The notes beneath the pieces are model-generated. The model made no database searches and was not told where the DNA came from. It was given only the letters and a program-made list of their open reading frames with translations. Below are positions 1-55,345 of a DNA stretch of 55,345 nucleotides, in pieces. The position numbers and the translations under genes were made by a program. The stretch's first letter is position 1; every line of letters starts with the position of its first letter. This DNA is from Candidatus Limnocylindrales bacterium (GTDB taxonomy: Bacteria; Chloroflexota; Limnocylindria; Limnocylindrales; CSP1-4), in the NCBI GenBank assembly GCA_038915165.1, contig JBCLDE010000004.1:1-55345 (forward strand). Reading direction: 5' to 3'.

Positions 1-117
1 TGACAGAACCGCTGGCCGCTTGGTGGACAAAGTCGCTGGCCGTCGACAAGGTTGATTCGGCACTTCTCAAAGGTCGACCCGACGACGCCCGCCGACGACG
101 ACCGGTCCCGCCTCGCC

Positions 118-1392
118 TCAACCCCCGGTGGCCAGGCCATGCAGGAGGACGACATTGAGTCCGATGATGATCGCGCCGATCGTCGCCGCAGATGCCGTCG
201 TGAGCCATCGGTTGACATGGGGTCCCATCACGCTCTTCCGGGCTGTCAGCCAGACGAGGGGCAGGATGGCGAACGGCAGCTGCATCGACAGCGCGACCTG
301 GCTCAGGATGAGGATCTGGTAGGAATCGACACCGGCAGCGATGACCAGGATGGCCGGGATGACGGTGATCGCCCGGCGCAGGAAGAGGCCGAACCGGATC
401 CCCAGGAATCCCTCGATGATGACCTGGCCGGCCAGCGTCGCGGTCGTCGAGGACGAGAGCCCGGAGGCCAGGAGCGCGATGGCAAAGGCGGCCGCGGCGG
501 CAGGACCCAGCAGCGGGATCAGCGTCGCGTGCGCCGTCTCGATGGAGCTGACCTCGAGACCGGCCGACCCGAACGCGCCGGCCGCGGTGATGACGATCGC
601 AGAATTGATGAGCCACGCGACGTTGAGCGCGATCGCCGAAGCGATGATCGAGGACCGGATCACCCTGCGGTTGGCCTCGGGATCCGCCTGGCGCCGACTG
701 ATCACGACGGCCGAGTGCAGATAGAGGTTGTGGGGCATCACGGTCGCCCCGATCATCCCCATCACGATGGCGAGCGCGCCGGTCCCGATGCTCGGCGTCA
801 CGATGCCCCGGGCGACCGCGCCCCAGTCGGGCTGGACGAGCCAGATCTCGAGCAGGTAGGCGGCGCCGATCACGACGACCAGGGAAAAGATGACGAACTC
901 GACGGAGCGGTAACCGCGCCGGTAGAGGCCGAGGATCCCAAAGACGACCACTGCCGCGAGGAGAGCGGATGGCAGCAGCGGCAAGTGGAAGAGCAGATAG
1001 AAGCCGAGCGCGGCCCCCAGGAACTCGGCCAGATCGGTCGCCATCGCGGCCAGCTCGGCGGTGACCCAGAGCAGGAGCACGACCGGCCGGGGGAACTCAC
1101 GTCGGCAGAGCTGCGGGTAGCTGAGCCCCGTCCCCAGACCGATCTTGGCGGAGAGGTGCTGGAGGAGCTGGGCGGCGAGGTTCGCCGCCAGCAGGACCCA
1201 GAGGAGCGTATAGCCGAAGCGCGACCCCGCCTCGAGGTCCGTCGCCCAGTTGCCCGGATCCATGTAGCCGACGCTGATGATGACGGCCGGCCCGAGGAGT
1301 GGGAGCACCCGCCACGGTGAGGCTGCGGTCCGGTCAGGAACGGGTAAATCCTCCTGCGTATCAGGAATCAACCGATGCCTGATCGGCGCCAC
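118..1392 (-). CDS. mntH: NRAMP-family divalent metal (Mn2+/Fe2+):H+ symporter
   Basis: 424-aa ORF. NRAMP signature block 'GYMDPGNWATDLEAGSRFGY' lies near the N-terminus and is followed by about 11 hydrophobic spans. GTG start at 1392. Confidence 0.9.
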   Translation of the reverse strand: MAPIRHRLIPDTQEDLPVPDRTAASPWRVLPLLGPAVIISVGYMDPGNWATDLEAGSRFGYTLLWVLLAANLAAQLLQHLSAKIGLGTGLSYPQLCRREFPRPVVLLLWVTAELAAMATDLAEFLGAALGFYLLFHLPLLPSALLAAVVVFGILGLYRRGYRSVEFVIFSLVVVIGAAYLLEIWLVQPDWGAVARGIVTPSIGTGALAIVMGMIGATVMPHNLYLHSAVVISRRQADPEANRRVIRSSIIASAIALNVAWLINSAIVITAAGAFGSAGLEVSSIETAHATLIPLLGPAAAAAFAIALLASGLSSSTTATLAGQVIIEGFLGIRFGLFLRRAITVIPAILVIAAGVDSYQILILSQVALSMQLPFAILPLVWLTARKSVMGPHVNRWLTTASAATIGAIIIGLNVVLLHGLATGG

Positions 1393-1452
1393 CCAGACAT
1401 GTCACATCCGCGCTCATGATGCACGCCGGTATGCCGCGGCATTCTAGACTAG

Positions 1453-2400
1453 GTGCCTGTGTCGGAGCCGGTCAGCAAGGTGGCAGCGTCGGGCATGAAT
1501 CGGGTCGATGGCCGCGGTTACGGGATCGAGGAGCGACCCGGACTGCTGATCGCGGTCCACGATGGGGAGGAGTTGCGCGGCGACGCCTACCTCCCCGACC
1601 ATCCGGGCTCGTTCCCGGGCATCGTCCTCCTCCATGGCGGCGCATTCACCAAAGGGTCCCGGTCGAGCTACGCAACGTGGGGACGGTTTCTGGCGTCGCA
1701 CGGCTACGTGGCGCTCTCGGCCGACTACCGGCTGGCCACGAACGACCGGCCGACGTACCCCCAGTGCATCTGGGATGTCAAGGCGGCCATTCAGTTTTTG
1801 CGCGGCGCCGCGAACGACCTCCGTGTCGACCCGCAACGCCTGGGTGTCATGGGCGGATCGGCAGGTGGGTACCTTGCGGCGATGGCCGCGCTGACCGCAC
1901 ACGAACCAGCGTTCACCAACCCGTACGCGGACCCGTACGCGGACCTCGGTGCGGAGGTCTCGGTCGTGGTCCCGATGGCCGGAACGTTCGACCTGATCGC
2001 CCAATGGGAACACGACCGGACGGCCCGGCCACCCGGCGCGGATATGGCCGAGGCATTCATCGGCGGGACCCCACTGGATGCGCGTCGGAGGTACTCCGAG
2101 GCGTCGCCGATCTTTCATGCGTCAGCGGCGAACGCTCGCGGCACGAAGTGGCTGATCGCCTGGGGGACGTTGGACGACGTCACGCCCCCACCCCTCCATT
2201 CGGAGCGGCTGGCGCATGATCTCAAGCTCGCCGGTGCCCTCGTCCGGCTCGCCCCTCTCGTCGGGGCTCCACATTTCTGGTACATGGAGTCCGAGGCCGA
2301 CCAGGCAGGGTCCTACAACGTCCAGTTTGCTGGCCGCCTCCTGTCATTTCTAAGGACATGGTCGGGCTGGGAGGGGCCAGAAGCAGACCCGCTGACGTGA
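1453..2400 (+). CDS. alpha/beta hydrolase, fold-3 (esterase/lipase/formamidase-like)
   Basis: Oxyanion-hole block 'LLHGGAF' and canonical nucleophile elbow 'GGSAGG'. Start is uncertain (GTG 1453 or ATG 1495). Confidence 0.75.
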   Translation: MPVSEPVSKVAASGMNRVDGRGYGIEERPGLLIAVHDGEELRGDAYLPDHPGSFPGIVLLHGGAFTKGSRSSYATWGRFLASHGYVALSADYRLATNDRPTYPQCIWDVKAAIQFLRGAANDLRVDPQRLGVMGGSAGGYLAAMAALTAHEPAFTNPYADPYADLGAEVSVVVPMAGTFDLIAQWEHDRTARPPGADMAEAFIGGTPLDARRRYSEASPIFHASAANARGTKWLIAWGTLDDVTPPPLHSERLAHDLKLAGALVRLAPLVGAPHFWYMESEADQAGSYNVQFAGRLLSFLRTWSGWEGPEADPLT

Positions 2401-2435
2401 CCGCCGCCGACTGAACCGAGGGCCGAGATCGGTCG

Positions 2436-3260
2436 CTACAGCTCGGTGCCACCGCGCTCGTCGGTGGCCGCCATGTGCATGTAGAAGTTCGCCATCTCGT
2501 ATGCCCAGGCCGAGTCGAAGGTGAGGTTGAAGTTGGCGGCGATCCGTCGGTTGACGACCCGCTTGGCGAAACCGAGCGCGTGGGACGAGCGGAGGAGGAG
2601 GCGCCGGCAGAACTCGTCAACGGTCGCGTCGAGGTCCGCGGCCGGCACGGCCCGGTTGATGATCCCGAGCGCGGCCAGGTCGGCGCCCGTGTACGGCCGG
2701 GCGAGGAACAGGAATTCCTTGGCCATCGCCGGTGGCATGTGCATCGGCACGAAGACCGAGCCGCCGTCGCCGGGGACCACCCCGACGTCCGACCGGCCAT
2801 AGCCCGTCTCGCCCATCCCCAGGTGGTAGTCGGCGATAACGGCGTCCTCGGCGGCGATGATGAAGTCGGAGGCAAACACCAGACTGGACCCGAAACCGAT
2901 CGCATCGCCGTTGACCCGGGCGATGATCGGCTTCTCGATCTCGATGAACGCCTGAAGCGTTCGTGCCAGACCGACGGTCAGGTCCCAGTCCTCGCCGGGG
3001 TTGTGGCGCGACTTCGGCCCGGGCGCGCCGCTGGGCGGTACGAAGAAGACGTCACCGAGACCGGTCAGGACGATCACCCGGATCGAGTTGTCGGCCCGCA
3101 GCTCCTCGAGCGCCAGGCCGAGCTGCTTGTGCTTCGGGAAGAAGATCGGCGGAGGATCATCCGGCCCGCGCTCATACTGGATGTCGCCCGACGGACGCAT
3201 CCCGATGGTCGCAACCTGGCCGGATCGAGTCACCACGAGACCGCTGTAGCTGTTCGCCAT
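2436..3260 (-). CDS. enoyl-CoA hydratase/isomerase (crotonase) family protein
   Basis: Crotonase-fold blocks 'IRVIVLTGLGDVFF' and 'KPIIARVNGDAIGFGSSLVFASDFIIAAEDA'. ORF-track start 3335 trimmed to ATG 3260 ('MANSYSG'). Confidence 0.75.
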   Translation of the reverse strand: MANSYSGLVVTRSGQVATIGMRPSGDIQYERGPDDPPPIFFPKHKQLGLALEELRADNSIRVIVLTGLGDVFFVPPSGAPGPKSRHNPGEDWDLTVGLARTLQAFIEIEKPIIARVNGDAIGFGSSLVFASDFIIAAEDAVIADYHLGMGETGYGRSDVGVVPGDGGSVFVPMHMPPAMAKEFLFLARPYTGADLAALGIINRAVPAADLDATVDEFCRRLLLRSSHALGFAKRVVNRRIAANFNLTFDSAWAYEMANFYMHMAATDERGGTEL

Positions 3261-3382
3261 CCTGAACCGCCTCCATTGCACTGCGTGACGGCACCAGTAT
3301 GCAGTCGAATCCCGTGCAAACTCGAAGGGCAACACGCATGTTCAGTCTGGGAACAAAGGCGCCTATACTGCGAGACGGATCG

Positions 3383-3406
3383 ATTGCATACGGAGGGATG
3401 CCGTAT
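3383..3406 (+). promoter_or_regulatory. candidate operator upstream of the GntR gene (ATTGCATACGGA box plus 6-bp inverted repeat)
   Basis: 12-mer ATTGCATACGGA at 3383..3394, identical to 13761..13772. Inverted repeat ATACGG (3388..3393) / CCGTAT (3401..3406). Lies 29-52 nt upstream of ATG 3435. Confidence 0.35.
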
Positions 3407-3434
3407 CGCATTCAGATCCTGCTGAGGACGGGCG

Positions 3435-4121
3435 ATGCGCACAAACCGTGTGACCCGCAAAGATGGGCTGCAGAGCAGCGAATTCGTCTATCGATCGCTC
3501 AAGGAGCAGATCATCTCCGGAGCCTTGGCGCCGGAGAAAAGGCTCATCGAGCTGGCGATCGCAGCCGAGTTCAGCGTCAGTCGTACCCCGGTGCGTGAGG
3601 CGCTCAAGCGTCTGGCCGTGGAGAACCTCGTTCTCGCCGACCCAGCCCGGGGGATGGTCGTCCATGCTCCCGACGCCCGCGAGATCGAGGATGTCTTCAT
3701 CGTTCGCGAGGCGCTCGATGCGCTGGCCGCCCGCCTGGCTGCCTACCGGATCACGCCGTCCGAACTCGGTCGGCTGCGCGTCGTCGTCGACTCCATGGAG
3801 GAGGCGATCGCCAGCGGCCGGCGCGAGCAGGTCGTGGTGGCGAACACCCATTTTCACGACGTGATCTATGCCGCCGCGGGCAATGAGATGCTCGAACGAC
3901 TTGGGCGCGACCTGCGCGATTTCGTTCGCCGCTTCACGACGCTGCCGTTCGCCAGTCCCGATCGCGTCGACCACGTCCTCGCCGAGCATCGAGCCATCGT
4001 CGCGGCCCTCGAGGCCCACGACCCGGAAGCCGCGGAGGCCGCCTCGCGCTCGCACCTCGCAGCCGCTCGCGAGTACGTCGTCCGGATGCAGCTTCAGGAA
4101 TTCGAGAAGGCGCTCGCCTGA
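3435..4121 (+). CDS. GntR-family (FadR/FCD-type) transcriptional regulator
   Basis: N-terminal winged-HTH block 'LIELAIAAEFSVSRTPVREALKRLAVENLV' followed by an all-helical C-terminal domain. 228 aa. Divergent from the crotonase gene. Confidence 0.85.
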   Translation: MRTNRVTRKDGLQSSEFVYRSLKEQIISGALAPEKRLIELAIAAEFSVSRTPVREALKRLAVENLVLADPARGMVVHAPDAREIEDVFIVREALDALAARLAAYRITPSELGRLRVVVDSMEEAIASGRREQVVVANTHFHDVIYAAAGNEMLERLGRDLRDFVRRFTTLPFASPDRVDHVLAEHRAIVAALEAHDPEAAEAASRSHLAAAREYVVRMQLQEFEKALA

Positions 4122-4260
4122 TCGAGGCGTTCCCGGCCACACCCCTCTGCGGGGCCTCGACCGCGTCACTCGCTCGTCCGTCCCCGTTCGCGGTGGACCC
4201 ACGCGAGCGCACGGGATACCATTGTCTACACGCGTGTTCCGCGCTGGTCCGAGTTGAGGT

Positions 4261-5280
4261 GTGTCCGGAGTGAGCGACATCGAGCGGCGTCCACGGGTTG
4301 CCCTGATCTTCACCGGAGGGACGATCGATTCGGTCGGTGTCGACCGGCTCGACCTTGCCTTCTACATCGAGGCCGGCAAGCGGCTCGAGGACGGCGAGCT
4401 CGTCGCCCGCGTCCCGGAGCTGGCGTCGATCGCCGACGTGGAGGAGATCCCGTTCCGGCGGCTTCCCAGCCAGTCCATCACGGACCAGGACCTGTTCGAC
4501 CTCGTCGCGCTGATCCACAAGATCTTCGACGAGGACCGGGCCGATGGGGTGGTCATCACCCACGGTACGAACACGCTCGAGGAGACCGCCTACTTCCTCC
4601 ATCTCACCCTCAAGCGCGATCGGCCGGTCGTCGTCGTGGGCGCGATGCGACCGGCATCCGCGATCTCAGCCGACGGCTACCTGAACCTGCTCAGCGGCGT
4701 CAGGGTGGCGGCCGCCGAGGAATCCCGCGGGATGGGCGTCCTCGTCGTCCTCAACGACACGATCCTCTCCGCCCGCGACGTCACGAAGACGGCGACCTAT
4801 CGCGTCGAGACGTTCCAGGGTCGCGATCTCGGCCCGCTCGGCTATGCGGACAATGACGGCCGGGTCCTGTTCTATCACCGCCCGTTGCGGACGCACACGA
4901 CCGCGACGGAATTCGACCTGACCGGGATCGATGCACTGCCGCGGGTGGACATCGTCGTTTCGTATCTCGGCGCCGACGGCGTGATGGTCGACGCCGCGGT
5001 GGCGGCCGGCGCACGCGGAATCGTGAGCGCGGGTACCGGAGCGGGTCGGCCGACCCCGGCGGAGGACGCCGCGCTCGATCGAGCCTCGGCGGCCGGCACT
5101 GTCGTCGTCCAGGGCACCCGGGTCGGGTCCGGCCGAACGGTCACCAGCCCCGGGCTTCGGCGCAAGGGCTGGTCGGCCGCCGACAACCTTCAGCCGTGGA
5201 AGGCCCGCATCCTGCTGGCCCTCGGCCTGACCAGGACGAGCGACGTGACGGAGATCCAGCGGATGTTCGACACCTACTGA
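4261..5280 (+). CDS. L-asparaginase (type II-like, no obvious signal peptide)
   Basis: Blocks 'ALIFTGGTIDS' (catalytic Thr motif), 'ITHGTNTLEETAYFL' and 'VVVGAMRPASAISADG'. Start is GTG 4261 or GTG 4270. Confidence 0.85.
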   Translation: MSGVSDIERRPRVALIFTGGTIDSVGVDRLDLAFYIEAGKRLEDGELVARVPELASIADVEEIPFRRLPSQSITDQDLFDLVALIHKIFDEDRADGVVITHGTNTLEETAYFLHLTLKRDRPVVVVGAMRPASAISADGYLNLLSGVRVAAAEESRGMGVLVVLNDTILSARDVTKTATYRVETFQGRDLGPLGYADNDGRVLFYHRPLRTHTTATEFDLTGIDALPRVDIVVSYLGADGVMVDAAVAAGARGIVSAGTGAGRPTPAEDAALDRASAAGTVVVQGTRVGSGRTVTSPGLRRKGWSAADNLQPWKARILLALGLTRTSDVTEIQRMFDTY

Positions 5281-5384
5281 GCTCCGCCCGGCGACGGCCG
5301 CGGGATGGTTCCGCTTGATCGAAACCATCGGCACACCGCCTTGCTGGCCGCTGTCCGCCTCGGCGCCTTCCTTCCGGCCACGAC

Positions 5385-6557
5385 TCAGCCGGGCGACAGC
5401 AACCGGCGTGGGACCCAGACCTGGCCGTCAAGGATGTGCCGGGCCGTGCGACCGATTGCGACACCCCGGATGACAGGGGCTGCGGCCGGGCCGTCGCCGT
5501 TGACCACCGCTTCCATCACCCCGTATGGATGGCCGATCCGGATGCTCTCCGCGAGGGGCCGTTGACTGATCGGTCGGACCAGCTCGTTGACGATCGTGCC
5601 GTCGACGAAGGCCGCGGCCGCGGTCGCGATCGCGCCGGTCGCCATGTAGGAGCGATGGGCCGTCTGCATCGACATCAGCCGGCCGGTCAGGTCGACCGAA
5701 CCCTCCGGGACGTCGACGCCGGCGGTCGTCCGGTAGGCCATCGGTCGGGCCACGAACCCGACCTTCGGCAGACCCGGCGTCACCTTCGTCGCGTCGTGCC
5801 GGTCCGGGACGAGACCCAGCCACTCCGCGACGACGCCGCGAATCGCCTCCAGGGTGTCGGTCGCCGCGGTGGCGGCCTCGATCTCGAGCGGTAGCTCCGT
5901 GCCCGTGAAGCCGAGCGCCTCGGCGGCGACGAAGACGACGGGGTTGGCGGCATCGACGATCGATACCTCGAAGGCCCGGCCGTCGTCGAGCGTGACCTGA
6001 TCGCGCGGCCTGTCGGTCGGCAGCAGCTTGCCCGTGAGCGAGCCTGCCGGGTCGCTGAACTCGAGCAGGATGCGCGCGCTCGTCCCGGCCACGCCGGGGA
6101 TCGCGTAGTCCCCTTCCGAGGCGGCCCGGCCGCCGCAGACGGGCACGTGCTCGAGGATGATCTTGCCGGTGTTGGTGTTGTGGACTCGGACGGTCGTGAT
6201 CGGCTCGACGGCCCGGACGAAGCCCTGGTTGATGGCGAACGGCCCGACCGCGGCCGAGATGTTGCCGCAGTTGCCGCCCCAGTCCACGAGTTCCGCGCCG
6301 ACGCTCACCTGGGCGAACGTGTAGTCGACGTCCGCATCCGGCCGGCTGGGCGGGCCGATGATCGCCGCCTTGCTCGTCTGCGACGTCGCCCCACCGAGTC
6401 CGTCGATCTGGCGGATGTCCGGGCTGCCGAAGATGCTCAGCAGGAGCGGCTCGATCGCGGCGCGGCCCGGCGGCAGATCGTTGGCCAGAAAGAAGACCGC
6501 CTTGCTCGTCCCGCCGCGCAGGATGGAGCACCGCACCGGAACCGCGTCACTCACCAC
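5385..6557 (-). CDS. PrpF/AcnD-accessory family isomerase (2-methylaconitate / 3-methylitaconate / oxalomesaconate isomerase-like)
   Basis: N-terminal block 'CSILRGGTSKAVFF' and about 390 aa two-domain length typical of the PrpF family. GTG start 6557 lies 13 nt after the upstream lyase gene, with an 'AGAGG' SD-like sequence. Confidence 0.8.
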   Translation of the reverse strand: MVSDAVPVRCSILRGGTSKAVFFLANDLPPGRAAIEPLLLSIFGSPDIRQIDGLGGATSQTSKAAIIGPPSRPDADVDYTFAQVSVGAELVDWGGNCGNISAAVGPFAINQGFVRAVEPITTVRVHNTNTGKIILEHVPVCGGRAASEGDYAIPGVAGTSARILLEFSDPAGSLTGKLLPTDRPRDQVTLDDGRAFEVSIVDAANPVVFVAAEALGFTGTELPLEIEAATAATDTLEAIRGVVAEWLGLVPDRHDATKVTPGLPKVGFVARPMAYRTTAGVDVPEGSVDLTGRLMSMQTAHRSYMATGAIATAAAAFVDGTIVNELVRPISQRPLAESIRIGHPYGVMEAVVNGDGPAAAPVIRGVAIGRTARHILDGQVWVPRRLLSPG

Positions 6558-6570
6558 GACTCATACCTCT

Positions 6571-7470
6571 TCAATCGACTCGATACCGCGCTTCGAGGGC
6601 CTCGATCTCAGGGAGCCCGACGAGCGCCTGCCGGTCCTCCCAGCTCAACATCCGATCCTGGAGGGGGCGGCTGTCGCCGGTCGCCCGAAGCTCCGCCAGG
6701 GCGTCGCGAATCGCGCGCGCGCCCACGCGCATGGCCGTGTTCGCGAACAGGACGATCCGGTAGCCCATCGCAGCGAGCTCATCCGATCCGTAGAGGGGCG
6801 TTCGACCGCCCTCGACCATGTTGGCCAGAAGCGGTGCCGGAACCCGGCCCGGCAGGGCCGCCAGCTGGTCGAGGAGGACTGGTGCCTCGATGAAGACGAC
6901 GTCGGCGCCCGCCTCGGCGAAGGCGCGACCGCGCTCGATCGCGGCCTCGAAGCCGTCGACCGCCAGTGCATCGGTGCGGGCGATCACGACGAGCGCCGGA
7001 TCGCGGCGGGCCTCGAGCACTGCTTGCAGCTTGGCCAGCATCTCCGGGAGCGGGACGATCTCCTTGCCGCTGAAATGGCCACAGCGCTTCGGGAAGACCT
7101 GGTCCTCGATCTGGATCGCGGCGACGCCGGCCCGCTCGAATTCGACGACCGCCCGACGGGCGTTGATGGCATTGCCGAACCCGGTGTCGATATCGGCGAC
7201 GACCGGGACGTCGACGGCGGCGGCAATCCGGGCGACCTGGTCGACGAGTTCCGTCATCGTCGTCAGTCCGACGTCGGGCACGCCGAGCAGGGTGTTGGCG
7301 ATCCCGGCTCCGGTCGCGTAGACCGCCTCGAAGCCGGCGGCGACCGCGATACGCGCCGTCAGCGCGTCGCTGCAGCCGGGCAGGACCAGCGCTTCCGGCC
7401 GGTCGAGCAGCGCGCGCAGGCGCCGGCCGGGGGAAGCGTCAGGGCTGCCATCGAGGGTCGGTCGCGCCAT
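6571..7470 (-). CDS. isocitrate lyase/PEP mutase family lyase (2-methylisocitrate lyase / 2,3-dimethylmalate lyase-like)
   Basis: Blocks 'ADIDTGFGN', 'IEDQVFPKRCGH' (K-[KR]-C-G-H family signature) and 'ARTDA'. First ATG is at 7470 (the track begins at TTG 7473). Confidence 0.85.
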   Translation of the reverse strand: MARPTLDGSPDASPGRRLRALLDRPEALVLPGCSDALTARIAVAAGFEAVYATGAGIANTLLGVPDVGLTTMTELVDQVARIAAAVDVPVVADIDTGFGNAINARRAVVEFERAGVAAIQIEDQVFPKRCGHFSGKEIVPLPEMLAKLQAVLEARRDPALVVIARTDALAVDGFEAAIERGRAFAEAGADVVFIEAPVLLDQLAALPGRVPAPLLANMVEGGRTPLYGSDELAAMGYRIVLFANTAMRVGARAIRDALAELRATGDSRPLQDRMLSWEDRQALVGLPEIEALEARYRVD

Positions 7471-7605
7471 CAATGCTCCGTGTGCGAGCGCCTACAGTCG
7501 CATACCATCGTAACGCCGCGATCCCGTGGGCGGCAACCGGCGTCCCGGGCCACCGGCGCCCCGGCGTGAGCCTGAGGGATCGATCAAGATCGAGGAGAAG
7601 CAACC

Positions 7606-8322
7606 ATGGCGGAGCGGGTCTGGGATCGCTATCTGACCGAGCAGGATCGGGCGTATGTCGCGCTCAATCCGGCCCCGCACAAGGGTGTCGGCAAGCGCCC
7701 GGCTCTGCTCCTCGTCGACCTCTACCGGAACGTCTTCGGCGATACCCCGGAACCGCTCCTTGAGGCGATCAAGACGTGGCCGGCCAGTTGCGGGCTGGCG
7801 GGCTGGACGGCGCTTCCGCACATCCAGCGCCTGCTCGGTGAGGCGCGCGCGCTCGGCATCCCGGTCGTCCATGTGACCGGGCTCGAAGGGATGCCCGGCT
7901 GGCGCGACGCGACGCCGCGTGGCGGCCAGATCAGCGAGACGCCGGAGGCGGCGGAGCGGCGAAGGCGGCGCTACGAGATCGTCGACGAACTCGCCCCGAT
8001 CGACGGTGAGGTCGTCCTGCGCAAGACCGCGCCGAGCGCGTTCTGGGGGACGCCGATCGTCGGCCTCCTCAACGGCCTCGGCGTCGACACCCTGGTCGTC
8101 GCCGGTGAATCGACGAGCGGCTGCGTCCGGGCGACGGTGATCGACGGCAAGGCCTATCGCTACAAGATGGTCGTCGCGGAGGAATGCGTCTTCGACCGGA
8201 ACGAGGCGCCACACGCGATCAACCTCTTCGACCTCGACCAGAAGTATGCGGACGTCGTGCCCGTCGAGGATGCGATCGCCTACCTGAAGACGGTCGAGTC
8301 ATGGCCACGACCGCCGCGCTGA
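7606..8322 (+). CDS. isochorismatase-family cysteine hydrolase (N-carbamoylsarcosine amidase / maleamate amidohydrolase-like)
   Basis: Catalytic triad contexts 'ALLLVDLY' (Asp), 'LRKTAPSAF' (Lys) and 'GESTSGCVRAT' (Cys). 'GAGGAG' SD-like sequence upstream of ATG 7606. Confidence 0.85.
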   Translation: MAERVWDRYLTEQDRAYVALNPAPHKGVGKRPALLLVDLYRNVFGDTPEPLLEAIKTWPASCGLAGWTALPHIQRLLGEARALGIPVVHVTGLEGMPGWRDATPRGGQISETPEAAERRRRRYEIVDELAPIDGEVVLRKTAPSAFWGTPIVGLLNGLGVDTLVVAGESTSGCVRATVIDGKAYRYKMVVAEECVFDRNEAPHAINLFDLDQKYADVVPVEDAIAYLKTVESWPRPPR

Positions 8323-9107
8323 TCGGCTTCGGCGCCGTCGGCGGCGCCGTGGCCCGGATGATCGCTGAGGGCCTGGCCGGGACGGCCACGCTGGTCGCCG
8401 TCGTCGTTCGCGAACCGGGGCGACACGACGCCGACGGGGCAAGGCTCGACATCCCGTTCTTGACCGACGTCGCGGACCTCATCGCGCTCCGTCCGGACGT
8501 CGTCCTGGAGGCCGGCGGGCACGACGCGTTCCGCCAGCACGTCCCTGCCCTGCTCGCCGCGGGGATCGACGTGATCGCCCTCAGCGTGGGCGTATTGGCA
8601 GATGAGGCCCTGCTGGCCGAGGTCGAGCGAGCGGCCGCCTCGGGGGGCAGCCGCCTGCGGATACCGTCCGGGGCCATCGCCGCACTCGACGCCATCTCCG
8701 CGGCCGCGGTCGGCGGCCTGGATCGGGTCGTCCATTCCGTGCGGAAGCCGCCCCATTCGCTGCTCGATGGCGACGAGGCCGCAGCGGTCGTCCTCGCGGG
8801 CGAGCCACGCGTGCTGTACGCCGGACCGGCGCGCGAGGCGGCGAAGCGGTTTCCCGCCAACGTCAACGTGGTCGCTGCGGTGAGCCTCGCCGGGATCGGC
8901 TTCGACCGGACAGAGGTCCGGGTCATCGCCGACCCGACGGTCAGCCACAACACGCACGAGGTCGAGGTCGAGGGCAACTTCGGCCGCCTTCACGTCCGGA
9001 TCGAGAACATCCCATCCGACGAGAACCCGAAGACCGGCCGGATCGTCGCGTTCAGCCTCGTCCGGGCGCTACGCGGGTTGTCGGAGACGGTCGTCGCCGG
9101 CGCCTGA
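8301..9107 (+). CDS. nadX: L-aspartate dehydrogenase (NadX-like)
   Basis: Rossmann motif 'LIGFGAVGGAV' plus C-terminal blocks 'RIPSGAIAALD', 'FPANVNV', 'ADPTVSHNTHEVEV' and 'IENIPSDENPKTG', which match my recollection of Thermotoga NadX. ATG 8301 overlaps the upstream gene by 22 nt. Confidence 0.8.
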   Translation: MATTAALIGFGAVGGAVARMIAEGLAGTATLVAVVVREPGRHDADGARLDIPFLTDVADLIALRPDVVLEAGGHDAFRQHVPALLAAGIDVIALSVGVLADEALLAEVERAAASGGSRLRIPSGAIAALDAISAAAVGGLDRVVHSVRKPPHSLLDGDEAAAVVLAGEPRVLYAGPAREAAKRFPANVNVVAAVSLAGIGFDRTEVRVIADPTVSHNTHEVEVEGNFGRLHVRIENIPSDENPKTGRIVAFSLVRALRGLSETVVAGA

Positions 9108-9152
9108 ACAGGCGGGTCAGCCGCCCACGGGTCAGCCGATCGCCGCCCACGG

Positions 9153-9920
9153 TCAGGCCATCGCCGCCTGCAGGCCCTCGATGCCGCGATAGAGCAGGTT
9201 GAGGCTCGCCACCAGCAGCAGGATAAGGACGGCCCGCTCGAGGGTGTGGGCGGGCAGCCTCCCGCGCAGCCAGAAGCCGATGCGCTGACCCGCCAACGAC
9301 GGGATGAGCAGGATCACGGCGAGCTCCACGATCCCCATCGTGTACTGGCCAAGCCCGGTCAGGACCACGTTGCGGATGAGCGACATGGCGAAGAAGACCG
9401 TCGAGATCGCGAGCACGAACTCGCCGCCGCGCAGACCGATCGCCACGAGATACGAGCCGAAGACGGGACCGCTCGCACCGAGGGTCCCGTTGGAGAGCCC
9501 ACCGACGAACCCGGCCACAGGGGCAAGGCGGCGTTCCGTCCGCGACCCAAGCGGAGACCGCCGTCCCCGCAGCTCGATGATAACGTCGAAGACCGTCAGC
9601 AGGCCAAGGGCCAGCGAGATCAGGTACCCGGGCAGGAAGACGAGGATCTGGGAGCCGATCGCCGTCCCCGCGAGCGCGGCCAGGATGAGGAGCCGGAGCC
9701 GCATGGCCGTCGCTCGGTGGGCCCGGAAGTGCCAGACCTGGAGACCACTCACGACCGGTGTCAGGAGGCTCAGGACGATGATCCCCTCCTTGGCGCCCAG
9801 GATCACGGCGAGGACGTTGACCGCCAGAAGGGCGAAGCCGAAGCCGATCGTCCCGTTGACGAAGGCGGCCCCGAACATGGACCCGACGAGAACGGACAGG
9901 ACGACGGGACTCAGGTCCAT
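9153..9920 (-). CDS. TauE/SafE (DUF81) family anion exporter
   Basis: 255-aa polytopic membrane protein with Gly-rich helices ('FVNGTIGFGFALLAV', 'GFVGGLSNGTLGASGP'). ORF-track start 10178 trimmed to ATG 9920 ('MDLSPVV'). Confidence 0.7.
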   Translation of the reverse strand: MDLSPVVLSVLVGSMFGAAFVNGTIGFGFALLAVNVLAVILGAKEGIIVLSLLTPVVSGLQVWHFRAHRATAMRLRLLILAALAGTAIGSQILVFLPGYLISLALGLLTVFDVIIELRGRRSPLGSRTERRLAPVAGFVGGLSNGTLGASGPVFGSYLVAIGLRGGEFVLAISTVFFAMSLIRNVVLTGLGQYTMGIVELAVILLIPSLAGQRIGFWLRGRLPAHTLERAVLILLLVASLNLLYRGIEGLQAAMA

Positions 9921-9954
9921 GGGACTCCATCGAGTTCGATCGGCGGGACGGGGG

Positions 9955-9988
9955 TGAGCGTCGCCTCGGCATGAGCGTCGCCTCGGCA
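9955..9988 (+). repeat. perfect tandem duplication, 2 x 17 nt (TGAGCGTCGCCTCGGCA)
   Basis: Copy 1 is at 9955..9971 and copy 2 at 9972..9988. The repeat directly abuts the candidate -35 hexamer at 9989. Confidence 0.9.
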
Positions 9989-10018
9989 TTGACCGGGACG
10001 CCCTGAAGCCGATAAGAT
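9989..10018 (+). promoter_or_regulatory. candidate sigma70-type promoter for the UbiD operon
   Basis: TTGACC (9989..9994), 18-nt spacer, TAAGAT (10013..10018). This would give a leader of about 140 nt before GTG 10168. Confidence 0.4.
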
Positions 10019-10167
10019 ACCGCTGCATACAGTGACGTTCACGCCGCCCCGACACGTCGGTGTCGACGCCGGATGTGGATACGGACCTGATGGACCGCGA
10101 CGGGTGCGTCCGCCCCGTCGGTCGGAGGCCCAGAGCGGTCCGGCCAGGTGGATTGGAGAGGACAGGC

Positions 10168-11664
10168 GTGGCGATCAACGATCAGCCGAGCGATCCCGTG
10201 ACAGGCCGTCTGGCCCCGTGGCGCGATACCCGCGAGTGGATCGCCCGTGCGCAGGAGCAGGGCGAGCTGCGGGTCGTCCGCGGTGCGAGCTGGCAGTCGG
10301 AGATTGGCGAGATCACCGAGATGCTCGACCACAACGAGAACTCTCCGGCTGTCCTGTTCGACGACATCCCCGGCTACCCGGCCGGCCGCCGCGTCATCGT
10401 CAACTGCAGCGGCAACCAGGCGCGCCAGGCGATCACGCTCAACCTCCCGCCCTCCGAGGCGAACCACGATGGCCTCTTCAAGTTCTGGCGCGGCGTCCTC
10501 GACGGCCTCACCCCGATCCCGCCGCGCGAGGTCGAGACCGGGCCGATCTTCGAGAACATCCTCGAGGGCGATGACGTCGACCTCGAGGCCTTCCCGGTGC
10601 CGATGTGGCATCCGCAGGACGGCGGCCGGTTCATCGGTACCGCCAGCATGAACATCCTCAAGGACCCCGACTCGGACTGGGTCAACCTCGGGACGTACCG
10701 GAACCAGGTCTTCAGCCGCAACGAGCTCGGCATCTACATCAGCCCGGGCAAGCACGGCAAGCTGATCCGCCAGAAGTACTTCGACCGCGGCCAGCCGTGC
10801 CCGATCGTCGTCGTCGTCGGCGCCGATCCGCTCCTGTTCATGTCGGCGTGCGCGGAGGGAATCCCCTACGGCGTGAGCGAGATGGCCTGGGCCGGCGGCG
10901 TGCGCGGCGAGGCGATCGACGTCGTCCGCGGCAAGCACACCGGTCTCCCCTTCCCCGCGACGGCCGAGATCGTCATCGAGGGCTGGATGTACCCGGACGA
11001 GACTCACCACGAGGGTCCGTACGGCGAGTGGATGGGCTACTACGCCAGCGGCGAGCACCAGACCCCGGTCATCCATGTCGCGGCGATCTACCACCGCACC
11101 GACCCGATCCTGCTTGGCTGCCCGCAGGGCAAGCCGCCGCACGAGGACAACCGCTTCCTCGCCTATCTCAAGTCGGCCCTCATCGAGACGCAGCTCCGGG
11201 CGGCCGGCGTGCCGGGGGTGACCGGCGTCTGGTGTCCGCCCGAGGCCGGCAACCGGATGATGACGGTGATCGCAGTCAACCAGGCCTACGCCGGTCACGC
11301 CACGCAGGCCCTCATGGTCGGCAGTCAGACCGGGACGTCGGCGTACGCGGGTCGGATTGCGATCGTCGTCGACCCCGACATCGACATCACGAGCCTCGAC
11401 GACGTCATGTGGGCGGTCATGACCCGCTGCGACCCGGACCGTGACATCACGATCATCCGGCGCGCCTGGAGCGGGCCGCTGGACTCGGCCATCCATCCCG
11501 ACCATCGCGGCTTCAACTCGCGGTTGCTCATCGACGCCACGATCCCCTGGGAGTGGCGCGAACGATTCGGCGTTGCGGTCGTGACCGCCGAGATGTCAAA
11601 GGCCACGAAGGATCGATGGGGCTGGATCCTCGACCCCGAGGCCAGCGAGACCGCCGGCCCCTAG
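10168..11664 (+). CDS. UbiD-family (prFMN-dependent) reversible decarboxylase
   Basis: About 500 aa with UbiD-like blocks 'FPVPMWHPQDGGRFIGT', 'NLGTYRNQV' and 'YISPGKHG'. GTG 10168 is preceded by 'GGAGAG' at a 7-nt spacing (the track begins at 10060). Confidence 0.85.
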   Translation: MAINDQPSDPVTGRLAPWRDTREWIARAQEQGELRVVRGASWQSEIGEITEMLDHNENSPAVLFDDIPGYPAGRRVIVNCSGNQARQAITLNLPPSEANHDGLFKFWRGVLDGLTPIPPREVETGPIFENILEGDDVDLEAFPVPMWHPQDGGRFIGTASMNILKDPDSDWVNLGTYRNQVFSRNELGIYISPGKHGKLIRQKYFDRGQPCPIVVVVGADPLLFMSACAEGIPYGVSEMAWAGGVRGEAIDVVRGKHTGLPFPATAEIVIEGWMYPDETHHEGPYGEWMGYYASGEHQTPVIHVAAIYHRTDPILLGCPQGKPPHEDNRFLAYLKSALIETQLRAAGVPGVTGVWCPPEAGNRMMTVIAVNQAYAGHATQALMVGSQTGTSAYAGRIAIVVDPDIDITSLDDVMWAVMTRCDPDRDITIIRRAWSGPLDSAIHPDHRGFNSRLLIDATIPWEWRERFGVAVVTAEMSKATKDRWGWILDPEASETAGP

Positions 11665-11772
11665 CCCGACCGGCCGAAGCCGGAGCCCAGACCAGGCGCG
11701 ACCAACGCGCGACCAACGGCGACCCAGCGCAACTCGTCATGCAAGCCCAATAGCAGGAGAACTGGACAACCA

Positions 11773-13158
11773 ATGGCAGACCAAGTCGATCTGATCGTCA
11801 AGAACGGCACCGTCGTCACCCCGGACGCCACCTTCAAGGCGGACCTCGCCGTCGACGGCGGGAAGTTCGTGGCCATCTCGGCTCCTGGCAACCTCGGCCT
11901 GACGGCCAAGGAGGAATACGACGCCTCCGGGAAGTACGTCATCCCCGGCGTCATCGACGGCCACGTCCACTTCCGCGAGCCGGGTCTCGAGTACAAGGAA
12001 GACTGGCGGACCGGTTCGACCGCGGCCGTCATGGGCGGTGTCACGACCGTCATCGACATGCCGAACACGAACCCGAAGACCGATACGGTCGCCGGCTTCG
12101 AGCTGAAGAAGAAGCTCGCCGAGGAGAAGTCGTACGTCGACTTCGGGATCATCGGCCTGCTCGTCCAGGACAGCGTGCCGGCCCTCAAGTCGCTGGCCGA
12201 GGCTGGCGTCGTCGGCTTCAAATGCTTCCTCGGCGAGACGATCGGCAACATCCCGGCGCCGGACGACGGCATGATGCTCGACGGTTTCCGTGAGATCGCC
12301 GAGACGGGGCTGCGGATCGGCTTCCACGCCGAGAACAACGAGATCATGCAGCACCTGATCCGCCAGATGAAGGCAGCCGGCCGGACTGACGCGCTCGCCC
12401 ACGTCGACTCGCGCCCGCCGCTCGCCGAGGTCGAGTCCATCCAGCGGATGGGTCTCTACGCGAAGCACGTCGGGACGAGGATCCACATCTTCCACCTGTC
12501 CTCGAAGGAAGGCCTCGACATGATCGAGGAGTGGCGCGCCAAGGGTGTCGACATCACCTGCGAGACCGGCGGCCATTACGTGTTCCTCAAGGCCGAGGAG
12601 ATGGCGACCCTCGGCTCGCGTCTTCGGATGAACCCGCCTGTCCGCTACGGCAGCGAGGGCCACGGCGACTACCTGCTCGAAGGCATCAACGACGGCCGCG
12701 TCTCGATGATCGCCACGGACCACTCCCCGCACACCGCGGAAGAGAAGCTCAACGACGACATCTGGAAGGCGATCTCCGGCTTCCCCGGCGTCGAGACGAG
12801 CGTCCGGTTCTTCCTGACCAACGGCGTCCACACCGGGCGGATGACGCTCCAGCAGTTCGTTCGGGCCACGTCCGAGGGACCTGCCAAGACCTGGGACATC
12901 TACCCGCAGAAGGGCACGATCGCCATCGGCTCCGACGGCGACCTGACCATCATCGATCTCGACAAGGAAGGCGTCATCCGCGATGACGACCTCCACAGCA
13001 AGAACCACATCACACCGTACGACGGCCGCAAGACGAAGGGCCAGCCAATCGCGACGATCATCCGCGGTCGGATCGTGATGCGCGACGGCGAGCTCGTCGG
13101 CGAGCCCGGCGGCCAGCTGGTTCGTCCGGTCGTCCAGACTGCTGCCGCCACGAAGTAG
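11773..13158 (+). CDS. cyclic amidohydrolase (dihydroorotase/allantoinase/hydantoinase class)
   Basis: 'GVIDGHVHFREPG' HxH metal motif, 'GGVTTVIDMPNTNP' and 'GFKCFLG' (carboxylated-Lys position). 461 aa. 'AGGAGA' SD-like sequence upstream. Confidence 0.85.
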   Translation: MADQVDLIVKNGTVVTPDATFKADLAVDGGKFVAISAPGNLGLTAKEEYDASGKYVIPGVIDGHVHFREPGLEYKEDWRTGSTAAVMGGVTTVIDMPNTNPKTDTVAGFELKKKLAEEKSYVDFGIIGLLVQDSVPALKSLAEAGVVGFKCFLGETIGNIPAPDDGMMLDGFREIAETGLRIGFHAENNEIMQHLIRQMKAAGRTDALAHVDSRPPLAEVESIQRMGLYAKHVGTRIHIFHLSSKEGLDMIEEWRAKGVDITCETGGHYVFLKAEEMATLGSRLRMNPPVRYGSEGHGDYLLEGINDGRVSMIATDHSPHTAEEKLNDDIWKAISGFPGVETSVRFFLTNGVHTGRMTLQQFVRATSEGPAKTWDIYPQKGTIAIGSDGDLTIIDLDKEGVIRDDDLHSKNHITPYDGRKTKGQPIATIIRGRIVMRDGELVGEPGGQLVRPVVQTAAATK

Positions 13159-13193
13159 CGGATCGCACCCCAACCCCGCTCCTCCTCCAGAGC

Positions 13194-13230
13194 AAAGAAG
13201 CCCGCTGCATCCGCGGCGGGCTTCTTCGTT
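13194..13230. terminator. bidirectional intrinsic terminator between convergent genes
   Basis: 11-bp perfect stem AAGAAGCCCGC (13194..13204) / GCGGGCTTCTT (13215..13225) with a 10-nt loop. It is followed by T-rich tracts on both strands (TTCTTCGTT on plus, TTCTTTGCT on minus). Confidence 0.6.
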
Positions 13231-13280
13231 GCGTCGCTATGGCCGTCGCGAAGGCTGCCGATGCGGCCTCGCGGCGAGGG

Positions 13281-13736
13281 TCAGCGGGAGGCGCCGATCG
13301 TGGCGGCCATGTTCTTCGCGAACTCACCCAAGATCTGGTCGGCCTTGCGTCGCATGACCGCCTGGCCGAACTCCCCGAGCTTGCCGAGGATCGAGGATTC
13401 GGTGTGGATGTGGATTTCCGTCTCCGTCTCGGAGCGCGGAACGAGGGTCAGCGTCGCGTGTGCGGAGACGGCGCTGTTGAGGCGCTTCTCGGCAGCCTGG
13501 ACGTCCATCCGCGAACGGAAGTTCTCGCGGTCCCGCTCGACGACGATGACCTTGCCGTTCAGCTTGACGCCGATCGGCCCGACCTTGACCTTGAGTGTGC
13601 CCAGAAACGTGTCGTCGTCGATCTTCTCGAACGACTCGACGCCGGGGACGCATGCGCTGACCGCCGGAATGTCCATGAGGAAGGCCCAGACCTTGTCCGG
13701 GGTCGCCTGCACGACGACCTTCTGATCGAGAATCAC
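13281..13736 (-). CDS. CoxG/SRPBCC-family protein (Mo-hydroxylase accessory subunit G-like)
   Basis: 151-aa ORF. Block 'QATPDKVWAFLMDIPAVSACVPGVESFEKIDDDTFLGTLKVKVGPI' is typical of CoxG-like SRPBCC proteins. Confidence 0.75.
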   Translation of the reverse strand: MILDQKVVVQATPDKVWAFLMDIPAVSACVPGVESFEKIDDDTFLGTLKVKVGPIGVKLNGKVIVVERDRENFRSRMDVQAAEKRLNSAVSAHATLTLVPRSETETEIHIHTESSILGKLGEFGQAVMRRKADQILGEFAKNMAATIGASR

Positions 13737-13760
13737 CCGCGTCGCTCCTTGTCCACAGTC

Positions 13761-13772
13761 ATTGCATACGGA
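13761..13772 (+). promoter_or_regulatory. second copy of the ATTGCATACGGA box in the CoxG/MFS divergent intergenic region
   Basis: Exact 12-nt match to 3383..3394 in an 85-nt divergent intergenic region. Confidence 0.35.
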
Positions 13773-13821
13773 AGTGTACTATGTCACCGATGAGTATCGC
13801 CCAGGCGGGGGACTGCCGTCC

Positions 13822-15168
13822 ATGAGCGACGTGCCGTCCCGTCCCCCGTCCGATTGGCGCCGTGGGTTCATCCTTCAGCTCGTCGTAACCGTCTTGGCCA
13901 CGACCGCGGCGAACGCGACCAAGCCGACGATGACGTATCGGGCACTCTCGCTTGGCGCATCGCCTCTCGAGATCGGGCTCATCCAGTCCGCCTTCTCCAT
14001 CGTGCCGGCGCTGACGGCGGTGGCGATCGGTCGCTGGATCGACCGCGTCGGTGAATCGCGGTATCTGATGTTGAGCCTGGGGGCACTCACCGCGGGCAGC
14101 CTGATCGCCGTCTTCGCGCCCGGGTTGCTCGTCCTGGGGCTGGCCCAGATCGCCCTCGGTTTCGGCCAGATCATCTACCTCGTGGCCGGTCAGTCGATGA
14201 TCGCCAACCACGGCTCCCGGGAGGGACGGGAGGCCCGCTTCGGGCACTACTCGACCTTCACCTCGCTGGGCCAACTGGCTGGTCCGGCCATCGCCGCCGC
14301 GATCCTCGGAGGTACGGTCGGGATGATCGTCATCGGCGGATCGACGATGTTGGCCAGCACAGGGACGCTGCCCGTTCCCCTGACGGCCGCGATCGCCACG
14401 AGTCTCATGCCGGAGAACCGCGAGGCAGGCGTCTTCCTCTTCTGCGCCACCGTGACCCTCGTCGCCAGCGCCATCGCCTTCCTCATCCCGAGCACGCCCC
14501 GCCGACCACAAGGCGACGCGTCGGGAACGCCCGGTACCGGGCAGCCGGGGATCCTTGCGGTGACCGGCCAGGTGCTCCGACGCTCGGGGATGATCTCGGC
14601 GATCTACGTCAGCGTCACCGTCATCTCCGCGGTCGATGTCCTGATCGCCTACATGCCGTTGTACGGCGAGGACGTGGGCCTCTCCATCGCCCTGGTTGGC
14701 ACCCTGCTGTCGGTCCGGGCCGGCGCCTCGCTCGTGTCGCGTTTCTTCATGTCCAGGCTCATCGGCTGGATCGGTCGCTCAAGGCTGCTCGCCCTCTCCA
14801 TGCTGCTGGCGGGTGGCGGCCTGTTCGTCATGCCGTTCGTGACCTCCCCGGTCGTCCTCGTCGCGATCATGGTGATCGTCGGGCTGGGCCTCGGCCTCGG
14901 GCAGCCGATGACCATCGCCTGGGTCGCCAATCGCTCACCGCGGAGCGAGCGGGCGACGGCACTCGGAGTGCGGATCACAGGGAATCGCGTTGCGCTGCTG
15001 GTCGTGCCGACGACGATGGGCGCGATCGCCGGATCGGCCGGGATCGCCGCGATCTTCGTCGTCATGGCGGTGTCGCTCGGGGTGGGCGCCGCGGTGGCGC
15101 TGACGACTTCGTTCGACGACGACGCCCTCGACCCTCCGACAGCCGCGACGACCGAGGCCGCCGTCTAG
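13822..15168 (+). CDS. MFS transporter
   Basis: 12-TM-type hydrophobic profile with MFS loop motif 'AIGRWIDRVGESR'. Start trimmed to ATG 13822. Confidence 0.8.
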   Translation: MSDVPSRPPSDWRRGFILQLVVTVLATTAANATKPTMTYRALSLGASPLEIGLIQSAFSIVPALTAVAIGRWIDRVGESRYLMLSLGALTAGSLIAVFAPGLLVLGLAQIALGFGQIIYLVAGQSMIANHGSREGREARFGHYSTFTSLGQLAGPAIAAAILGGTVGMIVIGGSTMLASTGTLPVPLTAAIATSLMPENREAGVFLFCATVTLVASAIAFLIPSTPRRPQGDASGTPGTGQPGILAVTGQVLRRSGMISAIYVSVTVISAVDVLIAYMPLYGEDVGLSIALVGTLLSVRAGASLVSRFFMSRLIGWIGRSRLLALSMLLAGGGLFVMPFVTSPVVLVAIMVIVGLGLGLGQPMTIAWVANRSPRSERATALGVRITGNRVALLVVPTTMGAIAGSAGIAAIFVVMAVSLGVGAAVALTTSFDDDALDPPTAATTEAAV

Positions 15169-15191
15169 CGCGCCGTCTAGCGCGCCGCCTA

Positions 15192-16089
15192 TCAGCGCGC
15201 CGCCCGTGCGGCCACGAGCTCCGCGAGCCGGTCGAGCGATTCCATGTCCGCGGTGCACGGCCGGAGGATGAACTCGTCGACACCCATCTCGGCCTGCCGG
15301 AGGATCGCCGCCTCGACCGCCGCCGGCGTGGTCGCGATCCCGCGCATCCGGCGCTCCGCGAGCTCCGGGTCGAAGCCGTAGTAGCTGCCGACATGCGCGC
15401 GGGCGGCTTCGTCGGTGTTCGGGCCCAGGGCGAAATAGCTGCCGCTGACCCAGCGCGGGCGTCCCTCGCGGCCGGCAGCAGCCCACGCCTCGAGGATCCG
15501 CTGCCACAGCTCGCGCATCCGGGCCGGCTCGCCTCCGCCCGGTGACATGAACCCGTCGCCCCAGGCGGCGATCCGCCGCGCGACGGCGTCGACGTAGCCG
15601 CCGACCAAGATCTCCGGACCGCCGGCCCGGACCGGTGTCGGGCCGATCGCACCGACCTCTTCACCGAGTGGCTCACCCGCCCACAGGCGCCGGAGGATCG
15701 GCAGCTGCTCGTCCAGGCGGCGGCCACGAGCCCGGAACGGGAACCCGGTCGCCGCGTAATCATCCTCGCGGATGCCGATCCCAAGGCCCAGCGTCAGGCG
15801 CCCCCCCGGACAACGAGTCGATCGAGGCCGCCTGGCGGGCCAGCAGGGTCGTCTCCCGGGTCGGACCGAGCAGGACGCTGGTCAGCAGCCGGATCCGCCC
15901 GGTCACCCCGATCGCTGCCGCGAGGGCGATCAACGGTTCCTGGGAGTCGTGCACCACGCGATCCGCGACGGCCAGGCTGGAGAACGGCCCCGCGTCGGCG
16001 CGTCGCGCCCAGTCGAGCAGGAAATCGCCGCTGACGCCGCCACCGCGCGGCAGCCCGATGCCGATCTCGATCTTCCGCCTGTCCGACAT
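15192..16089 (-). pseudogene. LLM-class (luciferase-like, F420/flavin-dependent) oxidoreductase, frameshifted in a G7 homopolymer
   Basis: The N-terminal part (ORF 15760..16209, from 'MSDRRKIEIGIGLP') and the C-terminal part (ORF 15192..15608, 'VGGYVDAVARR...') are in frames offset by 1. Removing one G from the minus-strand G7 run (plus-strand C7 at 15801..15807) gives a continuous 298-aa LLM reading '...SIDSLSGGRLTLGLGIGIREDDYAATGFPFRARGRRLDEQL...'. Confidence 0.8.
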
Positions 16090-16198
16090 CTGCGCGCCGC
16101 TCGCCTCCTGCCCGACGGAACGCCTGCATTGCTCGCCGCGCCATTGTAAGCTCCGAGATGCATTGGAACCCAGCTGATCACGGGTGAAGGAGAACGGG

Positions 16199-19042
16199 AT
16201 GGAGACCACCTTGGGGGCCGCCGCGGAAACGCCCGTTCAGACGCCGGTGGAGCGCACGTTCACGGTCAACGGGACGGCGGTCAGCGGGCTGGTTGACGGC
16301 CAGAAGACGCTCCTCCGGTACCTGCGCGACGACCTCGGCCTCATGGGCACGAAGGACGGCTGCACCAGCGGTGACTGCGGTAGCTGCGTCGTCCAGGTCG
16401 ACGGCAAGACGGTCGATTCCTGCGTCTACCTCATGAAGCGCGCCGACGGCGTGAAGATAGAGACGATCGACGGTCTCGCCCGCGAGGACGGCACCCTCCA
16501 TCCGATCCAGGCCGCCTTCCTCGAGAAGGGCGCCGTCCAGTGCGGGTTCTGCATCCCGGGCATGATCATGGCCTCCAAGGCGCTGCTCGAGACGACGCCC
16601 TGCCCGACCCTCCCCCAGATCCGCGAGGGGCTCAAGAACAACATCTGCCGCTGCACCGGGTACGAGCCGATCTTCGATGCCGTCGCGCAGGCAGCCGAGT
16701 GGCTGGACGATCCGTCGTCGTATGAAGGCTGGGAGCCGACCTACGGACCGATCGGCACATCGTCCGTTCTCGTCGACGGCACGAAGAGCGTCCAGGGAAA
16801 GCTCCCATACGCCGACGACATGGTCCTGCCCGGGATGCTCCACGGTGGCGTGGTGTGGTCCGAGCACGCCTACGCCCGGATCCTGAGCCTCGACACGTCG
16901 GCCGCGAAGGCCGCCCCGGGCGTGAAGTGGGTCCTCACCGCGGACGACGTCCCCGGCCTCAACGCCCATGGTCGGACGGTCCCGGATCAGCCCGTCTTCT
17001 GCCACGACCTCGTCCGCTTCACCGGCGACCCGATCGCCCTGGTGCTGGCCGACACACGCGAGAACGCGGCCGCGGCCGTTGAGCTCGTCAAGGTGGAGTA
17101 CGAGCCGCTCGAGGGCCTCTTCGATCCCCTCGATTCGCTCGCCGAGGGCGCCCCGCAGCTCGTCTCCTCTACGCCGGGCAACGTCTGCAAGGCGATCGTC
17201 CACGAGGTCGGTGACATCGAGGCGGCGTTCGCCTCCGCGGCCCACATCGCCGAAGGCCACTTCTCGACCCAGCGCCAGGACCACGCCTACCTCGAGCCGC
17301 TCGCCTGCCTCGCCGAGGCCCGCGACGGCGGGGTCACGGTCTACGTCCCGACCCAGTCGCCGTTCGAGGCCCGCGAGCAGCTGACGAAGATCCTCGACCT
17401 GCCTCGCGAGAAGATCCGGATCGTCGTCACGCCGCTCGGTGGCGGCTTCGGTGGCAAGCTCGAGATCGCCCTCGAGGGGATGGCCGCGGTCGCCGCCTGG
17501 GTGACCCGCAAGCCGGTCAAGATCGTGCTCAACCGGAGCGAGAGTCTGCGGACCTCCGTGAAGCGCCACCCGTTCGAGCTCGACTACCGCGTCGCGACGG
17601 ACGCCGAGGGCCACCTGCTCGCGGTCGACGCGAAGATGATCTGCGACGCCGGGCCGTACACCGGCAACAGCCCGCGGGTCATCGACCAAGCGTGCATCTT
17701 CTCGTGCGGGCCATACCGCGTCCCGAACGTCCGCATCGACGGCAAGGCCGTCCTGACCAACAACCCACTCGGCGGCGCCTTCCGCGGCTACGGCATCAAC
17801 CAGGCCGCCGTCGCGATGGAATCGCTGATGGATGAGCTGGCGATCAAGCTCGAGATGGACCCGTTCGACTTCCGCCGCAAGAACATGTACGTCGAGGGCG
17901 ACTACACGATCACCGGTCAGCACCTGTCGAGCAGCGTCGGCGCGGTCGCGACCCTCGATGCCTGCAAGATCGCGTTCGAGGAGGAATGGCCGACCTACCA
18001 GGCGATGGCCCGGCCGGGCTACCGGATCGGGTTCGGCGTCGCCGGCGGGATGAAGAACGTCGGGGCCGGGAAGGGCAAGATCGACGACGCCGGGGCGACG
18101 TTCACGCTCAAGCCGGACGGCCGGATCGAGCTCATCGCCTCGGTCGTCGACATGGGCCAGGCGATCCGGACCACGATGGTCCAGTTCGCGGCCCAGTCGA
18201 CCGGCCTCGACTTCCGATGTTTCGACATCATCACCATGGACACCGCGGTGGTGCATCCGCATCGGTCGGCATCGGGCCAGCGCCAGACGCTCGTGTCGGG
18301 CAACGCCGTGGTCATCGCCGGCAAGCAGTTCAAGAAGCTCCTGTTCGAGCTCGCCTCGAAGTGGAGCGGCCACGCTCCCGAGCAGCTCGCGCTCATCGAC
18401 AACGAGTTCCGGACGCAGTGGACCCAGTACGTCGTCGAGCAGAAGGTGATGACACTCACCGAGCTCTACGAGCGGGCCAGGGCGGAGGGCATCGAGGTCA
18501 AAACGGAGGCCGAGTACATCGCCCCGCAGACGTGGCCGCTGTCCGACCAGGAGGCGCGCCGAACGGTCCCGAGGGAGAAGTACCGCAACTACCCGACCTA
18601 CGCCTACGCCACCCAGGTCGCGTTCGTCGGCGTCGACGAAGCGACGGGCCACGTCGACGTGCTGCGCGTCATCGCGGCGCACGACTGCGGCGTCGCGATC
18701 AATCCGCAGCAGATCCGTGGCCAGCTGATCGGCAGCGTGTCGATGGGCCAGGGCTACGCGCTCACAGAGAACTACCCGACCGTGAACGGGACGCCGCCGT
18801 GGCGGCGGCTCGATTACCGCCGCCTGGGCGTGCCGACGAGCCTGAACGCGACGACAGTGCGCACCGAGATCGTCGAGGACCCGTTCGCGGAGGGCCCGTA
18901 CGGCGCCAAGGGGATTTCGGAGATCGCCACCGTCCCGTCGACCCCGGCGATCCTCAACGCCGTCCACAACGCGACGGGTTACCGGCCGTACTCGATACCG
19001 GTCGACCCGAAACAGGTGCTCGAGGCCATGGTCGCGTCCTGA
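16199..19042 (+). CDS. molybdenum hydroxylase, fused [2Fe-2S] small-subunit + Mo-pterin large-subunit (MOP/aldehyde oxidoreductase-like, no FAD domain)
   Basis: The N-terminus carries both Fe-S motifs ('GCTSGDCGSCVVQVDG', 'QCGFCIPGM...CRCTGY'). These are followed by a/b-hammerhead and MoCo-binding blocks ('FRGYGINQ', 'GGGFGGK'). ATG 16199 is preceded by 'AAGGAG' (16187..16192). Confidence 0.9.
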   Translation: METTLGAAAETPVQTPVERTFTVNGTAVSGLVDGQKTLLRYLRDDLGLMGTKDGCTSGDCGSCVVQVDGKTVDSCVYLMKRADGVKIETIDGLAREDGTLHPIQAAFLEKGAVQCGFCIPGMIMASKALLETTPCPTLPQIREGLKNNICRCTGYEPIFDAVAQAAEWLDDPSSYEGWEPTYGPIGTSSVLVDGTKSVQGKLPYADDMVLPGMLHGGVVWSEHAYARILSLDTSAAKAAPGVKWVLTADDVPGLNAHGRTVPDQPVFCHDLVRFTGDPIALVLADTRENAAAAVELVKVEYEPLEGLFDPLDSLAEGAPQLVSSTPGNVCKAIVHEVGDIEAAFASAAHIAEGHFSTQRQDHAYLEPLACLAEARDGGVTVYVPTQSPFEAREQLTKILDLPREKIRIVVTPLGGGFGGKLEIALEGMAAVAAWVTRKPVKIVLNRSESLRTSVKRHPFELDYRVATDAEGHLLAVDAKMICDAGPYTGNSPRVIDQACIFSCGPYRVPNVRIDGKAVLTNNPLGGAFRGYGINQAAVAMESLMDELAIKLEMDPFDFRRKNMYVEGDYTITGQHLSSSVGAVATLDACKIAFEEEWPTYQAMARPGYRIGFGVAGGMKNVGAGKGKIDDAGATFTLKPDGRIELIASVVDMGQAIRTTMVQFAAQSTGLDFRCFDIITMDTAVVHPHRSASGQRQTLVSGNAVVIAGKQFKKLLFELASKWSGHAPEQLALIDNEFRTQWTQYVVEQKVMTLTELYERARAEGIEVKTEAEYIAPQTWPLSDQEARRTVPREKYRNYPTYAYATQVAFVGVDEATGHVDVLRVIAAHDCGVAINPQQIRGQLIGSVSMGQGYALTENYPTVNGTPPWRRLDYRRLGVPTSLNATTVRTEIVEDPFAEGPYGAKGISEIATVPSTPAILNAVHNATGYRPYSIPVDPKQVLEAMVAS

Positions 19043-19048
19043 TCTCCG

Positions 19049-20089
19049 GTGACCGCTCCGTCTGATCCGCTCACCGTCGTCGTCGCGTCGCCGATCGAGC
19101 CGGAGCTCGTCGAGCGGATTCGCGCTGTCGACCGTGTGCGCCTGCGGATCGTCCACGAGCCGACGCTCATCCCCCGCGCCCGTCATGTCGCCGACCACGA
19201 CGGCGAGCGGCCAATCCTCGACGCCCCGGATCTGGAGCGCTGGCTCTCGATCCTTGGCTCCGCGGACATCCTGTTCGATCTCGATTGGTACGCCCCGGCC
19301 GAGATGCCCAGGCACGCGCCGAAGCTCCGCTGGGTCCAGGTGTCCCGCTCGGGCGTCGGCGAGTCGCTGCGTCGACACGGGCTTGACCGGTCCGACATCG
19401 TCTTCACGAACGCTGCCGGCGTCCATGCGGTACCGCTCACGGAGTTCGTGGTCCTCGGCCTGCTCTGGCTGGTCAAGAACGTGCCCCGGATGCAGGCGGA
19501 GCAGGCGCAACACGCCTGGCAGCCGAGCGTCACCCGGGTGCTGGCGAACACGCGCGTCCTCCTCGTCGGGCTCGGCGGGCTCGGGGGGCAGGTCGCCGGT
19601 ACGTTGGCCGGCCTCGGCGTCGAGGTCTGGGGTCTGCGACGGTCGGACGCGCCGCCGCCGGAAGGTGTCGCCCGGTCGATCCGGCCCGCCGAGCTCCGAT
19701 CGGCCCTCGGCACTGTCGACGCGCTAGTCGTCGCCTGCCCGTACACCGCCGAGACCCGTCATCTGATCGGCGCCGATGAGCTCGCTGCCCTGCCGGCCGG
19801 TGCCTTCGTCGTGAACATCGCGCGGGGCGGCGTGATCTATGAGCCGGCCCTCGTGGCAGCCCTCCAAAACGGCCATCTGGGCGGCGCCGCCCTCGATGTC
19901 TTCGAACACGAGCCGCTCCCGCCCGACAGCCCGCTGTGGGACATGCCGAACGTCCTCGTCTCGCCCCACCGGGCGAGCGTCGTCGACACGGAGAACCCTC
20001 TGATCGTCGACCTGTTCATCGACAACCTCCGCCGGTTCCTCGATAAACGACCCTTGCGCAACATCTATGATCGGGACCGTGGGTACTGA
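19049..20089 (+). CDS. D-isomer-specific 2-hydroxyacid dehydrogenase family, NAD(P)-binding
   Basis: 'VLLVGLGGLGGQVA' dinucleotide motif, 'VVNIARGGVIYEPALVAALQNGHLGGAALDVFEHEPLP' and 'SPHRAS' (catalytic His). GTG start lies 6 nt after the upstream stop. Confidence 0.8.
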   Translation: MTAPSDPLTVVVASPIEPELVERIRAVDRVRLRIVHEPTLIPRARHVADHDGERPILDAPDLERWLSILGSADILFDLDWYAPAEMPRHAPKLRWVQVSRSGVGESLRRHGLDRSDIVFTNAAGVHAVPLTEFVVLGLLWLVKNVPRMQAEQAQHAWQPSVTRVLANTRVLLVGLGGLGGQVAGTLAGLGVEVWGLRRSDAPPPEGVARSIRPAELRSALGTVDALVVACPYTAETRHLIGADELAALPAGAFVVNIARGGVIYEPALVAALQNGHLGGAALDVFEHEPLPPDSPLWDMPNVLVSPHRASVVDTENPLIVDLFIDNLRRFLDKRPLRNIYDRDRGY

Positions 20090-20098
20090 GGGACGCGC

Positions 20099-21736
20099 TT
20101 GCATGCTGTCATGTCGATGAACGGCTCCGGGACCGTGGTCTACCGGGCCGCGGAGATCATCACCGTTGACCCAGCCGGGACCGTGGCCACCGGGCTGCTG
20201 GTCCGCGGCGATCGGATCGCGGCGATCGGCGACGCCCACGAGCTGGTCTCGGCGGCGCGTCCGGGGACACCGGTCATCGACCTTGCCGGATCGACGATCG
20301 TCCCCGGTCTGATCGACGCCCACTGCCACATCTCGATGCTGGCCTACCTGCTGACCGGCGCGGACTGCTCTTCCGGCGCGGCACCGTCGGTGGCTGCCAT
20401 CCGCGAGCGGCTGGCAGCCACCGCGCCCGGTCCAGAGGGCTGGATCACCGGCAGCGGCTACGCGGAGTACAAGCTGACCGACGGTCGCCATCCGACGCGC
20501 GACGATCTCGACGAGGCCGTCGGCGCCACGCCGTGCGTTCTCTTCCACCTCTCGCTCCACCTGTGCGTCGTCAACTCGGCGGCCCTCCGCGAGCTCGGTC
20601 TGACCGACGACAGCCCCGATCCCGACCACGGCTGGCTCGGGCGGGACGCCGTCGGGCGCCTGGACGGCCGGCTCATCGAGACGCTGGCCCTCGACCTGCT
20701 CGGCGCGAACATGCGGCGGCATCTGGAGGCGCTCGACGCCACCGGTCGTGCCGCCTTCGTCCGCCGGGCCGGCGACCACCTCGCCGCGCTCGGCATCACC
20801 AGCTGCTCGGATGCCGCCGCCGACGCGGGCGCCTTCCTGGCCCTCCGCGAGGCGGAGCGGCGGGGCGAGCTGCCGGTCAGGGTGAGCGTCATGTTCACGT
20901 ATCCCGAAGCGGGCTGGCTGCTGAAGGCCGGCATGACCACGGGCTTCGGCTCCGACCGGCTGCGGATCGGGGCGATCAAGCTCTTCTGCGACGGCGGCAT
21001 GAGCAGCCGGACCGCCGCGGTCGACGAGCCCTACGAGGTGCCGCCCCACGACACCGGCCTGCTCTGGTACGAGACGGACGCCCTGGCGGCGGTCATCCGC
21101 GAGTGCGACGAGGCCGGGTTCCAGGTCGCCATCCACGCCCAGGGCGAGCGCGGCATCCGGACGACGCTCGCCGCCTACGAGGCGGTGCTCGCGCCGGGCA
21201 ACCCGCTGCGCCACCGGATCGAGCATGGTGGCTGCTTCACGGCGGAGCTGCGGTCGGTGGCGGCACGCCTCGGGATCCACGTCGTCAGCCAACCAGGCTT
21301 CTTTTCGGCGCTCGGCGACGGCTACCTCGAGGCGTTCGGGGCCGCCCGGACGGCGGGGCTCTACCCGTTCGCGAGCCTGCGCGACGCCGGCGTCCTGGTC
21401 GCCGGATCATCCGACGCGCCGGTCATCGGGGCCTCGCCACTCGTCGCCATGCGTGACGCCATCCTGCGCCGGACGGACGGTGGCGGGCATGTGGCCCTGT
21501 CCGAGGCGCTCCCCGCGGACGAGGCGCTCGCGATGTACACGCGCCGCGCGGCGTTTGTCAGCCACCACGAGGACCAGGTCGGCTCGCTCGAGGTCGGCAA
21601 GCTGGCCGACTTCACGGTCCTCGACCGCAACCCCCTGACCGCGGCGCCCGAGACCCTGGCCGAGACCATCGTGCAGCTGACGGTGGTCGGTGGCGCCGTC
21701 ACGTTCAGACGCCCGTGGGAGGCCGCTCGTGCGTGA
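20099..21736 (+). CDS. amidohydrolase_3 (YtcJ-like metal-dependent hydrolase)
   Basis: 'VPGLIDAHCHI' N-terminal metal motif, about 540 aa, C-terminal 'GSSDAPV' block. Start is TTG 20099 or ATG 20111/20117. Confidence 0.8.
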   Translation: MHAVMSMNGSGTVVYRAAEIITVDPAGTVATGLLVRGDRIAAIGDAHELVSAARPGTPVIDLAGSTIVPGLIDAHCHISMLAYLLTGADCSSGAAPSVAAIRERLAATAPGPEGWITGSGYAEYKLTDGRHPTRDDLDEAVGATPCVLFHLSLHLCVVNSAALRELGLTDDSPDPDHGWLGRDAVGRLDGRLIETLALDLLGANMRRHLEALDATGRAAFVRRAGDHLAALGITSCSDAAADAGAFLALREAERRGELPVRVSVMFTYPEAGWLLKAGMTTGFGSDRLRIGAIKLFCDGGMSSRTAAVDEPYEVPPHDTGLLWYETDALAAVIRECDEAGFQVAIHAQGERGIRTTLAAYEAVLAPGNPLRHRIEHGGCFTAELRSVAARLGIHVVSQPGFFSALGDGYLEAFGAARTAGLYPFASLRDAGVLVAGSSDAPVIGASPLVAMRDAILRRTDGGGHVALSEALPADEALAMYTRRAAFVSHHEDQVGSLEVGKLADFTVLDRNPLTAAPETLAETIVQLTVVGGAVTFRRPWEAARA

Positions 21737-22643
21737 GGAAGCGGTCGAGTTCCTGTCTGAGGGGACGCGCGTCGTCGGGATCCTGCGCCTCCCCGACACG
21801 GGCGACGGGCCGTTCCCGGTGATCGTCCAGGGCCCGGGCTGGCTCGGTCTCGCCGACGCCAAGGCGTACGTCCCTTGGCATGCCGCCTTCGTCGACGCGG
21901 GCTACGGCGTCCTCGTCTTCGACTACCGCGGCCACGGCAAGAGCGACGGCGAGCGCGGCTGGATCCTCCCCGAACGGATGGTCGAGGACATGATCAACGC
22001 GGTCACCTTCCTCGAGACCCGGCCAGAGGTCGACCGTCACCGGATCGGGGCGTTCGGGATCGGCGGGATCGGCTCGGCGAACGCCATCGTGGCCGCGGCC
22101 CGCGATCCGCGGATCCGCTGCCTGGCGGTCCAGTCGGTCGTCAGCGACGGCGCCGCCTGGCTGCGCGGGATGCGCCGCGAGTACGAGTGGGTGGCATTCA
22201 AGGCGCGTGTCGCGGAGGACGCCCGGACGTGGGTGCGCGACGGCGTCAGCGAGCTCGTCGATCCGCGGACGGAGATCATGGTCGGCGCCCCCGAGCGGGC
22301 TCGCTACACGGGCAAGGCGGACGTGGACGCGAAGATCGAACAACGCTTCCATCTCCAGAGTGCGGCCGCGGTCATGCGCTTCCGCCCGGTCGATGTCGTC
22401 GACCGGTTGGCGCCGCGCGGACTGCTCGTGATCACGGTCGCGGACGACACCGTCACCCCGGACGAGCAGGCAACCGCCCTGTACGAGCGCGCCGGCTCGC
22501 CGAAACGCCTGGTCCGCCAGCACGGGACGACCCATTACGAGTCGTACACGGAGAACTTCGCGCTCCTCGCCCGGGAGATCGTCGACTGGTATGACGAGCA
22601 CCTCACGGGTCCGTCGATCGAAATCCTGGAGGGCCGCACGTGA
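21729..22643 (+). CDS. alpha/beta-fold protein, paralog 1, non-canonical nucleophile elbow
   Basis: Alpha/beta-hydrolase topology blocks 'VLVFDYRGHGKSDG', 'RIGAFGIGGIGSANA', 'VADDTVTP' and 'GTTHYESY'. GTG 21729 overlaps the upstream stop (GTGCGTGA). Confidence 0.7.
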   Translation: MREEAVEFLSEGTRVVGILRLPDTGDGPFPVIVQGPGWLGLADAKAYVPWHAAFVDAGYGVLVFDYRGHGKSDGERGWILPERMVEDMINAVTFLETRPEVDRHRIGAFGIGGIGSANAIVAAARDPRIRCLAVQSVVSDGAAWLRGMRREYEWVAFKARVAEDARTWVRDGVSELVDPRTEIMVGAPERARYTGKADVDAKIEQRFHLQSAAAVMRFRPVDVVDRLAPRGLLVITVADDTVTPDEQATALYERAGSPKRLVRQHGTTHYESYTENFALLAREIVDWYDEHLTGPSIEILEGRT

Positions 22644-24031
22644 CCGCCGCCGACCTGACGATCCGATCCCGACGCATCCACACGCCCGACGGCTGGCGGG
22701 ACGGCTTGATCGTCGTGGTCGACGGCCGGATCGTCGAGATCCGTCCTGCCGGGGACGACCTTCAGGGTGCCCGTCATGTCGACGCCACCGACCATGTCGT
22801 CATCCCGGGTCTCATCGACACGCACGCCCACTTCCGCGACCCGGGCTTCACCGACAAGGAGGACTGGACGACCGGGAGTCGTGCGGCGGCGGCCGGCGGC
22901 GTCACCACCGTCCTCGACATGCCGAACGTCCAGCCACCGACGACGGACGCCGAGAAGCTGACCGCCCACCTGGCCAACGCCAAAGCGAAGTCGATCGTCG
23001 ATTTCGGGCACAACGCGGCAGCGACCATGCCGGAGAACATCGCCGGGCTCGCCGACGCAGGGGCGACCGCCTTCAAGGTCTTCATGATGGCCGACGTCGG
23101 GCGGGACTATCCCCACATGCCGGGGATCGCCGTGGACGACCACGCGACCCTCTTCCGGATCTGCGAGGAGGTCGCAAAGACCGACCGGCCGCTCTTCGTC
23201 CACCCCTGGGACCAGTCGCTCTATCAGCTGTTCATCGAGCGGGCCTGGGCCACCACCGGGCGCGACTTCCGCTCGTATGCGCGGGCCGGCCGGTCCGCCG
23301 AGGGGATCGTGCTGGACTCCGGGATCGCCACGATGCTCCTGCTCCAGCGCGCGACCGGCGTTCGGCTGCACATCCTCCACGTCATGACGACCGGCGGGGT
23401 CGAGATGATCCGCGCCGCGAAGGCCGCCAGACAGGCCGTGACGGCCGAGGTGAACCCGGCCTCGCTGTACGTGACGAACTCGTGGGAGAGCATCGAACGG
23501 TGGGGTCCGCTGGCCCTCGGGATGTGGGTCCCCGACGACCATGCCGACGCCGTCCGACGGGCGACCGTGGACGGCACGATCGATGTGGTCGGCACGGATC
23601 ACGCTCCGCACACGCTCGAGGAGAAGGAGATCGGCTGGAGCGACATGTTCGCGGCCCCGGGTGGCAGCCCGATGATCCAGCACTACCTGTCGCTCCTGCT
23701 GACCGACGTGAACGCGGGCCGGATCGGTCTCGAGCGCGTCGTCGAGCTCTGCGCCACGGCGCCGGCGCAGCTGGTCAACCTCTACCCGAGGAAGGGCGCG
23801 ATCGCGGCCGGCTCGGACGCGGACGTTGTCATCGTGGACATGAACCGCGAATCGGTCATCCACGCTGCCGACAGCTACCACAAATGCGGCTGGTCGAATC
23901 TCGAGGGGCGGGCAGTGATCGGGATGCCGGTCATGACGATCCTGCGGGGCACGGTGATCGCCGAGAACGGGGTGGTCCTGGTGGGGCCCGGGAACGGCGA
24001 GCCCGTCACCGCTCCCCGGATCATGGCCTGA
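22640..24031 (+). CDS. cyclic amidohydrolase (dihydroorotase/hydantoinase class), paralog 2
   Basis: 'GLIDTHAHFRDPG', 'GGVTTVLDMPNVQPP' and 'AFKVFMM'. GTGA start/stop overlap with the upstream gene at 22640..22643. Confidence 0.85.
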   Translation: MTAADLTIRSRRIHTPDGWRDGLIVVVDGRIVEIRPAGDDLQGARHVDATDHVVIPGLIDTHAHFRDPGFTDKEDWTTGSRAAAAGGVTTVLDMPNVQPPTTDAEKLTAHLANAKAKSIVDFGHNAAATMPENIAGLADAGATAFKVFMMADVGRDYPHMPGIAVDDHATLFRICEEVAKTDRPLFVHPWDQSLYQLFIERAWATTGRDFRSYARAGRSAEGIVLDSGIATMLLLQRATGVRLHILHVMTTGGVEMIRAAKAARQAVTAEVNPASLYVTNSWESIERWGPLALGMWVPDDHADAVRRATVDGTIDVVGTDHAPHTLEEKEIGWSDMFAAPGGSPMIQHYLSLLLTDVNAGRIGLERVVELCATAPAQLVNLYPRKGAIAAGSDADVVIVDMNRESVIHAADSYHKCGWSNLEGRAVIGMPVMTILRGTVIAENGVVLVGPGNGEPVTAPRIMA

Positions 24032-24046
24032 GATTCGGAGGCACAC

Positions 24047-24508
24047 ATGCTGCTGGCGATCACCAAGTCCGTCACGCTTCCGCGCTCCGCCGACGAGGTC
24101 TGGGCGCTGCTGCAACAGCCGGTCCGGGTGGCCGGCTGCCTGCCCAACGTCCGGGAGTTCGAGCCAGCGGGAGCGCCCGGCCGGTACACGACGCTGCTGG
24201 TCGAGCGCCTCGGTCCGTTCTCCGTCCAGGTCGCCCTGACGATCGACGTCTCGGAGGATGCCGCCGCTCGCCGGATGGTAGCGACGGTGTCCGGCGAGGA
24301 TCGGGCGGGTCAGGCCCGGGTTCGGGGCGACGTCACCGCCACGGTCAGGCCGACCGGCGAGGGATCGACGCTCGATGTCTCCAGCAACGTCGAGGTCCTC
24401 GGGCGCATGGCCGCCCTGGGCGCCGTCCCGATGCGGCGGCGCGGCGACCAGGTCTTCGATCAGTTCGTCCGTAACATCGGGACCCTCCTGGAGGAGCAGC
24501 ATGGCTGA
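24047..24508 (+). CDS. CoxG/SRPBCC-family protein
   Basis: 153-aa ORF. 'LPRSADEVWALLQQPVRVAGCLPNVREFE' resembles the CoxG-like N-terminus. 'GGAGG' SD-like sequence upstream. Its stop overlaps the next start. Confidence 0.7.
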   Translation: MLLAITKSVTLPRSADEVWALLQQPVRVAGCLPNVREFEPAGAPGRYTTLLVERLGPFSVQVALTIDVSEDAAARRMVATVSGEDRAGQARVRGDVTATVRPTGEGSTLDVSSNVEVLGRMAALGAVPMRRRGDQVFDQFVRNIGTLLEEQHG

Positions 24509-25034
24509 CGCGCCCATCGACCCGATCGCGGTCGTGATGACGGTCAATCGGACCGAGGTGTCCGTAGAGGTCGAGCCGTCCGAGTCGCTCTCCTACACCC
24601 TGCGCAACCGCCTGGGGCTCACCGGCACGAAGCTGTCATGCGATGTCCAGGCCTGCGGCGCCTGCACGGTGCTGGTCGACGGGCTCCCCCGCAGCTCGTG
24701 CACGTTCCTCACCTACGAGGCCCGCGGACGCGAGGTCCTGACGGTCGAGGGGCTCGCCGTCGACGGCGTCCTCCATCCGGTCCAGGAGGCCTTCATCGCC
24801 GAGAGCGCCTTCCAATGCGGCTTCTGCACGCCGGGGATGCTGCTGACCGCCCACGCCTACCTCGCGAACGAGGCGGAGGCCGACGCAGATGACGACGACC
24901 TCATCGAGCACATGAGCGGCAACCTCTGCCGCTGCACGGGCTACCTGCCGATCGTCGCCGCGATCCTCCGGGCCCAGAAGGCCCGGAGGGCGCAGATCAT
25001 CGGCTTCGCCGGCCTCCCCGGACGACAGGGGTAA
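24501..25034 (+). CDS. (2Fe-2S)-binding small subunit of a Mo hydroxylase (CoxS/XdhC-small-like)
   Basis: 'SCDVQACGACTVLVDG...SSC' and 'QCGFCTPGM...CRCTGY'. ATG 24501 overlaps the CoxG stop (ATGGCTGA). Confidence 0.9.
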   Translation: MADAPIDPIAVVMTVNRTEVSVEVEPSESLSYTLRNRLGLTGTKLSCDVQACGACTVLVDGLPRSSCTFLTYEARGREVLTVEGLAVDGVLHPVQEAFIAESAFQCGFCTPGMLLTAHAYLANEAEADADDDDLIEHMSGNLCRCTGYLPIVAAILRAQKARRAQIIGFAGLPGRQG

Positions 25035-25041
25035 CGCCGCC

Positions 25042-28000
25042 ATGCCGCACTACCCGCACCCATTCCGCATCGCCCAGCCCGCGACCCTGGCCGAGGCCAG
25101 CGAGCTCCTGCTCAGCGGCGGGCCCGACGCGACCTGCTACGCCGGCGGTTCTGAACTGCTGCTCGCGATGAAGCAGGGTGGGCTGCGGTACGACACGCTC
25201 ATCGACCTCAAGACGATCCCCGGCCTCGACACGATCGAGGAGCACAACGACCACCTCGAGATCGGGGCCCTGGCGACCCATCGCACCATCGCTCGGTCGC
25301 CGCTCGTCCGGGCCGCGTTCCCCCTGCTCGCCCGGCTCGAGGGGCGGATCGCCAATCCGCGGGTGCGCTCGACCGGCACGCTCGGTGGGAACCTCTGCTT
25401 CGCCGAGCCGCACTCCGACCCGGGGACGCTGTTGCTCGTCCACGACGCCGTCCTCCACGTGGCGGGACCCGGCATGGAACGTGCGGTCCCGATCGCGGCG
25501 TTCACCGCCGGCCCCTACGAGACGGTGCTGGAGCCCGGGGAGATCCTGCGGGCGATCGCGATCCCGACCCTCGCCGCGGGCCAGCTGGTCGGCTATCGCC
25601 GGGTCCAGCAGCTCGAGCACCGGCCGATGCTCGGCGTGGCGGTCCGGCTGGACCTCGACCTCGCACGGCAGAGGATCGTCGGCTCGCGTCTCGGCGTGGG
25701 CGCCTCGAGCCCGATCCCCGTCCGGAGCGAAGCCGCCGAGGCGATCCTCCTCGGTGACCTCGACGGCATCGCGGACCGGCTTCCTCGTGCCGCCGAGATC
25801 CTGGCCGACGACGCCGATCTCCTCGACGACGCCGACGGCAGCGCCGACTACAAGCGCCACCTGATCGGCGTCCACCTCGGTCGGCTCGTGTCCGGCCTCA
25901 TCCGCGGCGAGGATCCCGAGATCACCGGCGGCCGCACGCGCCGCTCGCTCAAGGCCACGATCGAGGAATGGGAGGAGCGCAGGCAGCACACACCGAAACC
26001 GGAGTTCTCGGTCGTCGGACGGTCCGTGCCGAGAACCGATGGCCGCGCCAAGGTGACCGGCCAGGCGGTCTACACCGCGGACGTCGTCCTGCCGCGGATG
26101 GCCCACGCCAAGGTCCTCCGAAGTCCGGTCGCGCACGCCCGGATCCTGTCGATCGACACGACGGCCGCGAAGGCGGTCGAGGGCGTGCTCGACGTCATGG
26201 TCGGGTCCGATCTGCTGACCCTGAAGCGCCACCTCTTCGGGCACGCCATCCGCGACAACGCCATCCTCGCGATGGACAAGGTCACGTACGTCGGGGAGCC
26301 CGTGGTCGCGGTCATCGCCGAGGACGAGCCGACCGCCGCACGTGCGATCGAGCTGATCCACGTCGCCTACGACGAACTCGAGCCGGTGATGACGCCGGAG
26401 GCGGCCCTGCGGCCCGGCGCGCCGCTCATCCACGAGGAGCCGCACGATTTCGGCCACGCGCCCGGACACGTCAACCTGGCCGGCCGGAAGTTCGGCACCA
26501 ACCAGCTGACCGACGACGTCGTTGCGTGGGGCGACATCGACGCCGCCTTCGCCCGCGCGACGACGATCGTCGAGGGTGAGTACTACTACCCGATGGCGTT
26601 CGCCTATCCGCTGGAGTCGTATGCCGCGGTGGTCGACCACCGCGGCGACGAGGTCACCGTCCACACCAACGGGCAGCACACCTACACGACGCGACGCGAC
26701 GTGGCCGATCTGTTCGGCCTGCCGCTCTCGCGCGTCCGCGTCATCACGCCATTCGTCGGCGGCGGCTTCGGCGCGAAGTCGTACTCGAAGGTGGAGCCGC
26801 TCGCTGCCGTCTGCTCGTGGCGGGTGCGCCGGCCGGTGCGGGTCGAGCTCACCGTCGAGGAGACGGTCCTGACCACGCGGGCCCTCGATGCCCGAGTCTG
26901 GCTCCGCACGGCGGCCGATGCCGACGGGAAGCTCATCGCCCGCCAGGCCCGCGTCCTGATGAACAGCGGCGCATTCGCCCAGAACAGCATGCTCGTGTCG
27001 GCCAAGACCTCGACCCGCCTCGTTGGGCCATACGGCTGGGATGCCGTCGACATCCGCGTCCGCGCCGCGTACACCAACACCAGCCCGGCCAGCTCCTACC
27101 GGGGCTTCGGAGGGGCGCACGCGAGCCTCCCTGGCGAGGTCCAGATGGACGAGATGGCCGAACGGCTCGGCCGCGATCCGGTCGACTACCGGCTGCTCAA
27201 CCTAGTCGATCGGGGTCATGTCTTCTTCCCGGGCAAGCGTCCCCTCCATGCCGATGTCAAGGGGAACCTGCGTCTGGTCGCCGGTGGCCTCGACTGGCCG
27301 CGCAAGGAGCCGCCGGGAACGGGCAAGGGCGTGGCGCTCGTCGTCATGGACAGCGGGGCCGTGCCCGTCGGGCGGAGCGAGATCCGGGTCCATGGCGACG
27401 GCTCGGTGACCGTCCTGACCGGATCGGCCGAGCTCGGCCAGGGCAGCCAGACGATCCTGACCATGGTCGCGGCGGAGGAATTCGGGTTGCCGATGGAGCG
27501 CGTCCGGATCCAGATGTCGGACAGCGGCGTGACGCCCTATGCCCGGACGACCGGCGCCGATCGGACGACGATCATGGAGGGCACCACGATCCTCCTCGCC
27601 TGTCGAGACGCCAAGGAGCAGCTGCAGGAGATGGCGGCCGAGATCTGGGAGATCCCGGCGGAGGAGATCGAGCTCGAGAAGAGCGGGGCGCGCAACGGCG
27701 ACAGGACGCTCCCCTGGGGCGACATCATCGGCCAGTATTTCCAGGCACCGGACATGGAGGTCAGCGGCCGCGGCCACATCCGGCCGGTCGGCGACTGGGG
27801 CCTCATCCCGCCGTCCTGGGAGAACCCGATCGTCGGCGTGCGCGTCGCCACCGACGCAGAGACCGGCGAGTGGTGGGCGACCAGTCTCGTCGACGTCGCC
27901 GACATCGGGCTCGCGATCAACCCCACTCTGGCCGATGGCATGGACATCGGCTCGATGATGCAGAGCCTCGGGATCGCCATGCGCGAGCAGCTTGTCTACG

Positions 28001-28353
28001 ACGGTCAGCAGCTCTCCAACGGCTCCGTGCTCAACTATCGGGTCCCGGAGTTCACCGACCTGCCGGACGAGGTTCGGACATTCGTCATCGAGAACCGCGA
28101 CGGGATGGGCCCGTACGGCGCGAAGGCCCATGGCGACGGCAGCATGGCGACGGTCGTCCCGGCCGTCTCGAACGCGCTCCACGACGCGCTGGGCGTCCGG
28201 ATGCACCGCGCACCGTTCACCCCCGAGCGGGTCTGGCGGGCGTTGCGCGACCAGGCCGATGGCGTCCCACCCGATCCGCCGACGGGGATCCCGGGCTGGT
28301 GGACCGCCACGGAACATCCGGAAGCACATGGAGACGCACTTGACACCCGATGA
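25042..28353 (+). CDS. molybdenum hydroxylase, fused FAD-binding medium subunit + Mo-pterin large subunit (CoxM-CoxL fusion)
   Basis: Uninterrupted 1103-aa ORF. The first ~290 aa are CoxM-like ('YAGGSELLLAMKQG', 'DYKRHL'). A short linker leads into the large-subunit blocks ('VGRSVPRTDGRAKVTG', 'GGGFGAKS', 'SSYRGFGG'). Confidence 0.9.
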   Translation: MPHYPHPFRIAQPATLAEASELLLSGGPDATCYAGGSELLLAMKQGGLRYDTLIDLKTIPGLDTIEEHNDHLEIGALATHRTIARSPLVRAAFPLLARLEGRIANPRVRSTGTLGGNLCFAEPHSDPGTLLLVHDAVLHVAGPGMERAVPIAAFTAGPYETVLEPGEILRAIAIPTLAAGQLVGYRRVQQLEHRPMLGVAVRLDLDLARQRIVGSRLGVGASSPIPVRSEAAEAILLGDLDGIADRLPRAAEILADDADLLDDADGSADYKRHLIGVHLGRLVSGLIRGEDPEITGGRTRRSLKATIEEWEERRQHTPKPEFSVVGRSVPRTDGRAKVTGQAVYTADVVLPRMAHAKVLRSPVAHARILSIDTTAAKAVEGVLDVMVGSDLLTLKRHLFGHAIRDNAILAMDKVTYVGEPVVAVIAEDEPTAARAIELIHVAYDELEPVMTPEAALRPGAPLIHEEPHDFGHAPGHVNLAGRKFGTNQLTDDVVAWGDIDAAFARATTIVEGEYYYPMAFAYPLESYAAVVDHRGDEVTVHTNGQHTYTTRRDVADLFGLPLSRVRVITPFVGGGFGAKSYSKVEPLAAVCSWRVRRPVRVELTVEETVLTTRALDARVWLRTAADADGKLIARQARVLMNSGAFAQNSMLVSAKTSTRLVGPYGWDAVDIRVRAAYTNTSPASSYRGFGGAHASLPGEVQMDEMAERLGRDPVDYRLLNLVDRGHVFFPGKRPLHADVKGNLRLVAGGLDWPRKEPPGTGKGVALVVMDSGAVPVGRSEIRVHGDGSVTVLTGSAELGQGSQTILTMVAAEEFGLPMERVRIQMSDSGVTPYARTTGADRTTIMEGTTILLACRDAKEQLQEMAAEIWEIPAEEIELEKSGARNGDRTLPWGDIIGQYFQAPDMEVSGRGHIRPVGDWGLIPPSWENPIVGVRVATDAETGEWWATSLVDVADIGLAINPTLADGMDIGSMMQSLGIAMREQLVYDGQQLSNGSVLNYRVPEFTDLPDEVRTFVIENRDGMGPYGAKAHGDGSMATVVPAVSNALHDALGVRMHRAPFTPERVWRALRDQADGVPPDPPTGIPGWWTATEHPEAHGDALDTR

Positions 28354-29683
28354 CGTCGTCGCCCGGATCGACCCCCAGGAGGTCGTCGATCTTGCCCTTG
28401 CGCTCGGCAACATCGACAGCCCAACGGGCAGCGAGGGACCGGCCGGCCAGTTCGTGTTCGACTGGCTGGCGAGCCATGGATTCACGCCGCGCAAGTTCGC
28501 TTTGACGGAGGACCGCTTCAACGTGGCGGCCTGGCTGGAGGGGACCGGCGGCGGCCAGAGCCTGATCTTCAACTCCCATCTCGACACCACGCTCCGACCC
28601 GATGCCATCTGGTCGGCGCGCGACCCCCAGGATCCGCTCTATCACAGCGCGTGGGTCGAGGGCGACGAGATCTTCGGGGACGGCGTGGTCAACGACAAGG
28701 GCCCGATGGCGGCCTTCCTGATCGCCGCCAAGGCAATCCGCGAGAGCGGCTATCCCCTGGCGGGCGACCTCATCGTCAGCGCGGTCGCGGGCGAGATCTC
28801 ACGCGAGCCGATCGACGAGTTCCAAGGTCCGGGCTACCTCAGCAAGGATCTCGGGGCGCGCTTCATGGTCACCCACGGTGCGGTCGCCGATTACGCCCTC
28901 GTCGCGGAGGGGACCGGCTTCGGGATCGTCGGGGTCGAGCCGGGCAAGGCCCACTTCAAGGTCACCGTCTTCACGGACCAGCCGCGCTTCTATACGCCGT
29001 ACCTGCCCAGGCCGACGGGTCTCGCGGACGCGCCGAACGCGATCGTCCGAACGAGCGCCGTGATCGCCGCATTCGAACGCTGGGCGTACGACTACCAGAC
29101 CCAGATGACCTACGAAGGACCGACCGGGACGATCGTACCCAAGGCGAGCATCAACGCCATCCGGGCAGGCTATCCATACAACCTGACGAGCACACCCCAG
29201 CTGTGCTCCTTCTATGTCGACACGCGGATCCTCCCGGGCGCCAATCCGCTCGACCTGCGAGACGAGCTTCGCGACGTGCTCCGTGAGGTCGGCGTGCCGG
29301 GCACCGTCGAGCTCTTCCTGTACCGACCCGGCTTTGAGGCCATCGGTGCGGAACGGCTCATAGAGACGGTCCGCCGTTGCCACGACCAGGTGTTCAGCGA
29401 ACCGCCGCTTATCGTCGGGTCGCCGGTGACGAGCATGTGGCGCGACACGAATGCGTTCAACGAGCTTGGGATCCCGGCCATCAGCTACGCCCCACGGTCG
29501 ACGAGTCACGCCGCCCGCAAGGCGTTCAAGGTCAGGGACCTGACCGACGCGGCGCTGGTCTACGCCCGGATCGCGATGGACCTCTGTAACCAGCCACGCG
29601 AACGCTTCAGCCCGCTCGGCGCCCACATCAACGCGGCCATCGCCCAGAAGGTCGCCGACCGCCGCGCATCTCGCGGGACCTGA
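28328..29683 (+). CDS. M20/ArgE/DapE-family metallo-deacylase (N-carbamoyl/N-acyl amino acid amidohydrolase-like)
   Basis: 'FNSHLDTT' (H-x-D Zn motif) and 'GDGVVNDKGPMAAF'. Start trimmed to ATG 28328 ('METHLTPDD'), overlapping the upstream gene by 26 nt. Confidence 0.75.
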   Translation: METHLTPDDVVARIDPQEVVDLALALGNIDSPTGSEGPAGQFVFDWLASHGFTPRKFALTEDRFNVAAWLEGTGGGQSLIFNSHLDTTLRPDAIWSARDPQDPLYHSAWVEGDEIFGDGVVNDKGPMAAFLIAAKAIRESGYPLAGDLIVSAVAGEISREPIDEFQGPGYLSKDLGARFMVTHGAVADYALVAEGTGFGIVGVEPGKAHFKVTVFTDQPRFYTPYLPRPTGLADAPNAIVRTSAVIAAFERWAYDYQTQMTYEGPTGTIVPKASINAIRAGYPYNLTSTPQLCSFYVDTRILPGANPLDLRDELRDVLREVGVPGTVELFLYRPGFEAIGAERLIETVRRCHDQVFSEPPLIVGSPVTSMWRDTNAFNELGIPAISYAPRSTSHAARKAFKVRDLTDAALVYARIAMDLCNQPRERFSPLGAHINAAIAQKVADRRASRGT

Positions 29684-29816
29684 TGGCCCGCCGGTTCGCC
29701 CGGACCGAGAGACACGCCCGCCCGCGGGCCGATCGCGACTGGCAGGCGCGGATCCGAGCCGAGGGGGTCCCTCGGGGGTCCGCCACGGTCCCTCGACCGC
29801 CCGCGCGCTCGTCCGC

Positions 29817-30647
29817 TCAGGACCTGGGGATCTCGGCTCCGGTGATCGCCGACCAGGCCTCGAGCCCGCGATCGACACCCATGCCCGGAAAGCCGAACGG
29901 GCCGGCCACGAGCTCGCGGTAGCGGTCGAGGCTGCGGACCTCCTCGGTCGTCTTGCCGCTGGCCGTGTACCGCGTCAACTCGTGGTCGCGCAGCTGGATG
30001 ACCACGTCGTCCGTGCAGTGGACGAGCCGGAAGTTCTGCATGACGAAGGTCATCGGCGGGAGCGCGTGGTGGCGCTGGTAGGAAGCCTCCATCTCGTCGG
30101 GCGTCGCGGCCGCCATGTCGTAGGTGACGAAGGGCTTGAACTCGCCGCCCACCCAGCGGTCCTGGACCAGCTTCCCGGACCCCTCGTCCGGCCGGAAGCG
30201 ATAGCGCAGTCCCGCCCGGTCGATCTCGAACGGCTCGTCGGCCGGGATCGCCTCGAAGATCGGCTGGCCGTTGCCGACATCGACGAGCAGCTGGCGCCCA
30301 TCGAGGTCCACCATCAGCGCCGAGTGGGAGCCGGGAAACGAGATCTGGGCGAGCACCGGGTAGGCGACGTAGCCGAGGTCGTCCAGCAGGCGGCCGAGCA
30401 TCGAGCCGACCTCGTAGCAGACGCCGCCGGCGGCGCGGGCGGCCCACGTATCCATGACCCCGTCCAGGTCGAGCGGCGGGACAGGGCCATCACCGGTGGC
30501 GTGCCGGCGGATCAGCGAGCTGACGTTCTCGAAGGCGATCGCCCGATGCGCCCGAATGAGCGCGTCCAGGGTCGCGCGGTCTGGTGCCCCGCGCTCGAGA
30601 CCGAGCAGCGCGAGGTAGCGCGAGGTCCAAACTTCACCCGCCGGCAT
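29817..30647 (-). CDS. arylamine N-acetyltransferase (NAT) family
   Basis: Cys-His-Asp triad contexts 'AAGGVCYEVG', 'GSHSALMVDLDG' and 'LLVDVGNG'. ATG 30647 overlaps the upstream CoxL end by 14 nt. Confidence 0.8.
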   Translation of the reverse strand: MPAGEVWTSRYLALLGLERGAPDRATLDALIRAHRAIAFENVSSLIRRHATGDGPVPPLDLDGVMDTWAARAAGGVCYEVGSMLGRLLDDLGYVAYPVLAQISFPGSHSALMVDLDGRQLLVDVGNGQPIFEAIPADEPFEIDRAGLRYRFRPDEGSGKLVQDRWVGGEFKPFVTYDMAAATPDEMEASYQRHHALPPMTFVMQNFRLVHCTDDVVIQLRDHELTRYTASGKTTEEVRSLDRYRELVAGPFGFPGMGVDRGLEAWSAITGAEIPRS

Positions 30648-32919
30648 CGCGTTCCTGCAGGGCGCGCCACACACGCTCCGGTGTGAACGGGGCCTGCCGG
30701 AGTCGGACTCCCGTCGCCCGCTGGACCGCGTTGGCGATCGCCGCCGCGACCGGGTTGAGCGAACCCTCTCCCCCACCCTTCGCCCCGTAGACGCCGACAC
30801 CGTCGCCACGCTCGGCGAGGATCGACGTGAACGGCGGGATATCGCCGGCCCGCGGCACGCGGTACTCGACGAGGTTGCCGCTCAGCAGGTTGCCGTCGGG
30901 GGTGTAGACGAGCTCCTCCCTCATGGCCATCCCGAACCCCATGATCGCGGCGCCCAGGTCCTGCGACTCGACCAGCTGCGGGTTGATCGCACAGCCCACG
31001 TCGCCGACGGTGACGAGGTGCTTGACCCAGATCTGGCCTGTCGCCTCGTCAACGCTCACCTCGACCCCGACGCAGCCGATCTCCCAGAACGACGGCATCG
31101 CCTGGGTCGTGCCGGCCTTTCGCACGTAGCCACGTCCCACGATCTCGCCGCCGGCCCCGGCGAACCAGGCGCGGACGACCGCGCCCCAATCGTGATGGAC
31201 CCCGTCGACGAGGACGCCGCCGGGAGCCGGCTCGACGGCCCCCCCGTTGGCCAGCGCGTCGCGCGCCGCGTCGAGGAGTTGCGCGCGAGCGTCCGCGGCG
31301 GCCGACTGGATTGCGAGACCCACGAGGGTCGTCGTCCGGCTGGCACCCGTCGACCGGTCGTAACTGACCGCCGACGTGTCGCTCTGGAGGAGCTGCACGC
31401 GATCGAGCGGCACACCCATCTCCGCGGCGGCGATCTGGGCGAGGACCGTCGACGACCCCTGCCCGATCTCGGTGCTCCCGACCGTGACCGTCACCGAGCC
31501 ATCGGCCGAGATCCGGACGAGGCTCGTGGTGACGGGTTCGGAACCCGCGTCCGACGCGCTGATCGCGATCGCCCGGCCGTGCCCGGCCGCAGGCGGCGTC
31601 CACCAGTCGAGCGCCTCGGCGACGAGGCCCAGGTCAGCATCGAGATCGGCATCCATGCCCCGGACCCCGGGCCACAGCGCCTCGCCGGGCGCGACGACGT
31701 TCCTGCGCCGGATCTCCAGTGGGTCGAGGCCGAGTTTCTCGGCCGCCTCATCCATCTGGGATTCGGCCGCGAAGTTGCCCTGCGGCGCACCGAACCCGCG
31801 GAACGAGCTGGCGGGCGCGGTGTTCGTGTAGATCACCCGGCAGGTCACCTCGACCGCCGGGATGCGATATGGCCCGGCGATCCGGTTGGCGGCCTTCCGT
31901 CCGACGAGTGGCGAGTTTTCCGCGTAGGCCCCCGTGTCGAGCGCGATCTCGGCCCGCCGTCCGCGCAGGCGGCCGTCGGCGTCGAAGGCGCTGGCGATGT
32001 GGATGAACGCCCCGTCACCGCGTGTCGTGAGGATCGATTCGTCGATCGACAGGGCCAGCTTGACCGGCCGCCCGGCGCGCAGGGCGAGGGCGGCCGTGAG
32101 TGGCTCGATCTTGGTGTAGCTCTTGCTGCCGTACCCGCCACCGACGAAGGGCACGATGACCCGCACCCGCGACTGCGGCAGCGAGAAGCAGTTGGCGAGG
32201 TCCTCGCGGACCATGAACGGGTGCTGGCACGAGCTCCAGACGGTCAGCCCGCCGTCACTCCACTCGGCGATGGCCGTGTACGGCTCCATGGCGTAGGCGT
32301 ACGAGATCGGGTAGCGGAAGTCGCCCTCCACGACCAGGTGCGCACCATCGAATGCGTCGTCGATATCGCCATAGCTCTGGGTCGACAACGAGCAGACGTT
32401 CGGGTGGTCGCGTTCGATCTCCTCCTCGAAGCCGCGGTGCGGTCGCTGGGCGGCCTCGCGTTCATGGATGATCGGTGCCCCGTCGGCGAGTGCCGCCTCC
32501 ACCGTGATGACCACGGGCAGCGGCTCGTAGTCGATGAGGACGAGTGCCACCGCCTCGTCGGCCGTCGCCGCGTCCTCGGCGACGATCCCGACGACGGCCT
32601 CGCCGACGTAGCGGACGACGCCGTCGGCGATCAGCGGATGGTCGGCCAGCGCGTGCCCGTAGTAGATCTCGACATCGGCGAGATCGGCGGCGCTGACGGC
32701 GGCGATGACGCCCGGCAGCGCACGTGCCGCCGAGGTGTCCACCGACCGGATCCGGGCGTGCGGATACGGGCTGCGCACGATCTTCGCCCAGGCCATCCCG
32801 GGCACGGACAGGTCGGACGTGAAGCGTGCGGCCCCGGTGACCTTGGCGACGCCGTCGCGGCGCGGCACGGACTCGCCGATCGGGGAAGGCGGCGCCGGCC
32901 TCGTGGTGACGCGCTTCAT
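30634..32919 (-). CDS. Mo-pterin-binding large subunit of a Mo hydroxylase (CoxL/XdhB-like)
   Basis: 'GESVPRRDGVAKVTG', 'GGGYGSKS' and 'SSFRGFGAPQ'. ATG 32919 forms an ATGA overlap with the CoxS stop. Confidence 0.9.
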   Translation of the reverse strand: MKRVTTRPAPPSPIGESVPRRDGVAKVTGAARFTSDLSVPGMAWAKIVRSPYPHARIRSVDTSAARALPGVIAAVSAADLADVEIYYGHALADHPLIADGVVRYVGEAVVGIVAEDAATADEAVALVLIDYEPLPVVITVEAALADGAPIIHEREAAQRPHRGFEEEIERDHPNVCSLSTQSYGDIDDAFDGAHLVVEGDFRYPISYAYAMEPYTAIAEWSDGGLTVWSSCQHPFMVREDLANCFSLPQSRVRVIVPFVGGGYGSKSYTKIEPLTAALALRAGRPVKLALSIDESILTTRGDGAFIHIASAFDADGRLRGRRAEIALDTGAYAENSPLVGRKAANRIAGPYRIPAVEVTCRVIYTNTAPASSFRGFGAPQGNFAAESQMDEAAEKLGLDPLEIRRRNVVAPGEALWPGVRGMDADLDADLGLVAEALDWWTPPAAGHGRAIAISASDAGSEPVTTSLVRISADGSVTVTVGSTEIGQGSSTVLAQIAAAEMGVPLDRVQLLQSDTSAVSYDRSTGASRTTTLVGLAIQSAAADARAQLLDAARDALANGGAVEPAPGGVLVDGVHHDWGAVVRAWFAGAGGEIVGRGYVRKAGTTQAMPSFWEIGCVGVEVSVDEATGQIWVKHLVTVGDVGCAINPQLVESQDLGAAIMGFGMAMREELVYTPDGNLLSGNLVEYRVPRAGDIPPFTSILAERGDGVGVYGAKGGGEGSLNPVAAAIANAVQRATGVRLRQAPFTPERVWRALQERDAGG

Positions 32920-33407
32920 CGGTCGGGACGCGAGGCGGTCCTGGCGGCCGCGGCCGCCAGGACCGCCTCGATGATCGGCACATAGCCCGTACAGCGGCAG
33001 AGGTTGCCGTCGATCCCGGCCACGACCTCCTCGCGGGTCGGCGCCGGGTTGTCGCTGAGCAGGGCGGTCGCCGCCATCAGCATCCCCGGGGTGCAGAAGC
33101 CGCATTGGAAGGCGGCCACATCGATGAAGGCCTGTTGCAGGGGAGAAAGCTCGCCGTCCCGGGCCAGCCCCTCGACCGTCAGCACCTCGTGGTCGCCGGC
33201 ATCGACGGCCAGGTACGTGCACGCGCTCACGGCCAGCCCGTCGACGAGGACCGTGCAGGCGCCGCAGACCTGGACGTCGCAGGAGACCTTCAGGCCGGTC
33301 AGCCCCAGTCGCTCGCGGAGGACGTCGGCGAGGGTCTCGCGCGGCTCGACGAGGACCGTCCGGCTCCGCCCGTTGACGGCCAGGTTCAGCTCGACGATCT
33401 CAGACAC
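32916..33407 (-). CDS. (2Fe-2S)-binding small subunit of a Mo hydroxylase
   Basis: 'SCDVQVCGACTVLVDG...SAC' and 'QCGFCTPGM...CRCTGY'. GTG 33407 overlaps the CoxM stop (GTGTCTGA). Confidence 0.9.
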   Translation of the reverse strand: MSEIVELNLAVNGRSRTVLVEPRETLADVLRERLGLTGLKVSCDVQVCGACTVLVDGLAVSACTYLAVDAGDHEVLTVEGLARDGELSPLQQAFIDVAAFQCGFCTPGMLMAATALLSDNPAPTREEVVAGIDGNLCRCTGYVPIIEAVLAAAAARTASRPDR

Positions 33408-34275
33408 GGGCAGCGGCCTCCACGAGCGCGGCCTGAGCCGCTCGCGCCAGCAGCACGCCGGCAAGGTGTCGCTTGTAGTCGGGCGAGCCGTCGAGATCCT
33501 GGGCGGCGTCGATCCGGGTCATGGCCGCCGCGCCCACCACCAGCGCCTCGCTCAGCGCCAGCGCGTCGGCCGGGATACCGCTGAGCGCCGACTCGGCGGC
33601 CGCGACCCGGATCGGGGTGTCGGTCATCGAACCGACGGCCACGTGGGCCTCCGCGATCTTGCCCCCGGCCAGTCGCAGGCGGACGGCCACCGAGACCACC
33701 GGTCGCTCCCGGAACTTCGCCTTCTCATACGCCCGACCCTCACCCGCGGACGCACCCGGAACCACGATGGCGACGACGATCTCATCGGGCGCCCGGGCCG
33801 TCACGAAGGGCGACTCGAGGAAGGCGTCCATCGCCAGCTCCCGGCGCCCCCCTGGACCCTCGAGTCGCAGGCGGGCGTCGCAGGCCAGCAGGAACGTCGC
33901 AGGATCGGAATGCGGCTCGGCGAAGCAGAGGTTTCCGCCGATCGTCCCCTGGTTGCGCACCCGGACATTCGCCACGTGCGCCTCCAGCCCGGCGAGGCCG
34001 GGCAACTCCCGACGGACCGTCGCGCTCCGCTCGATCTCGCGATGGGTCGTCCCGGCACCGATCCAGAGGGCGCCGTCGTCCTCGACGGCGATCCCCCGCA
34101 GCTCAGGGAGACCCTTGAGGTCGATGAGCGTCCCGAACCTGGCCAGGCCCATCTTCATCACCTGGAGCAGCTCGGTGCCCCCAGCATACCATGCGGCATC
34201 TCCACCGGCGCCGTCGAAGGCGGCGAACGCCTCGCCGAGCGCGGAGGGACGAGCGAGCGCGAACCGCGGGATCAT
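33400..34275 (-). CDS. FAD-binding medium subunit of a Mo hydroxylase (CoxM-like)
   Basis: 'YAGGTELLQVMKMG' and 'DYKRHLAGVLL'. 291 aa. ATGA overlap with the P450 stop at 34272..34275. Confidence 0.85.
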   Translation of the reverse strand: MIPRFALARPSALGEAFAAFDGAGGDAAWYAGGTELLQVMKMGLARFGTLIDLKGLPELRGIAVEDDGALWIGAGTTHREIERSATVRRELPGLAGLEAHVANVRVRNQGTIGGNLCFAEPHSDPATFLLACDARLRLEGPGGRRELAMDAFLESPFVTARAPDEIVVAIVVPGASAGEGRAYEKAKFRERPVVSVAVRLRLAGGKIAEAHVAVGSMTDTPIRVAAAESALSGIPADALALSEALVVGAAAMTRIDAAQDLDGSPDYKRHLAGVLLARAAQAALVEAAARV

Positions 34276-35567
34276 CGGGCGAAGCTCCCGCCCTTGGGCG
34301 ACCCCAGCCGGACCCAGTAATGGGCCCAGCGGGTGAACCGCTCGGTTCGCGTGTCGCGCTCCTGCGCGCGCCCGGGCACGGGCTCGATACCGCGGCGGAC
34401 CAGCGCCTGGAGCATCAGGGGCACCAATCCGTAGATGTGGTCGGCGGCGGCGCTCGGCCCGTCGGGCGCCGGGAACCCGCCCGCGACCGATCGACCTGGG
34501 CAGATGTGGCTGCCGGCCCCGAACGACAACCCCCAGCGAGGGATGTCGCGACGGACCGTGCGGTCCGGGTCGAACCGGTCCGGGTCGGCCCCGAACAACG
34601 TGGGCTCCTGGTTGCCACGGACGATGTCGAGGACGACAAGCGCGTCGGCCGGGATCGATCGTCCCACGATCGTCGTGTCGGCGACCGTCCGCCGGCGGAT
34701 CTTCGGCGTCGTCGGTCGGAGTCGCAGGGTCTCATGGACGACACGCTGGGCGAACAGCAGGTCCTGCGCGACCCGGTCGAGGATGCCGGGCTGCTCAGGG
34801 AGCGCCGCGAACAGCAGGTCGGCGGCGTTGACCACGGTCTGGCCATTGGTGTGGGTGCCGCCCTGGAGATAGGTCGCGACCTCGCGAACGATCCGCCGCT
34901 CGTCGCCAAGCTCGAGTGACGGGTCGACGCGGTGCTGGAGGAGCGCGGTCAGGATGTCGTGGGCCAGGTCGTCGGCGCCGATCTCGCCGCGCGCATGGGC
35001 GTCAAGCATCGCCTGTCGCCGCTCGCTGGCAGGGCGGATGTAGTCGCGTTCGAACCGCTCGTATGCCGCGTAGACCCGCTCCCGGACGGCGTCGGGGTCC
35101 TTCGCGTCAAGGATCGCCGCACCTTGGCTGAAGATGTCGACGAACTCGACTATCGTCGTCAGCTCGTCGAGGTCGTGCTCGCGGATGTCGATCCCCGCGC
35201 GCCGCGAGGCCAGGACGCTCGCGAGCATCTCGCCGATCCGGTACAGGTCGATCTCGTCGCCGACGAGCAGGACGTCGAGCAGGTCGGCCATGACCGCGGG
35301 GAAGAGGGTCTGCTCATAGAGCCGGAGCTTGTCCGGACGAAACTGGGTGTTCTCGACACGGCGCCGGGCCCGGTGCATGGGACCGTGGGCCGTGCTCACG
35401 ATGCCGTCGCGGATGTTGCCCTCGGCATAGCTTCGGGTGTCGAAGGTCCGTGACAGATCCGGGCTGAAGAGGGCCTCGCGGATCTCCTCGTAGCCGGACA
35501 GCTCGACGGTCGTGGCGTACGAGCGGGGCAGAGCGCCCGGACGTGCCGGATCTGCCTGGTCAGCCAC
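34272..35567 (-). CDS. cytochrome P450
   Basis: Heme-thiolate loop 'FGAGSHICPGRSVA' and K-helix 'ETLRLRP' (ExxR). GTG 35567 overlaps the ferredoxin stop (GTGGCTGA). Confidence 0.9.
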   Translation of the reverse strand: MADQADPARPGALPRSYATTVELSGYEEIREALFSPDLSRTFDTRSYAEGNIRDGIVSTAHGPMHRARRRVENTQFRPDKLRLYEQTLFPAVMADLLDVLLVGDEIDLYRIGEMLASVLASRRAGIDIREHDLDELTTIVEFVDIFSQGAAILDAKDPDAVRERVYAAYERFERDYIRPASERRQAMLDAHARGEIGADDLAHDILTALLQHRVDPSLELGDERRIVREVATYLQGGTHTNGQTVVNAADLLFAALPEQPGILDRVAQDLLFAQRVVHETLRLRPTTPKIRRRTVADTTIVGRSIPADALVVLDIVRGNQEPTLFGADPDRFDPDRTVRRDIPRWGLSFGAGSHICPGRSVAGGFPAPDGPSAAADHIYGLVPLMLQALVRRGIEPVPGRAQERDTRTERFTRWAHYWVRLGSPKGGSFAR

Positions 35568-35826
35568 CGTTGGACCTGTGCAGGACCGTGCCGTCGGCGG
35601 CGACGACCCGGATCGCCTGGGTCGGGCAGGCGGACGCGACCTGGACGAGAAGGTCGACGTCCGTCTCCGCCGCCGCGGCACGCGGGACGCTCACCCCGAG
35701 GTCCTCGCGCAGCTCGAAGGCGTCCGGGAGGACCCGCACGCAGTCCCCGGAGCCGATGCAATAGTCAGGGTCGATCGAGACCGATGCGGCCACAGTGCTT
35801 CCTCCGCCGCGGATGGTGGACTTCAT
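35560..35826 (-). CDS. small single-cluster ferredoxin (3Fe-4S/4Fe-4S type, P450 redox partner-like)
   Basis: 88 aa. 'CIGSGDC...ACPTQAI' cluster motif. Sits immediately upstream of the P450 and is translationally coupled to it. Confidence 0.75.
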   Translation of the reverse strand: MKSTIRGGGSTVAASVSIDPDYCIGSGDCVRVLPDAFELREDLGVSVPRAAAAETDVDLLVQVASACPTQAIRVVAADGTVLHRSNGG

Positions 35827-35851
35827 TGTATGCACTCGCACGCGTTCAGCG

Positions 35852-37159
35852 TCAGCCACCGATGACCGGGGTCTGGCCGGCGTCGGGCGGTACCTCGGCC
35901 GGCACCTCGGCAGGCTTCGCCGCTGGCTGCACCGGCAGCCGACGCCAGGCCGACCGGATGGCAAACAGGCCGACCGGGAGGATGAGCAGCCAGATCAGCA
36001 TCCCGGCCTGGAGGCTGAGGGTCGCCACGCTGCCGATGATCAACGCCGTGAACGGTCGATGGCCCAGCAGGGCAAGCTGATGGTACGACATGACCCGGCC
36101 GCGCAGCTCGTCCGGCGTCGCCTCCTGGAGCGCGGCGGTCAGGACGGGGAAGCAGAACGCGAAGCCGAGGCCGATCAGGAAGAACCCGGCCAGGGCGATC
36201 GGGAGGTTCGGCGCCGCGGCGGCGGCGACGACGCCCACAGCCTGGACGACGAGTCCGATGAGGGCCGACCAGCGCAGCCAGCCGTACTTCCGGATCGGGA
36301 CGAAGAGCAGGTAGGAGATCGCCGAGCCGACGCTCTGGGCCGCCAGGATCAGGGCGGCGTTGCTCTCCGCGACACCAAGCCTCTCTGAAGCGAGCGCCGG
36401 GCCCACGGTTCGCTGGATCTCCATCACGGTGCTGGTCACGACGATCCCGGCGAGGAGCCCGACCAGCCAGGTATTCCGGCGGACGAACGAGGCCCCCGAC
36501 CGGGCAGCCTCGCCGGTGGCCGCCTTCCGGGCCGCGGCGGTCTCCCGTCCCGCCAGCCCCATCCGGGCGAGAACGATCATCGCCACCACCGGCGCCACGT
36601 AGGTCAGGGCGTTGATGGCGAATGCCAGGCCGGCGCCGGAGATGGCCAGCGCCGCGGCGGCGATGAGCGGGCCGGCGATCTGCCCGCTCATGAAGGCGAG
36701 CGAGCCGAGTGCGACGGCGTCCTGGAGGTCCTCGCGGGGCACGATGTTCGGCACGAGGGACAGGAGGGACGGCTTGCCGAGGGCCCACAACGCGTTCAGC
36801 AGGAACATCGCGACGATCAGCGTGAGCACCGTCGCCGCGCCGGCGATCGTCAGCCAGGCGAGCACCGCCGCGATCGCCACGGAGACCGCGTGGGTCGTCC
36901 AGACGACCGTCCGGCGGTCGAACCGGTCGGAGATCTGGCCGCCCAGGACGGAGAAGAGCAGGATCGGGACGAACCCGGCGAAGTTGAAGACGCCGACCGA
37001 GAACGTGGAGCGGGTCAGCTCGTAGACGTAGATCGAACCGACCACGGCCGCCAGCCAGGTCCCAAGGCTGCTGATGGCGACGGCCAGCCAGTAGGCGACA
37101 TATCCTCGGTGCCGAAACGGCCCGAAACGGCGGCCGGCAGGCCGAGCCTCGTTGCTCAC
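35852..37159 (-). CDS. MFS transporter (EntS/DUF894-like)
   Basis: About 12 TM profile. 'FRHRGYVAYWLAVAISSLGTW' N-terminus is typical of the MFS_3 group. GTG 37159 was chosen because it avoids overlap with the upstream permease stop (37167). Start is uncertain. Confidence 0.75.
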   Translation of the reverse strand: MSNEARPAGRRFGPFRHRGYVAYWLAVAISSLGTWLAAVVGSIYVYELTRSTFSVGVFNFAGFVPILLFSVLGGQISDRFDRRTVVWTTHAVSVAIAAVLAWLTIAGAATVLTLIVAMFLLNALWALGKPSLLSLVPNIVPREDLQDAVALGSLAFMSGQIAGPLIAAAALAISGAGLAFAINALTYVAPVVAMIVLARMGLAGRETAAARKAATGEAARSGASFVRRNTWLVGLLAGIVVTSTVMEIQRTVGPALASERLGVAESNAALILAAQSVGSAISYLLFVPIRKYGWLRWSALIGLVVQAVGVVAAAAAPNLPIALAGFFLIGLGFAFCFPVLTAALQEATPDELRGRVMSYHQLALLGHRPFTALIIGSVATLSLQAGMLIWLLILPVGLFAIRSAWRRLPVQPAAKPAEVPAEVPPDAGQTPVIGG

Positions 37160-37166
37160 CCCGCGG

Positions 37167-37985
37167 CTATCGGATCGCAGGACGCCAGCGGTCGAACCGC
37201 CGTTCGATGACGCGCACGAACTCGCCGAGGGCGACACCGAGGATTCCGAGCAGGACGATGCCGAAGTAGACGCGGGCGGTCTGCAGGATCGAGCCGTTCA
37301 GGAGGATGTAGAAGCCGATCCCGCCGTTCGAGGCGAGGAACTCGGCGATGACGACTCCCACCAGCGCGCGCCCGGTTCCGAGACGCGCCCCGGTCAGGAT
37401 GTAGGGCACGCTGGCAGGCAGGACCACGGAGCGGAAGCGCATCCATCGCGAGGCCCGGAAGCTCTCGGCGATGTCGTGGAAGTGGGCGTCGGCGGCATGG
37501 ACACCGGCCATCGTGCTCACGACGATCACGAAGATCGCCTCGAGGAAGACGATGAACACCTTGGCCTCGAGCCCGATCCCGAGAATGATGATGATCAGCG
37601 GCGCCAGCGCCACGGTCGGTGTCGCGTAGATGGCCGACAGCCATGGATCGAGGAGGTAGTTGAGCCGTCGGAACAGGCCGATCGCGAGTCCGACGGGCAC
37701 GCCGACCACGAGCGCGGCCAGGAACCCGAGGACGTATTCGGTGCCGCTGGCCTGGAGGTGGGGCCAGATCACGCCGTTGGAGATGTCCTTGATCGCGGCG
37801 TTGAGGATCAGGGTCGGCGAGCTGAGGACGACCTTCTTGACGAGGCCCAGGACCGAGACGGCCTCCCAGACGCTGAGCACCACGACGAAGCCGAGCAGGC
37901 CGAAGACGAGGCGCTCCGACGGTCGCCACCGCGCCGTCGAGGGCGGGTTCGGGGGGGCGCGGTGCGCCACCGATTCGGTCGTCAC
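37167..37985 (-). CDS. ABC transporter permease (NitT/TauT family)
   Basis: 6-TM permease with an EAA-like loop ('ESFRASRWMRFRSVVLPASVPYILTGARLGTGRALVGVVIAEF'). Confidence 0.85.
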   Translation of the reverse strand: MTTESVAHRAPPNPPSTARWRPSERLVFGLLGFVVVLSVWEAVSVLGLVKKVVLSSPTLILNAAIKDISNGVIWPHLQASGTEYVLGFLAALVVGVPVGLAIGLFRRLNYLLDPWLSAIYATPTVALAPLIIIILGIGLEAKVFIVFLEAIFVIVVSTMAGVHAADAHFHDIAESFRASRWMRFRSVVLPASVPYILTGARLGTGRALVGVVIAEFLASNGGIGFYILLNGSILQTARVYFGIVLLGILGVALGEFVRVIERRFDRWRPAIR

Positions 37986-37986
37986 G

Positions 37987-38781
37987 TCAGTCCGCGGCCG
38001 GGACGTCCGGTCGGATCTGCGGCGTGATGAGCTCCCAGATCTGATCGGCGAGGGCCGTGAACCCGGGCGTTCGCTTGATCCTCAGCTCGCGGGGTCGCGG
38101 CAGGTCGATCGGGATGTCGGCGAGAAGGCGGCCCGGCCGCGCGCTCATCACGAGCACCCGGTCGGACAGATAGATCGCCTCGTCGATCTGGTGGGTGATG
38201 AACAGGACCGTCTTCCTCGCCTCTGCCCAGATCCGGAGCAGCTCCGCCTGCATCAGCTCCCTCGTCTGGGCGTCGAGCGCGGCAAACGGCTCGTCCATCA
38301 GCAGGATCTCGGGGTCGACCGTCAGCGCCCGGGCGAGATTCGCCCGCTGCTGCATGCCACCGGACAGCTGGTACGGGTACTTCGCCTCGAACCCCTCGAG
38401 CCCGACCATCCTGATGAACGGCATGGCTCGCTCGTTGGCGACCTTGCTGGGAATGCCCCGGCATCGCAGGCCGTAGGCGACGTTGGCCAGAATCGAGAAC
38501 CACGGGAACAGCGCCGCGTCCTGGAAGACCATGGCGTGGGCGCTCCCCTCCGACCGGCGCTGGAGCACCTCGATCTCGCCCTGGTAGTCGGGAAGCAGGC
38601 CGTTGACGATCTTGAGGAAGGTCGACTTGCCGCAACCGCTCGGGCCGACGATCGAGACGAACTGGCCCTCCGGAATCTCCAGGTCGATGTGCTCGATGGC
38701 CACCAGTCTGTCATGCGTGGTCGGATCGATGTAGGTGAACTGGACACCTCGTGCTCGCAACGCCATTCCGCCCGTCGTCAT
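37987..38781 (-). CDS. ABC transporter ATP-binding protein (NitT/TauT family)
   Basis: Walker A 'GPSGCGKST', signature 'LSGGMQQR', Walker B 'LLMDEPF'. Start trimmed to ATG 38781 (ATGA overlap with the upstream permease stop). Confidence 0.9.
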   Translation of the reverse strand: MTTGGMALRARGVQFTYIDPTTHDRLVAIEHIDLEIPEGQFVSIVGPSGCGKSTFLKIVNGLLPDYQGEIEVLQRRSEGSAHAMVFQDAALFPWFSILANVAYGLRCRGIPSKVANERAMPFIRMVGLEGFEAKYPYQLSGGMQQRANLARALTVDPEILLMDEPFAALDAQTRELMQAELLRIWAEARKTVLFITHQIDEAIYLSDRVLVMSARPGRLLADIPIDLPRPRELRIKRTPGFTALADQIWELITPQIRPDVPAAD

Positions 38782-39611
38782 GCTGCCGCTCCCTGTCTGA
38801 CCGGACGCCAGCGCTGGACACGGGCCTCGAGCCGCCGTACGGCCTCGACCAGGATGATTCCGGCGAAGGTGAAGATGAGCACCCCGAACAGCAACTTGTC
38901 CGTCTGCAACGTGTCGCTCGCCCTCTTGATCATATGCCCCAATCCTCCGGTGGCGGCGAACAGCTCGCCGGTGACCACGCCGATCAGGGCGCGGCCGATA
39001 CCGAGCCGTAGGCCGGACACCATGAACGGCACCGTGGCCGGCGCGACCACCGTGGCGAAGAGTCGAGGTCGCGAGGCGCCAAAGCTTGACGCCACGTCGA
39101 GGAATCGCCGATCCACGGTCCTCACCCCCTGGATCGTCGGGATGATGATCGCAAGCACCGCGCCGAGAAACGCGACGACGATCACGGACCACATTCCCAG
39201 CCCCGTCGCGATGACGATGACCGGCAACAGCGCAAACCGCGGTATCGAGTTCAGGAAGTTCAGCCACGGATCAAGGCTGTATTGCAGGCGGCGGAACCAA
39301 CCCGTGAGGAGCCCCACGGGAACTCCCACCGCGATCGCCAGGCCGTACCCGACCAGGAACTCGGTGAGGCTGCGGCGCACGTCGTCCCAGAACCGGGGGA
39401 CCTGCACCTCCACCATCCCGGCCGCGACGATCGCGGTGGGTCGGCTGAAGAAGAACTCGTTGATCGCGCCCGCGCGGCTGCCGAGCTCCCAGACCAGGAG
39501 GAACCCGACCGCGCCGACGAGGCCGTATCCCAGTCGGCCGCGACGATCGAGCCAGCCTCTTCGCCCCGGTTCACCGGTGCGCCGCCGCGGATATCTCGAG
39601 GCAATACTCAT
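38778..39611 (-). CDS. ABC transporter permease (NitT/TauT family)
   Basis: EAA-like loop 'SSFGASRPRLFATVVAPATVPFMVSGLRLGIGRALIGVVTGEL'. Start trimmed to ATG 39611 ('MSIASRY'). Confidence 0.85.
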   Translation of the reverse strand: MSIASRYPRRRTGEPGRRGWLDRRGRLGYGLVGAVGFLLVWELGSRAGAINEFFFSRPTAIVAAGMVEVQVPRFWDDVRRSLTEFLVGYGLAIAVGVPVGLLTGWFRRLQYSLDPWLNFLNSIPRFALLPVIVIATGLGMWSVIVVAFLGAVLAIIIPTIQGVRTVDRRFLDVASSFGASRPRLFATVVAPATVPFMVSGLRLGIGRALIGVVTGELFAATGGLGHMIKRASDTLQTDKLLFGVLIFTFAGIILVEAVRRLEARVQRWRPVRQGAAA

Positions 39612-39714
39612 CGTGGCCTGATGGCTCCTTGCACTCCCGACTCGCCGGATACTCGCAAGAGCGAGCCCATCCGGCCAGTTTGGCGGTCCGCCAGATGCAA
39701 TGTCAACGCAATCA

Positions 39715-39743
39715 TAGACAACTGCATGCCGCTCCGGTAGAGT
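39715..39743 (+). promoter_or_regulatory. candidate promoter for the SBP gene
   Basis: TAGACA (39715..39720), 17-nt spacer, TAGAGT (39738..39743), about 50 nt upstream of GTG 39793. A perfect TTGACA lies on the opposite strand at 39701..39706, facing the permease operon. Confidence 0.4.
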
Positions 39744-39792
39744 CGGTCCTCGGGCTGCTGCCCGTGGATGAACATTGTGGAGGAGAGCGAAC

Positions 39793-40911
39793 GTGGCATT
39801 CACTATAAGGTCCTTGCGGGGCGCGGCGTTGGTCGTGATCGCGAGCCTCGCTTTCACGGCGTGCGGCGGAGCCGCGGCGCCGACCGCGACGCCGACCGCG
39901 GCGCCGACCGCGGCGCCGACCGCGGCGCCGACCGCGGCGCCGACGCCGGAGCCGGGCACGCTGCCGACGCCCGAGCTGAGCAAGCTGGCGATCGGTCTCA
40001 GCGTCACCGAGATGAGCCAGTACGCCGGTGCGCTGGCCGTCCAGCTCGGTCTCTTCAAGAAGTACGGGATCGACGTCGAGTTGAGCGTGTTCGAGGGTGA
40101 CGCCCGCGTCGTCGCCGCCCTCCAGGGCGGCCAGATCCAGATCGCCTTCAGCGGCACGTCGAGCGCCATCTCGTCGCAGCTGACGGACGTGCCGCTTAAC
40201 ATCATCGGCGTCCTCGCAGTGATCCTGACCGACAACCTCGTCTGCCAAAGCGGGATCGACACCGCCGAAGAGGTCAAGGGCAAGACGATCGCGATCAGCA
40301 CGTTCGGCGGCACGTCGAACGCCGCCGCGCTCCTTGCGCTCAAGGCCCTCGGGCTCGCCCCGAATGAGGCGGTCATCACCCAGATCGGCGGCCAGAGCAC
40401 TCGGCTCGCCGCACTTCAGGGCGGTTCGGTCGACTGCGCGATCATCGACTCCAACATCGAGGCCGACATGATCGCCCAGGGCTTTGGCATCGCGGCCCGG
40501 TTGTTCGATCCCGCGGCGCCGAAGGATGCCAACATCGCGTACGGCCGGTCGGGCATCAGCGTGACCAAGGACTTCCTGGCGGCCAACCCGAACACTGCGC
40601 TCGTGGTCATCGCCGCCGTCCTCGAGGCCCAGAACGTCATCTTCACGGATCCGGCATCCGTGATCCCGTACTACATGGCGCACACCGGGCTGGAAGAGGA
40701 GAAAGCGGCCTTGCAGGTCAACAACTTCATCAAGATCGGCAATCGATCCCTGATGTGGACCGATGAGGCGTTGAAGAACCCGCAGAAGGCGATCGCCATG
40801 ATCAACCCCGACATCATCGATGTCGACGTGGCTGACGTCGGAAACCGCACGTTCCTCGAGACCCTCGCTGCCAACGGGTTCTACGACAAGATCGGCAGCC
40901 CCAAGCCGTAG
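39793..40911 (+). CDS. ABC substrate-binding lipoprotein (NMT1/THI5-like, NitT/TauT family)
   Basis: Signal peptide with lipobox 'LAFTAC', then an (A-P-T-A)n linker, then an NMT1-like domain ('LAIGLSVTEMSQYAGALAVQLGLFKKYGIDVEL'). GTG 39793 lies 7 nt after 'GGAGGAG'. Divergent from the permease operon. Confidence 0.8.
   Translation: MAFTIRSLRGAALVVIASLAFTACGGAAAPTATPTAAPTAAPTAAPTAAPTPEPGTLPTPELSKLAIGLSVTEMSQYAGALAVQLGLFKKYGIDVELSVFEGDARVVAALQGGQIQIAFSGTSSAISSQLTDVPLNIIGVLAVILTDNLVCQSGIDTAEEVKGKTIAISTFGGTSNAAALLALKALGLAPNEAVITQIGGQSTRLAALQGGSVDCAIIDSNIEADMIAQGFGIAARLFDPAAPKDANIAYGRSGISVTKDFLAANPNTALVVIAAVLEAQNVIFTDPASVIPYYMAHTGLEEEKAALQVNNFIKIGNRSLMWTDEALKNPQKAIAMINPDIIDVDVADVGNRTFLETLAANGFYDKIGSPKP
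39877..39948 (+). repeat. in-frame 12-nt tandem repeat (about 6 units, GCGCCGACCGCG) encoding an (A-P-T-A)n linker
   Basis: Units at 39877, 39889, 39901, 39913, 39925 and 39937. Three central units are identical. The repeat lies just after the lipobox Cys of the SBP. Confidence 0.9.
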
Positions 40912-40934
40912 CTCGACCGCAACAACGTCAACCG

Positions 40935-40965
40935 ATCGCCCCCGGAGCACCGCTCCGGGGGCGAT
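40935..40965 (+). terminator. strong GC hairpin downstream of the SBP gene (terminator-like, no U-tract)
   Basis: 13-bp perfect stem ATCGCCCCCGGAG (40935..40947) / CTCCGGGGGCGAT (40953..40965) with a 5-nt loop, starting 24 nt after the SBP stop. Confidence 0.5.
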
Positions 40966-41001
40966 TCCATCCAGCCGGCGCACACAGGTGAGTTGAAACG
41001 C

Positions 41002-42366
41002 ATGTGCGGAACGACAGACTCCCCAGAACTCGAGGCCCGGATGGAGCCGGGCCCCGCCCGTGGGGTCCGGCGGGTCGTCGACGTCAACGACCTCCTGGAG
41101 ACCGCTCGCCATGTCGCCCACTCCGACGAGGTCCGGCGCACCGCGGCGGGCTTCATCGGGTACGGCGCGACAGGCCCCGGACAACGCGTCCTGATCGGCG
41201 TCGATACCCAGACCGACCCCGCGATCACCGATGCGATCGCCGCCGCCCTGCGGGAGATGGGGGCCTCGGTTGACGTCGTCATCGCCCAGGCCGAGGCCGA
41301 CCGCGTGTTCGACGATCTCGACGAGATCAAGGTCGCCATCCGCCGCCAGCCGTGGGTGGAGAACCCACGCCGGTGGGAAGGGACGCCGTGGATCGAGGAC
41401 CTCGCAAGGACCCGCGGCTACGACCTGCTGATCCACGGCAAGGGCGGCGCGATCCCGAAGGTCTCGCACCGCTACGAGGGGTTCCCATGGGTGGTCACCG
41501 ACCACTTCGACGGCCCCTCGAATCTCTTCCCGCGGGCGCTCCACCGTCTGATCAACGAGCGGACCTGGTCGCGCATCACCGATCACGCCGGATCTCGCCT
41601 CCGCCTCACCGATCCCGAGGGGACGAACCTCTCGCTGACGATCCTGGCCGAGCCGCTCCGCGACACGACGCGACACGACTACGGGATGTCGCCCAAGTGG
41701 GGCCACCTCATGGCCCATCCCCCCACCCCGATCGAGCCGACCGACGACTCGACGGGCACGATCGCCGGCACCCTCAACCACTTCAGCCGGCCATTCCCCC
41801 GGATCGAGGTCCAGGTCGAGAACGCCCGGATGACCGGGATCCGCGGCGGCGGAGTCTACGGCGATGCATGGCGCGACCTCGAGGCCGAGGCCAAGGACAT
41901 CCAGTACCCGTGCTTCCCCGCCCCTGGCCTCTTCTGGCTCTGGGAGCTGGCGATCGGCACGAACCCCAAGATCGTCCGCCCGGGTAACATCCGCTACCTG
42001 TCGTCGGGCGGGTTCGAATGGGAGCGTCGCCGAGCCGGGATCATCCATTGCGGCCTCGGCACGCGCTGGCGGAGCTCCGAGGAGGTCTGGGCCGGCGAGC
42101 GCCGGCTGGTGTACGGCCACCTCCATGTCCACCTGCTCTCCCCCACCCTGATCGTCGAAACGCCGAAGGGCGACGTCCCGGTCATCGAGGGCGGGCGGCT
42201 GTCGGCCTACGACGACCCGGATGTCCGCGACCTCGCGGCCACGTTCGGCGACCCGGACCAGCTCCTGCACGACGACTGGGTTCCGGAGATCCCCGGGATC
42301 ACGGTGCCCGGCGACTACGCCGAGTACGCCAGGGACCCATCACGCTGGATCTACGCGAATGCCTGA
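41002..42366 (+). CDS. M29 aminopeptidase-fold protein, possibly NicX-like (2,5-dihydroxypyridine dioxygenase-like)
   Basis: Blocks 'LRLTDPEGTNLSLT', 'WELAIGTNPKI', 'IHCGLGT' and 'GHLHVHLL' resemble AmpS/PepS/NicX-family blocks as I recall them. ATG 41002 lies 9 nt after 'AGGTGAG'. Assignment is tentative. Confidence 0.5.
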   Translation: MCGTTDSPELEARMEPGPARGVRRVVDVNDLLETARHVAHSDEVRRTAAGFIGYGATGPGQRVLIGVDTQTDPAITDAIAAALREMGASVDVVIAQAEADRVFDDLDEIKVAIRRQPWVENPRRWEGTPWIEDLARTRGYDLLIHGKGGAIPKVSHRYEGFPWVVTDHFDGPSNLFPRALHRLINERTWSRITDHAGSRLRLTDPEGTNLSLTILAEPLRDTTRHDYGMSPKWGHLMAHPPTPIEPTDDSTGTIAGTLNHFSRPFPRIEVQVENARMTGIRGGGVYGDAWRDLEAEAKDIQYPCFPAPGLFWLWELAIGTNPKIVRPGNIRYLSSGGFEWERRRAGIIHCGLGTRWRSSEEVWAGERRLVYGHLHVHLLSPTLIVETPKGDVPVIEGGRLSAYDDPDVRDLAATFGDPDQLLHDDWVPEIPGITVPGDYAEYARDPSRWIYANA

Positions 42367-42390
42367 CTCCAAACTGGGACGAGGGGGCAG

Positions 42391-43341
42391 ATGACGACCG
42401 AGGAGGTCCGGATCCACAGCGGCGGGGCCGTGCTTGCCGGGACGTTCAAGCTTCCGGAAACCGGGTCGGAGCCGTTCCCGGCCGTGGTCCAGGGCCCCGG
42501 TTGGCTGGGTCTCCGTGGCGCCAATATCTACCGTCCGTACCATGAGGCGCTGCTCGCGGCCGGGATCGCCGTCCTCGTCTTCGACTATCGCGGCTTCGGC
42601 GATTCGACCGGCGACGCCACGTTCCTCGACCCGATGACCCAGGTCGCGGACTACCGGGCGGCCGTCACGTGGCTCCACACACGCAAGGAGATCGATCCGA
42701 AGCGGATCGGGGCGTTCGGGTCCGGCGGCACCGGCGGCGGCAACGCCATCTACGCGGGCGGGCTCGACACCAGGATCAAGGCGGTCGTCTCGCAGGTCCC
42801 GATCGCGGATGGTCGGGACTGGCTCCACCGGATGCGCCGCGAGTCCGAGTGGCTCGAATTCCTCGAGCAGATCCGCCAGGACCGGCTCCGCCACGTCGTC
42901 ACCGGCGAGCCGACCCTCGTGCCCCCGCGCGAGGGCATCATGGTCCCGACACCGGAGCGCCGGGCGACTACCATCAAGGCGGATGTCGACGACAAGATCC
43001 CGCCGCTCGTGGAGCTGGGGAGTGCGGAGGCGATCTTCGCCTACCGGCCGATCGAGGTCGTGGACCGGATCGCGCCCCGGGCGGTGATGATCATCGCCGT
43101 CGAGAACGACGCGACCACGCCGGAAGACCATGCCTACGCGTTGTACGAACGCGCAGGCGGCCCGAAACGCCTGGTGATCCAGACCGGCACCACCCACTAC
43201 GCCGCGTACGCGCAGTACCTCGACGTCGTGAACCCGCTCATCGTCGAGTGGTTCGAGCGCCACCTGGTCGGCGGCGAGGTGCTCGTCCACGAGCGACCCG
43301 CGGATGCGGAGATCCTCCGCCTGGACCGCCCCACCATCTGA
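42391..43341 (+). CDS. alpha/beta-fold protein, paralog 2, non-canonical nucleophile elbow
   Basis: 'VLVFDYRGFGDSTG', 'RIGAFGSGGTGGGNA', 'AVENDATTP' and 'GTTHYAAY'. Roughly 45% identical by eye to the product of 21729..22643. Confidence 0.7.
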   Translation: MTTEEVRIHSGGAVLAGTFKLPETGSEPFPAVVQGPGWLGLRGANIYRPYHEALLAAGIAVLVFDYRGFGDSTGDATFLDPMTQVADYRAAVTWLHTRKEIDPKRIGAFGSGGTGGGNAIYAGGLDTRIKAVVSQVPIADGRDWLHRMRRESEWLEFLEQIRQDRLRHVVTGEPTLVPPREGIMVPTPERRATTIKADVDDKIPPLVELGSAEAIFAYRPIEVVDRIAPRAVMIIAVENDATTPEDHAYALYERAGGPKRLVIQTGTTHYAAYAQYLDVVNPLIVEWFERHLVGGEVLVHERPADAEILRLDRPTI

Positions 43342-43358
43342 CGGAGGACCTGCGACCA

Positions 43359-44738
43359 ATGGACCGTTACGACATCGCCATCCGCGGAGGAACGCTCGTC
43401 ACCGCGACCGGCCGCGTCCGCGCCGACCTCGGCATCTCCGGTGAGCGGATCGCGGCGATCGTGGAGCCGGGCGCGCTGCTCGACGCCGAGCGAACGATCG
43501 AGGCGTCCGGGAAGCATCTCCTCCCGGGCGCGGTCGACGTCCACTCGCACCACCGCGAGCCGGGCTTCACCCACAAGGAGGACATCGTCACCGCCACCAG
43601 CGCCTGTGCCGCCGGCGGCGTGACGACCTCGTTCGCCATGCCGAACGTCCAGCCGCCGGCCAATACGGTCGAGCGCCTCGACGCCATGATCGACCTCTAC
43701 GAGCAGAAGGCGATCGTCGACTGGAACATCAACGCGGCGGGGACCGTCGTCGACGAGATCCCGGGCCTGGCAACACGCGGGATCGCCGCATTCAAGGTGT
43801 TCATGGTGGTCGACACCGGTCGCGACTACCCGCACATGCCGGGCATCGGCGTCCACGACCACGGCAAGCTGCTCGAGATCTTCGAGGCGATCGAGCCGAC
43901 CGGTCTGCCGCTCATGGTCCATCCGCACGACCAGGCCCTGATGACCCATATCGAGGAGGGCTTCTGGAAGCGGGGCGAGCGCGACGCCCTCGCGTACGCC
44001 AAGGCCTATGCCGCCCACGACGGGATCGTCTGGGATACGGCCGTGGCGCTGCTGCTGCGGCTCCAGCGGGCGACCGGCACGCGGCTGCACCTGCTGCATA
44101 CCCAGACCGAGGGCGTCGTCGAGCAGCTGCGGGTGGCAAAGGCGGCCGGTCAACAGGTCACCGCCGAGCTCAATCCGTGGGCCGTCTTCCTCGGTAACGA
44201 CTGGCCGACGATCGAACGGCTTGGCTCGTACGCCCTCAGCTACTACGTGCCGGAGAAGAACACGGAGCCACTCTGGCGGGCACTCGCCGACGGCACGATC
44301 GACATCATCTCGACCGATCACGCGCCGCACACGCGCGAGGAGAAGGAGCCGGGCTGGACCGACGGCTGGAAGGCCCACACGGGCACCCCGTCGACCCAGT
44401 TCTACGTCCCGCTGCTGCTCGACGCCGCGGCCGCCGGGCGGATCTCGCTCGAACGCGTCGTGGAGCTGATCGCGACGGCGCCGGCGCGGATCTTCGGGCT
44501 CACCCGGAAGGGCCGGCTCGACGTCGGCTGCGACGCCGACATCGCAGTCGTCGACCTCGACGCCGAACTCGAGATCCGCGATGAGATCGTGCTCAGCAAG
44601 ATCGGCTGGACACCGTACGCCGGTCGTCGCGTCCGGGGCGTCGTCGAGACCACCCTGGTTCGCGGCCGCGTCGTCTACGAGGACGGCGCCGTGGTCGGCC
44701 AGCCCGGCTGGGGCCGCCAGGCTCGCCCGGGTTCCTGA
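43359..44738 (+). CDS. cyclic amidohydrolase (dihydroorotase/hydantoinase class), paralog 3
   Basis: 'GAVDVHSHHREPG', 'GGVTTSFAMPNVQPP' and 'AFKVFMV'. Roughly 50% identical by eye to 22640..24031. Start trimmed to ATG 43359. Confidence 0.85.
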   Translation: MDRYDIAIRGGTLVTATGRVRADLGISGERIAAIVEPGALLDAERTIEASGKHLLPGAVDVHSHHREPGFTHKEDIVTATSACAAGGVTTSFAMPNVQPPANTVERLDAMIDLYEQKAIVDWNINAAGTVVDEIPGLATRGIAAFKVFMVVDTGRDYPHMPGIGVHDHGKLLEIFEAIEPTGLPLMVHPHDQALMTHIEEGFWKRGERDALAYAKAYAAHDGIVWDTAVALLLRLQRATGTRLHLLHTQTEGVVEQLRVAKAAGQQVTAELNPWAVFLGNDWPTIERLGSYALSYYVPEKNTEPLWRALADGTIDIISTDHAPHTREEKEPGWTDGWKAHTGTPSTQFYVPLLLDAAAAGRISLERVVELIATAPARIFGLTRKGRLDVGCDADIAVVDLDAELEIRDEIVLSKIGWTPYAGRRVRGVVETTLVRGRVVYEDGAVVGQPGWGRQARPGS

Positions 44739-44794
44739 ACCCCGACCGTCGGTCGGATCACCACCGGACACGTCACGCAAGGAGAACGACGACC

Positions 44795-45769
44795 ATGGCC
44801 ACCCGTTTCGGCCTTCTCGTCCCCCACTTCGGGATCGAGGCTGACCAGGACCTGCTGATCGAGGGATCCCAGCTCGCCGACCGGCTCGGGTTCGACTCGC
44901 TCTGGGTTCGCGACCACCTCGTCTTCCACCCGCACGGGATGGAGGGCACCGATCGGACGTTCGTCGAGCCGCTCGTCACGCTGACCTACCTCGCCGCCAG
45001 GACCGAGCGGATCGGGCTCGGGGCCGCGACGATCATCCCGTTCCGCCATCCGATCTACCTCGCCTACAGCATCGCGTCGATGTCGTGGATGACCCGCCGC
45101 CGGTTCGAGCTGGGCATCGGCGCCGGCAACTTCCAGCACGAGTTCGACGTGATCGCCCAGGGCGACGTCGACCGGCCGGCGATGATGCGCGAGCAGACGC
45201 AGATCGCCCGCGCTCTGTGGACCGGCGAGAGCGTCGAGTGGCAGAGCGAGTTGTACAACTTCAAGGACGTCGACCTGAAGCCACAGCCGCTCTTCCCGGT
45301 GCCGGTCTGGTGGGGCGGCGCGACGCCCGCCTCGGTCAGGCTGGCGGTCGACTTCTGTGACGGCTGGCTGCCGGGGCGGATCACCTTCCCGACGTACGAG
45401 GTCCGGGTCGCCAAGGCCCGCGAACTGGCCGCCGAACAGGGCAAGCCGATGATCATGGTCGGCGCCGTGCCGGTCACCTCGATCGCCGATACGCGCGAGG
45501 AGGCGATTGGGCACATGAATGTGGCGGGCCTGATCGACAACGCCAACCACCAGAAGTTCTGGCTCAAGCCGGAGGGCGGGCAGTTCACGACCTTCGAGGA
45601 GCTCGACGGCTCCGTCCTGGCCGGCACGCCGGACGACATCGTCCGCGGTATCCAGCGCTACCAGGAGATCGGCGCCGACCTCCTGATCATCGACTTCCGG
45701 ATGCGCTTCCCGGACTGGCTCGAGCAGATCGAACGATTCGCCCGTGAGGTCCTCCCGCGCGTCTCATGA
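44795..45769 (+). CDS. LLM-class (luciferase-like) F420/flavin-dependent oxidoreductase
   Basis: 'GFDSLWVRDHL', 'TERIGLGAATIIPFRHP' and 'RFELGIGAG'. 'AAGGAG' SD-like sequence upstream. Confidence 0.8.
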   Translation: MATRFGLLVPHFGIEADQDLLIEGSQLADRLGFDSLWVRDHLVFHPHGMEGTDRTFVEPLVTLTYLAARTERIGLGAATIIPFRHPIYLAYSIASMSWMTRRRFELGIGAGNFQHEFDVIAQGDVDRPAMMREQTQIARALWTGESVEWQSELYNFKDVDLKPQPLFPVPVWWGGATPASVRLAVDFCDGWLPGRITFPTYEVRVAKARELAAEQGKPMIMVGAVPVTSIADTREEAIGHMNVAGLIDNANHQKFWLKPEGGQFTTFEELDGSVLAGTPDDIVRGIQRYQEIGADLLIIDFRMRFPDWLEQIERFAREVLPRVS

Positions 45770-47469
45770 CGACCACATCGGCCTGGTATGGATCCGACCT
45801 CCTGGCCGACCGATTGGCCGGCCTGGGGATCGAGCACGTGGCCCTCAACCCCGGTGCGTCGATCCGGGGCTTCCACGACTCACTGGTCAATCCGCCCGGC
45901 CGAAGCCCGAACCTCGTGCTCGCGCTGCACGAAGGGATCGCGGTCGCCATCGCCCACGGCTATGCCAAGGCCGCGGGCCGCCCCATGGCCGTCGGCCTCC
46001 ACGACACGGTCGGGCTGCTGCATGCGAGCATGGCGATCTTCAACGCCTGGGCCGACCGCGCGCCGATGATCCTCGTCGTGGGCACGGGACCCCTGGACAC
46101 CGCCCGGCGGCGGCCGTACCTCGACTGGATCCACACCGCGGGCGAACAGGGTGAGTTCGTCCGTCATCTGACGGTCTGGAACGAGCAGCCGACGAGCGCC
46201 GAGGCGCTCCTGACGACGACGGTCAGGGCCTGGCGCGCCGCCCGGAGCACTCCCGGCGGCCCTGCCCTGATCGGCCTCGATATCGACCTCCAGGAGCAGG
46301 CCGTCGAGGCGCCAGCCCAGCCGGACCTGACCTTCCGGCTCGATGTCGCCAGGATCGGGCCGGACCCGGTCCTCATCGATGAACTCGCCCGCGACCTCAA
46401 GGCGTCCAAGCGACCGTTGCTGATCACGGACCGCCCGCTCTCTGCCGAGGGTTCGGCGTCGCTCCTCAGACTGGCCGATCAGCTGGGCGCCGGCCTCGTC
46501 GAACTGGGCGGCGGTGCGTCCTTCCCGGTCGGACACCCGCACGACGTGAGTGAAGGGACGCTCGAGGCCCTGCGGGCAGCCGATCACGTCACATTCATCG
46601 ACGTTCGCGACCCGGCCTTCGCCCTTGGGTCCGTCAACCTCGCGACGCGGCAGATGGAGGGCCTCGAGCACCTCCCGACGATGGCGAGCATCGGCCTCGG
46701 CAGCCTGATGGATCGCTCGTGGATCGTCACCGAATCGATGGGCCCCGAGCGCCTCGACATCATTGCCGACCCGGCCCTCGCCCTGGAACAGCTGGTCGAC
46801 GCCATCGGCACGGTGCGACGACCCCTCGACCCGGCGTTCGAGGCGATCGCCGCGAAACCGGCGCCGGCGCCCCCGGCAGCGTTGTCGAACGCGCGCGGGC
46901 TCCATCGCGGACACGTCGGGCGTGCCCTCGCCGATGCGCTCGGGGGAACGGACTGGGTGCTCGCCCACGGGCAGTTCGGTGGCTGGGCGCGGCGGACGCT
47001 GCGGTTCCAGCAGCCCGGCCAGTTCCTCGGTCGGTCCGGCGGCGAAGGCTTGGGCTACGGACCCGGCGCGGCGATCGGGGCCGCCCTCGCGTTGCGTGGA
47101 TCGGGCAAGATGGTCATCAGTCTCCAGGGCGACGGAGACCTGCTCTACACGCCGCAGGCCCTCTGGACGGCGGCCCACGACGGCCTTCCGCTCCTCATGG
47201 TCGTGGACGCGAACCGGACCTACGGCAAGGACGAGCTTCACCAGCGGGTCATGGCCAGGGAACGTGGACGATCCGAGGCGAACGTCGGGCGCGGGATCAC
47301 CATCGACGAGCCGACGATCGATCTGGCCGGCCTCGCCCGCTCCCTCGGGATCGCCGCCGAGGGCCCGATCGAGGAGCCAGGGGATCTGAAACTGGCCTTC
47401 CAGCGCGCCGTCGCGAGGGTCAAGGCCGGCGAACCGGCCGTCGTGGAGGTTCGGACATCCCCGGACTGA
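45766..47469 (+). CDS. thiamine-diphosphate-dependent enzyme (acetolactate synthase/benzoylformate decarboxylase-like)
   Basis: N-terminal PYR domain with catalytic-Glu context 'LALHEGIAVAIAHGYA'. C-terminal ThDP motif 'GDGDLLYTPQALWTAAHDGLPLLMVVDAN'. ATGA overlap with the upstream LLM gene. Confidence 0.85.
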   Translation: MTTTSAWYGSDLLADRLAGLGIEHVALNPGASIRGFHDSLVNPPGRSPNLVLALHEGIAVAIAHGYAKAAGRPMAVGLHDTVGLLHASMAIFNAWADRAPMILVVGTGPLDTARRRPYLDWIHTAGEQGEFVRHLTVWNEQPTSAEALLTTTVRAWRAARSTPGGPALIGLDIDLQEQAVEAPAQPDLTFRLDVARIGPDPVLIDELARDLKASKRPLLITDRPLSAEGSASLLRLADQLGAGLVELGGGASFPVGHPHDVSEGTLEALRAADHVTFIDVRDPAFALGSVNLATRQMEGLEHLPTMASIGLGSLMDRSWIVTESMGPERLDIIADPALALEQLVDAIGTVRRPLDPAFEAIAAKPAPAPPAALSNARGLHRGHVGRALADALGGTDWVLAHGQFGGWARRTLRFQQPGQFLGRSGGEGLGYGPGAAIGAALALRGSGKMVISLQGDGDLLYTPQALWTAAHDGLPLLMVVDANRTYGKDELHQRVMARERGRSEANVGRGITIDEPTIDLAGLARSLGIAAEGPIEEPGDLKLAFQRAVARVKAGEPAVVEVRTSPD

Positions 47470-47604
47470 GCGCGTTCCGGCACGCCGGCGACCCGCCCCC
47501 CCGTGGCGCGGGATCGGGTTGTGTACAATGGAACACAGACCTCCGCACGCTGCGTTTCGACAGGCTCGCAGGTGGCCAACCCCCACGACGCATAAGGTTC
47601 TGCC

Positions 47605-47973
47605 ATGTCGTCAGAGATTCACGTCGGACAAGCCTCGGACCTCGCCGACGGTCAGCGCCTGATGGTCCGACTCGACGGCAGGGACGTCTTCATCTTCGAG
47701 CGCGAAGGCAAGCTCTACGCCTTCGAGAATCTCTGTCGCCACATGGGCGGGCCCGTCGGTGAGGGGATCCTCATCGGCAAGGTCGAATCCATCCTGGATG
47801 AGAATCAGGCCCACGTTCGCGACCGTTTCAGCCCCACGGAGATCCACCTGGTCTGCCCGTGGCACGGCTGGGAGTACGACATCGAGACCGGCGAATGCGC
47901 CGCGAACCGCCGGTTGAAGCTACGCAGGTACCAAGCGGTCCAGCGTGGGGAGGACATCTATGTCATCGCCTGA
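47605..47973 (+). CDS. Rieske [2Fe-2S] domain protein (small, NirD/ferredoxin-like)
   Basis: 'CRHMGGPV' (CxH) and 'CPWHGWEY' (CxxH) motifs. 122 aa. Confidence 0.85.
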   Translation: MSSEIHVGQASDLADGQRLMVRLDGRDVFIFEREGKLYAFENLCRHMGGPVGEGILIGKVESILDENQAHVRDRFSPTEIHLVCPWHGWEYDIETGECAANRRLKLRRYQAVQRGEDIYVIA

Positions 47974-48265
47974 AGCGGCGGCGGACCAGGAGCTCGCGGC
48001 GGACGCCGCCCGTATCCTGGCCCAGGCAGACCGCATCCTGTCGGAGGGCCGCATCGCGGACGTCCCGGATGTCGCGGTCCAGCAGCTCCTGCTGGCCGCG
48101 GTGCGTCTCTTCTCCGCCAAACGAGACCAGGGCGATCGTCTGGAGGCCTTCGGGGCCAACGCGGTCACCGCGACGGATGTGGCGGTGACGGCGGTGGCCA
48201 TGACCGAGGCCGTCAACCTCGAACTCTTCGAGCTCGCCCTCTGGAACGGCTGGAGCAACATCTAG
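47960..48265 (+). CDS. hypothetical small acidic Ala-rich protein (101 aa)
   Basis: High third-position GC. ATG 47960 overlaps the Rieske gene end by 14 nt, and its TAG lies 4 nt before the next ATG. I recognise no family. Confidence 0.55.
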   Translation: MSSPEAAADQELAADAARILAQADRILSEGRIADVPDVAVQQLLLAAVRLFSAKRDQGDRLEAFGANAVTATDVAVTAVAMTEAVNLELFELALWNGWSNI

Positions 48266-48269
48266 TCCC

Positions 48270-49481
48270 ATGAAGACGATCGATACCGCCGGCGGCAGCG
48301 TCGAGCCGCGCACGTTCAACACCGGTGAGCGGGCAGGCTACAACACGCGCCTCCATCTCGAGCACGCGAAGCGCCAGGCCGAGGAGCGTGGCTTCAAGGA
48401 CATCCTCATCGTCGATTCGGACGCCCATCAGCTCAACGAGATGACCTATTTCCAGGACATCGCGAAGTACATCGACGACGAGGTCCTCCGCCACGAGGTC
48501 TTCAACGGCGAGGGCGGCAAGCTGATGTACCCGGGCTTCAGGGGCCCGCAGCACCAGAGCTTGGCCGGCCGGCTCGTGCGCTATCGACATGAGCACCTGG
48601 AGGACCTCAAGTCGGAGGTCCCGCCAGAGGTCGAGTTCTCACGCCGCCAGATGAACGCGATCGGCATCGACTACCAGGTCGTCTTCCCAACGGCGCTCCT
48701 GTCCCTCGGGATGCATCCCGATCCGAATGTCGAGACCGCCATGGCGTGGGCGTACACCCGCTGGCTGACCGAGGAGATCCTGCCCCACGCTCCGCACGTC
48801 AAGACGATGGTCTACCTGCCGATGAACCAGCCCGAGGCCTGTCTGAAGTTCGTCGAGCAGTTCGGCGACCGCCCGGGCGTGGTCGGGTTCATGGTGACCT
48901 CGGCCCGCTACCGGCCGGTCCATGCCAACGAGTACATGCGCCTGTACGGTGCGCTGCAGGAGCGTGGACTGCCGCTCTGCTTCCACGCGATCTATCACCA
49001 GCAGGAGCGCATGTTCGAGGGGATGAACAAGTTCCTCTCGATCCACGCCCTCGGGTTCATCTTCTACAACCTGGTCCACATGACGAATATGGTGATCAAC
49101 GGGATCCCGGAGCGCTTCCCGAAGCTGAAACTGCTCTGGATCGAGAGCGGCCTCGCCTGGATCCCGTTCCTGATGCAACGGCTCGACAACGAATACATGA
49201 TGCGATCATCAGAGGCTCCGCTGCTCAAGAAGCTGCCGAGCGACTACATGCGCGAGATGTTCTACACGACGCAGCCGATCGAGAACGGCGATCTCGAGTT
49301 GCTCGAGCTGACGCTCAAGAAGATCAACGCCGAGACCCAGTTGCTCTTCTCCTCGGACTACCCGCATTGGGACTTCAACCTCCCGAGCACCATCTATGAT
49401 CTGCCGTTCCTGTCGGAGAACGCGAAACGGCGAATCCTCGGAACGAACGCGTGGGACCTGTTCCAGCTCGACCGCCGCTAG
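48270..49481 (+). CDS. amidohydrolase_2 family (ACMSD/LigW/PicC-like metal-dependent decarboxylase or hydrolase)
   Basis: 'ILIVDSDAHQ' (N-terminal metal ligands) and C-terminal 'FSSDYPHWDF'. 403 aa. Confidence 0.8.
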   Translation: MKTIDTAGGSVEPRTFNTGERAGYNTRLHLEHAKRQAEERGFKDILIVDSDAHQLNEMTYFQDIAKYIDDEVLRHEVFNGEGGKLMYPGFRGPQHQSLAGRLVRYRHEHLEDLKSEVPPEVEFSRRQMNAIGIDYQVVFPTALLSLGMHPDPNVETAMAWAYTRWLTEEILPHAPHVKTMVYLPMNQPEACLKFVEQFGDRPGVVGFMVTSARYRPVHANEYMRLYGALQERGLPLCFHAIYHQQERMFEGMNKFLSIHALGFIFYNLVHMTNMVINGIPERFPKLKLLWIESGLAWIPFLMQRLDNEYMMRSSEAPLLKKLPSDYMREMFYTTQPIENGDLELLELTLKKINAETQLLFSSDYPHWDFNLPSTIYDLPFLSENAKRRILGTNAWDLFQLDRR

Positions 49482-49580
49482 GGTAACGACTCCCCCCCTG
49501 ACGTCCCGAACGGCGTCTGCCGGTGCGCGTCCCTGGAGCCCGACCGTGATGCCACCAAGCTGCCAGGATGGAGGATCGAC

Positions 49581-50627
49581 ATGAAGACCACCACCCAGAC
49601 CCAGGTCACCCATTACGAGGTCCAGAAGAAGCGGCGCGCCTCATTGCTCGAGGAATGGCGCGGCTATCAGAAGACCGTCATGCGCCGGGCCGACGTCGTG
49701 ATGCACGACGACCCGTTCCGGCGGATGCGGCGCGGGGTCTTCGCGGGCCACGACGGCGACCGCCCGACGATGAACCTCGACGCCTCGATCCACGAGATCG
49801 GGGCGAACACCACGAGCACGATCCACCGCCACTCGTGGGACGCGATCATGTTCATCGAGAACGGGACGGGCTGGACCGAGATCGAAGGGCAGCGCATCGA
49901 CTGGCGACCGTGGGACACGCTCCACCTGCCGGCCTGGGCATGGCATCGCCACGGCAACGATGGCGAGGCTCCGGCGACCTTCCATACCTGGAGCGTCCAG
50001 CCGATGCTCCAGCAGTTCGGCGTCGCCCTCCTCGAGGAGGGCGGCGACACGCCGGTCAAGGACCTTCCCCCGCGCCCGAAGCAGGTCGCTCCCCTGCCCG
50101 GCTCTGACCCGTATGCCCGGCGGACGCAGCGCCTCGCAAGCCAGTGGGAGGGCGCCGAGAGCGCGCGTCTGGTGACCCGCTTCGACGACGTTCGCGGGCT
50201 GGTCACGAAGCGCGGGGCGCGCAGCCTCTTCCTCGTCGACAAGTCGATCGGCTACCACACCGCCGGCCTCTCCGCGGTCATGCACGAGCTGGCGCCGGGG
50301 CTCTACCAGTCGCGCCACCGCCACGGCGGCGAGGCCTGGCTCTATGCCGTCTCGGGCACGGGCTACAGCATCGTCGACGACGTTCGCCACGATTGGGAGG
50401 CGGGCGACCTGATCGTCGTCGACCACTGGGCGTGGCACCAGCATTTCAACGCCAGCAACGAGCGGACGGCGCGGCTCATCCGGGTCCACAACTTCGACGC
50501 CCTGTACGACATGATGCGCGTCCTGATGGACCCGATGAGCCTGTTCGAGGAGCTACCCGTCCTGGATGCGCCGGACCTCTCGGGGATCGTCTGGCCGGAC
50601 CATCTCGCGGGCCGGCCGAAGGCATAG
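49581..50627 (+). CDS. bicupin dioxygenase (gentisate/salicylate 1,2-dioxygenase-like)
   Basis: Two cupin modules: 'HRHSWDAIMFIENGTGWTEIEGQRIDWRPWDTLHLPAWAWHRHGN' and 'HRHGGEAWLYAVSGTGYSIVDDVRHDWEAGDLIVVDHWAWHQHFN'. 'GGAGGA' SD-like sequence upstream. Confidence 0.8.
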   Translation: MKTTTQTQVTHYEVQKKRRASLLEEWRGYQKTVMRRADVVMHDDPFRRMRRGVFAGHDGDRPTMNLDASIHEIGANTTSTIHRHSWDAIMFIENGTGWTEIEGQRIDWRPWDTLHLPAWAWHRHGNDGEAPATFHTWSVQPMLQQFGVALLEEGGDTPVKDLPPRPKQVAPLPGSDPYARRTQRLASQWEGAESARLVTRFDDVRGLVTKRGARSLFLVDKSIGYHTAGLSAVMHELAPGLYQSRHRHGGEAWLYAVSGTGYSIVDDVRHDWEAGDLIVVDHWAWHQHFNASNERTARLIRVHNFDALYDMMRVLMDPMSLFEELPVLDAPDLSGIVWPDHLAGRPKA

Positions 50628-50629
50628 GC

Positions 50630-51517
50630 GTGCCGACCATCGCCATCCCGCCCGGGATCGAGGGGATCGTCGGGATCACCGAGCTGCCCGATCCGGCGTT
50701 CGCCGATCGGTGGGACCGGATCATCGTGGCCGACGCGCTCAAGGAACGGCTGCTCAACTACCTCGTCTTCTCGCTCCGCCATCGGGGCCGGTTGAGCGCC
50801 GTGGCGATGCCGGTCCACGGCCTGGTGATCCTGTCCGGCCCACCCGGGACCGGGAAGACGACGCTGGCCGGCGGCCTCGCCGACCGGGTGGCCCGCGAGC
50901 TGGATGAACCGATCCTGTTCGTCGACATCAATCCACACGCCTTCCCCAGTCAGCTGCTCGGCGAGAGCCAACGAAGCGTCGCACGCCTTTTCGAGCGGAC
51001 CCTCCCCGATCTCGCCGCTCGAGGCGTCACCACGGTCGTCCTGCTCGACGAGGTCGAGGCGATGGCCGTGAATCGCGCGGGGGCGTCGTTGGACACGAAC
51101 CCGGTCGACGTCCACCGGGCGACCGAGGCCGTCCTGTCCGGGGTCGACTTCGTGGCCCGGACCTGTCCCGGCGTGACGTTCGTGGCCACGACCAACTACA
51201 TCGCGGGCGTCGACGTCGCCTTCCTCTCGCGAGCCGACATCATCGAGGAGCTCAGCTACCCGGACGCCGCCGCCGTCCATTCGATCCTCGTCGATACGCT
51301 GCGCGAGCTGACCGATCGGCCGCTCGACGAGACGGCCCTGCTCGGTCTCGCCGAGCATTGCGCGGCCGCGAAGATCGACGCCCGGCAGGTTCGAAAGCTC
51401 GTCCTGCGCGCGATCTGCGACCAGCGCGAGCTGGCCCTCGATCCGGGGGCGATCAGCGTGCGGGACGTCGAGGCGACCTTCAACAACCAGCGGGGACGCC
51501 TGGAGTCGGCGATCTGA
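50630..51517 (+). CDS. TRIP13/Pch2 (bacterial Cap6)-type AAA+ ATPase
   Basis: 'WDRIIVADALKERLLNYL', Walker A 'LSGPPGTGKTTLA', 'DINPHAFPSQLLGESQRSVARLF', Walker B 'VVLLDEVEAM' and 'TTNYIAGVDVAFLSRADI' line up block-for-block with TRIP13 as I recall it. GTG 50630 lies 2 nt after the bicupin stop. Confidence 0.8.
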   Translation: MPTIAIPPGIEGIVGITELPDPAFADRWDRIIVADALKERLLNYLVFSLRHRGRLSAVAMPVHGLVILSGPPGTGKTTLAGGLADRVARELDEPILFVDINPHAFPSQLLGESQRSVARLFERTLPDLAARGVTTVVLLDEVEAMAVNRAGASLDTNPVDVHRATEAVLSGVDFVARTCPGVTFVATTNYIAGVDVAFLSRADIIEELSYPDAAAVHSILVDTLRELTDRPLDETALLGLAEHCAAAKIDARQVRKLVLRAICDQRELALDPGAISVRDVEATFNNQRGRLESAI

Positions 51518-52761
51518 TGGCCGGCCCTCGGGCCGGATCCGACGAGCCGGTCGCGCCGGCGATCCCGATCCAGGCCATCCTCGTGTCGATCGCCGTCTTC
51601 GCCTTCGTCGCGGCCACGAACATCCTCACCCCGCTCCTGCCACTCGTCCGCGACGAGCTGGGGGTGAGCATCTCGACCGCGGGACTGATCGTCGGTTCGT
51701 ATGGCCTCGCACGCCTGATCGTCGACCTGCCGGCGGGCTTTCTCGCCGAGGCGGTCGGATACCGTCGGCTCAGCGTCATCGCGATCGTCCTCCTGTTCGG
51801 AAGCTCGCTCCTTGGATTCGAAGCGGGCAACGTCGAGATGCTGATCGCGGTCCGGATCGGGAGCGGCGCCGCCGTGGCGATGCTCGCGATGGTCTGCATC
51901 TCCGCACTCGCGGCCACCGCGACGAGCGCCACGCGCGGACGGGTCATGAGCCTCTTCCACCTCGCCAACAACGCGGGTATCGCGCTCTATCCGCTCATCG
52001 GCGGTTTCGTCGGGGCGGCCGTCGGCTGGCGGCCGACCTTCCTCATCGCTGCGGCGCTCGCCCTCGTCGCCGGCGCGATCCTCATCGCCGTCCTGCCGCG
52101 CATCGACTTCAGCCACGCGGACAACCGCGGCGGCCGCGACGACGCGAGCCGGGTCCTGCACGGCCGGGCCCGGACGACGACGATGATCGTCACGAACTTC
52201 GGGATCGTGGCCAACATGATCCATCGCCACGGCATCCGGAACACAATCGTGCCGCTCTACGCGGCCGCCGCGCTGGGCCTCGGCGGCGTGTCAATCGCGA
52301 CCGCGATCGCGCTGATGGCGATCACCGGCCTCATCGTCGCGACACCGGGCGGGATGCTCGGCGACCGTGTCGGCCGGCGACGCGTGATCGTGGCCGGTCT
52401 GTCCGCCCTCGCGGTCGCGGACCTGGCCTTCCTGCTGACCAACGACCTCGCGACCTTCCTGATCGTCGCTGCCGTCGTCGGCCTCGGCGACTTCTTCACG
52501 AGCAGTCAGACGGCGCTCCTCTCGGAGATCGTGCCGGCCGCCGACCGTAACCGTTCGCTCAGTGGCTATCGGTTCTCGTCGGACCTCGGCTCGATGATCG
52601 GCCCGATCCTCCTCGCGGCCACCATGGACGCGATCAGTGCGCAGGCGGCGATCATCCTGGCCGCCGTCATCCTGGGGGTCGCTGCCATCACGGCCCATCT
52701 CTTCATCCCGGCCCAGGTGGACACGACTGACCGCGACGCTGCGGCTCCGCTCACGGCATGA
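51517..52761 (+). CDS. MFS transporter
   Basis: 12-TM-type profile. Loop motif 'PAGFLAEAVGYRR'. ATG 51517 overlaps the ATPase stop (TGATG). Confidence 0.8.
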   Translation: MAGPRAGSDEPVAPAIPIQAILVSIAVFAFVAATNILTPLLPLVRDELGVSISTAGLIVGSYGLARLIVDLPAGFLAEAVGYRRLSVIAIVLLFGSSLLGFEAGNVEMLIAVRIGSGAAVAMLAMVCISALAATATSATRGRVMSLFHLANNAGIALYPLIGGFVGAAVGWRPTFLIAAALALVAGAILIAVLPRIDFSHADNRGGRDDASRVLHGRARTTTMIVTNFGIVANMIHRHGIRNTIVPLYAAAALGLGGVSIATAIALMAITGLIVATPGGMLGDRVGRRRVIVAGLSALAVADLAFLLTNDLATFLIVAAVVGLGDFFTSSQTALLSEIVPAADRNRSLSGYRFSSDLGSMIGPILLAATMDAISAQAAIILAAVILGVAAITAHLFIPAQVDTTDRDAAAPLTA

Positions 52762-52804
52762 TGGCACCCACGCCGGCCCGATCGCCCCGAAGGAGCGCTG
52801 CAGC

Positions 52805-53815
52805 ATGACCACCACGCCTCTCGTCCTCGGCTACAAGGCCTCGGCCGAACAGTTTCCGCCGCGACGCCTCCTGGACCTGGCCGTGGCCGCCGAGGGGGCC
52901 GGTTTCGACTCGGTCTGGACGAGCGACCACTTCCAGCCCTGGCGGCACACCGACGGGCACGCACCCAACGCCCTCGTCTGGCTGGGCGCCGCGGCGAATG
53001 CGACGACTCTGGTGACGCTGGGCACGAGCGTGCTGACGCCGTCGTTCCGCTACAACCCGGCGATCGTCGCCCAGGCCTTCGCCACGCTGGGCTGCCTGGC
53101 CCCGGATCGGGTCATCCTCGGGGTCGGGACCGGCGAATCGATGAACGAGGTGCCGGTCGGCGTCACCTGGCCCGACCAGTCCGAGCGCTTCGCCCGGCTG
53201 AAGGAAGCCATCACGCTGATCCAGCAGCTCTTCCGCGAGGAGTTCGTGACGTTCGAGGGCGAGTACTTCAGGACACACAACGCCACGATCTACGACCGCC
53301 CCGAGACGCCGGTGCCGATCTACGTCGCCGCGTCGGGCCCGTCCGCGGCACGCTTGGCCGGCCGGATCGGCGACGGCCTGATCTGCACCTCCGGCAAGGG
53401 CCGGGAGCTCTATACGGAGACCCTGCTGCCGGCCGTTGCCGAGGGAGCCGACAAGGCCGGTCGCGACGCCTCGCGACTGGGCAGGATGATCGAGATGAAG
53501 GTCTCGTTCGACCACGACCGTCAGAAGGCGCTGGAGGACACCAAGATCTGGGCGGCGCTCGCGCTGCCGGGCGACAAGAAGATGGGGGTCGAGGATCCCC
53601 GGGAGATGGAGCGCCTGGCCAAGGAGGCCGAGCCGTTCGCTCACACCCGCTGGCTGGTGTCGTCAGACCCGGACGAGCATGTCGAGCAGATCGCCACCTA
53701 CGTCGGCTACGGGTTCGACCACCTTGTCTTCCATTTCCCGACGAACGAGCAGGAGGCGGCGATCGCCCGCTACGGCGAGGAGATCCTGCCCCGGCTTCGA
53801 GCGCGCTTCGGCTGA
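52805..53815 (+). CDS. fgd: F420-dependent glucose-6-phosphate dehydrogenase
   Basis: Near-colinear similarity to mycobacterial Fgd1 as I recall it: 'LGYKASAEQFPPRRLL', 'SDHFQPWRH', 'GTSVLTPSFRYNPAIVAQAFATLGCL', 'GVGTGE' and 'ICTSGKG'. 'AAGGAG' SD-like sequence upstream of ATG 52805. Confidence 0.9.
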   Translation: MTTTPLVLGYKASAEQFPPRRLLDLAVAAEGAGFDSVWTSDHFQPWRHTDGHAPNALVWLGAAANATTLVTLGTSVLTPSFRYNPAIVAQAFATLGCLAPDRVILGVGTGESMNEVPVGVTWPDQSERFARLKEAITLIQQLFREEFVTFEGEYFRTHNATIYDRPETPVPIYVAASGPSAARLAGRIGDGLICTSGKGRELYTETLLPAVAEGADKAGRDASRLGRMIEMKVSFDHDRQKALEDTKIWAALALPGDKKMGVEDPREMERLAKEAEPFAHTRWLVSSDPDEHVEQIATYVGYGFDHLVFHFPTNEQEAAIARYGEEILPRLRARFG

Positions 53816-53846
53816 TCCGGGGCCGCGGCGCGGGCACAGGCCGCCC

Positions 53847-55345
53847 TCAGGCGCCGGCGACGCTGCGGGCTGCGACCTCGCCGACGAGGATCGCCGCCAG
53901 GTTCGTCGGCGCGTGGGGGATCAGCGGCAGGACGGACGCATCCGCGACCCACAGGTTGTCGAGCCCGTGGACGCGGAGCTGCGGATCGACGACGGCGAGC
54001 GGATCGACGACGGCGCCGATCCGGCACGTACCGACCGCGTGGTTGTACGTGATGTAGGTGGAGCGGACGTGCTCCTCCCAGTCAGCCGGCGACGCGGGCG
54101 AGATGAGCGGTCCGCAGAACGCGGCGAAGCGCGGGTGGGCCGCGATCGCGGCGGCCAGGCGCATCCCCCCGAGCATCGCCTTGGTGTCGTCCGGGTGGCG
54201 AAGAATCGCCGGGTCGACCGCCGGGAGTGCCTGCGGATCGGGGGAGGCCAGCCAGATCCGGCCGCGTGATCGGTGGTCGAGCAGGCGGACCGAGACCAGC
54301 AGCCGTGGCGGTCCACCCGGGACGGCGATCGACGGCCGGTACATGACGTGCAGGTCCGCGTACGGCAGGTCAGGGTCGCTCTTGGCGATCAACCTGATCT
54401 TGGGGATCCGGTGATCGTCGTGGAGCTGCGCCGTGCCCTCGAACGTGAGGTTGACAACGGCGTGGTCCTGGAAGTTCTCGCCGACACCGTCGAGCCGGTG
54501 GGCGACCTCGAGCCCGACCGACTCGATGACCTCAGCCGGCCCGATCCCCGACAGCAGCAGCAGGTGCGGCGACTGGTAGGCCCCCGCAGAGAGGACGACC
54601 CGCTCGGCTTCGACCGTCAGCGGCCCGTCCGGCGTCAACAACTCGACGCCGCGGACCCGGGTGCCGTCGAGCAGGAGCCGGGTCGCCATCGTGTCCGACA
54701 GGATCGTGAGGTTGGCCCGGTGCCGGGCAGGATCGAGGTAGGCGGCGGCCACGGTCTGACGTTGCCCATCGACCAGGTTGTAGGGCGAGGCGCAGAGCCC
54801 CAGCGGCTCCGGGACGTTCGGATCGTCGCAGCGCGGCAGGCCCAGGTCCGTGATCGCATCGACCAGCGCCTGGACGGGCGGATCGGACACGTCGTCGGGC
54901 CACCACGGCCGGCGCAGGCGGATGGGACCGCCTCGCCCGTGGTTCGGCTCGTCACCGAAGTCCGGGTCGTCCTCGATGGAGCGCATCAGCGGCAGGAGTG
55001 CGTCGTACGACCAGGCCGGCCCGCCGAATTCCTGCCAGTCGTCGAAGTCGCGCCGGATCGGCCGGAGGATCGACAGGTTGTTGACCGCCGAACCGCCGCC
55101 CATCACCCGTCCGGAGATGAGTGAGAACGTCGAGCCATCGGCACGCTCGACCGGGTAGCGGCGAACGAGCGACGGCTCACGGATGACCTCGCCTTGGCGC
55201 CGTGGATCGGTGATGACGGCGGGGACCGGCTGCGGGTCCGATCCCGCCTCGACGAGGAGCACACGTCGGGCAGGATCCTCGCTCGTGCGGGCGGCGATGA
55301 CGCAGCCGGCAGAGCCGCCACCGATCACGAGGAGGTCGAAGCGGG
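53847..55345 (-). CDS. GMC-family FAD oxidoreductase (choline/alcohol dehydrogenase-like), N-terminus cut by window edge
   Basis: 'DLLVIGGGSAGCVIAARTSEDP' FAD motif sits right at the window edge. C-terminal GMC blocks 'HAVGTCRIG' and 'GLDNLWVADASVLP'. The reading frame stays open to base 55345. Confidence 0.85.
   Translation of the reverse strand, partial: RFDLLVIGGGSAGCVIAARTSEDPARRVLLVEAGSDPQPVPAVITDPRRQGEVIREPSLVRRYPVERADGSTFSLISGRVMGGGSAVNNLSILRPIRRDFDDWQEFGGPAWSYDALLPLMRSIEDDPDFGDEPNHGRGGPIRLRRPWWPDDVSDPPVQALVDAITDLGLPRCDDPNVPEPLGLCASPYNLVDGQRQTVAAAYLDPARHRANLTILSDTMATRLLLDGTRVRGVELLTPDGPLTVEAERVVLSAGAYQSPHLLLLSGIGPAEVIESVGLEVAHRLDGVGENFQDHAVVNLTFEGTAQLHDDHRIPKIRLIAKSDPDLPYADLHVMYRPSIAVPGGPPRLLVSVRLLDHRSRGRIWLASPDPQALPAVDPAILRHPDDTKAMLGGMRLAAAIAAHPRFAAFCGPLISPASPADWEEHVRSTYITYNHAVGTCRIGAVVDPLAVVDPQLRVHGLDNLWVADASVLPLIPHAPTNLAAILVGEVAARSVAGA

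What the first reader, a model, noticed from the sequence alone, without database searches (positions are those of the whole stretch)
50630..51517. Orphan TRIP13/Pch2 (CBASS Cap6)-type AAA+ ATPase inside a catabolic operon, with no HORMA or CD-NTase partner
The 295-aa product matches TRIP13/Pch2 block-for-block. 'WDRIIVADALKERLLNYL' corresponds to TRIP13 'LWDSLVYDVEVKSHLLDY'. 'DINPHAFPSQLLGESQRSVARLF' corresponds to '[23 protein letters not shown]'. 'VVLLDEVEAMAVNR' corresponds to 'FVLIDEVESLTAAR'. 'TTNYIAGVDVAFLSRADIIEELSYPDAAAV' corresponds to '[30 protein letters not shown]'. The only bacterial context I know for this clade is type III CBASS, where Cap6 remodels HORMA proteins that control a CD-NTase. 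Nothing resembling a HORMA protein, CD-NTase or nuclease effector is present in this window. Instead the gene starts 2 nt after the stop of a gentisate-dioxygenase-like bicupin (TAG 50625..50627, GTG 50630). Its TGA overlaps the ATG of an MFS transporter (TGATG, 51515..51519). The run of adjacent genes is Rieske / 101-aa ORF / amidohydrolase_2 / bicupin / ATPase / MFS. A conformational remodeller embedded in a small-molecule catabolic operon is not a described arrangement. It could be an enzyme activase or chaperone, or a decayed or re-purposed defence component.
Basis: partly seen in the sequence, partly recalled or inferred. Interest (0 to 1): 0.7.

Follow-up and report, generated by a model that had tools for sequence, protein, structure and literature searches.

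The report
TRIP13-like ATPase partnered with bicupin dioxygenase
A protein-remodelling motor of the TRIP13/Cap6 family, known only for resetting HORMA signalling proteins, sits here directly after a ring-cleaving-dioxygenase-like gene in a catabolic operon, as it does in all 68 testable related loci, which points to a new non-HORMA client for this motor family.

Summary
GTG 50630..TGA 51517 encodes a 295-aa AAA+ ATPase. It matches the PADLOC CBASS TRIP13 model over its full length (E 1e-86). Its best solved relatives by sequence and by fold are TRIP13, PCH-2 and bacterial Trip13. It is up to 47% identical to a genuine Cap6 that sits in a HORMA/CD-NTase operon. No HORMA, CD-NTase or effector is among 47 predicted window proteins.

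It is not an orphan or a decayed remnant. In 68 of 68 related non-CBASS loci with enough upstream sequence, a roughly 350-aa gentisate/salicylate-dioxygenase-like bicupin lies directly upstream on the same strand. These loci come from Chloroflexota, Actinomycetota, a Burkholderiales MAG and many soil metagenomes. All other neighbours vary. The ATPase motifs are intact and dN/dS is 0.16-0.29.

The partner bicupins carry a conserved, disordered, Thr-rich N-terminal tail (MKTTTQTQVT-HY). It resembles the N-termini of the HORMA2-type proteins that Cap6 threads through its pore.

Best explanation: the ATPase is a dedicated remodeller of the bicupin, most likely an activase, maturation or reset factor, that engages this tail. 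The pairing is shown; the mechanism is inferred. I found no description of this pairing in the literature searched. I rate it a new variant of a known kind.

The parts
50630..51517 (+). TRIP13/Cap6-family AAA+ ATPase, 295 aa, lacking the eukaryotic N-terminal domain.
   Evidence: PADLOC TRIP13 PDLC00915 E 1e-86. Best PDB sequence hits are TRIP13 and PCH-2. The AF2 model has pLDDT 94.8. The top 18 Foldseek hits are all TRIP13, PCH-2 or bacterial Trip13.
50837..50860 (+). Walker A motif, GPPGTGKT (residues 70-77).
   Evidence: Invariant G70, G73, G75 and K76 in alignment A2. Conserved in both cupin clades, the CBASS clade and human TRIP13.
50942..50974 (+). Pore loop 1 region, FPSQLLGESQR (residues 105-115).
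   Evidence: Aligns to the TRIP13 segment [11 protein letters not shown]. S107 and G111 are nearly invariant. The clade consensus is PHAFPSQLLGESQR, against PHaLxSsxLGrSQ in CBASS Cap6. pLDDT dips here (block 101-110 has a mean of 75).
51035..51118 (+). Walker B motif (VVLLDEVE, residues 136-143) followed by the pore loop 2 region (NRAGASLDTNPVDVHR, residues 148-163).
   Evidence: E141, R149 and D160 are invariant; D140, E143, N157, P158 and R163 are nearly invariant. The motif NP[VI]DVHR[AS]T was specific enough to retrieve the family from metagenomes. Residues after Walker B are clade-specific: DEVE-x-x-AV-x-R in the cupin clades against DEVETLAADR in CBASS.
49581..50627 (+). Gentisate/salicylate-1,2-dioxygenase-like bicupin, 348 aa. 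It is the constant upstream partner and the proposed client of the ATPase.
   Evidence: Cupin_2 matches twice. Best PDB sequence hit is GDO 3BU7, E 1e-17. The AF2 model has pLDDT 82.8. Top Foldseek hits are salicylate and gentisate dioxygenases. A homologue lies directly upstream of the ATPase in 68 of 68 testable loci.
49581..49610 (+). Disordered Thr-rich N-terminal tail of the bicupin, MKTTTQTQVT (residues 1-10). This is the proposed pore-engagement tail.
   Evidence: Among 166 unique N-termini, S/T frequency is 1.00, 0.92, 0.90 and 0.81 at positions -1, -4, -6 and -8 relative to the anchor His. The AF2 model shows coil, with a mean pLDDT of 52 for residues 1-10. T.T.T within the first 14 residues occurs in 0 of 152 other proteins of the window and neighbouring loci. 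It resembles the bacHORMA_2 N-termini MSTAVRVNTYTQSVTYV, MTSVTVNTYTHSVTYV and (L)STHTYTLTQTRTEVYV.
49611..49667 (+). Conserved anchor helix, HYEVQKKRRASLLEEWRGY (residues 11-29), immediately after the tail.
   Evidence: H11, Y12, Q15, K16, R18 and R19 are invariant and W26 is nearly invariant in A4. The AF2 model shows a helix at 11-29. The GDO alignment starts only at residue 20, so the tail and the start of the helix are specific to this family.
49824..49952 (+). Candidate His metal site of the N-terminal cupin (H82-R-H84 ... W-H122-R-H124).
   Evidence: Invariant in A4 and in the 56-locus alignment. It aligns with the HRH...WHEH motif of GDO 3BU7.
50316..50444 (+). Candidate His metal site of the C-terminal cupin (H246-R-H248 ... 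W-H286-Q-H288).
   Evidence: Invariant in A4. It aligns with the HRH...WHEH motif of the 3BU7 C-terminal domain.
50592..50618 (+). Conserved C-terminal motif of the bicupin, W338-P-x(3-6)-R345-P346.
   Evidence: Present in 174 of 177 bicupins. It reads W-S in the one homologue found without an adjacent ATPase (P0366/L154). Its function is unknown; it may be a docking element.
50618..50632 (+). Translational-coupling junction: GAAGG (Shine-Dalgarno-like), the bicupin stop TAG (50625-27), a 2-nt spacer and the ATPase start GTG (50630).
   Evidence: Read directly from the sequence. Across 55 loci, the median offset from the bicupin stop to the start of the ATPase alignment is 5 nt, and it is <=60 nt in 54 of 55.
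51515..51519 (+). TGATG overlap of the ATPase stop and the MFS start.
51517..52761 (+). MFS transporter. It is conserved downstream only in the window's subclade.
   Evidence: MFS_1, E 8e-54. Present downstream in loci L001-L005 and in most loci with 56-88% identical ATPases. Absent from the 43-53% identity clade.
44795..45769 (+). Luciferase-like monooxygenase. In relatives it lies directly upstream of the bicupin. Here it is separated from the bicupin by an inserted block of TPP enzyme, Rieske protein, 106-aa ORF and Amidohydro_2 (45766-49481).
   Evidence: Pfam. It is 78% identical to the L001 monooxygenase. The inserted block is shared in full only with L077; L078 and L074, which are cut by their contig ends, carry only the Amidohydro_2 end of it.

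Best explanation
The gene encodes an active, hexamer-forming AAA+ protein remodeller of the TRIP13/Cap6 family. Its dedicated client is not a HORMA protein but the enzyme encoded immediately upstream, an iron-type gentisate/salicylate-dioxygenase-like bicupin of an aromatic or N-heteroaromatic acid catabolic pathway. The two genes are translationally coupled and form an ancient two-gene module.

Proposed mechanism: the ATPase ring captures the bicupin's disordered, Thr-rich N-terminal tail (MKTTTQTQVT) in its central pore, as Cap6 and TRIP13 capture the HORMA N-terminus. A few rounds of ATP-driven translocation then pull on the conserved helix that follows (HYxVQKKRR...). This locally unfolds or dissociates the bicupin. 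The likely result is that the enzyme is reset: a trapped ligand or wrongly oxidised or wrong metal is released, or the metal site or oligomer is matured. That would be an activase-like role, comparable in logic to Rubisco activase pulling the RbcL N-terminus.

Shown: family membership, intact catalytic motifs, the invariant gene pairing, and the conserved disordered tail. Inferred: physical interaction, tail threading, and the outcome (activation versus inactivation).
For: 1. Family. PADLOC TRIP13 E 1e-86 over the full length. Best PDB sequence hits are TRIP13 and PCH-2. The top 18 Foldseek hits are all TRIP13-family structures. Relatives in true CBASS operons are 38-41% identical to the window ATPase in L010-L012, which carry two HORMA genes and a cyclase (plus SAVED effector), and 47% identical in P0136/L160, which carries Cap8, bacHORMA_2, TIR-SAVED and SMODS.

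2. Activity. Walker A, Walker B, sensor 1, the Arg finger, sensor 2 and both pore loops are conserved. dN/dS is 0.16-0.29.

3. Partner. The bicupin lies directly upstream on the same strand in 68 of 68 non-CBASS loci with >=300 nt of upstream sequence. The median offset between the two genes is 5 nt. The pairing spans ATPase identities of 43-88% and organisms including Limnocylindria-type Chloroflexota, Mycolicibacterium wolinskyi, Actinoallomurus acaciae, Sphaerisporangium and Acidimicrobiaceae MAGs and a Burkholderiales MAG. Two further deep clades also show it (L157, L159). All other neighbours change between clades: MFS, M20 and the monooxygenase in one clade; TctC/TctA, solute-binding proteins, IclR and isochorismatase in another.

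4. Tail. The bicupin has a conserved S/T-rich, disordered N-terminal tail followed by an invariant helix. The tail is absent from second bicupin paralogues in the same loci. It is rare in background proteins. It is degenerate in the one homologue without an adjacent ATPase.

5. Precedent. Ye et al. [quoted passage not shown] The bacHORMA_2 proteins of the nearest CBASS relatives start with similar T-periodic tails. Rubisco activase pulls the RbcL N-terminal tail into its pore to reopen the active site (bioRxiv 10.1101/2020.05.16.099382).
Against: No interaction, ATPase or dioxygenase data exist, and the whole mechanism rests on gene linkage and sequence analogy. In its known systems TRIP13/Cap6 switches complexes off, so the sign of the effect (activation or inactivation) is a guess. 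Characterised GDO and SDO enzymes, as far as I know, work without any ATPase. One 66%-identical bicupin (L154) has no ATPase within 8 kb, so the enzyme may function alone, although the rest of that genome was not visible. The Thr periodicity is imperfect: positions -5 and -7 are also S/T in 61-66% of sequences, and the tail sample is dominated by one clade. No multimer prediction could be run. The known systems need an adaptor (p31comet or the CD-NTase), and no adaptor is identified here.
Confidence: 0.55

Rival explanations
1. The client is the same but the sign is opposite. The ATPase is a negative regulator that disassembles or inactivates the bicupin oligomer when substrate is absent, as Cap6 switches off the CD-NTase:HORMA complex. 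This would limit uncoupled oxygen chemistry.
For: In the characterised systems, Pch2/TRIP13 acts catalytically to dissociate and inactivate complexes. The pairing and tail evidence fit this reading equally well.
Against: Co-transcribing and translationally coupling an enzyme with its own inactivator inside a catabolic operon is wasteful. Known AAA+ partners of metabolic enzymes, such as Rubisco activases, are activators.
Confidence: 0.15
2. The ATPase serves another client, such as another operon enzyme, a transporter, or a HORMA-like protein encoded elsewhere. The bicupin linkage would then reflect only co-regulation.
For: Nothing shows a physical interaction. Recurrent but non-universal neighbours exist: a TPP enzyme in at least 7 loci and EutA-like proteins in 5.
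Against: Only the bicupin is universal, and it is always immediately upstream on the same strand with tight spacing. Every other neighbour is clade-specific. No HORMA was detected in the window or in any cupin-linked locus. The bicupin carries a tail of the type this ATPase family grips.
Confidence: 0.1
3. The gene is a decayed or orphaned CBASS Cap6 left behind after loss of HORMA, CD-NTase and effector, or it belongs to a non-canonical defence module in which the bicupin is a sensor.
For: The strongest annotated profile match is to a defence-system model.
Against: The motifs are intact and the gene is under purifying selection. The same pairing occurs in 68 of 68 loci across phyla. Neighbours are transporters, hydrolases, oxidoreductases and GntR/IclR regulators rather than defence or mobile genes. 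The bicupin is more conserved than the ATPase and keeps both candidate His metal sites, as an enzyme would.
Confidence: 0.03

Closest known systems
CBASS type III Cap6 (bacterial Trip13/Pch2), 2-HORMA subtype (PADLOC PDLC00915; examples here are L010 Herpetosiphon giganteus, L011 Rhizobiales CCH3-A5, L012 and L160)
   Same: It is the same protein family: 38-47% identity, about 300 aa, no N-terminal domain, identical Walker, sensor and Arg-finger motifs, and near-identical pore loop 2 (NPxDVHRATDA). The proposed substrates share an S/T-periodic, disordered N-terminal tail.
   Different: There is no HORMA, CD-NTase or effector. The constant partner is a bicupin enzyme located upstream, whereas in CBASS the HORMA genes lie downstream. 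The context is catabolic rather than a defence island. Residues after Walker B (DEVExxAVxR against DEVETLAADR) and in pore loop 1 (FPSQLLGES against LxSsxLGrS) are clade-specific.
Eukaryotic TRIP13/PCH-2
   Same: These are the best solved-structure relatives by sequence (E 3e-26) and by fold. They share the AAA+ large and small domains and the motif set.
   Different: The roughly 100-120-residue N-terminal adaptor-binding domain is missing here; the alignment starts at about TRIP13 residue 115-127. Pore loop 1 has Leu-Leu-Gly where TRIP13 has Trp-Phe-Ser. The eukaryotic client is a HORMA protein recruited through p31comet, and neither is present here.
E. coli MS115-1 Trip13 (1-HORMA Cap6, PDB 6P8V)
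   Same: It is the top Foldseek hit (E 5e-17, TM 0.77) and has the same length and architecture. Its structure shows how a substrate N-terminus is gripped in the pore.
   Different: It is only about 22% identical. The PADLOC model for that subtype (PDLC00914) scores 61 bits, against 289 bits for PDLC00915.
Rubisco activases (Rca, CbbX), AAA+ enzyme-repair chaperones
   Same: This is a functional analogy only. A dedicated AAA+ hexamer, often encoded beside its enzyme, pulls a terminal tail of a metabolic enzyme into its pore to reopen an inhibited active site.
   Different: They belong to a different AAA+ subfamily and act on a different client. No sequence relationship closer than the general AAA+ fold was seen: they do not appear among the hits.
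Gentisate / salicylate / 5-aminosalicylate 1,2-dioxygenases (the family of the partner protein)
   Same: It has the bicupin fold and HRH...WH-x-H motifs in both domains. These enzymes are its best sequence and fold matches.
   Different: It scores far below the equivalog cut-offs (64 bits against 442, and 78 against 650). It has a family-specific N-terminal tail plus helix and a C-terminal WP...RP motif. It is always followed by the ATPase.

Membership tests
TRIP13/Pch2/Cap6 AAA+ family | A full-length match to a family-specific profile that beats other AAA+ families. | tested here: met
   PADLOC TRIP13 PDLC00915 E 1e-86, 289 bits, residues 11-287. The next non-TRIP13 model, IetA, scores 57 bits. 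The best NCBIfam and Pfam models are only generic AAA hits below their cut-offs.
TRIP13/Pch2/Cap6 AAA+ family | The closest solved structures by sequence and by fold are TRIP13 family members. | tested here: met
   phmmer gives human TRIP13 3e-26 and PCH-2 2e-25, against Cdc48 1.6e-19. Foldseek ranks 1-18 are all TRIP13, PCH-2 or bacterial Trip13.
TRIP13/Pch2/Cap6 AAA+ family | Intact Walker A and B, sensor 1, a single Arg finger, a sensor 2 Arg and pore loops, as in 2-HORMA Cap6 and eukaryotic TRIP13. | tested here: met
   G70/K76, D140/E141, N189, R201 and R252/R255 are invariant or nearly so. The motif set of 2-HORMA Pch2 is described in Ye et al..
CBASS type III system (Cap6 as a system component) | Encoded in an operon with one or two HORMA proteins (Cap7/Cap8), a CD-NTase and an effector. 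| tested here: not met
   No HORMA, cyclase or effector hit among 47 window proteins. No HORMA or CD-NTase in 91 cupin-clade loci. The positive controls L010-L012 and L160 show the full set.
CBASS type III system (Cap6 as a system component) | Remodels or disassembles a HORMA:CD-NTase complex. | not testable with these tools
   This needs biochemistry. No HORMA candidate is available in the window.
Eukaryotic TRIP13 architecture | An N-terminal substrate- and adaptor-recognition domain ahead of the AAA+ module. | tested here: not met
   The protein is 295 aa. The alignment to TRIP13 begins at TRIP13 residue 114-128. The AF2 model shows only a short strand and helix before the AAA+ core.
Gentisate 1,2-dioxygenase family (the partner bicupin) | A bicupin fold with a His metal site. 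| tested here: met
   Two Cupin_2 domains. Invariant H82/H84/H122/H124 and H246/H248/H286/H288. Top Foldseek hits are SDO and GDO.
Gentisate 1,2-dioxygenase family (the partner bicupin) | Orthology to a characterised enzyme, shown by reaching an equivalog cut-off. | tested here: not met
   TIGR02272 scores 63.9 bits against a cut-off of 442. NF049978 (5-aminosalicylate dioxygenase) scores 77.9 against 650. The substrate is therefore unknown.
Rubisco-activase-type enzyme repair AAA+ (works-like comparison only) | Sequence membership in the Rca or CbbX families. | tested here: not met
   No such family appears among the hits listed. The resemblance is only in the proposed mode of action.

The most novel reading that the evidence does not exclude
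TRIP13-family remodellers have a second, HORMA-independent client class, ring-cleaving bicupin dioxygenases recognised through a Thr-periodic N-terminal tail, and this enzyme-servicing role may be the older one. In NJ trees the cupin-linked lineages do not form one clade (5 of 100 bootstraps). The CBASS Cap6 group (77 of 100) and the human TRIP13 fragment branch among them. HORMA remodelling in phage defence, and later in eukaryotic checkpoints, could therefore have evolved from a metabolic enzyme activase.
Probability: 0.12. Interest if true: 0.9.

Novelty: new variant of a known kind. Interest (0 to 1): 0.72.

Why it matters
TRIP13/Pch2/Cap6 is treated as a dedicated HORMA-domain remodeller, both in eukaryotic checkpoints and in CBASS immunity. 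A large, conserved bacterial lineage that is instead hard-wired to a metabolic enzyme would broaden the client range of this motor family. It would add a new class of enzyme activase or reset factor for non-haem iron dioxygenases. It would also give a simple two-protein bacterial system for studying how TRIP13-type pores choose substrates through N-terminal tails.

There are practical consequences. Lone TRIP13 hits from defence-system HMMs in soil Chloroflexota and Actinomycetota should not be read as CBASS remnants. Heterologous expression of this dioxygenase family for biodegradation work may need the ATPase to be co-expressed.

The module occurs in at least two cultured strains, Mycolicibacterium wolinskyi ATCC 700010 and Actinoallomurus acaciae TBRC 0563, so it can be tested directly.

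Tried and rejected
Only L006-L012 were useful. I therefore built a C-terminal alignment (A3) so that the metagenome scan used NP[VI]DVHR[AS]T and D[GA]R[QR][VI]RK[LM]V[LA].

2. It has no Pfam, PADLOC or NCBIfam hit. It is too short for a HORMA domain (158-171 aa in L010-L012). It is conserved only in L077 (78%), as part of a lineage-specific inserted block. I rejected it as a universal partner.

3. Decayed remnant. Rejected on motifs and dN/dS.

4. Rosetta-stone fusion. P0202 (658 aa) shows bicupin-like and ATPase-like segments by BLAST. However, it lacks a Cupin_2 Pfam hit and has only a fragmentary AAA hit. A similar ATPase-HORMA chimera (P0199) suggests these are frameshift or gene-calling artefacts. 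I did not use it as evidence.

5. Deep phylogeny. NJ with 100 bootstraps resolves clades A (92), B (99) and CBASS (77) but not their order. I make no claim on direction beyond the low-probability 'novel case'.

6. Literature. Searches for TRIP13 or Pch2 with cupin, bicupin, gentisate, dioxygenase or activase found nothing relevant. This library is incomplete, because subscription journals are missing.

7. Model coordinates are not exposed. I therefore could not measure whether helix 11-29 caps the active site or an oligomer interface.
Full report
**1. The observation**

The ORF GTG 50630..TGA 51517 (+ strand, 295 aa) is present as described. The upstream bicupin ends with TAG at 50625-50627, two bases before the GTG. 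A GAAGG Shine-Dalgarno-like element lies at 50618-50622. The TGA overlaps the ATG of the MFS gene in the sequence TGATG at 51515-51519.

Pfam sees only a generic AAA domain (E 2e-17). Upstream lie a TPP enzyme and a luciferase-like monooxygenase, and downstream a second monooxygenase.

**2. Family placement of the ATPase**

- The PADLOC model TRIP13 PDLC00915 matches residues 11-287 against model positions 11-291 of 302, with E 1e-86 and 289 bits. The other TRIP13 model (PDLC00914) scores 61 bits, and the next family, IetA, scores 57 bits.
- NCBIfam has no specific model. All its hits are far below their cut-offs.
- Against PDB sequences, the best hits are human TRIP13 (3e-26) and C. elegans PCH-2 (2e-25), ahead of Cdc48 (1.6e-19).
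- An AF2 model built on 41 family sequences has pLDDT 94.8. Its 18 best Foldseek matches in the PDB are all TRIP13, PCH-2, E. coli MS115-1 Trip13 (6P8V) or Rhizobiales Trip13.
- Walker A (GPPGTGKT), Walker B (LLDEVE), sensor 1 (TTN), the Arg finger (SRAD), sensor 2 (ARQVRK) and both pore-loop regions are conserved.
- According to Ye et al. [quoted passage not shown] That explains why PDLC00915 and eukaryotic TRIP13 match the window protein well by sequence while E. coli Trip13 does not.

**3. No CBASS partners in the window**

I scanned 47 predicted proteins covering the window against PADLOC at E<=1e-5. Apart from the ATPase, only a generic oxidoreductase model matched. There was no HORMA, cyclase, SAVED or nuclease effector.

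**4. Relatives and their neighbourhoods**

Homologues are abundant: 3,607 proteins have E<=1e-10 in the word-indexed search. The 120 best are 66-100% identical, several come from Candidatus Limnocylindrales/Limnocylindria (Chloroflexota) MAGs, and some JGI records name the protein 'pachytene checkpoint protein 2'.

Long contigs carrying 66-74% identical proteins all show the order bicupin (348 aa), ATPase, MFS, M20 peptidase. Upstream they have an S15-type hydrolase, an Amidohydro_1 and a luciferase-like monooxygenase, with GntR regulators and NMT1-type ABC transporters nearby.

A scan of species-representative genomes returned seven true relatives:

- Herpetosiphon giganteus, Rhizobiales bacterium CCH3-A5 and a Dormibacteraeota MAG are 38-41% identical to the window ATPase. 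They carry the textbook type III CBASS set downstream: two HORMA genes, a CD-NTase and a SAVED effector (the L012 cyclase by tblastn).
- A Burkholderiales MAG, Actinoallomurus acaciae, Mycolicibacterium wolinskyi and an Actinomycetota MAG are 46-49% identical. They carry a roughly 355-aa Cupin_2 bicupin immediately upstream instead.

A metagenome scan seeded with family-specific C-terminal motifs returned 564 confirmed relatives, of which the best 80 were kept, at 43-88% identity over the whole ATPase. I pooled these with the earlier loci:

- 91 non-CBASS loci carry the ATPase.
- 68 of them have at least 300 nt of upstream sequence.
- All 68 have the bicupin directly upstream on the same strand.
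- The 12 loci without a bicupin hit all have fewer than 260 nt of sequence upstream of the ATPase.
- None has a HORMA or CD-NTase.
- The median distance from the bicupin stop to the start of the ATPase alignment is 5 nt, and it is <=60 nt in 54 of 55 loci.

Context look-ups added further cases:

- Two more deep clades are also cupin-linked: L157 (bicupin, ATPase, second bicupin, MFS) and L159.
- So are a Sphaerisporangium MAG and an Acidimicrobiaceae MAG.
- P0136, which is 47% identical to the window protein, sits in a complete CBASS operon of Cap8, bacHORMA_2, TIR-SAVED and SMODS.

The window ATPase is therefore about as close to a genuine Cap6 as it is to the second cupin-linked clade. It is a true member of that family, and the family has two mutually exclusive genomic contexts.

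**5. What varies and what does not**

In the window's clade (56-88% identity) the module sits in the order monooxygenase, bicupin, ATPase, MFS, M20. In the 43-53% identity clade the neighbours differ: TctC/TctA tricarboxylate-type transporters (16 and 6 of 106 neighbouring proteins), solute-binding proteins, IclR regulators, EutA-like proteins, Amidohydro_2, isochorismatase-family amidases and molybdenum hydroxylase subunits. Molybdenum hydroxylases also flank the module in other contigs.

These are the components of pathways that take up and degrade aromatic or N-heteroaromatic carboxylic acids. That pathway reading is an inference from family knowledge, and the substrate is unknown. Only the bicupin-ATPase pair is constant.

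In the window itself, a block of TPP enzyme, Rieske protein, 106-aa ORF and Amidohydro_2 is inserted between the monooxygenase and the bicupin. This block is shared in full only with L077. L078 and L074 are cut by their contig ends and show only its Amidohydro_2 end. The M20 homologue lies 21 kb upstream.

**6. The partner protein**

- The bicupin is a distant member of the gentisate/salicylate 1,2-dioxygenase family. Its best PDB sequence hit is Silicibacter GDO 3BU7 (1e-17). Its NCBIfam hits are far below the equivalog cut-offs.
- The AF2 model has pLDDT 82.8, and its top Foldseek matches are SDO and GDO.
- Both cupin domains keep invariant HRH...WH-x-H motifs, so it looks like a working metal enzyme.
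- It is more conserved than the ATPase: 60-93% identity where the ATPase is 45-88% identical. It is under purifying selection, with dN/dS of 0.10-0.21 against 0.16-0.29 for the ATPase.

**7. The tail**

Across every cupin-linked clade the bicupin begins with the same unusual N-terminus. Examples are MKTTTQTQVTHYEVQKKRR (window), MSTKTTTAVTHYHIQKKRR (clade B), MARQRTETRTTHYEIQKKRR (L157) and MATRTRTETTHWHVQWERR (L159).

- In 166 distinct N-termini, a 10-16-residue segment precedes an invariant H-[YW]-x-[IV]-Q anchor.
- S/T frequency is 1.00 at position -1, 0.92 at -4, 0.90 at -6 and 0.81 at -8. It is 0.61-0.66 at positions -5 and -7, and about 0.1 at -2, -3 and -9.
- AF2 predicts residues 1-10 as low-confidence coil, followed by a helix at 11-29.
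- The alignment to GDO starts only at residue 20, so the tail is not a general GDO feature.
- Second bicupin paralogues in the same loci lack it.
- T-x-T-x-T within the first 14 residues occurs in none of 152 other proteins from the window and neighbouring loci.
- A C-terminal W-P-x(3-6)-R-P motif is present in 174 of 177 bicupins.
- The one homologue found without an adjacent ATPase (P0366/L154, 66% identical) has a degenerate tail (VNAETTARPTHY) and W-S in place of W-P. This is a single case and only suggestive.

**8. Why the tail matters**

Ye et al. solved E. coli CdnC:HORMA:Pch2(EQ). [quoted passage not shown] Ser/Thr side chains at alternate positions bond to pore loop 2. S/T is conserved at every second position in HORMA N-termini. 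Deleting the N-terminus abolishes Pch2 action.

In the CBASS operons nearest to the window ATPase, the bacHORMA_2-type proteins start with MSTAVRVNTYTQSVTYV, MTSVTVNTYTHSVTYV, MSTAVRVNTSVYAVTHIV and (L)STHTYTLTQTRTEVYV. These are the same kind of T-periodic tail as on the bicupins. The pore-loop sequences of the cupin-linked and CBASS ATPases are also very similar.

The simplest reading is that the bicupin presents to this ATPase the same handle that HORMA2-type proteins present to Cap6.

**9. Proposed mechanism and its status**

Shown:
- Family membership.
- Intact catalytic machinery.
- Purifying selection.
- An invariant, translationally coupled pairing with one specific enzyme family.
- A conserved, disordered, S/T-rich N-terminal tail on that enzyme.

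Inferred:
- The ATPase hexamer threads this tail.
- It pulls on helix 11-29.
- It thereby locally unfolds or dissociates the bicupin.

The purpose is the least certain step. I favour an activase, maturation or reset role, in which a dead-end ligand or a wrongly oxidised or wrong metal is released, or the metal is loaded or the oligomer assembled. Two reasons support this. The two genes are co-expressed inside a catabolic operon. And the known AAA+ partners of metabolic enzymes work this way: Rubisco activase pulls the RbcL N-terminal tail into its pore to reopen the active site (bioRxiv 10.1101/2020.05.16.099382). The opposite sign, ATP-driven inactivation as in CBASS, cannot be excluded.

**10. 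Phylogeny**

NJ trees with bootstrap support recover the window clade (92 of 100), the second cupin clade (99 of 100) and the context-labelled CBASS set (77 of 100). They do not recover a single cupin-linked clade (5 of 100). In these trees the CBASS group and the human TRIP13 fragment branch between cupin-linked groups. With NJ, distant outgroups and a partial human sequence, this is only a hint. It leaves open the possibility that enzyme servicing is the older role of the family.

**11. Novelty**

Full-text searches combining TRIP13, Pch2 or Cap6 with cupin, bicupin, gentisate, dioxygenase or activase found no description of this pairing. The library lacks many subscription journals, so prior mention cannot be ruled out.

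I file the ATPase as a member of the TRIP13/Cap6 protein family. It is not a component of a CBASS system, because that defining feature was tested and not met. The module as a whole is a new variant of a known kind: a TRIP13-type remodeller with a non-HORMA, enzymatic partner.

**12. Verdict**

The evidence sharpens it: the ATPase is not an orphan but half of a widespread bicupin-ATPase module. Interest is 0.72. Confidence is 0.55 for the tail-threading, bicupin-client mechanism. I put it at roughly 0.85 for the weaker claim that the ATPase functions with the bicupin and not in defence.

Noticed in passing
window 45766-49481: A block of four genes (TPP-dependent enzyme, Rieske ferredoxin, 106-aa ORF, Amidohydro_2) lies between the luciferase-like monooxygenase and the bicupin. 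In most relatives the monooxygenase is directly upstream of the bicupin. The whole block is shared only with L077; L078 and L074, which are cut by their contig ends, carry only the Amidohydro_2 end of it.
   Followed up: partly
window 47945-48265: The 106-aa ORF overlaps the 3' end of the Rieske gene. It has no Pfam, NCBIfam or PADLOC family but is 78% conserved over its full length in L077, so it is probably a real lineage-specific small protein. Its fold was not predicted.
   Followed up: partly
window 28340-29683: An M20 peptidase 77% identical to the one that directly follows the MFS gene in relatives (L001 and others) sits 21 kb upstream in this window. The conserved operon has therefore been rearranged here.
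   Followed up: no
L154 8001-9047 (P0366): This bicupin is 66% identical to the window's but has no ATPase within 8 kb; an ABC transporter follows it. Its N-terminal tail is degenerate (VNAETTARPTHY) and its C-terminal WP motif reads WS. This may be a natural uncoupling experiment.
   Followed up: partly
L007, L118, L130, L133, L146, L154, L155 (TPP enzyme hits): A TPP-dependent enzyme 36-45% identical to window 45766-47469 recurs near the bicupin-ATPase module in several otherwise different clades. It may be a second semi-conserved pathway component.
   Followed up: no
clade B loci (alignment A5) and the contigs of P0100: EutA-like proteins (PF06277, the family of the ethanolamine ammonia-lyase reactivase) occur in 5 of the neighbourhoods, in the P0100 contigs next to a second, 367-aa cupin. 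NicO nickel-transporter-like genes occur in 3.
   Followed up: no
P0202 (658 aa) and P0199 (366 aa): These are apparent fusions: bicupin-like plus ATPase-like segments in P0202, and Cap6 plus HORMA in P0199. P0202 lacks a Cupin_2 Pfam hit, so these are probably frameshift or gene-calling artefacts rather than true Rosetta-stone fusions.
   Followed up: partly
P0230, P0235, P0236, P0248, P0250, P0260, P0265, P0270: These TRIP13-like ATPases are 33-38% identical to the query and carry 200-300-residue C-terminal extensions. For the five scanned (P0230, P0235, P0236, P0248, P0265) the extensions match no Pfam family. Other family members (P0124, P0163, P0171, P0211, P0214, P0233) have roughly 100-residue N-terminal extensions. 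Their contexts are unknown.
   Followed up: partly
NJ trees: The human TRIP13 fragment and the CBASS Cap6 group branch between cupin-linked groups, and the cupin-linked set is monophyletic in only 5 of 100 bootstraps. The deep branching order is unresolved.
   Followed up: partly
window 40993-42366: This 457-aa ORF has strong coding signal (GC3 0.90). It lies just upstream of the S15-type hydrolase that precedes the catabolic genes, and it matches no Pfam family at E<=1e-4.
   Followed up: no
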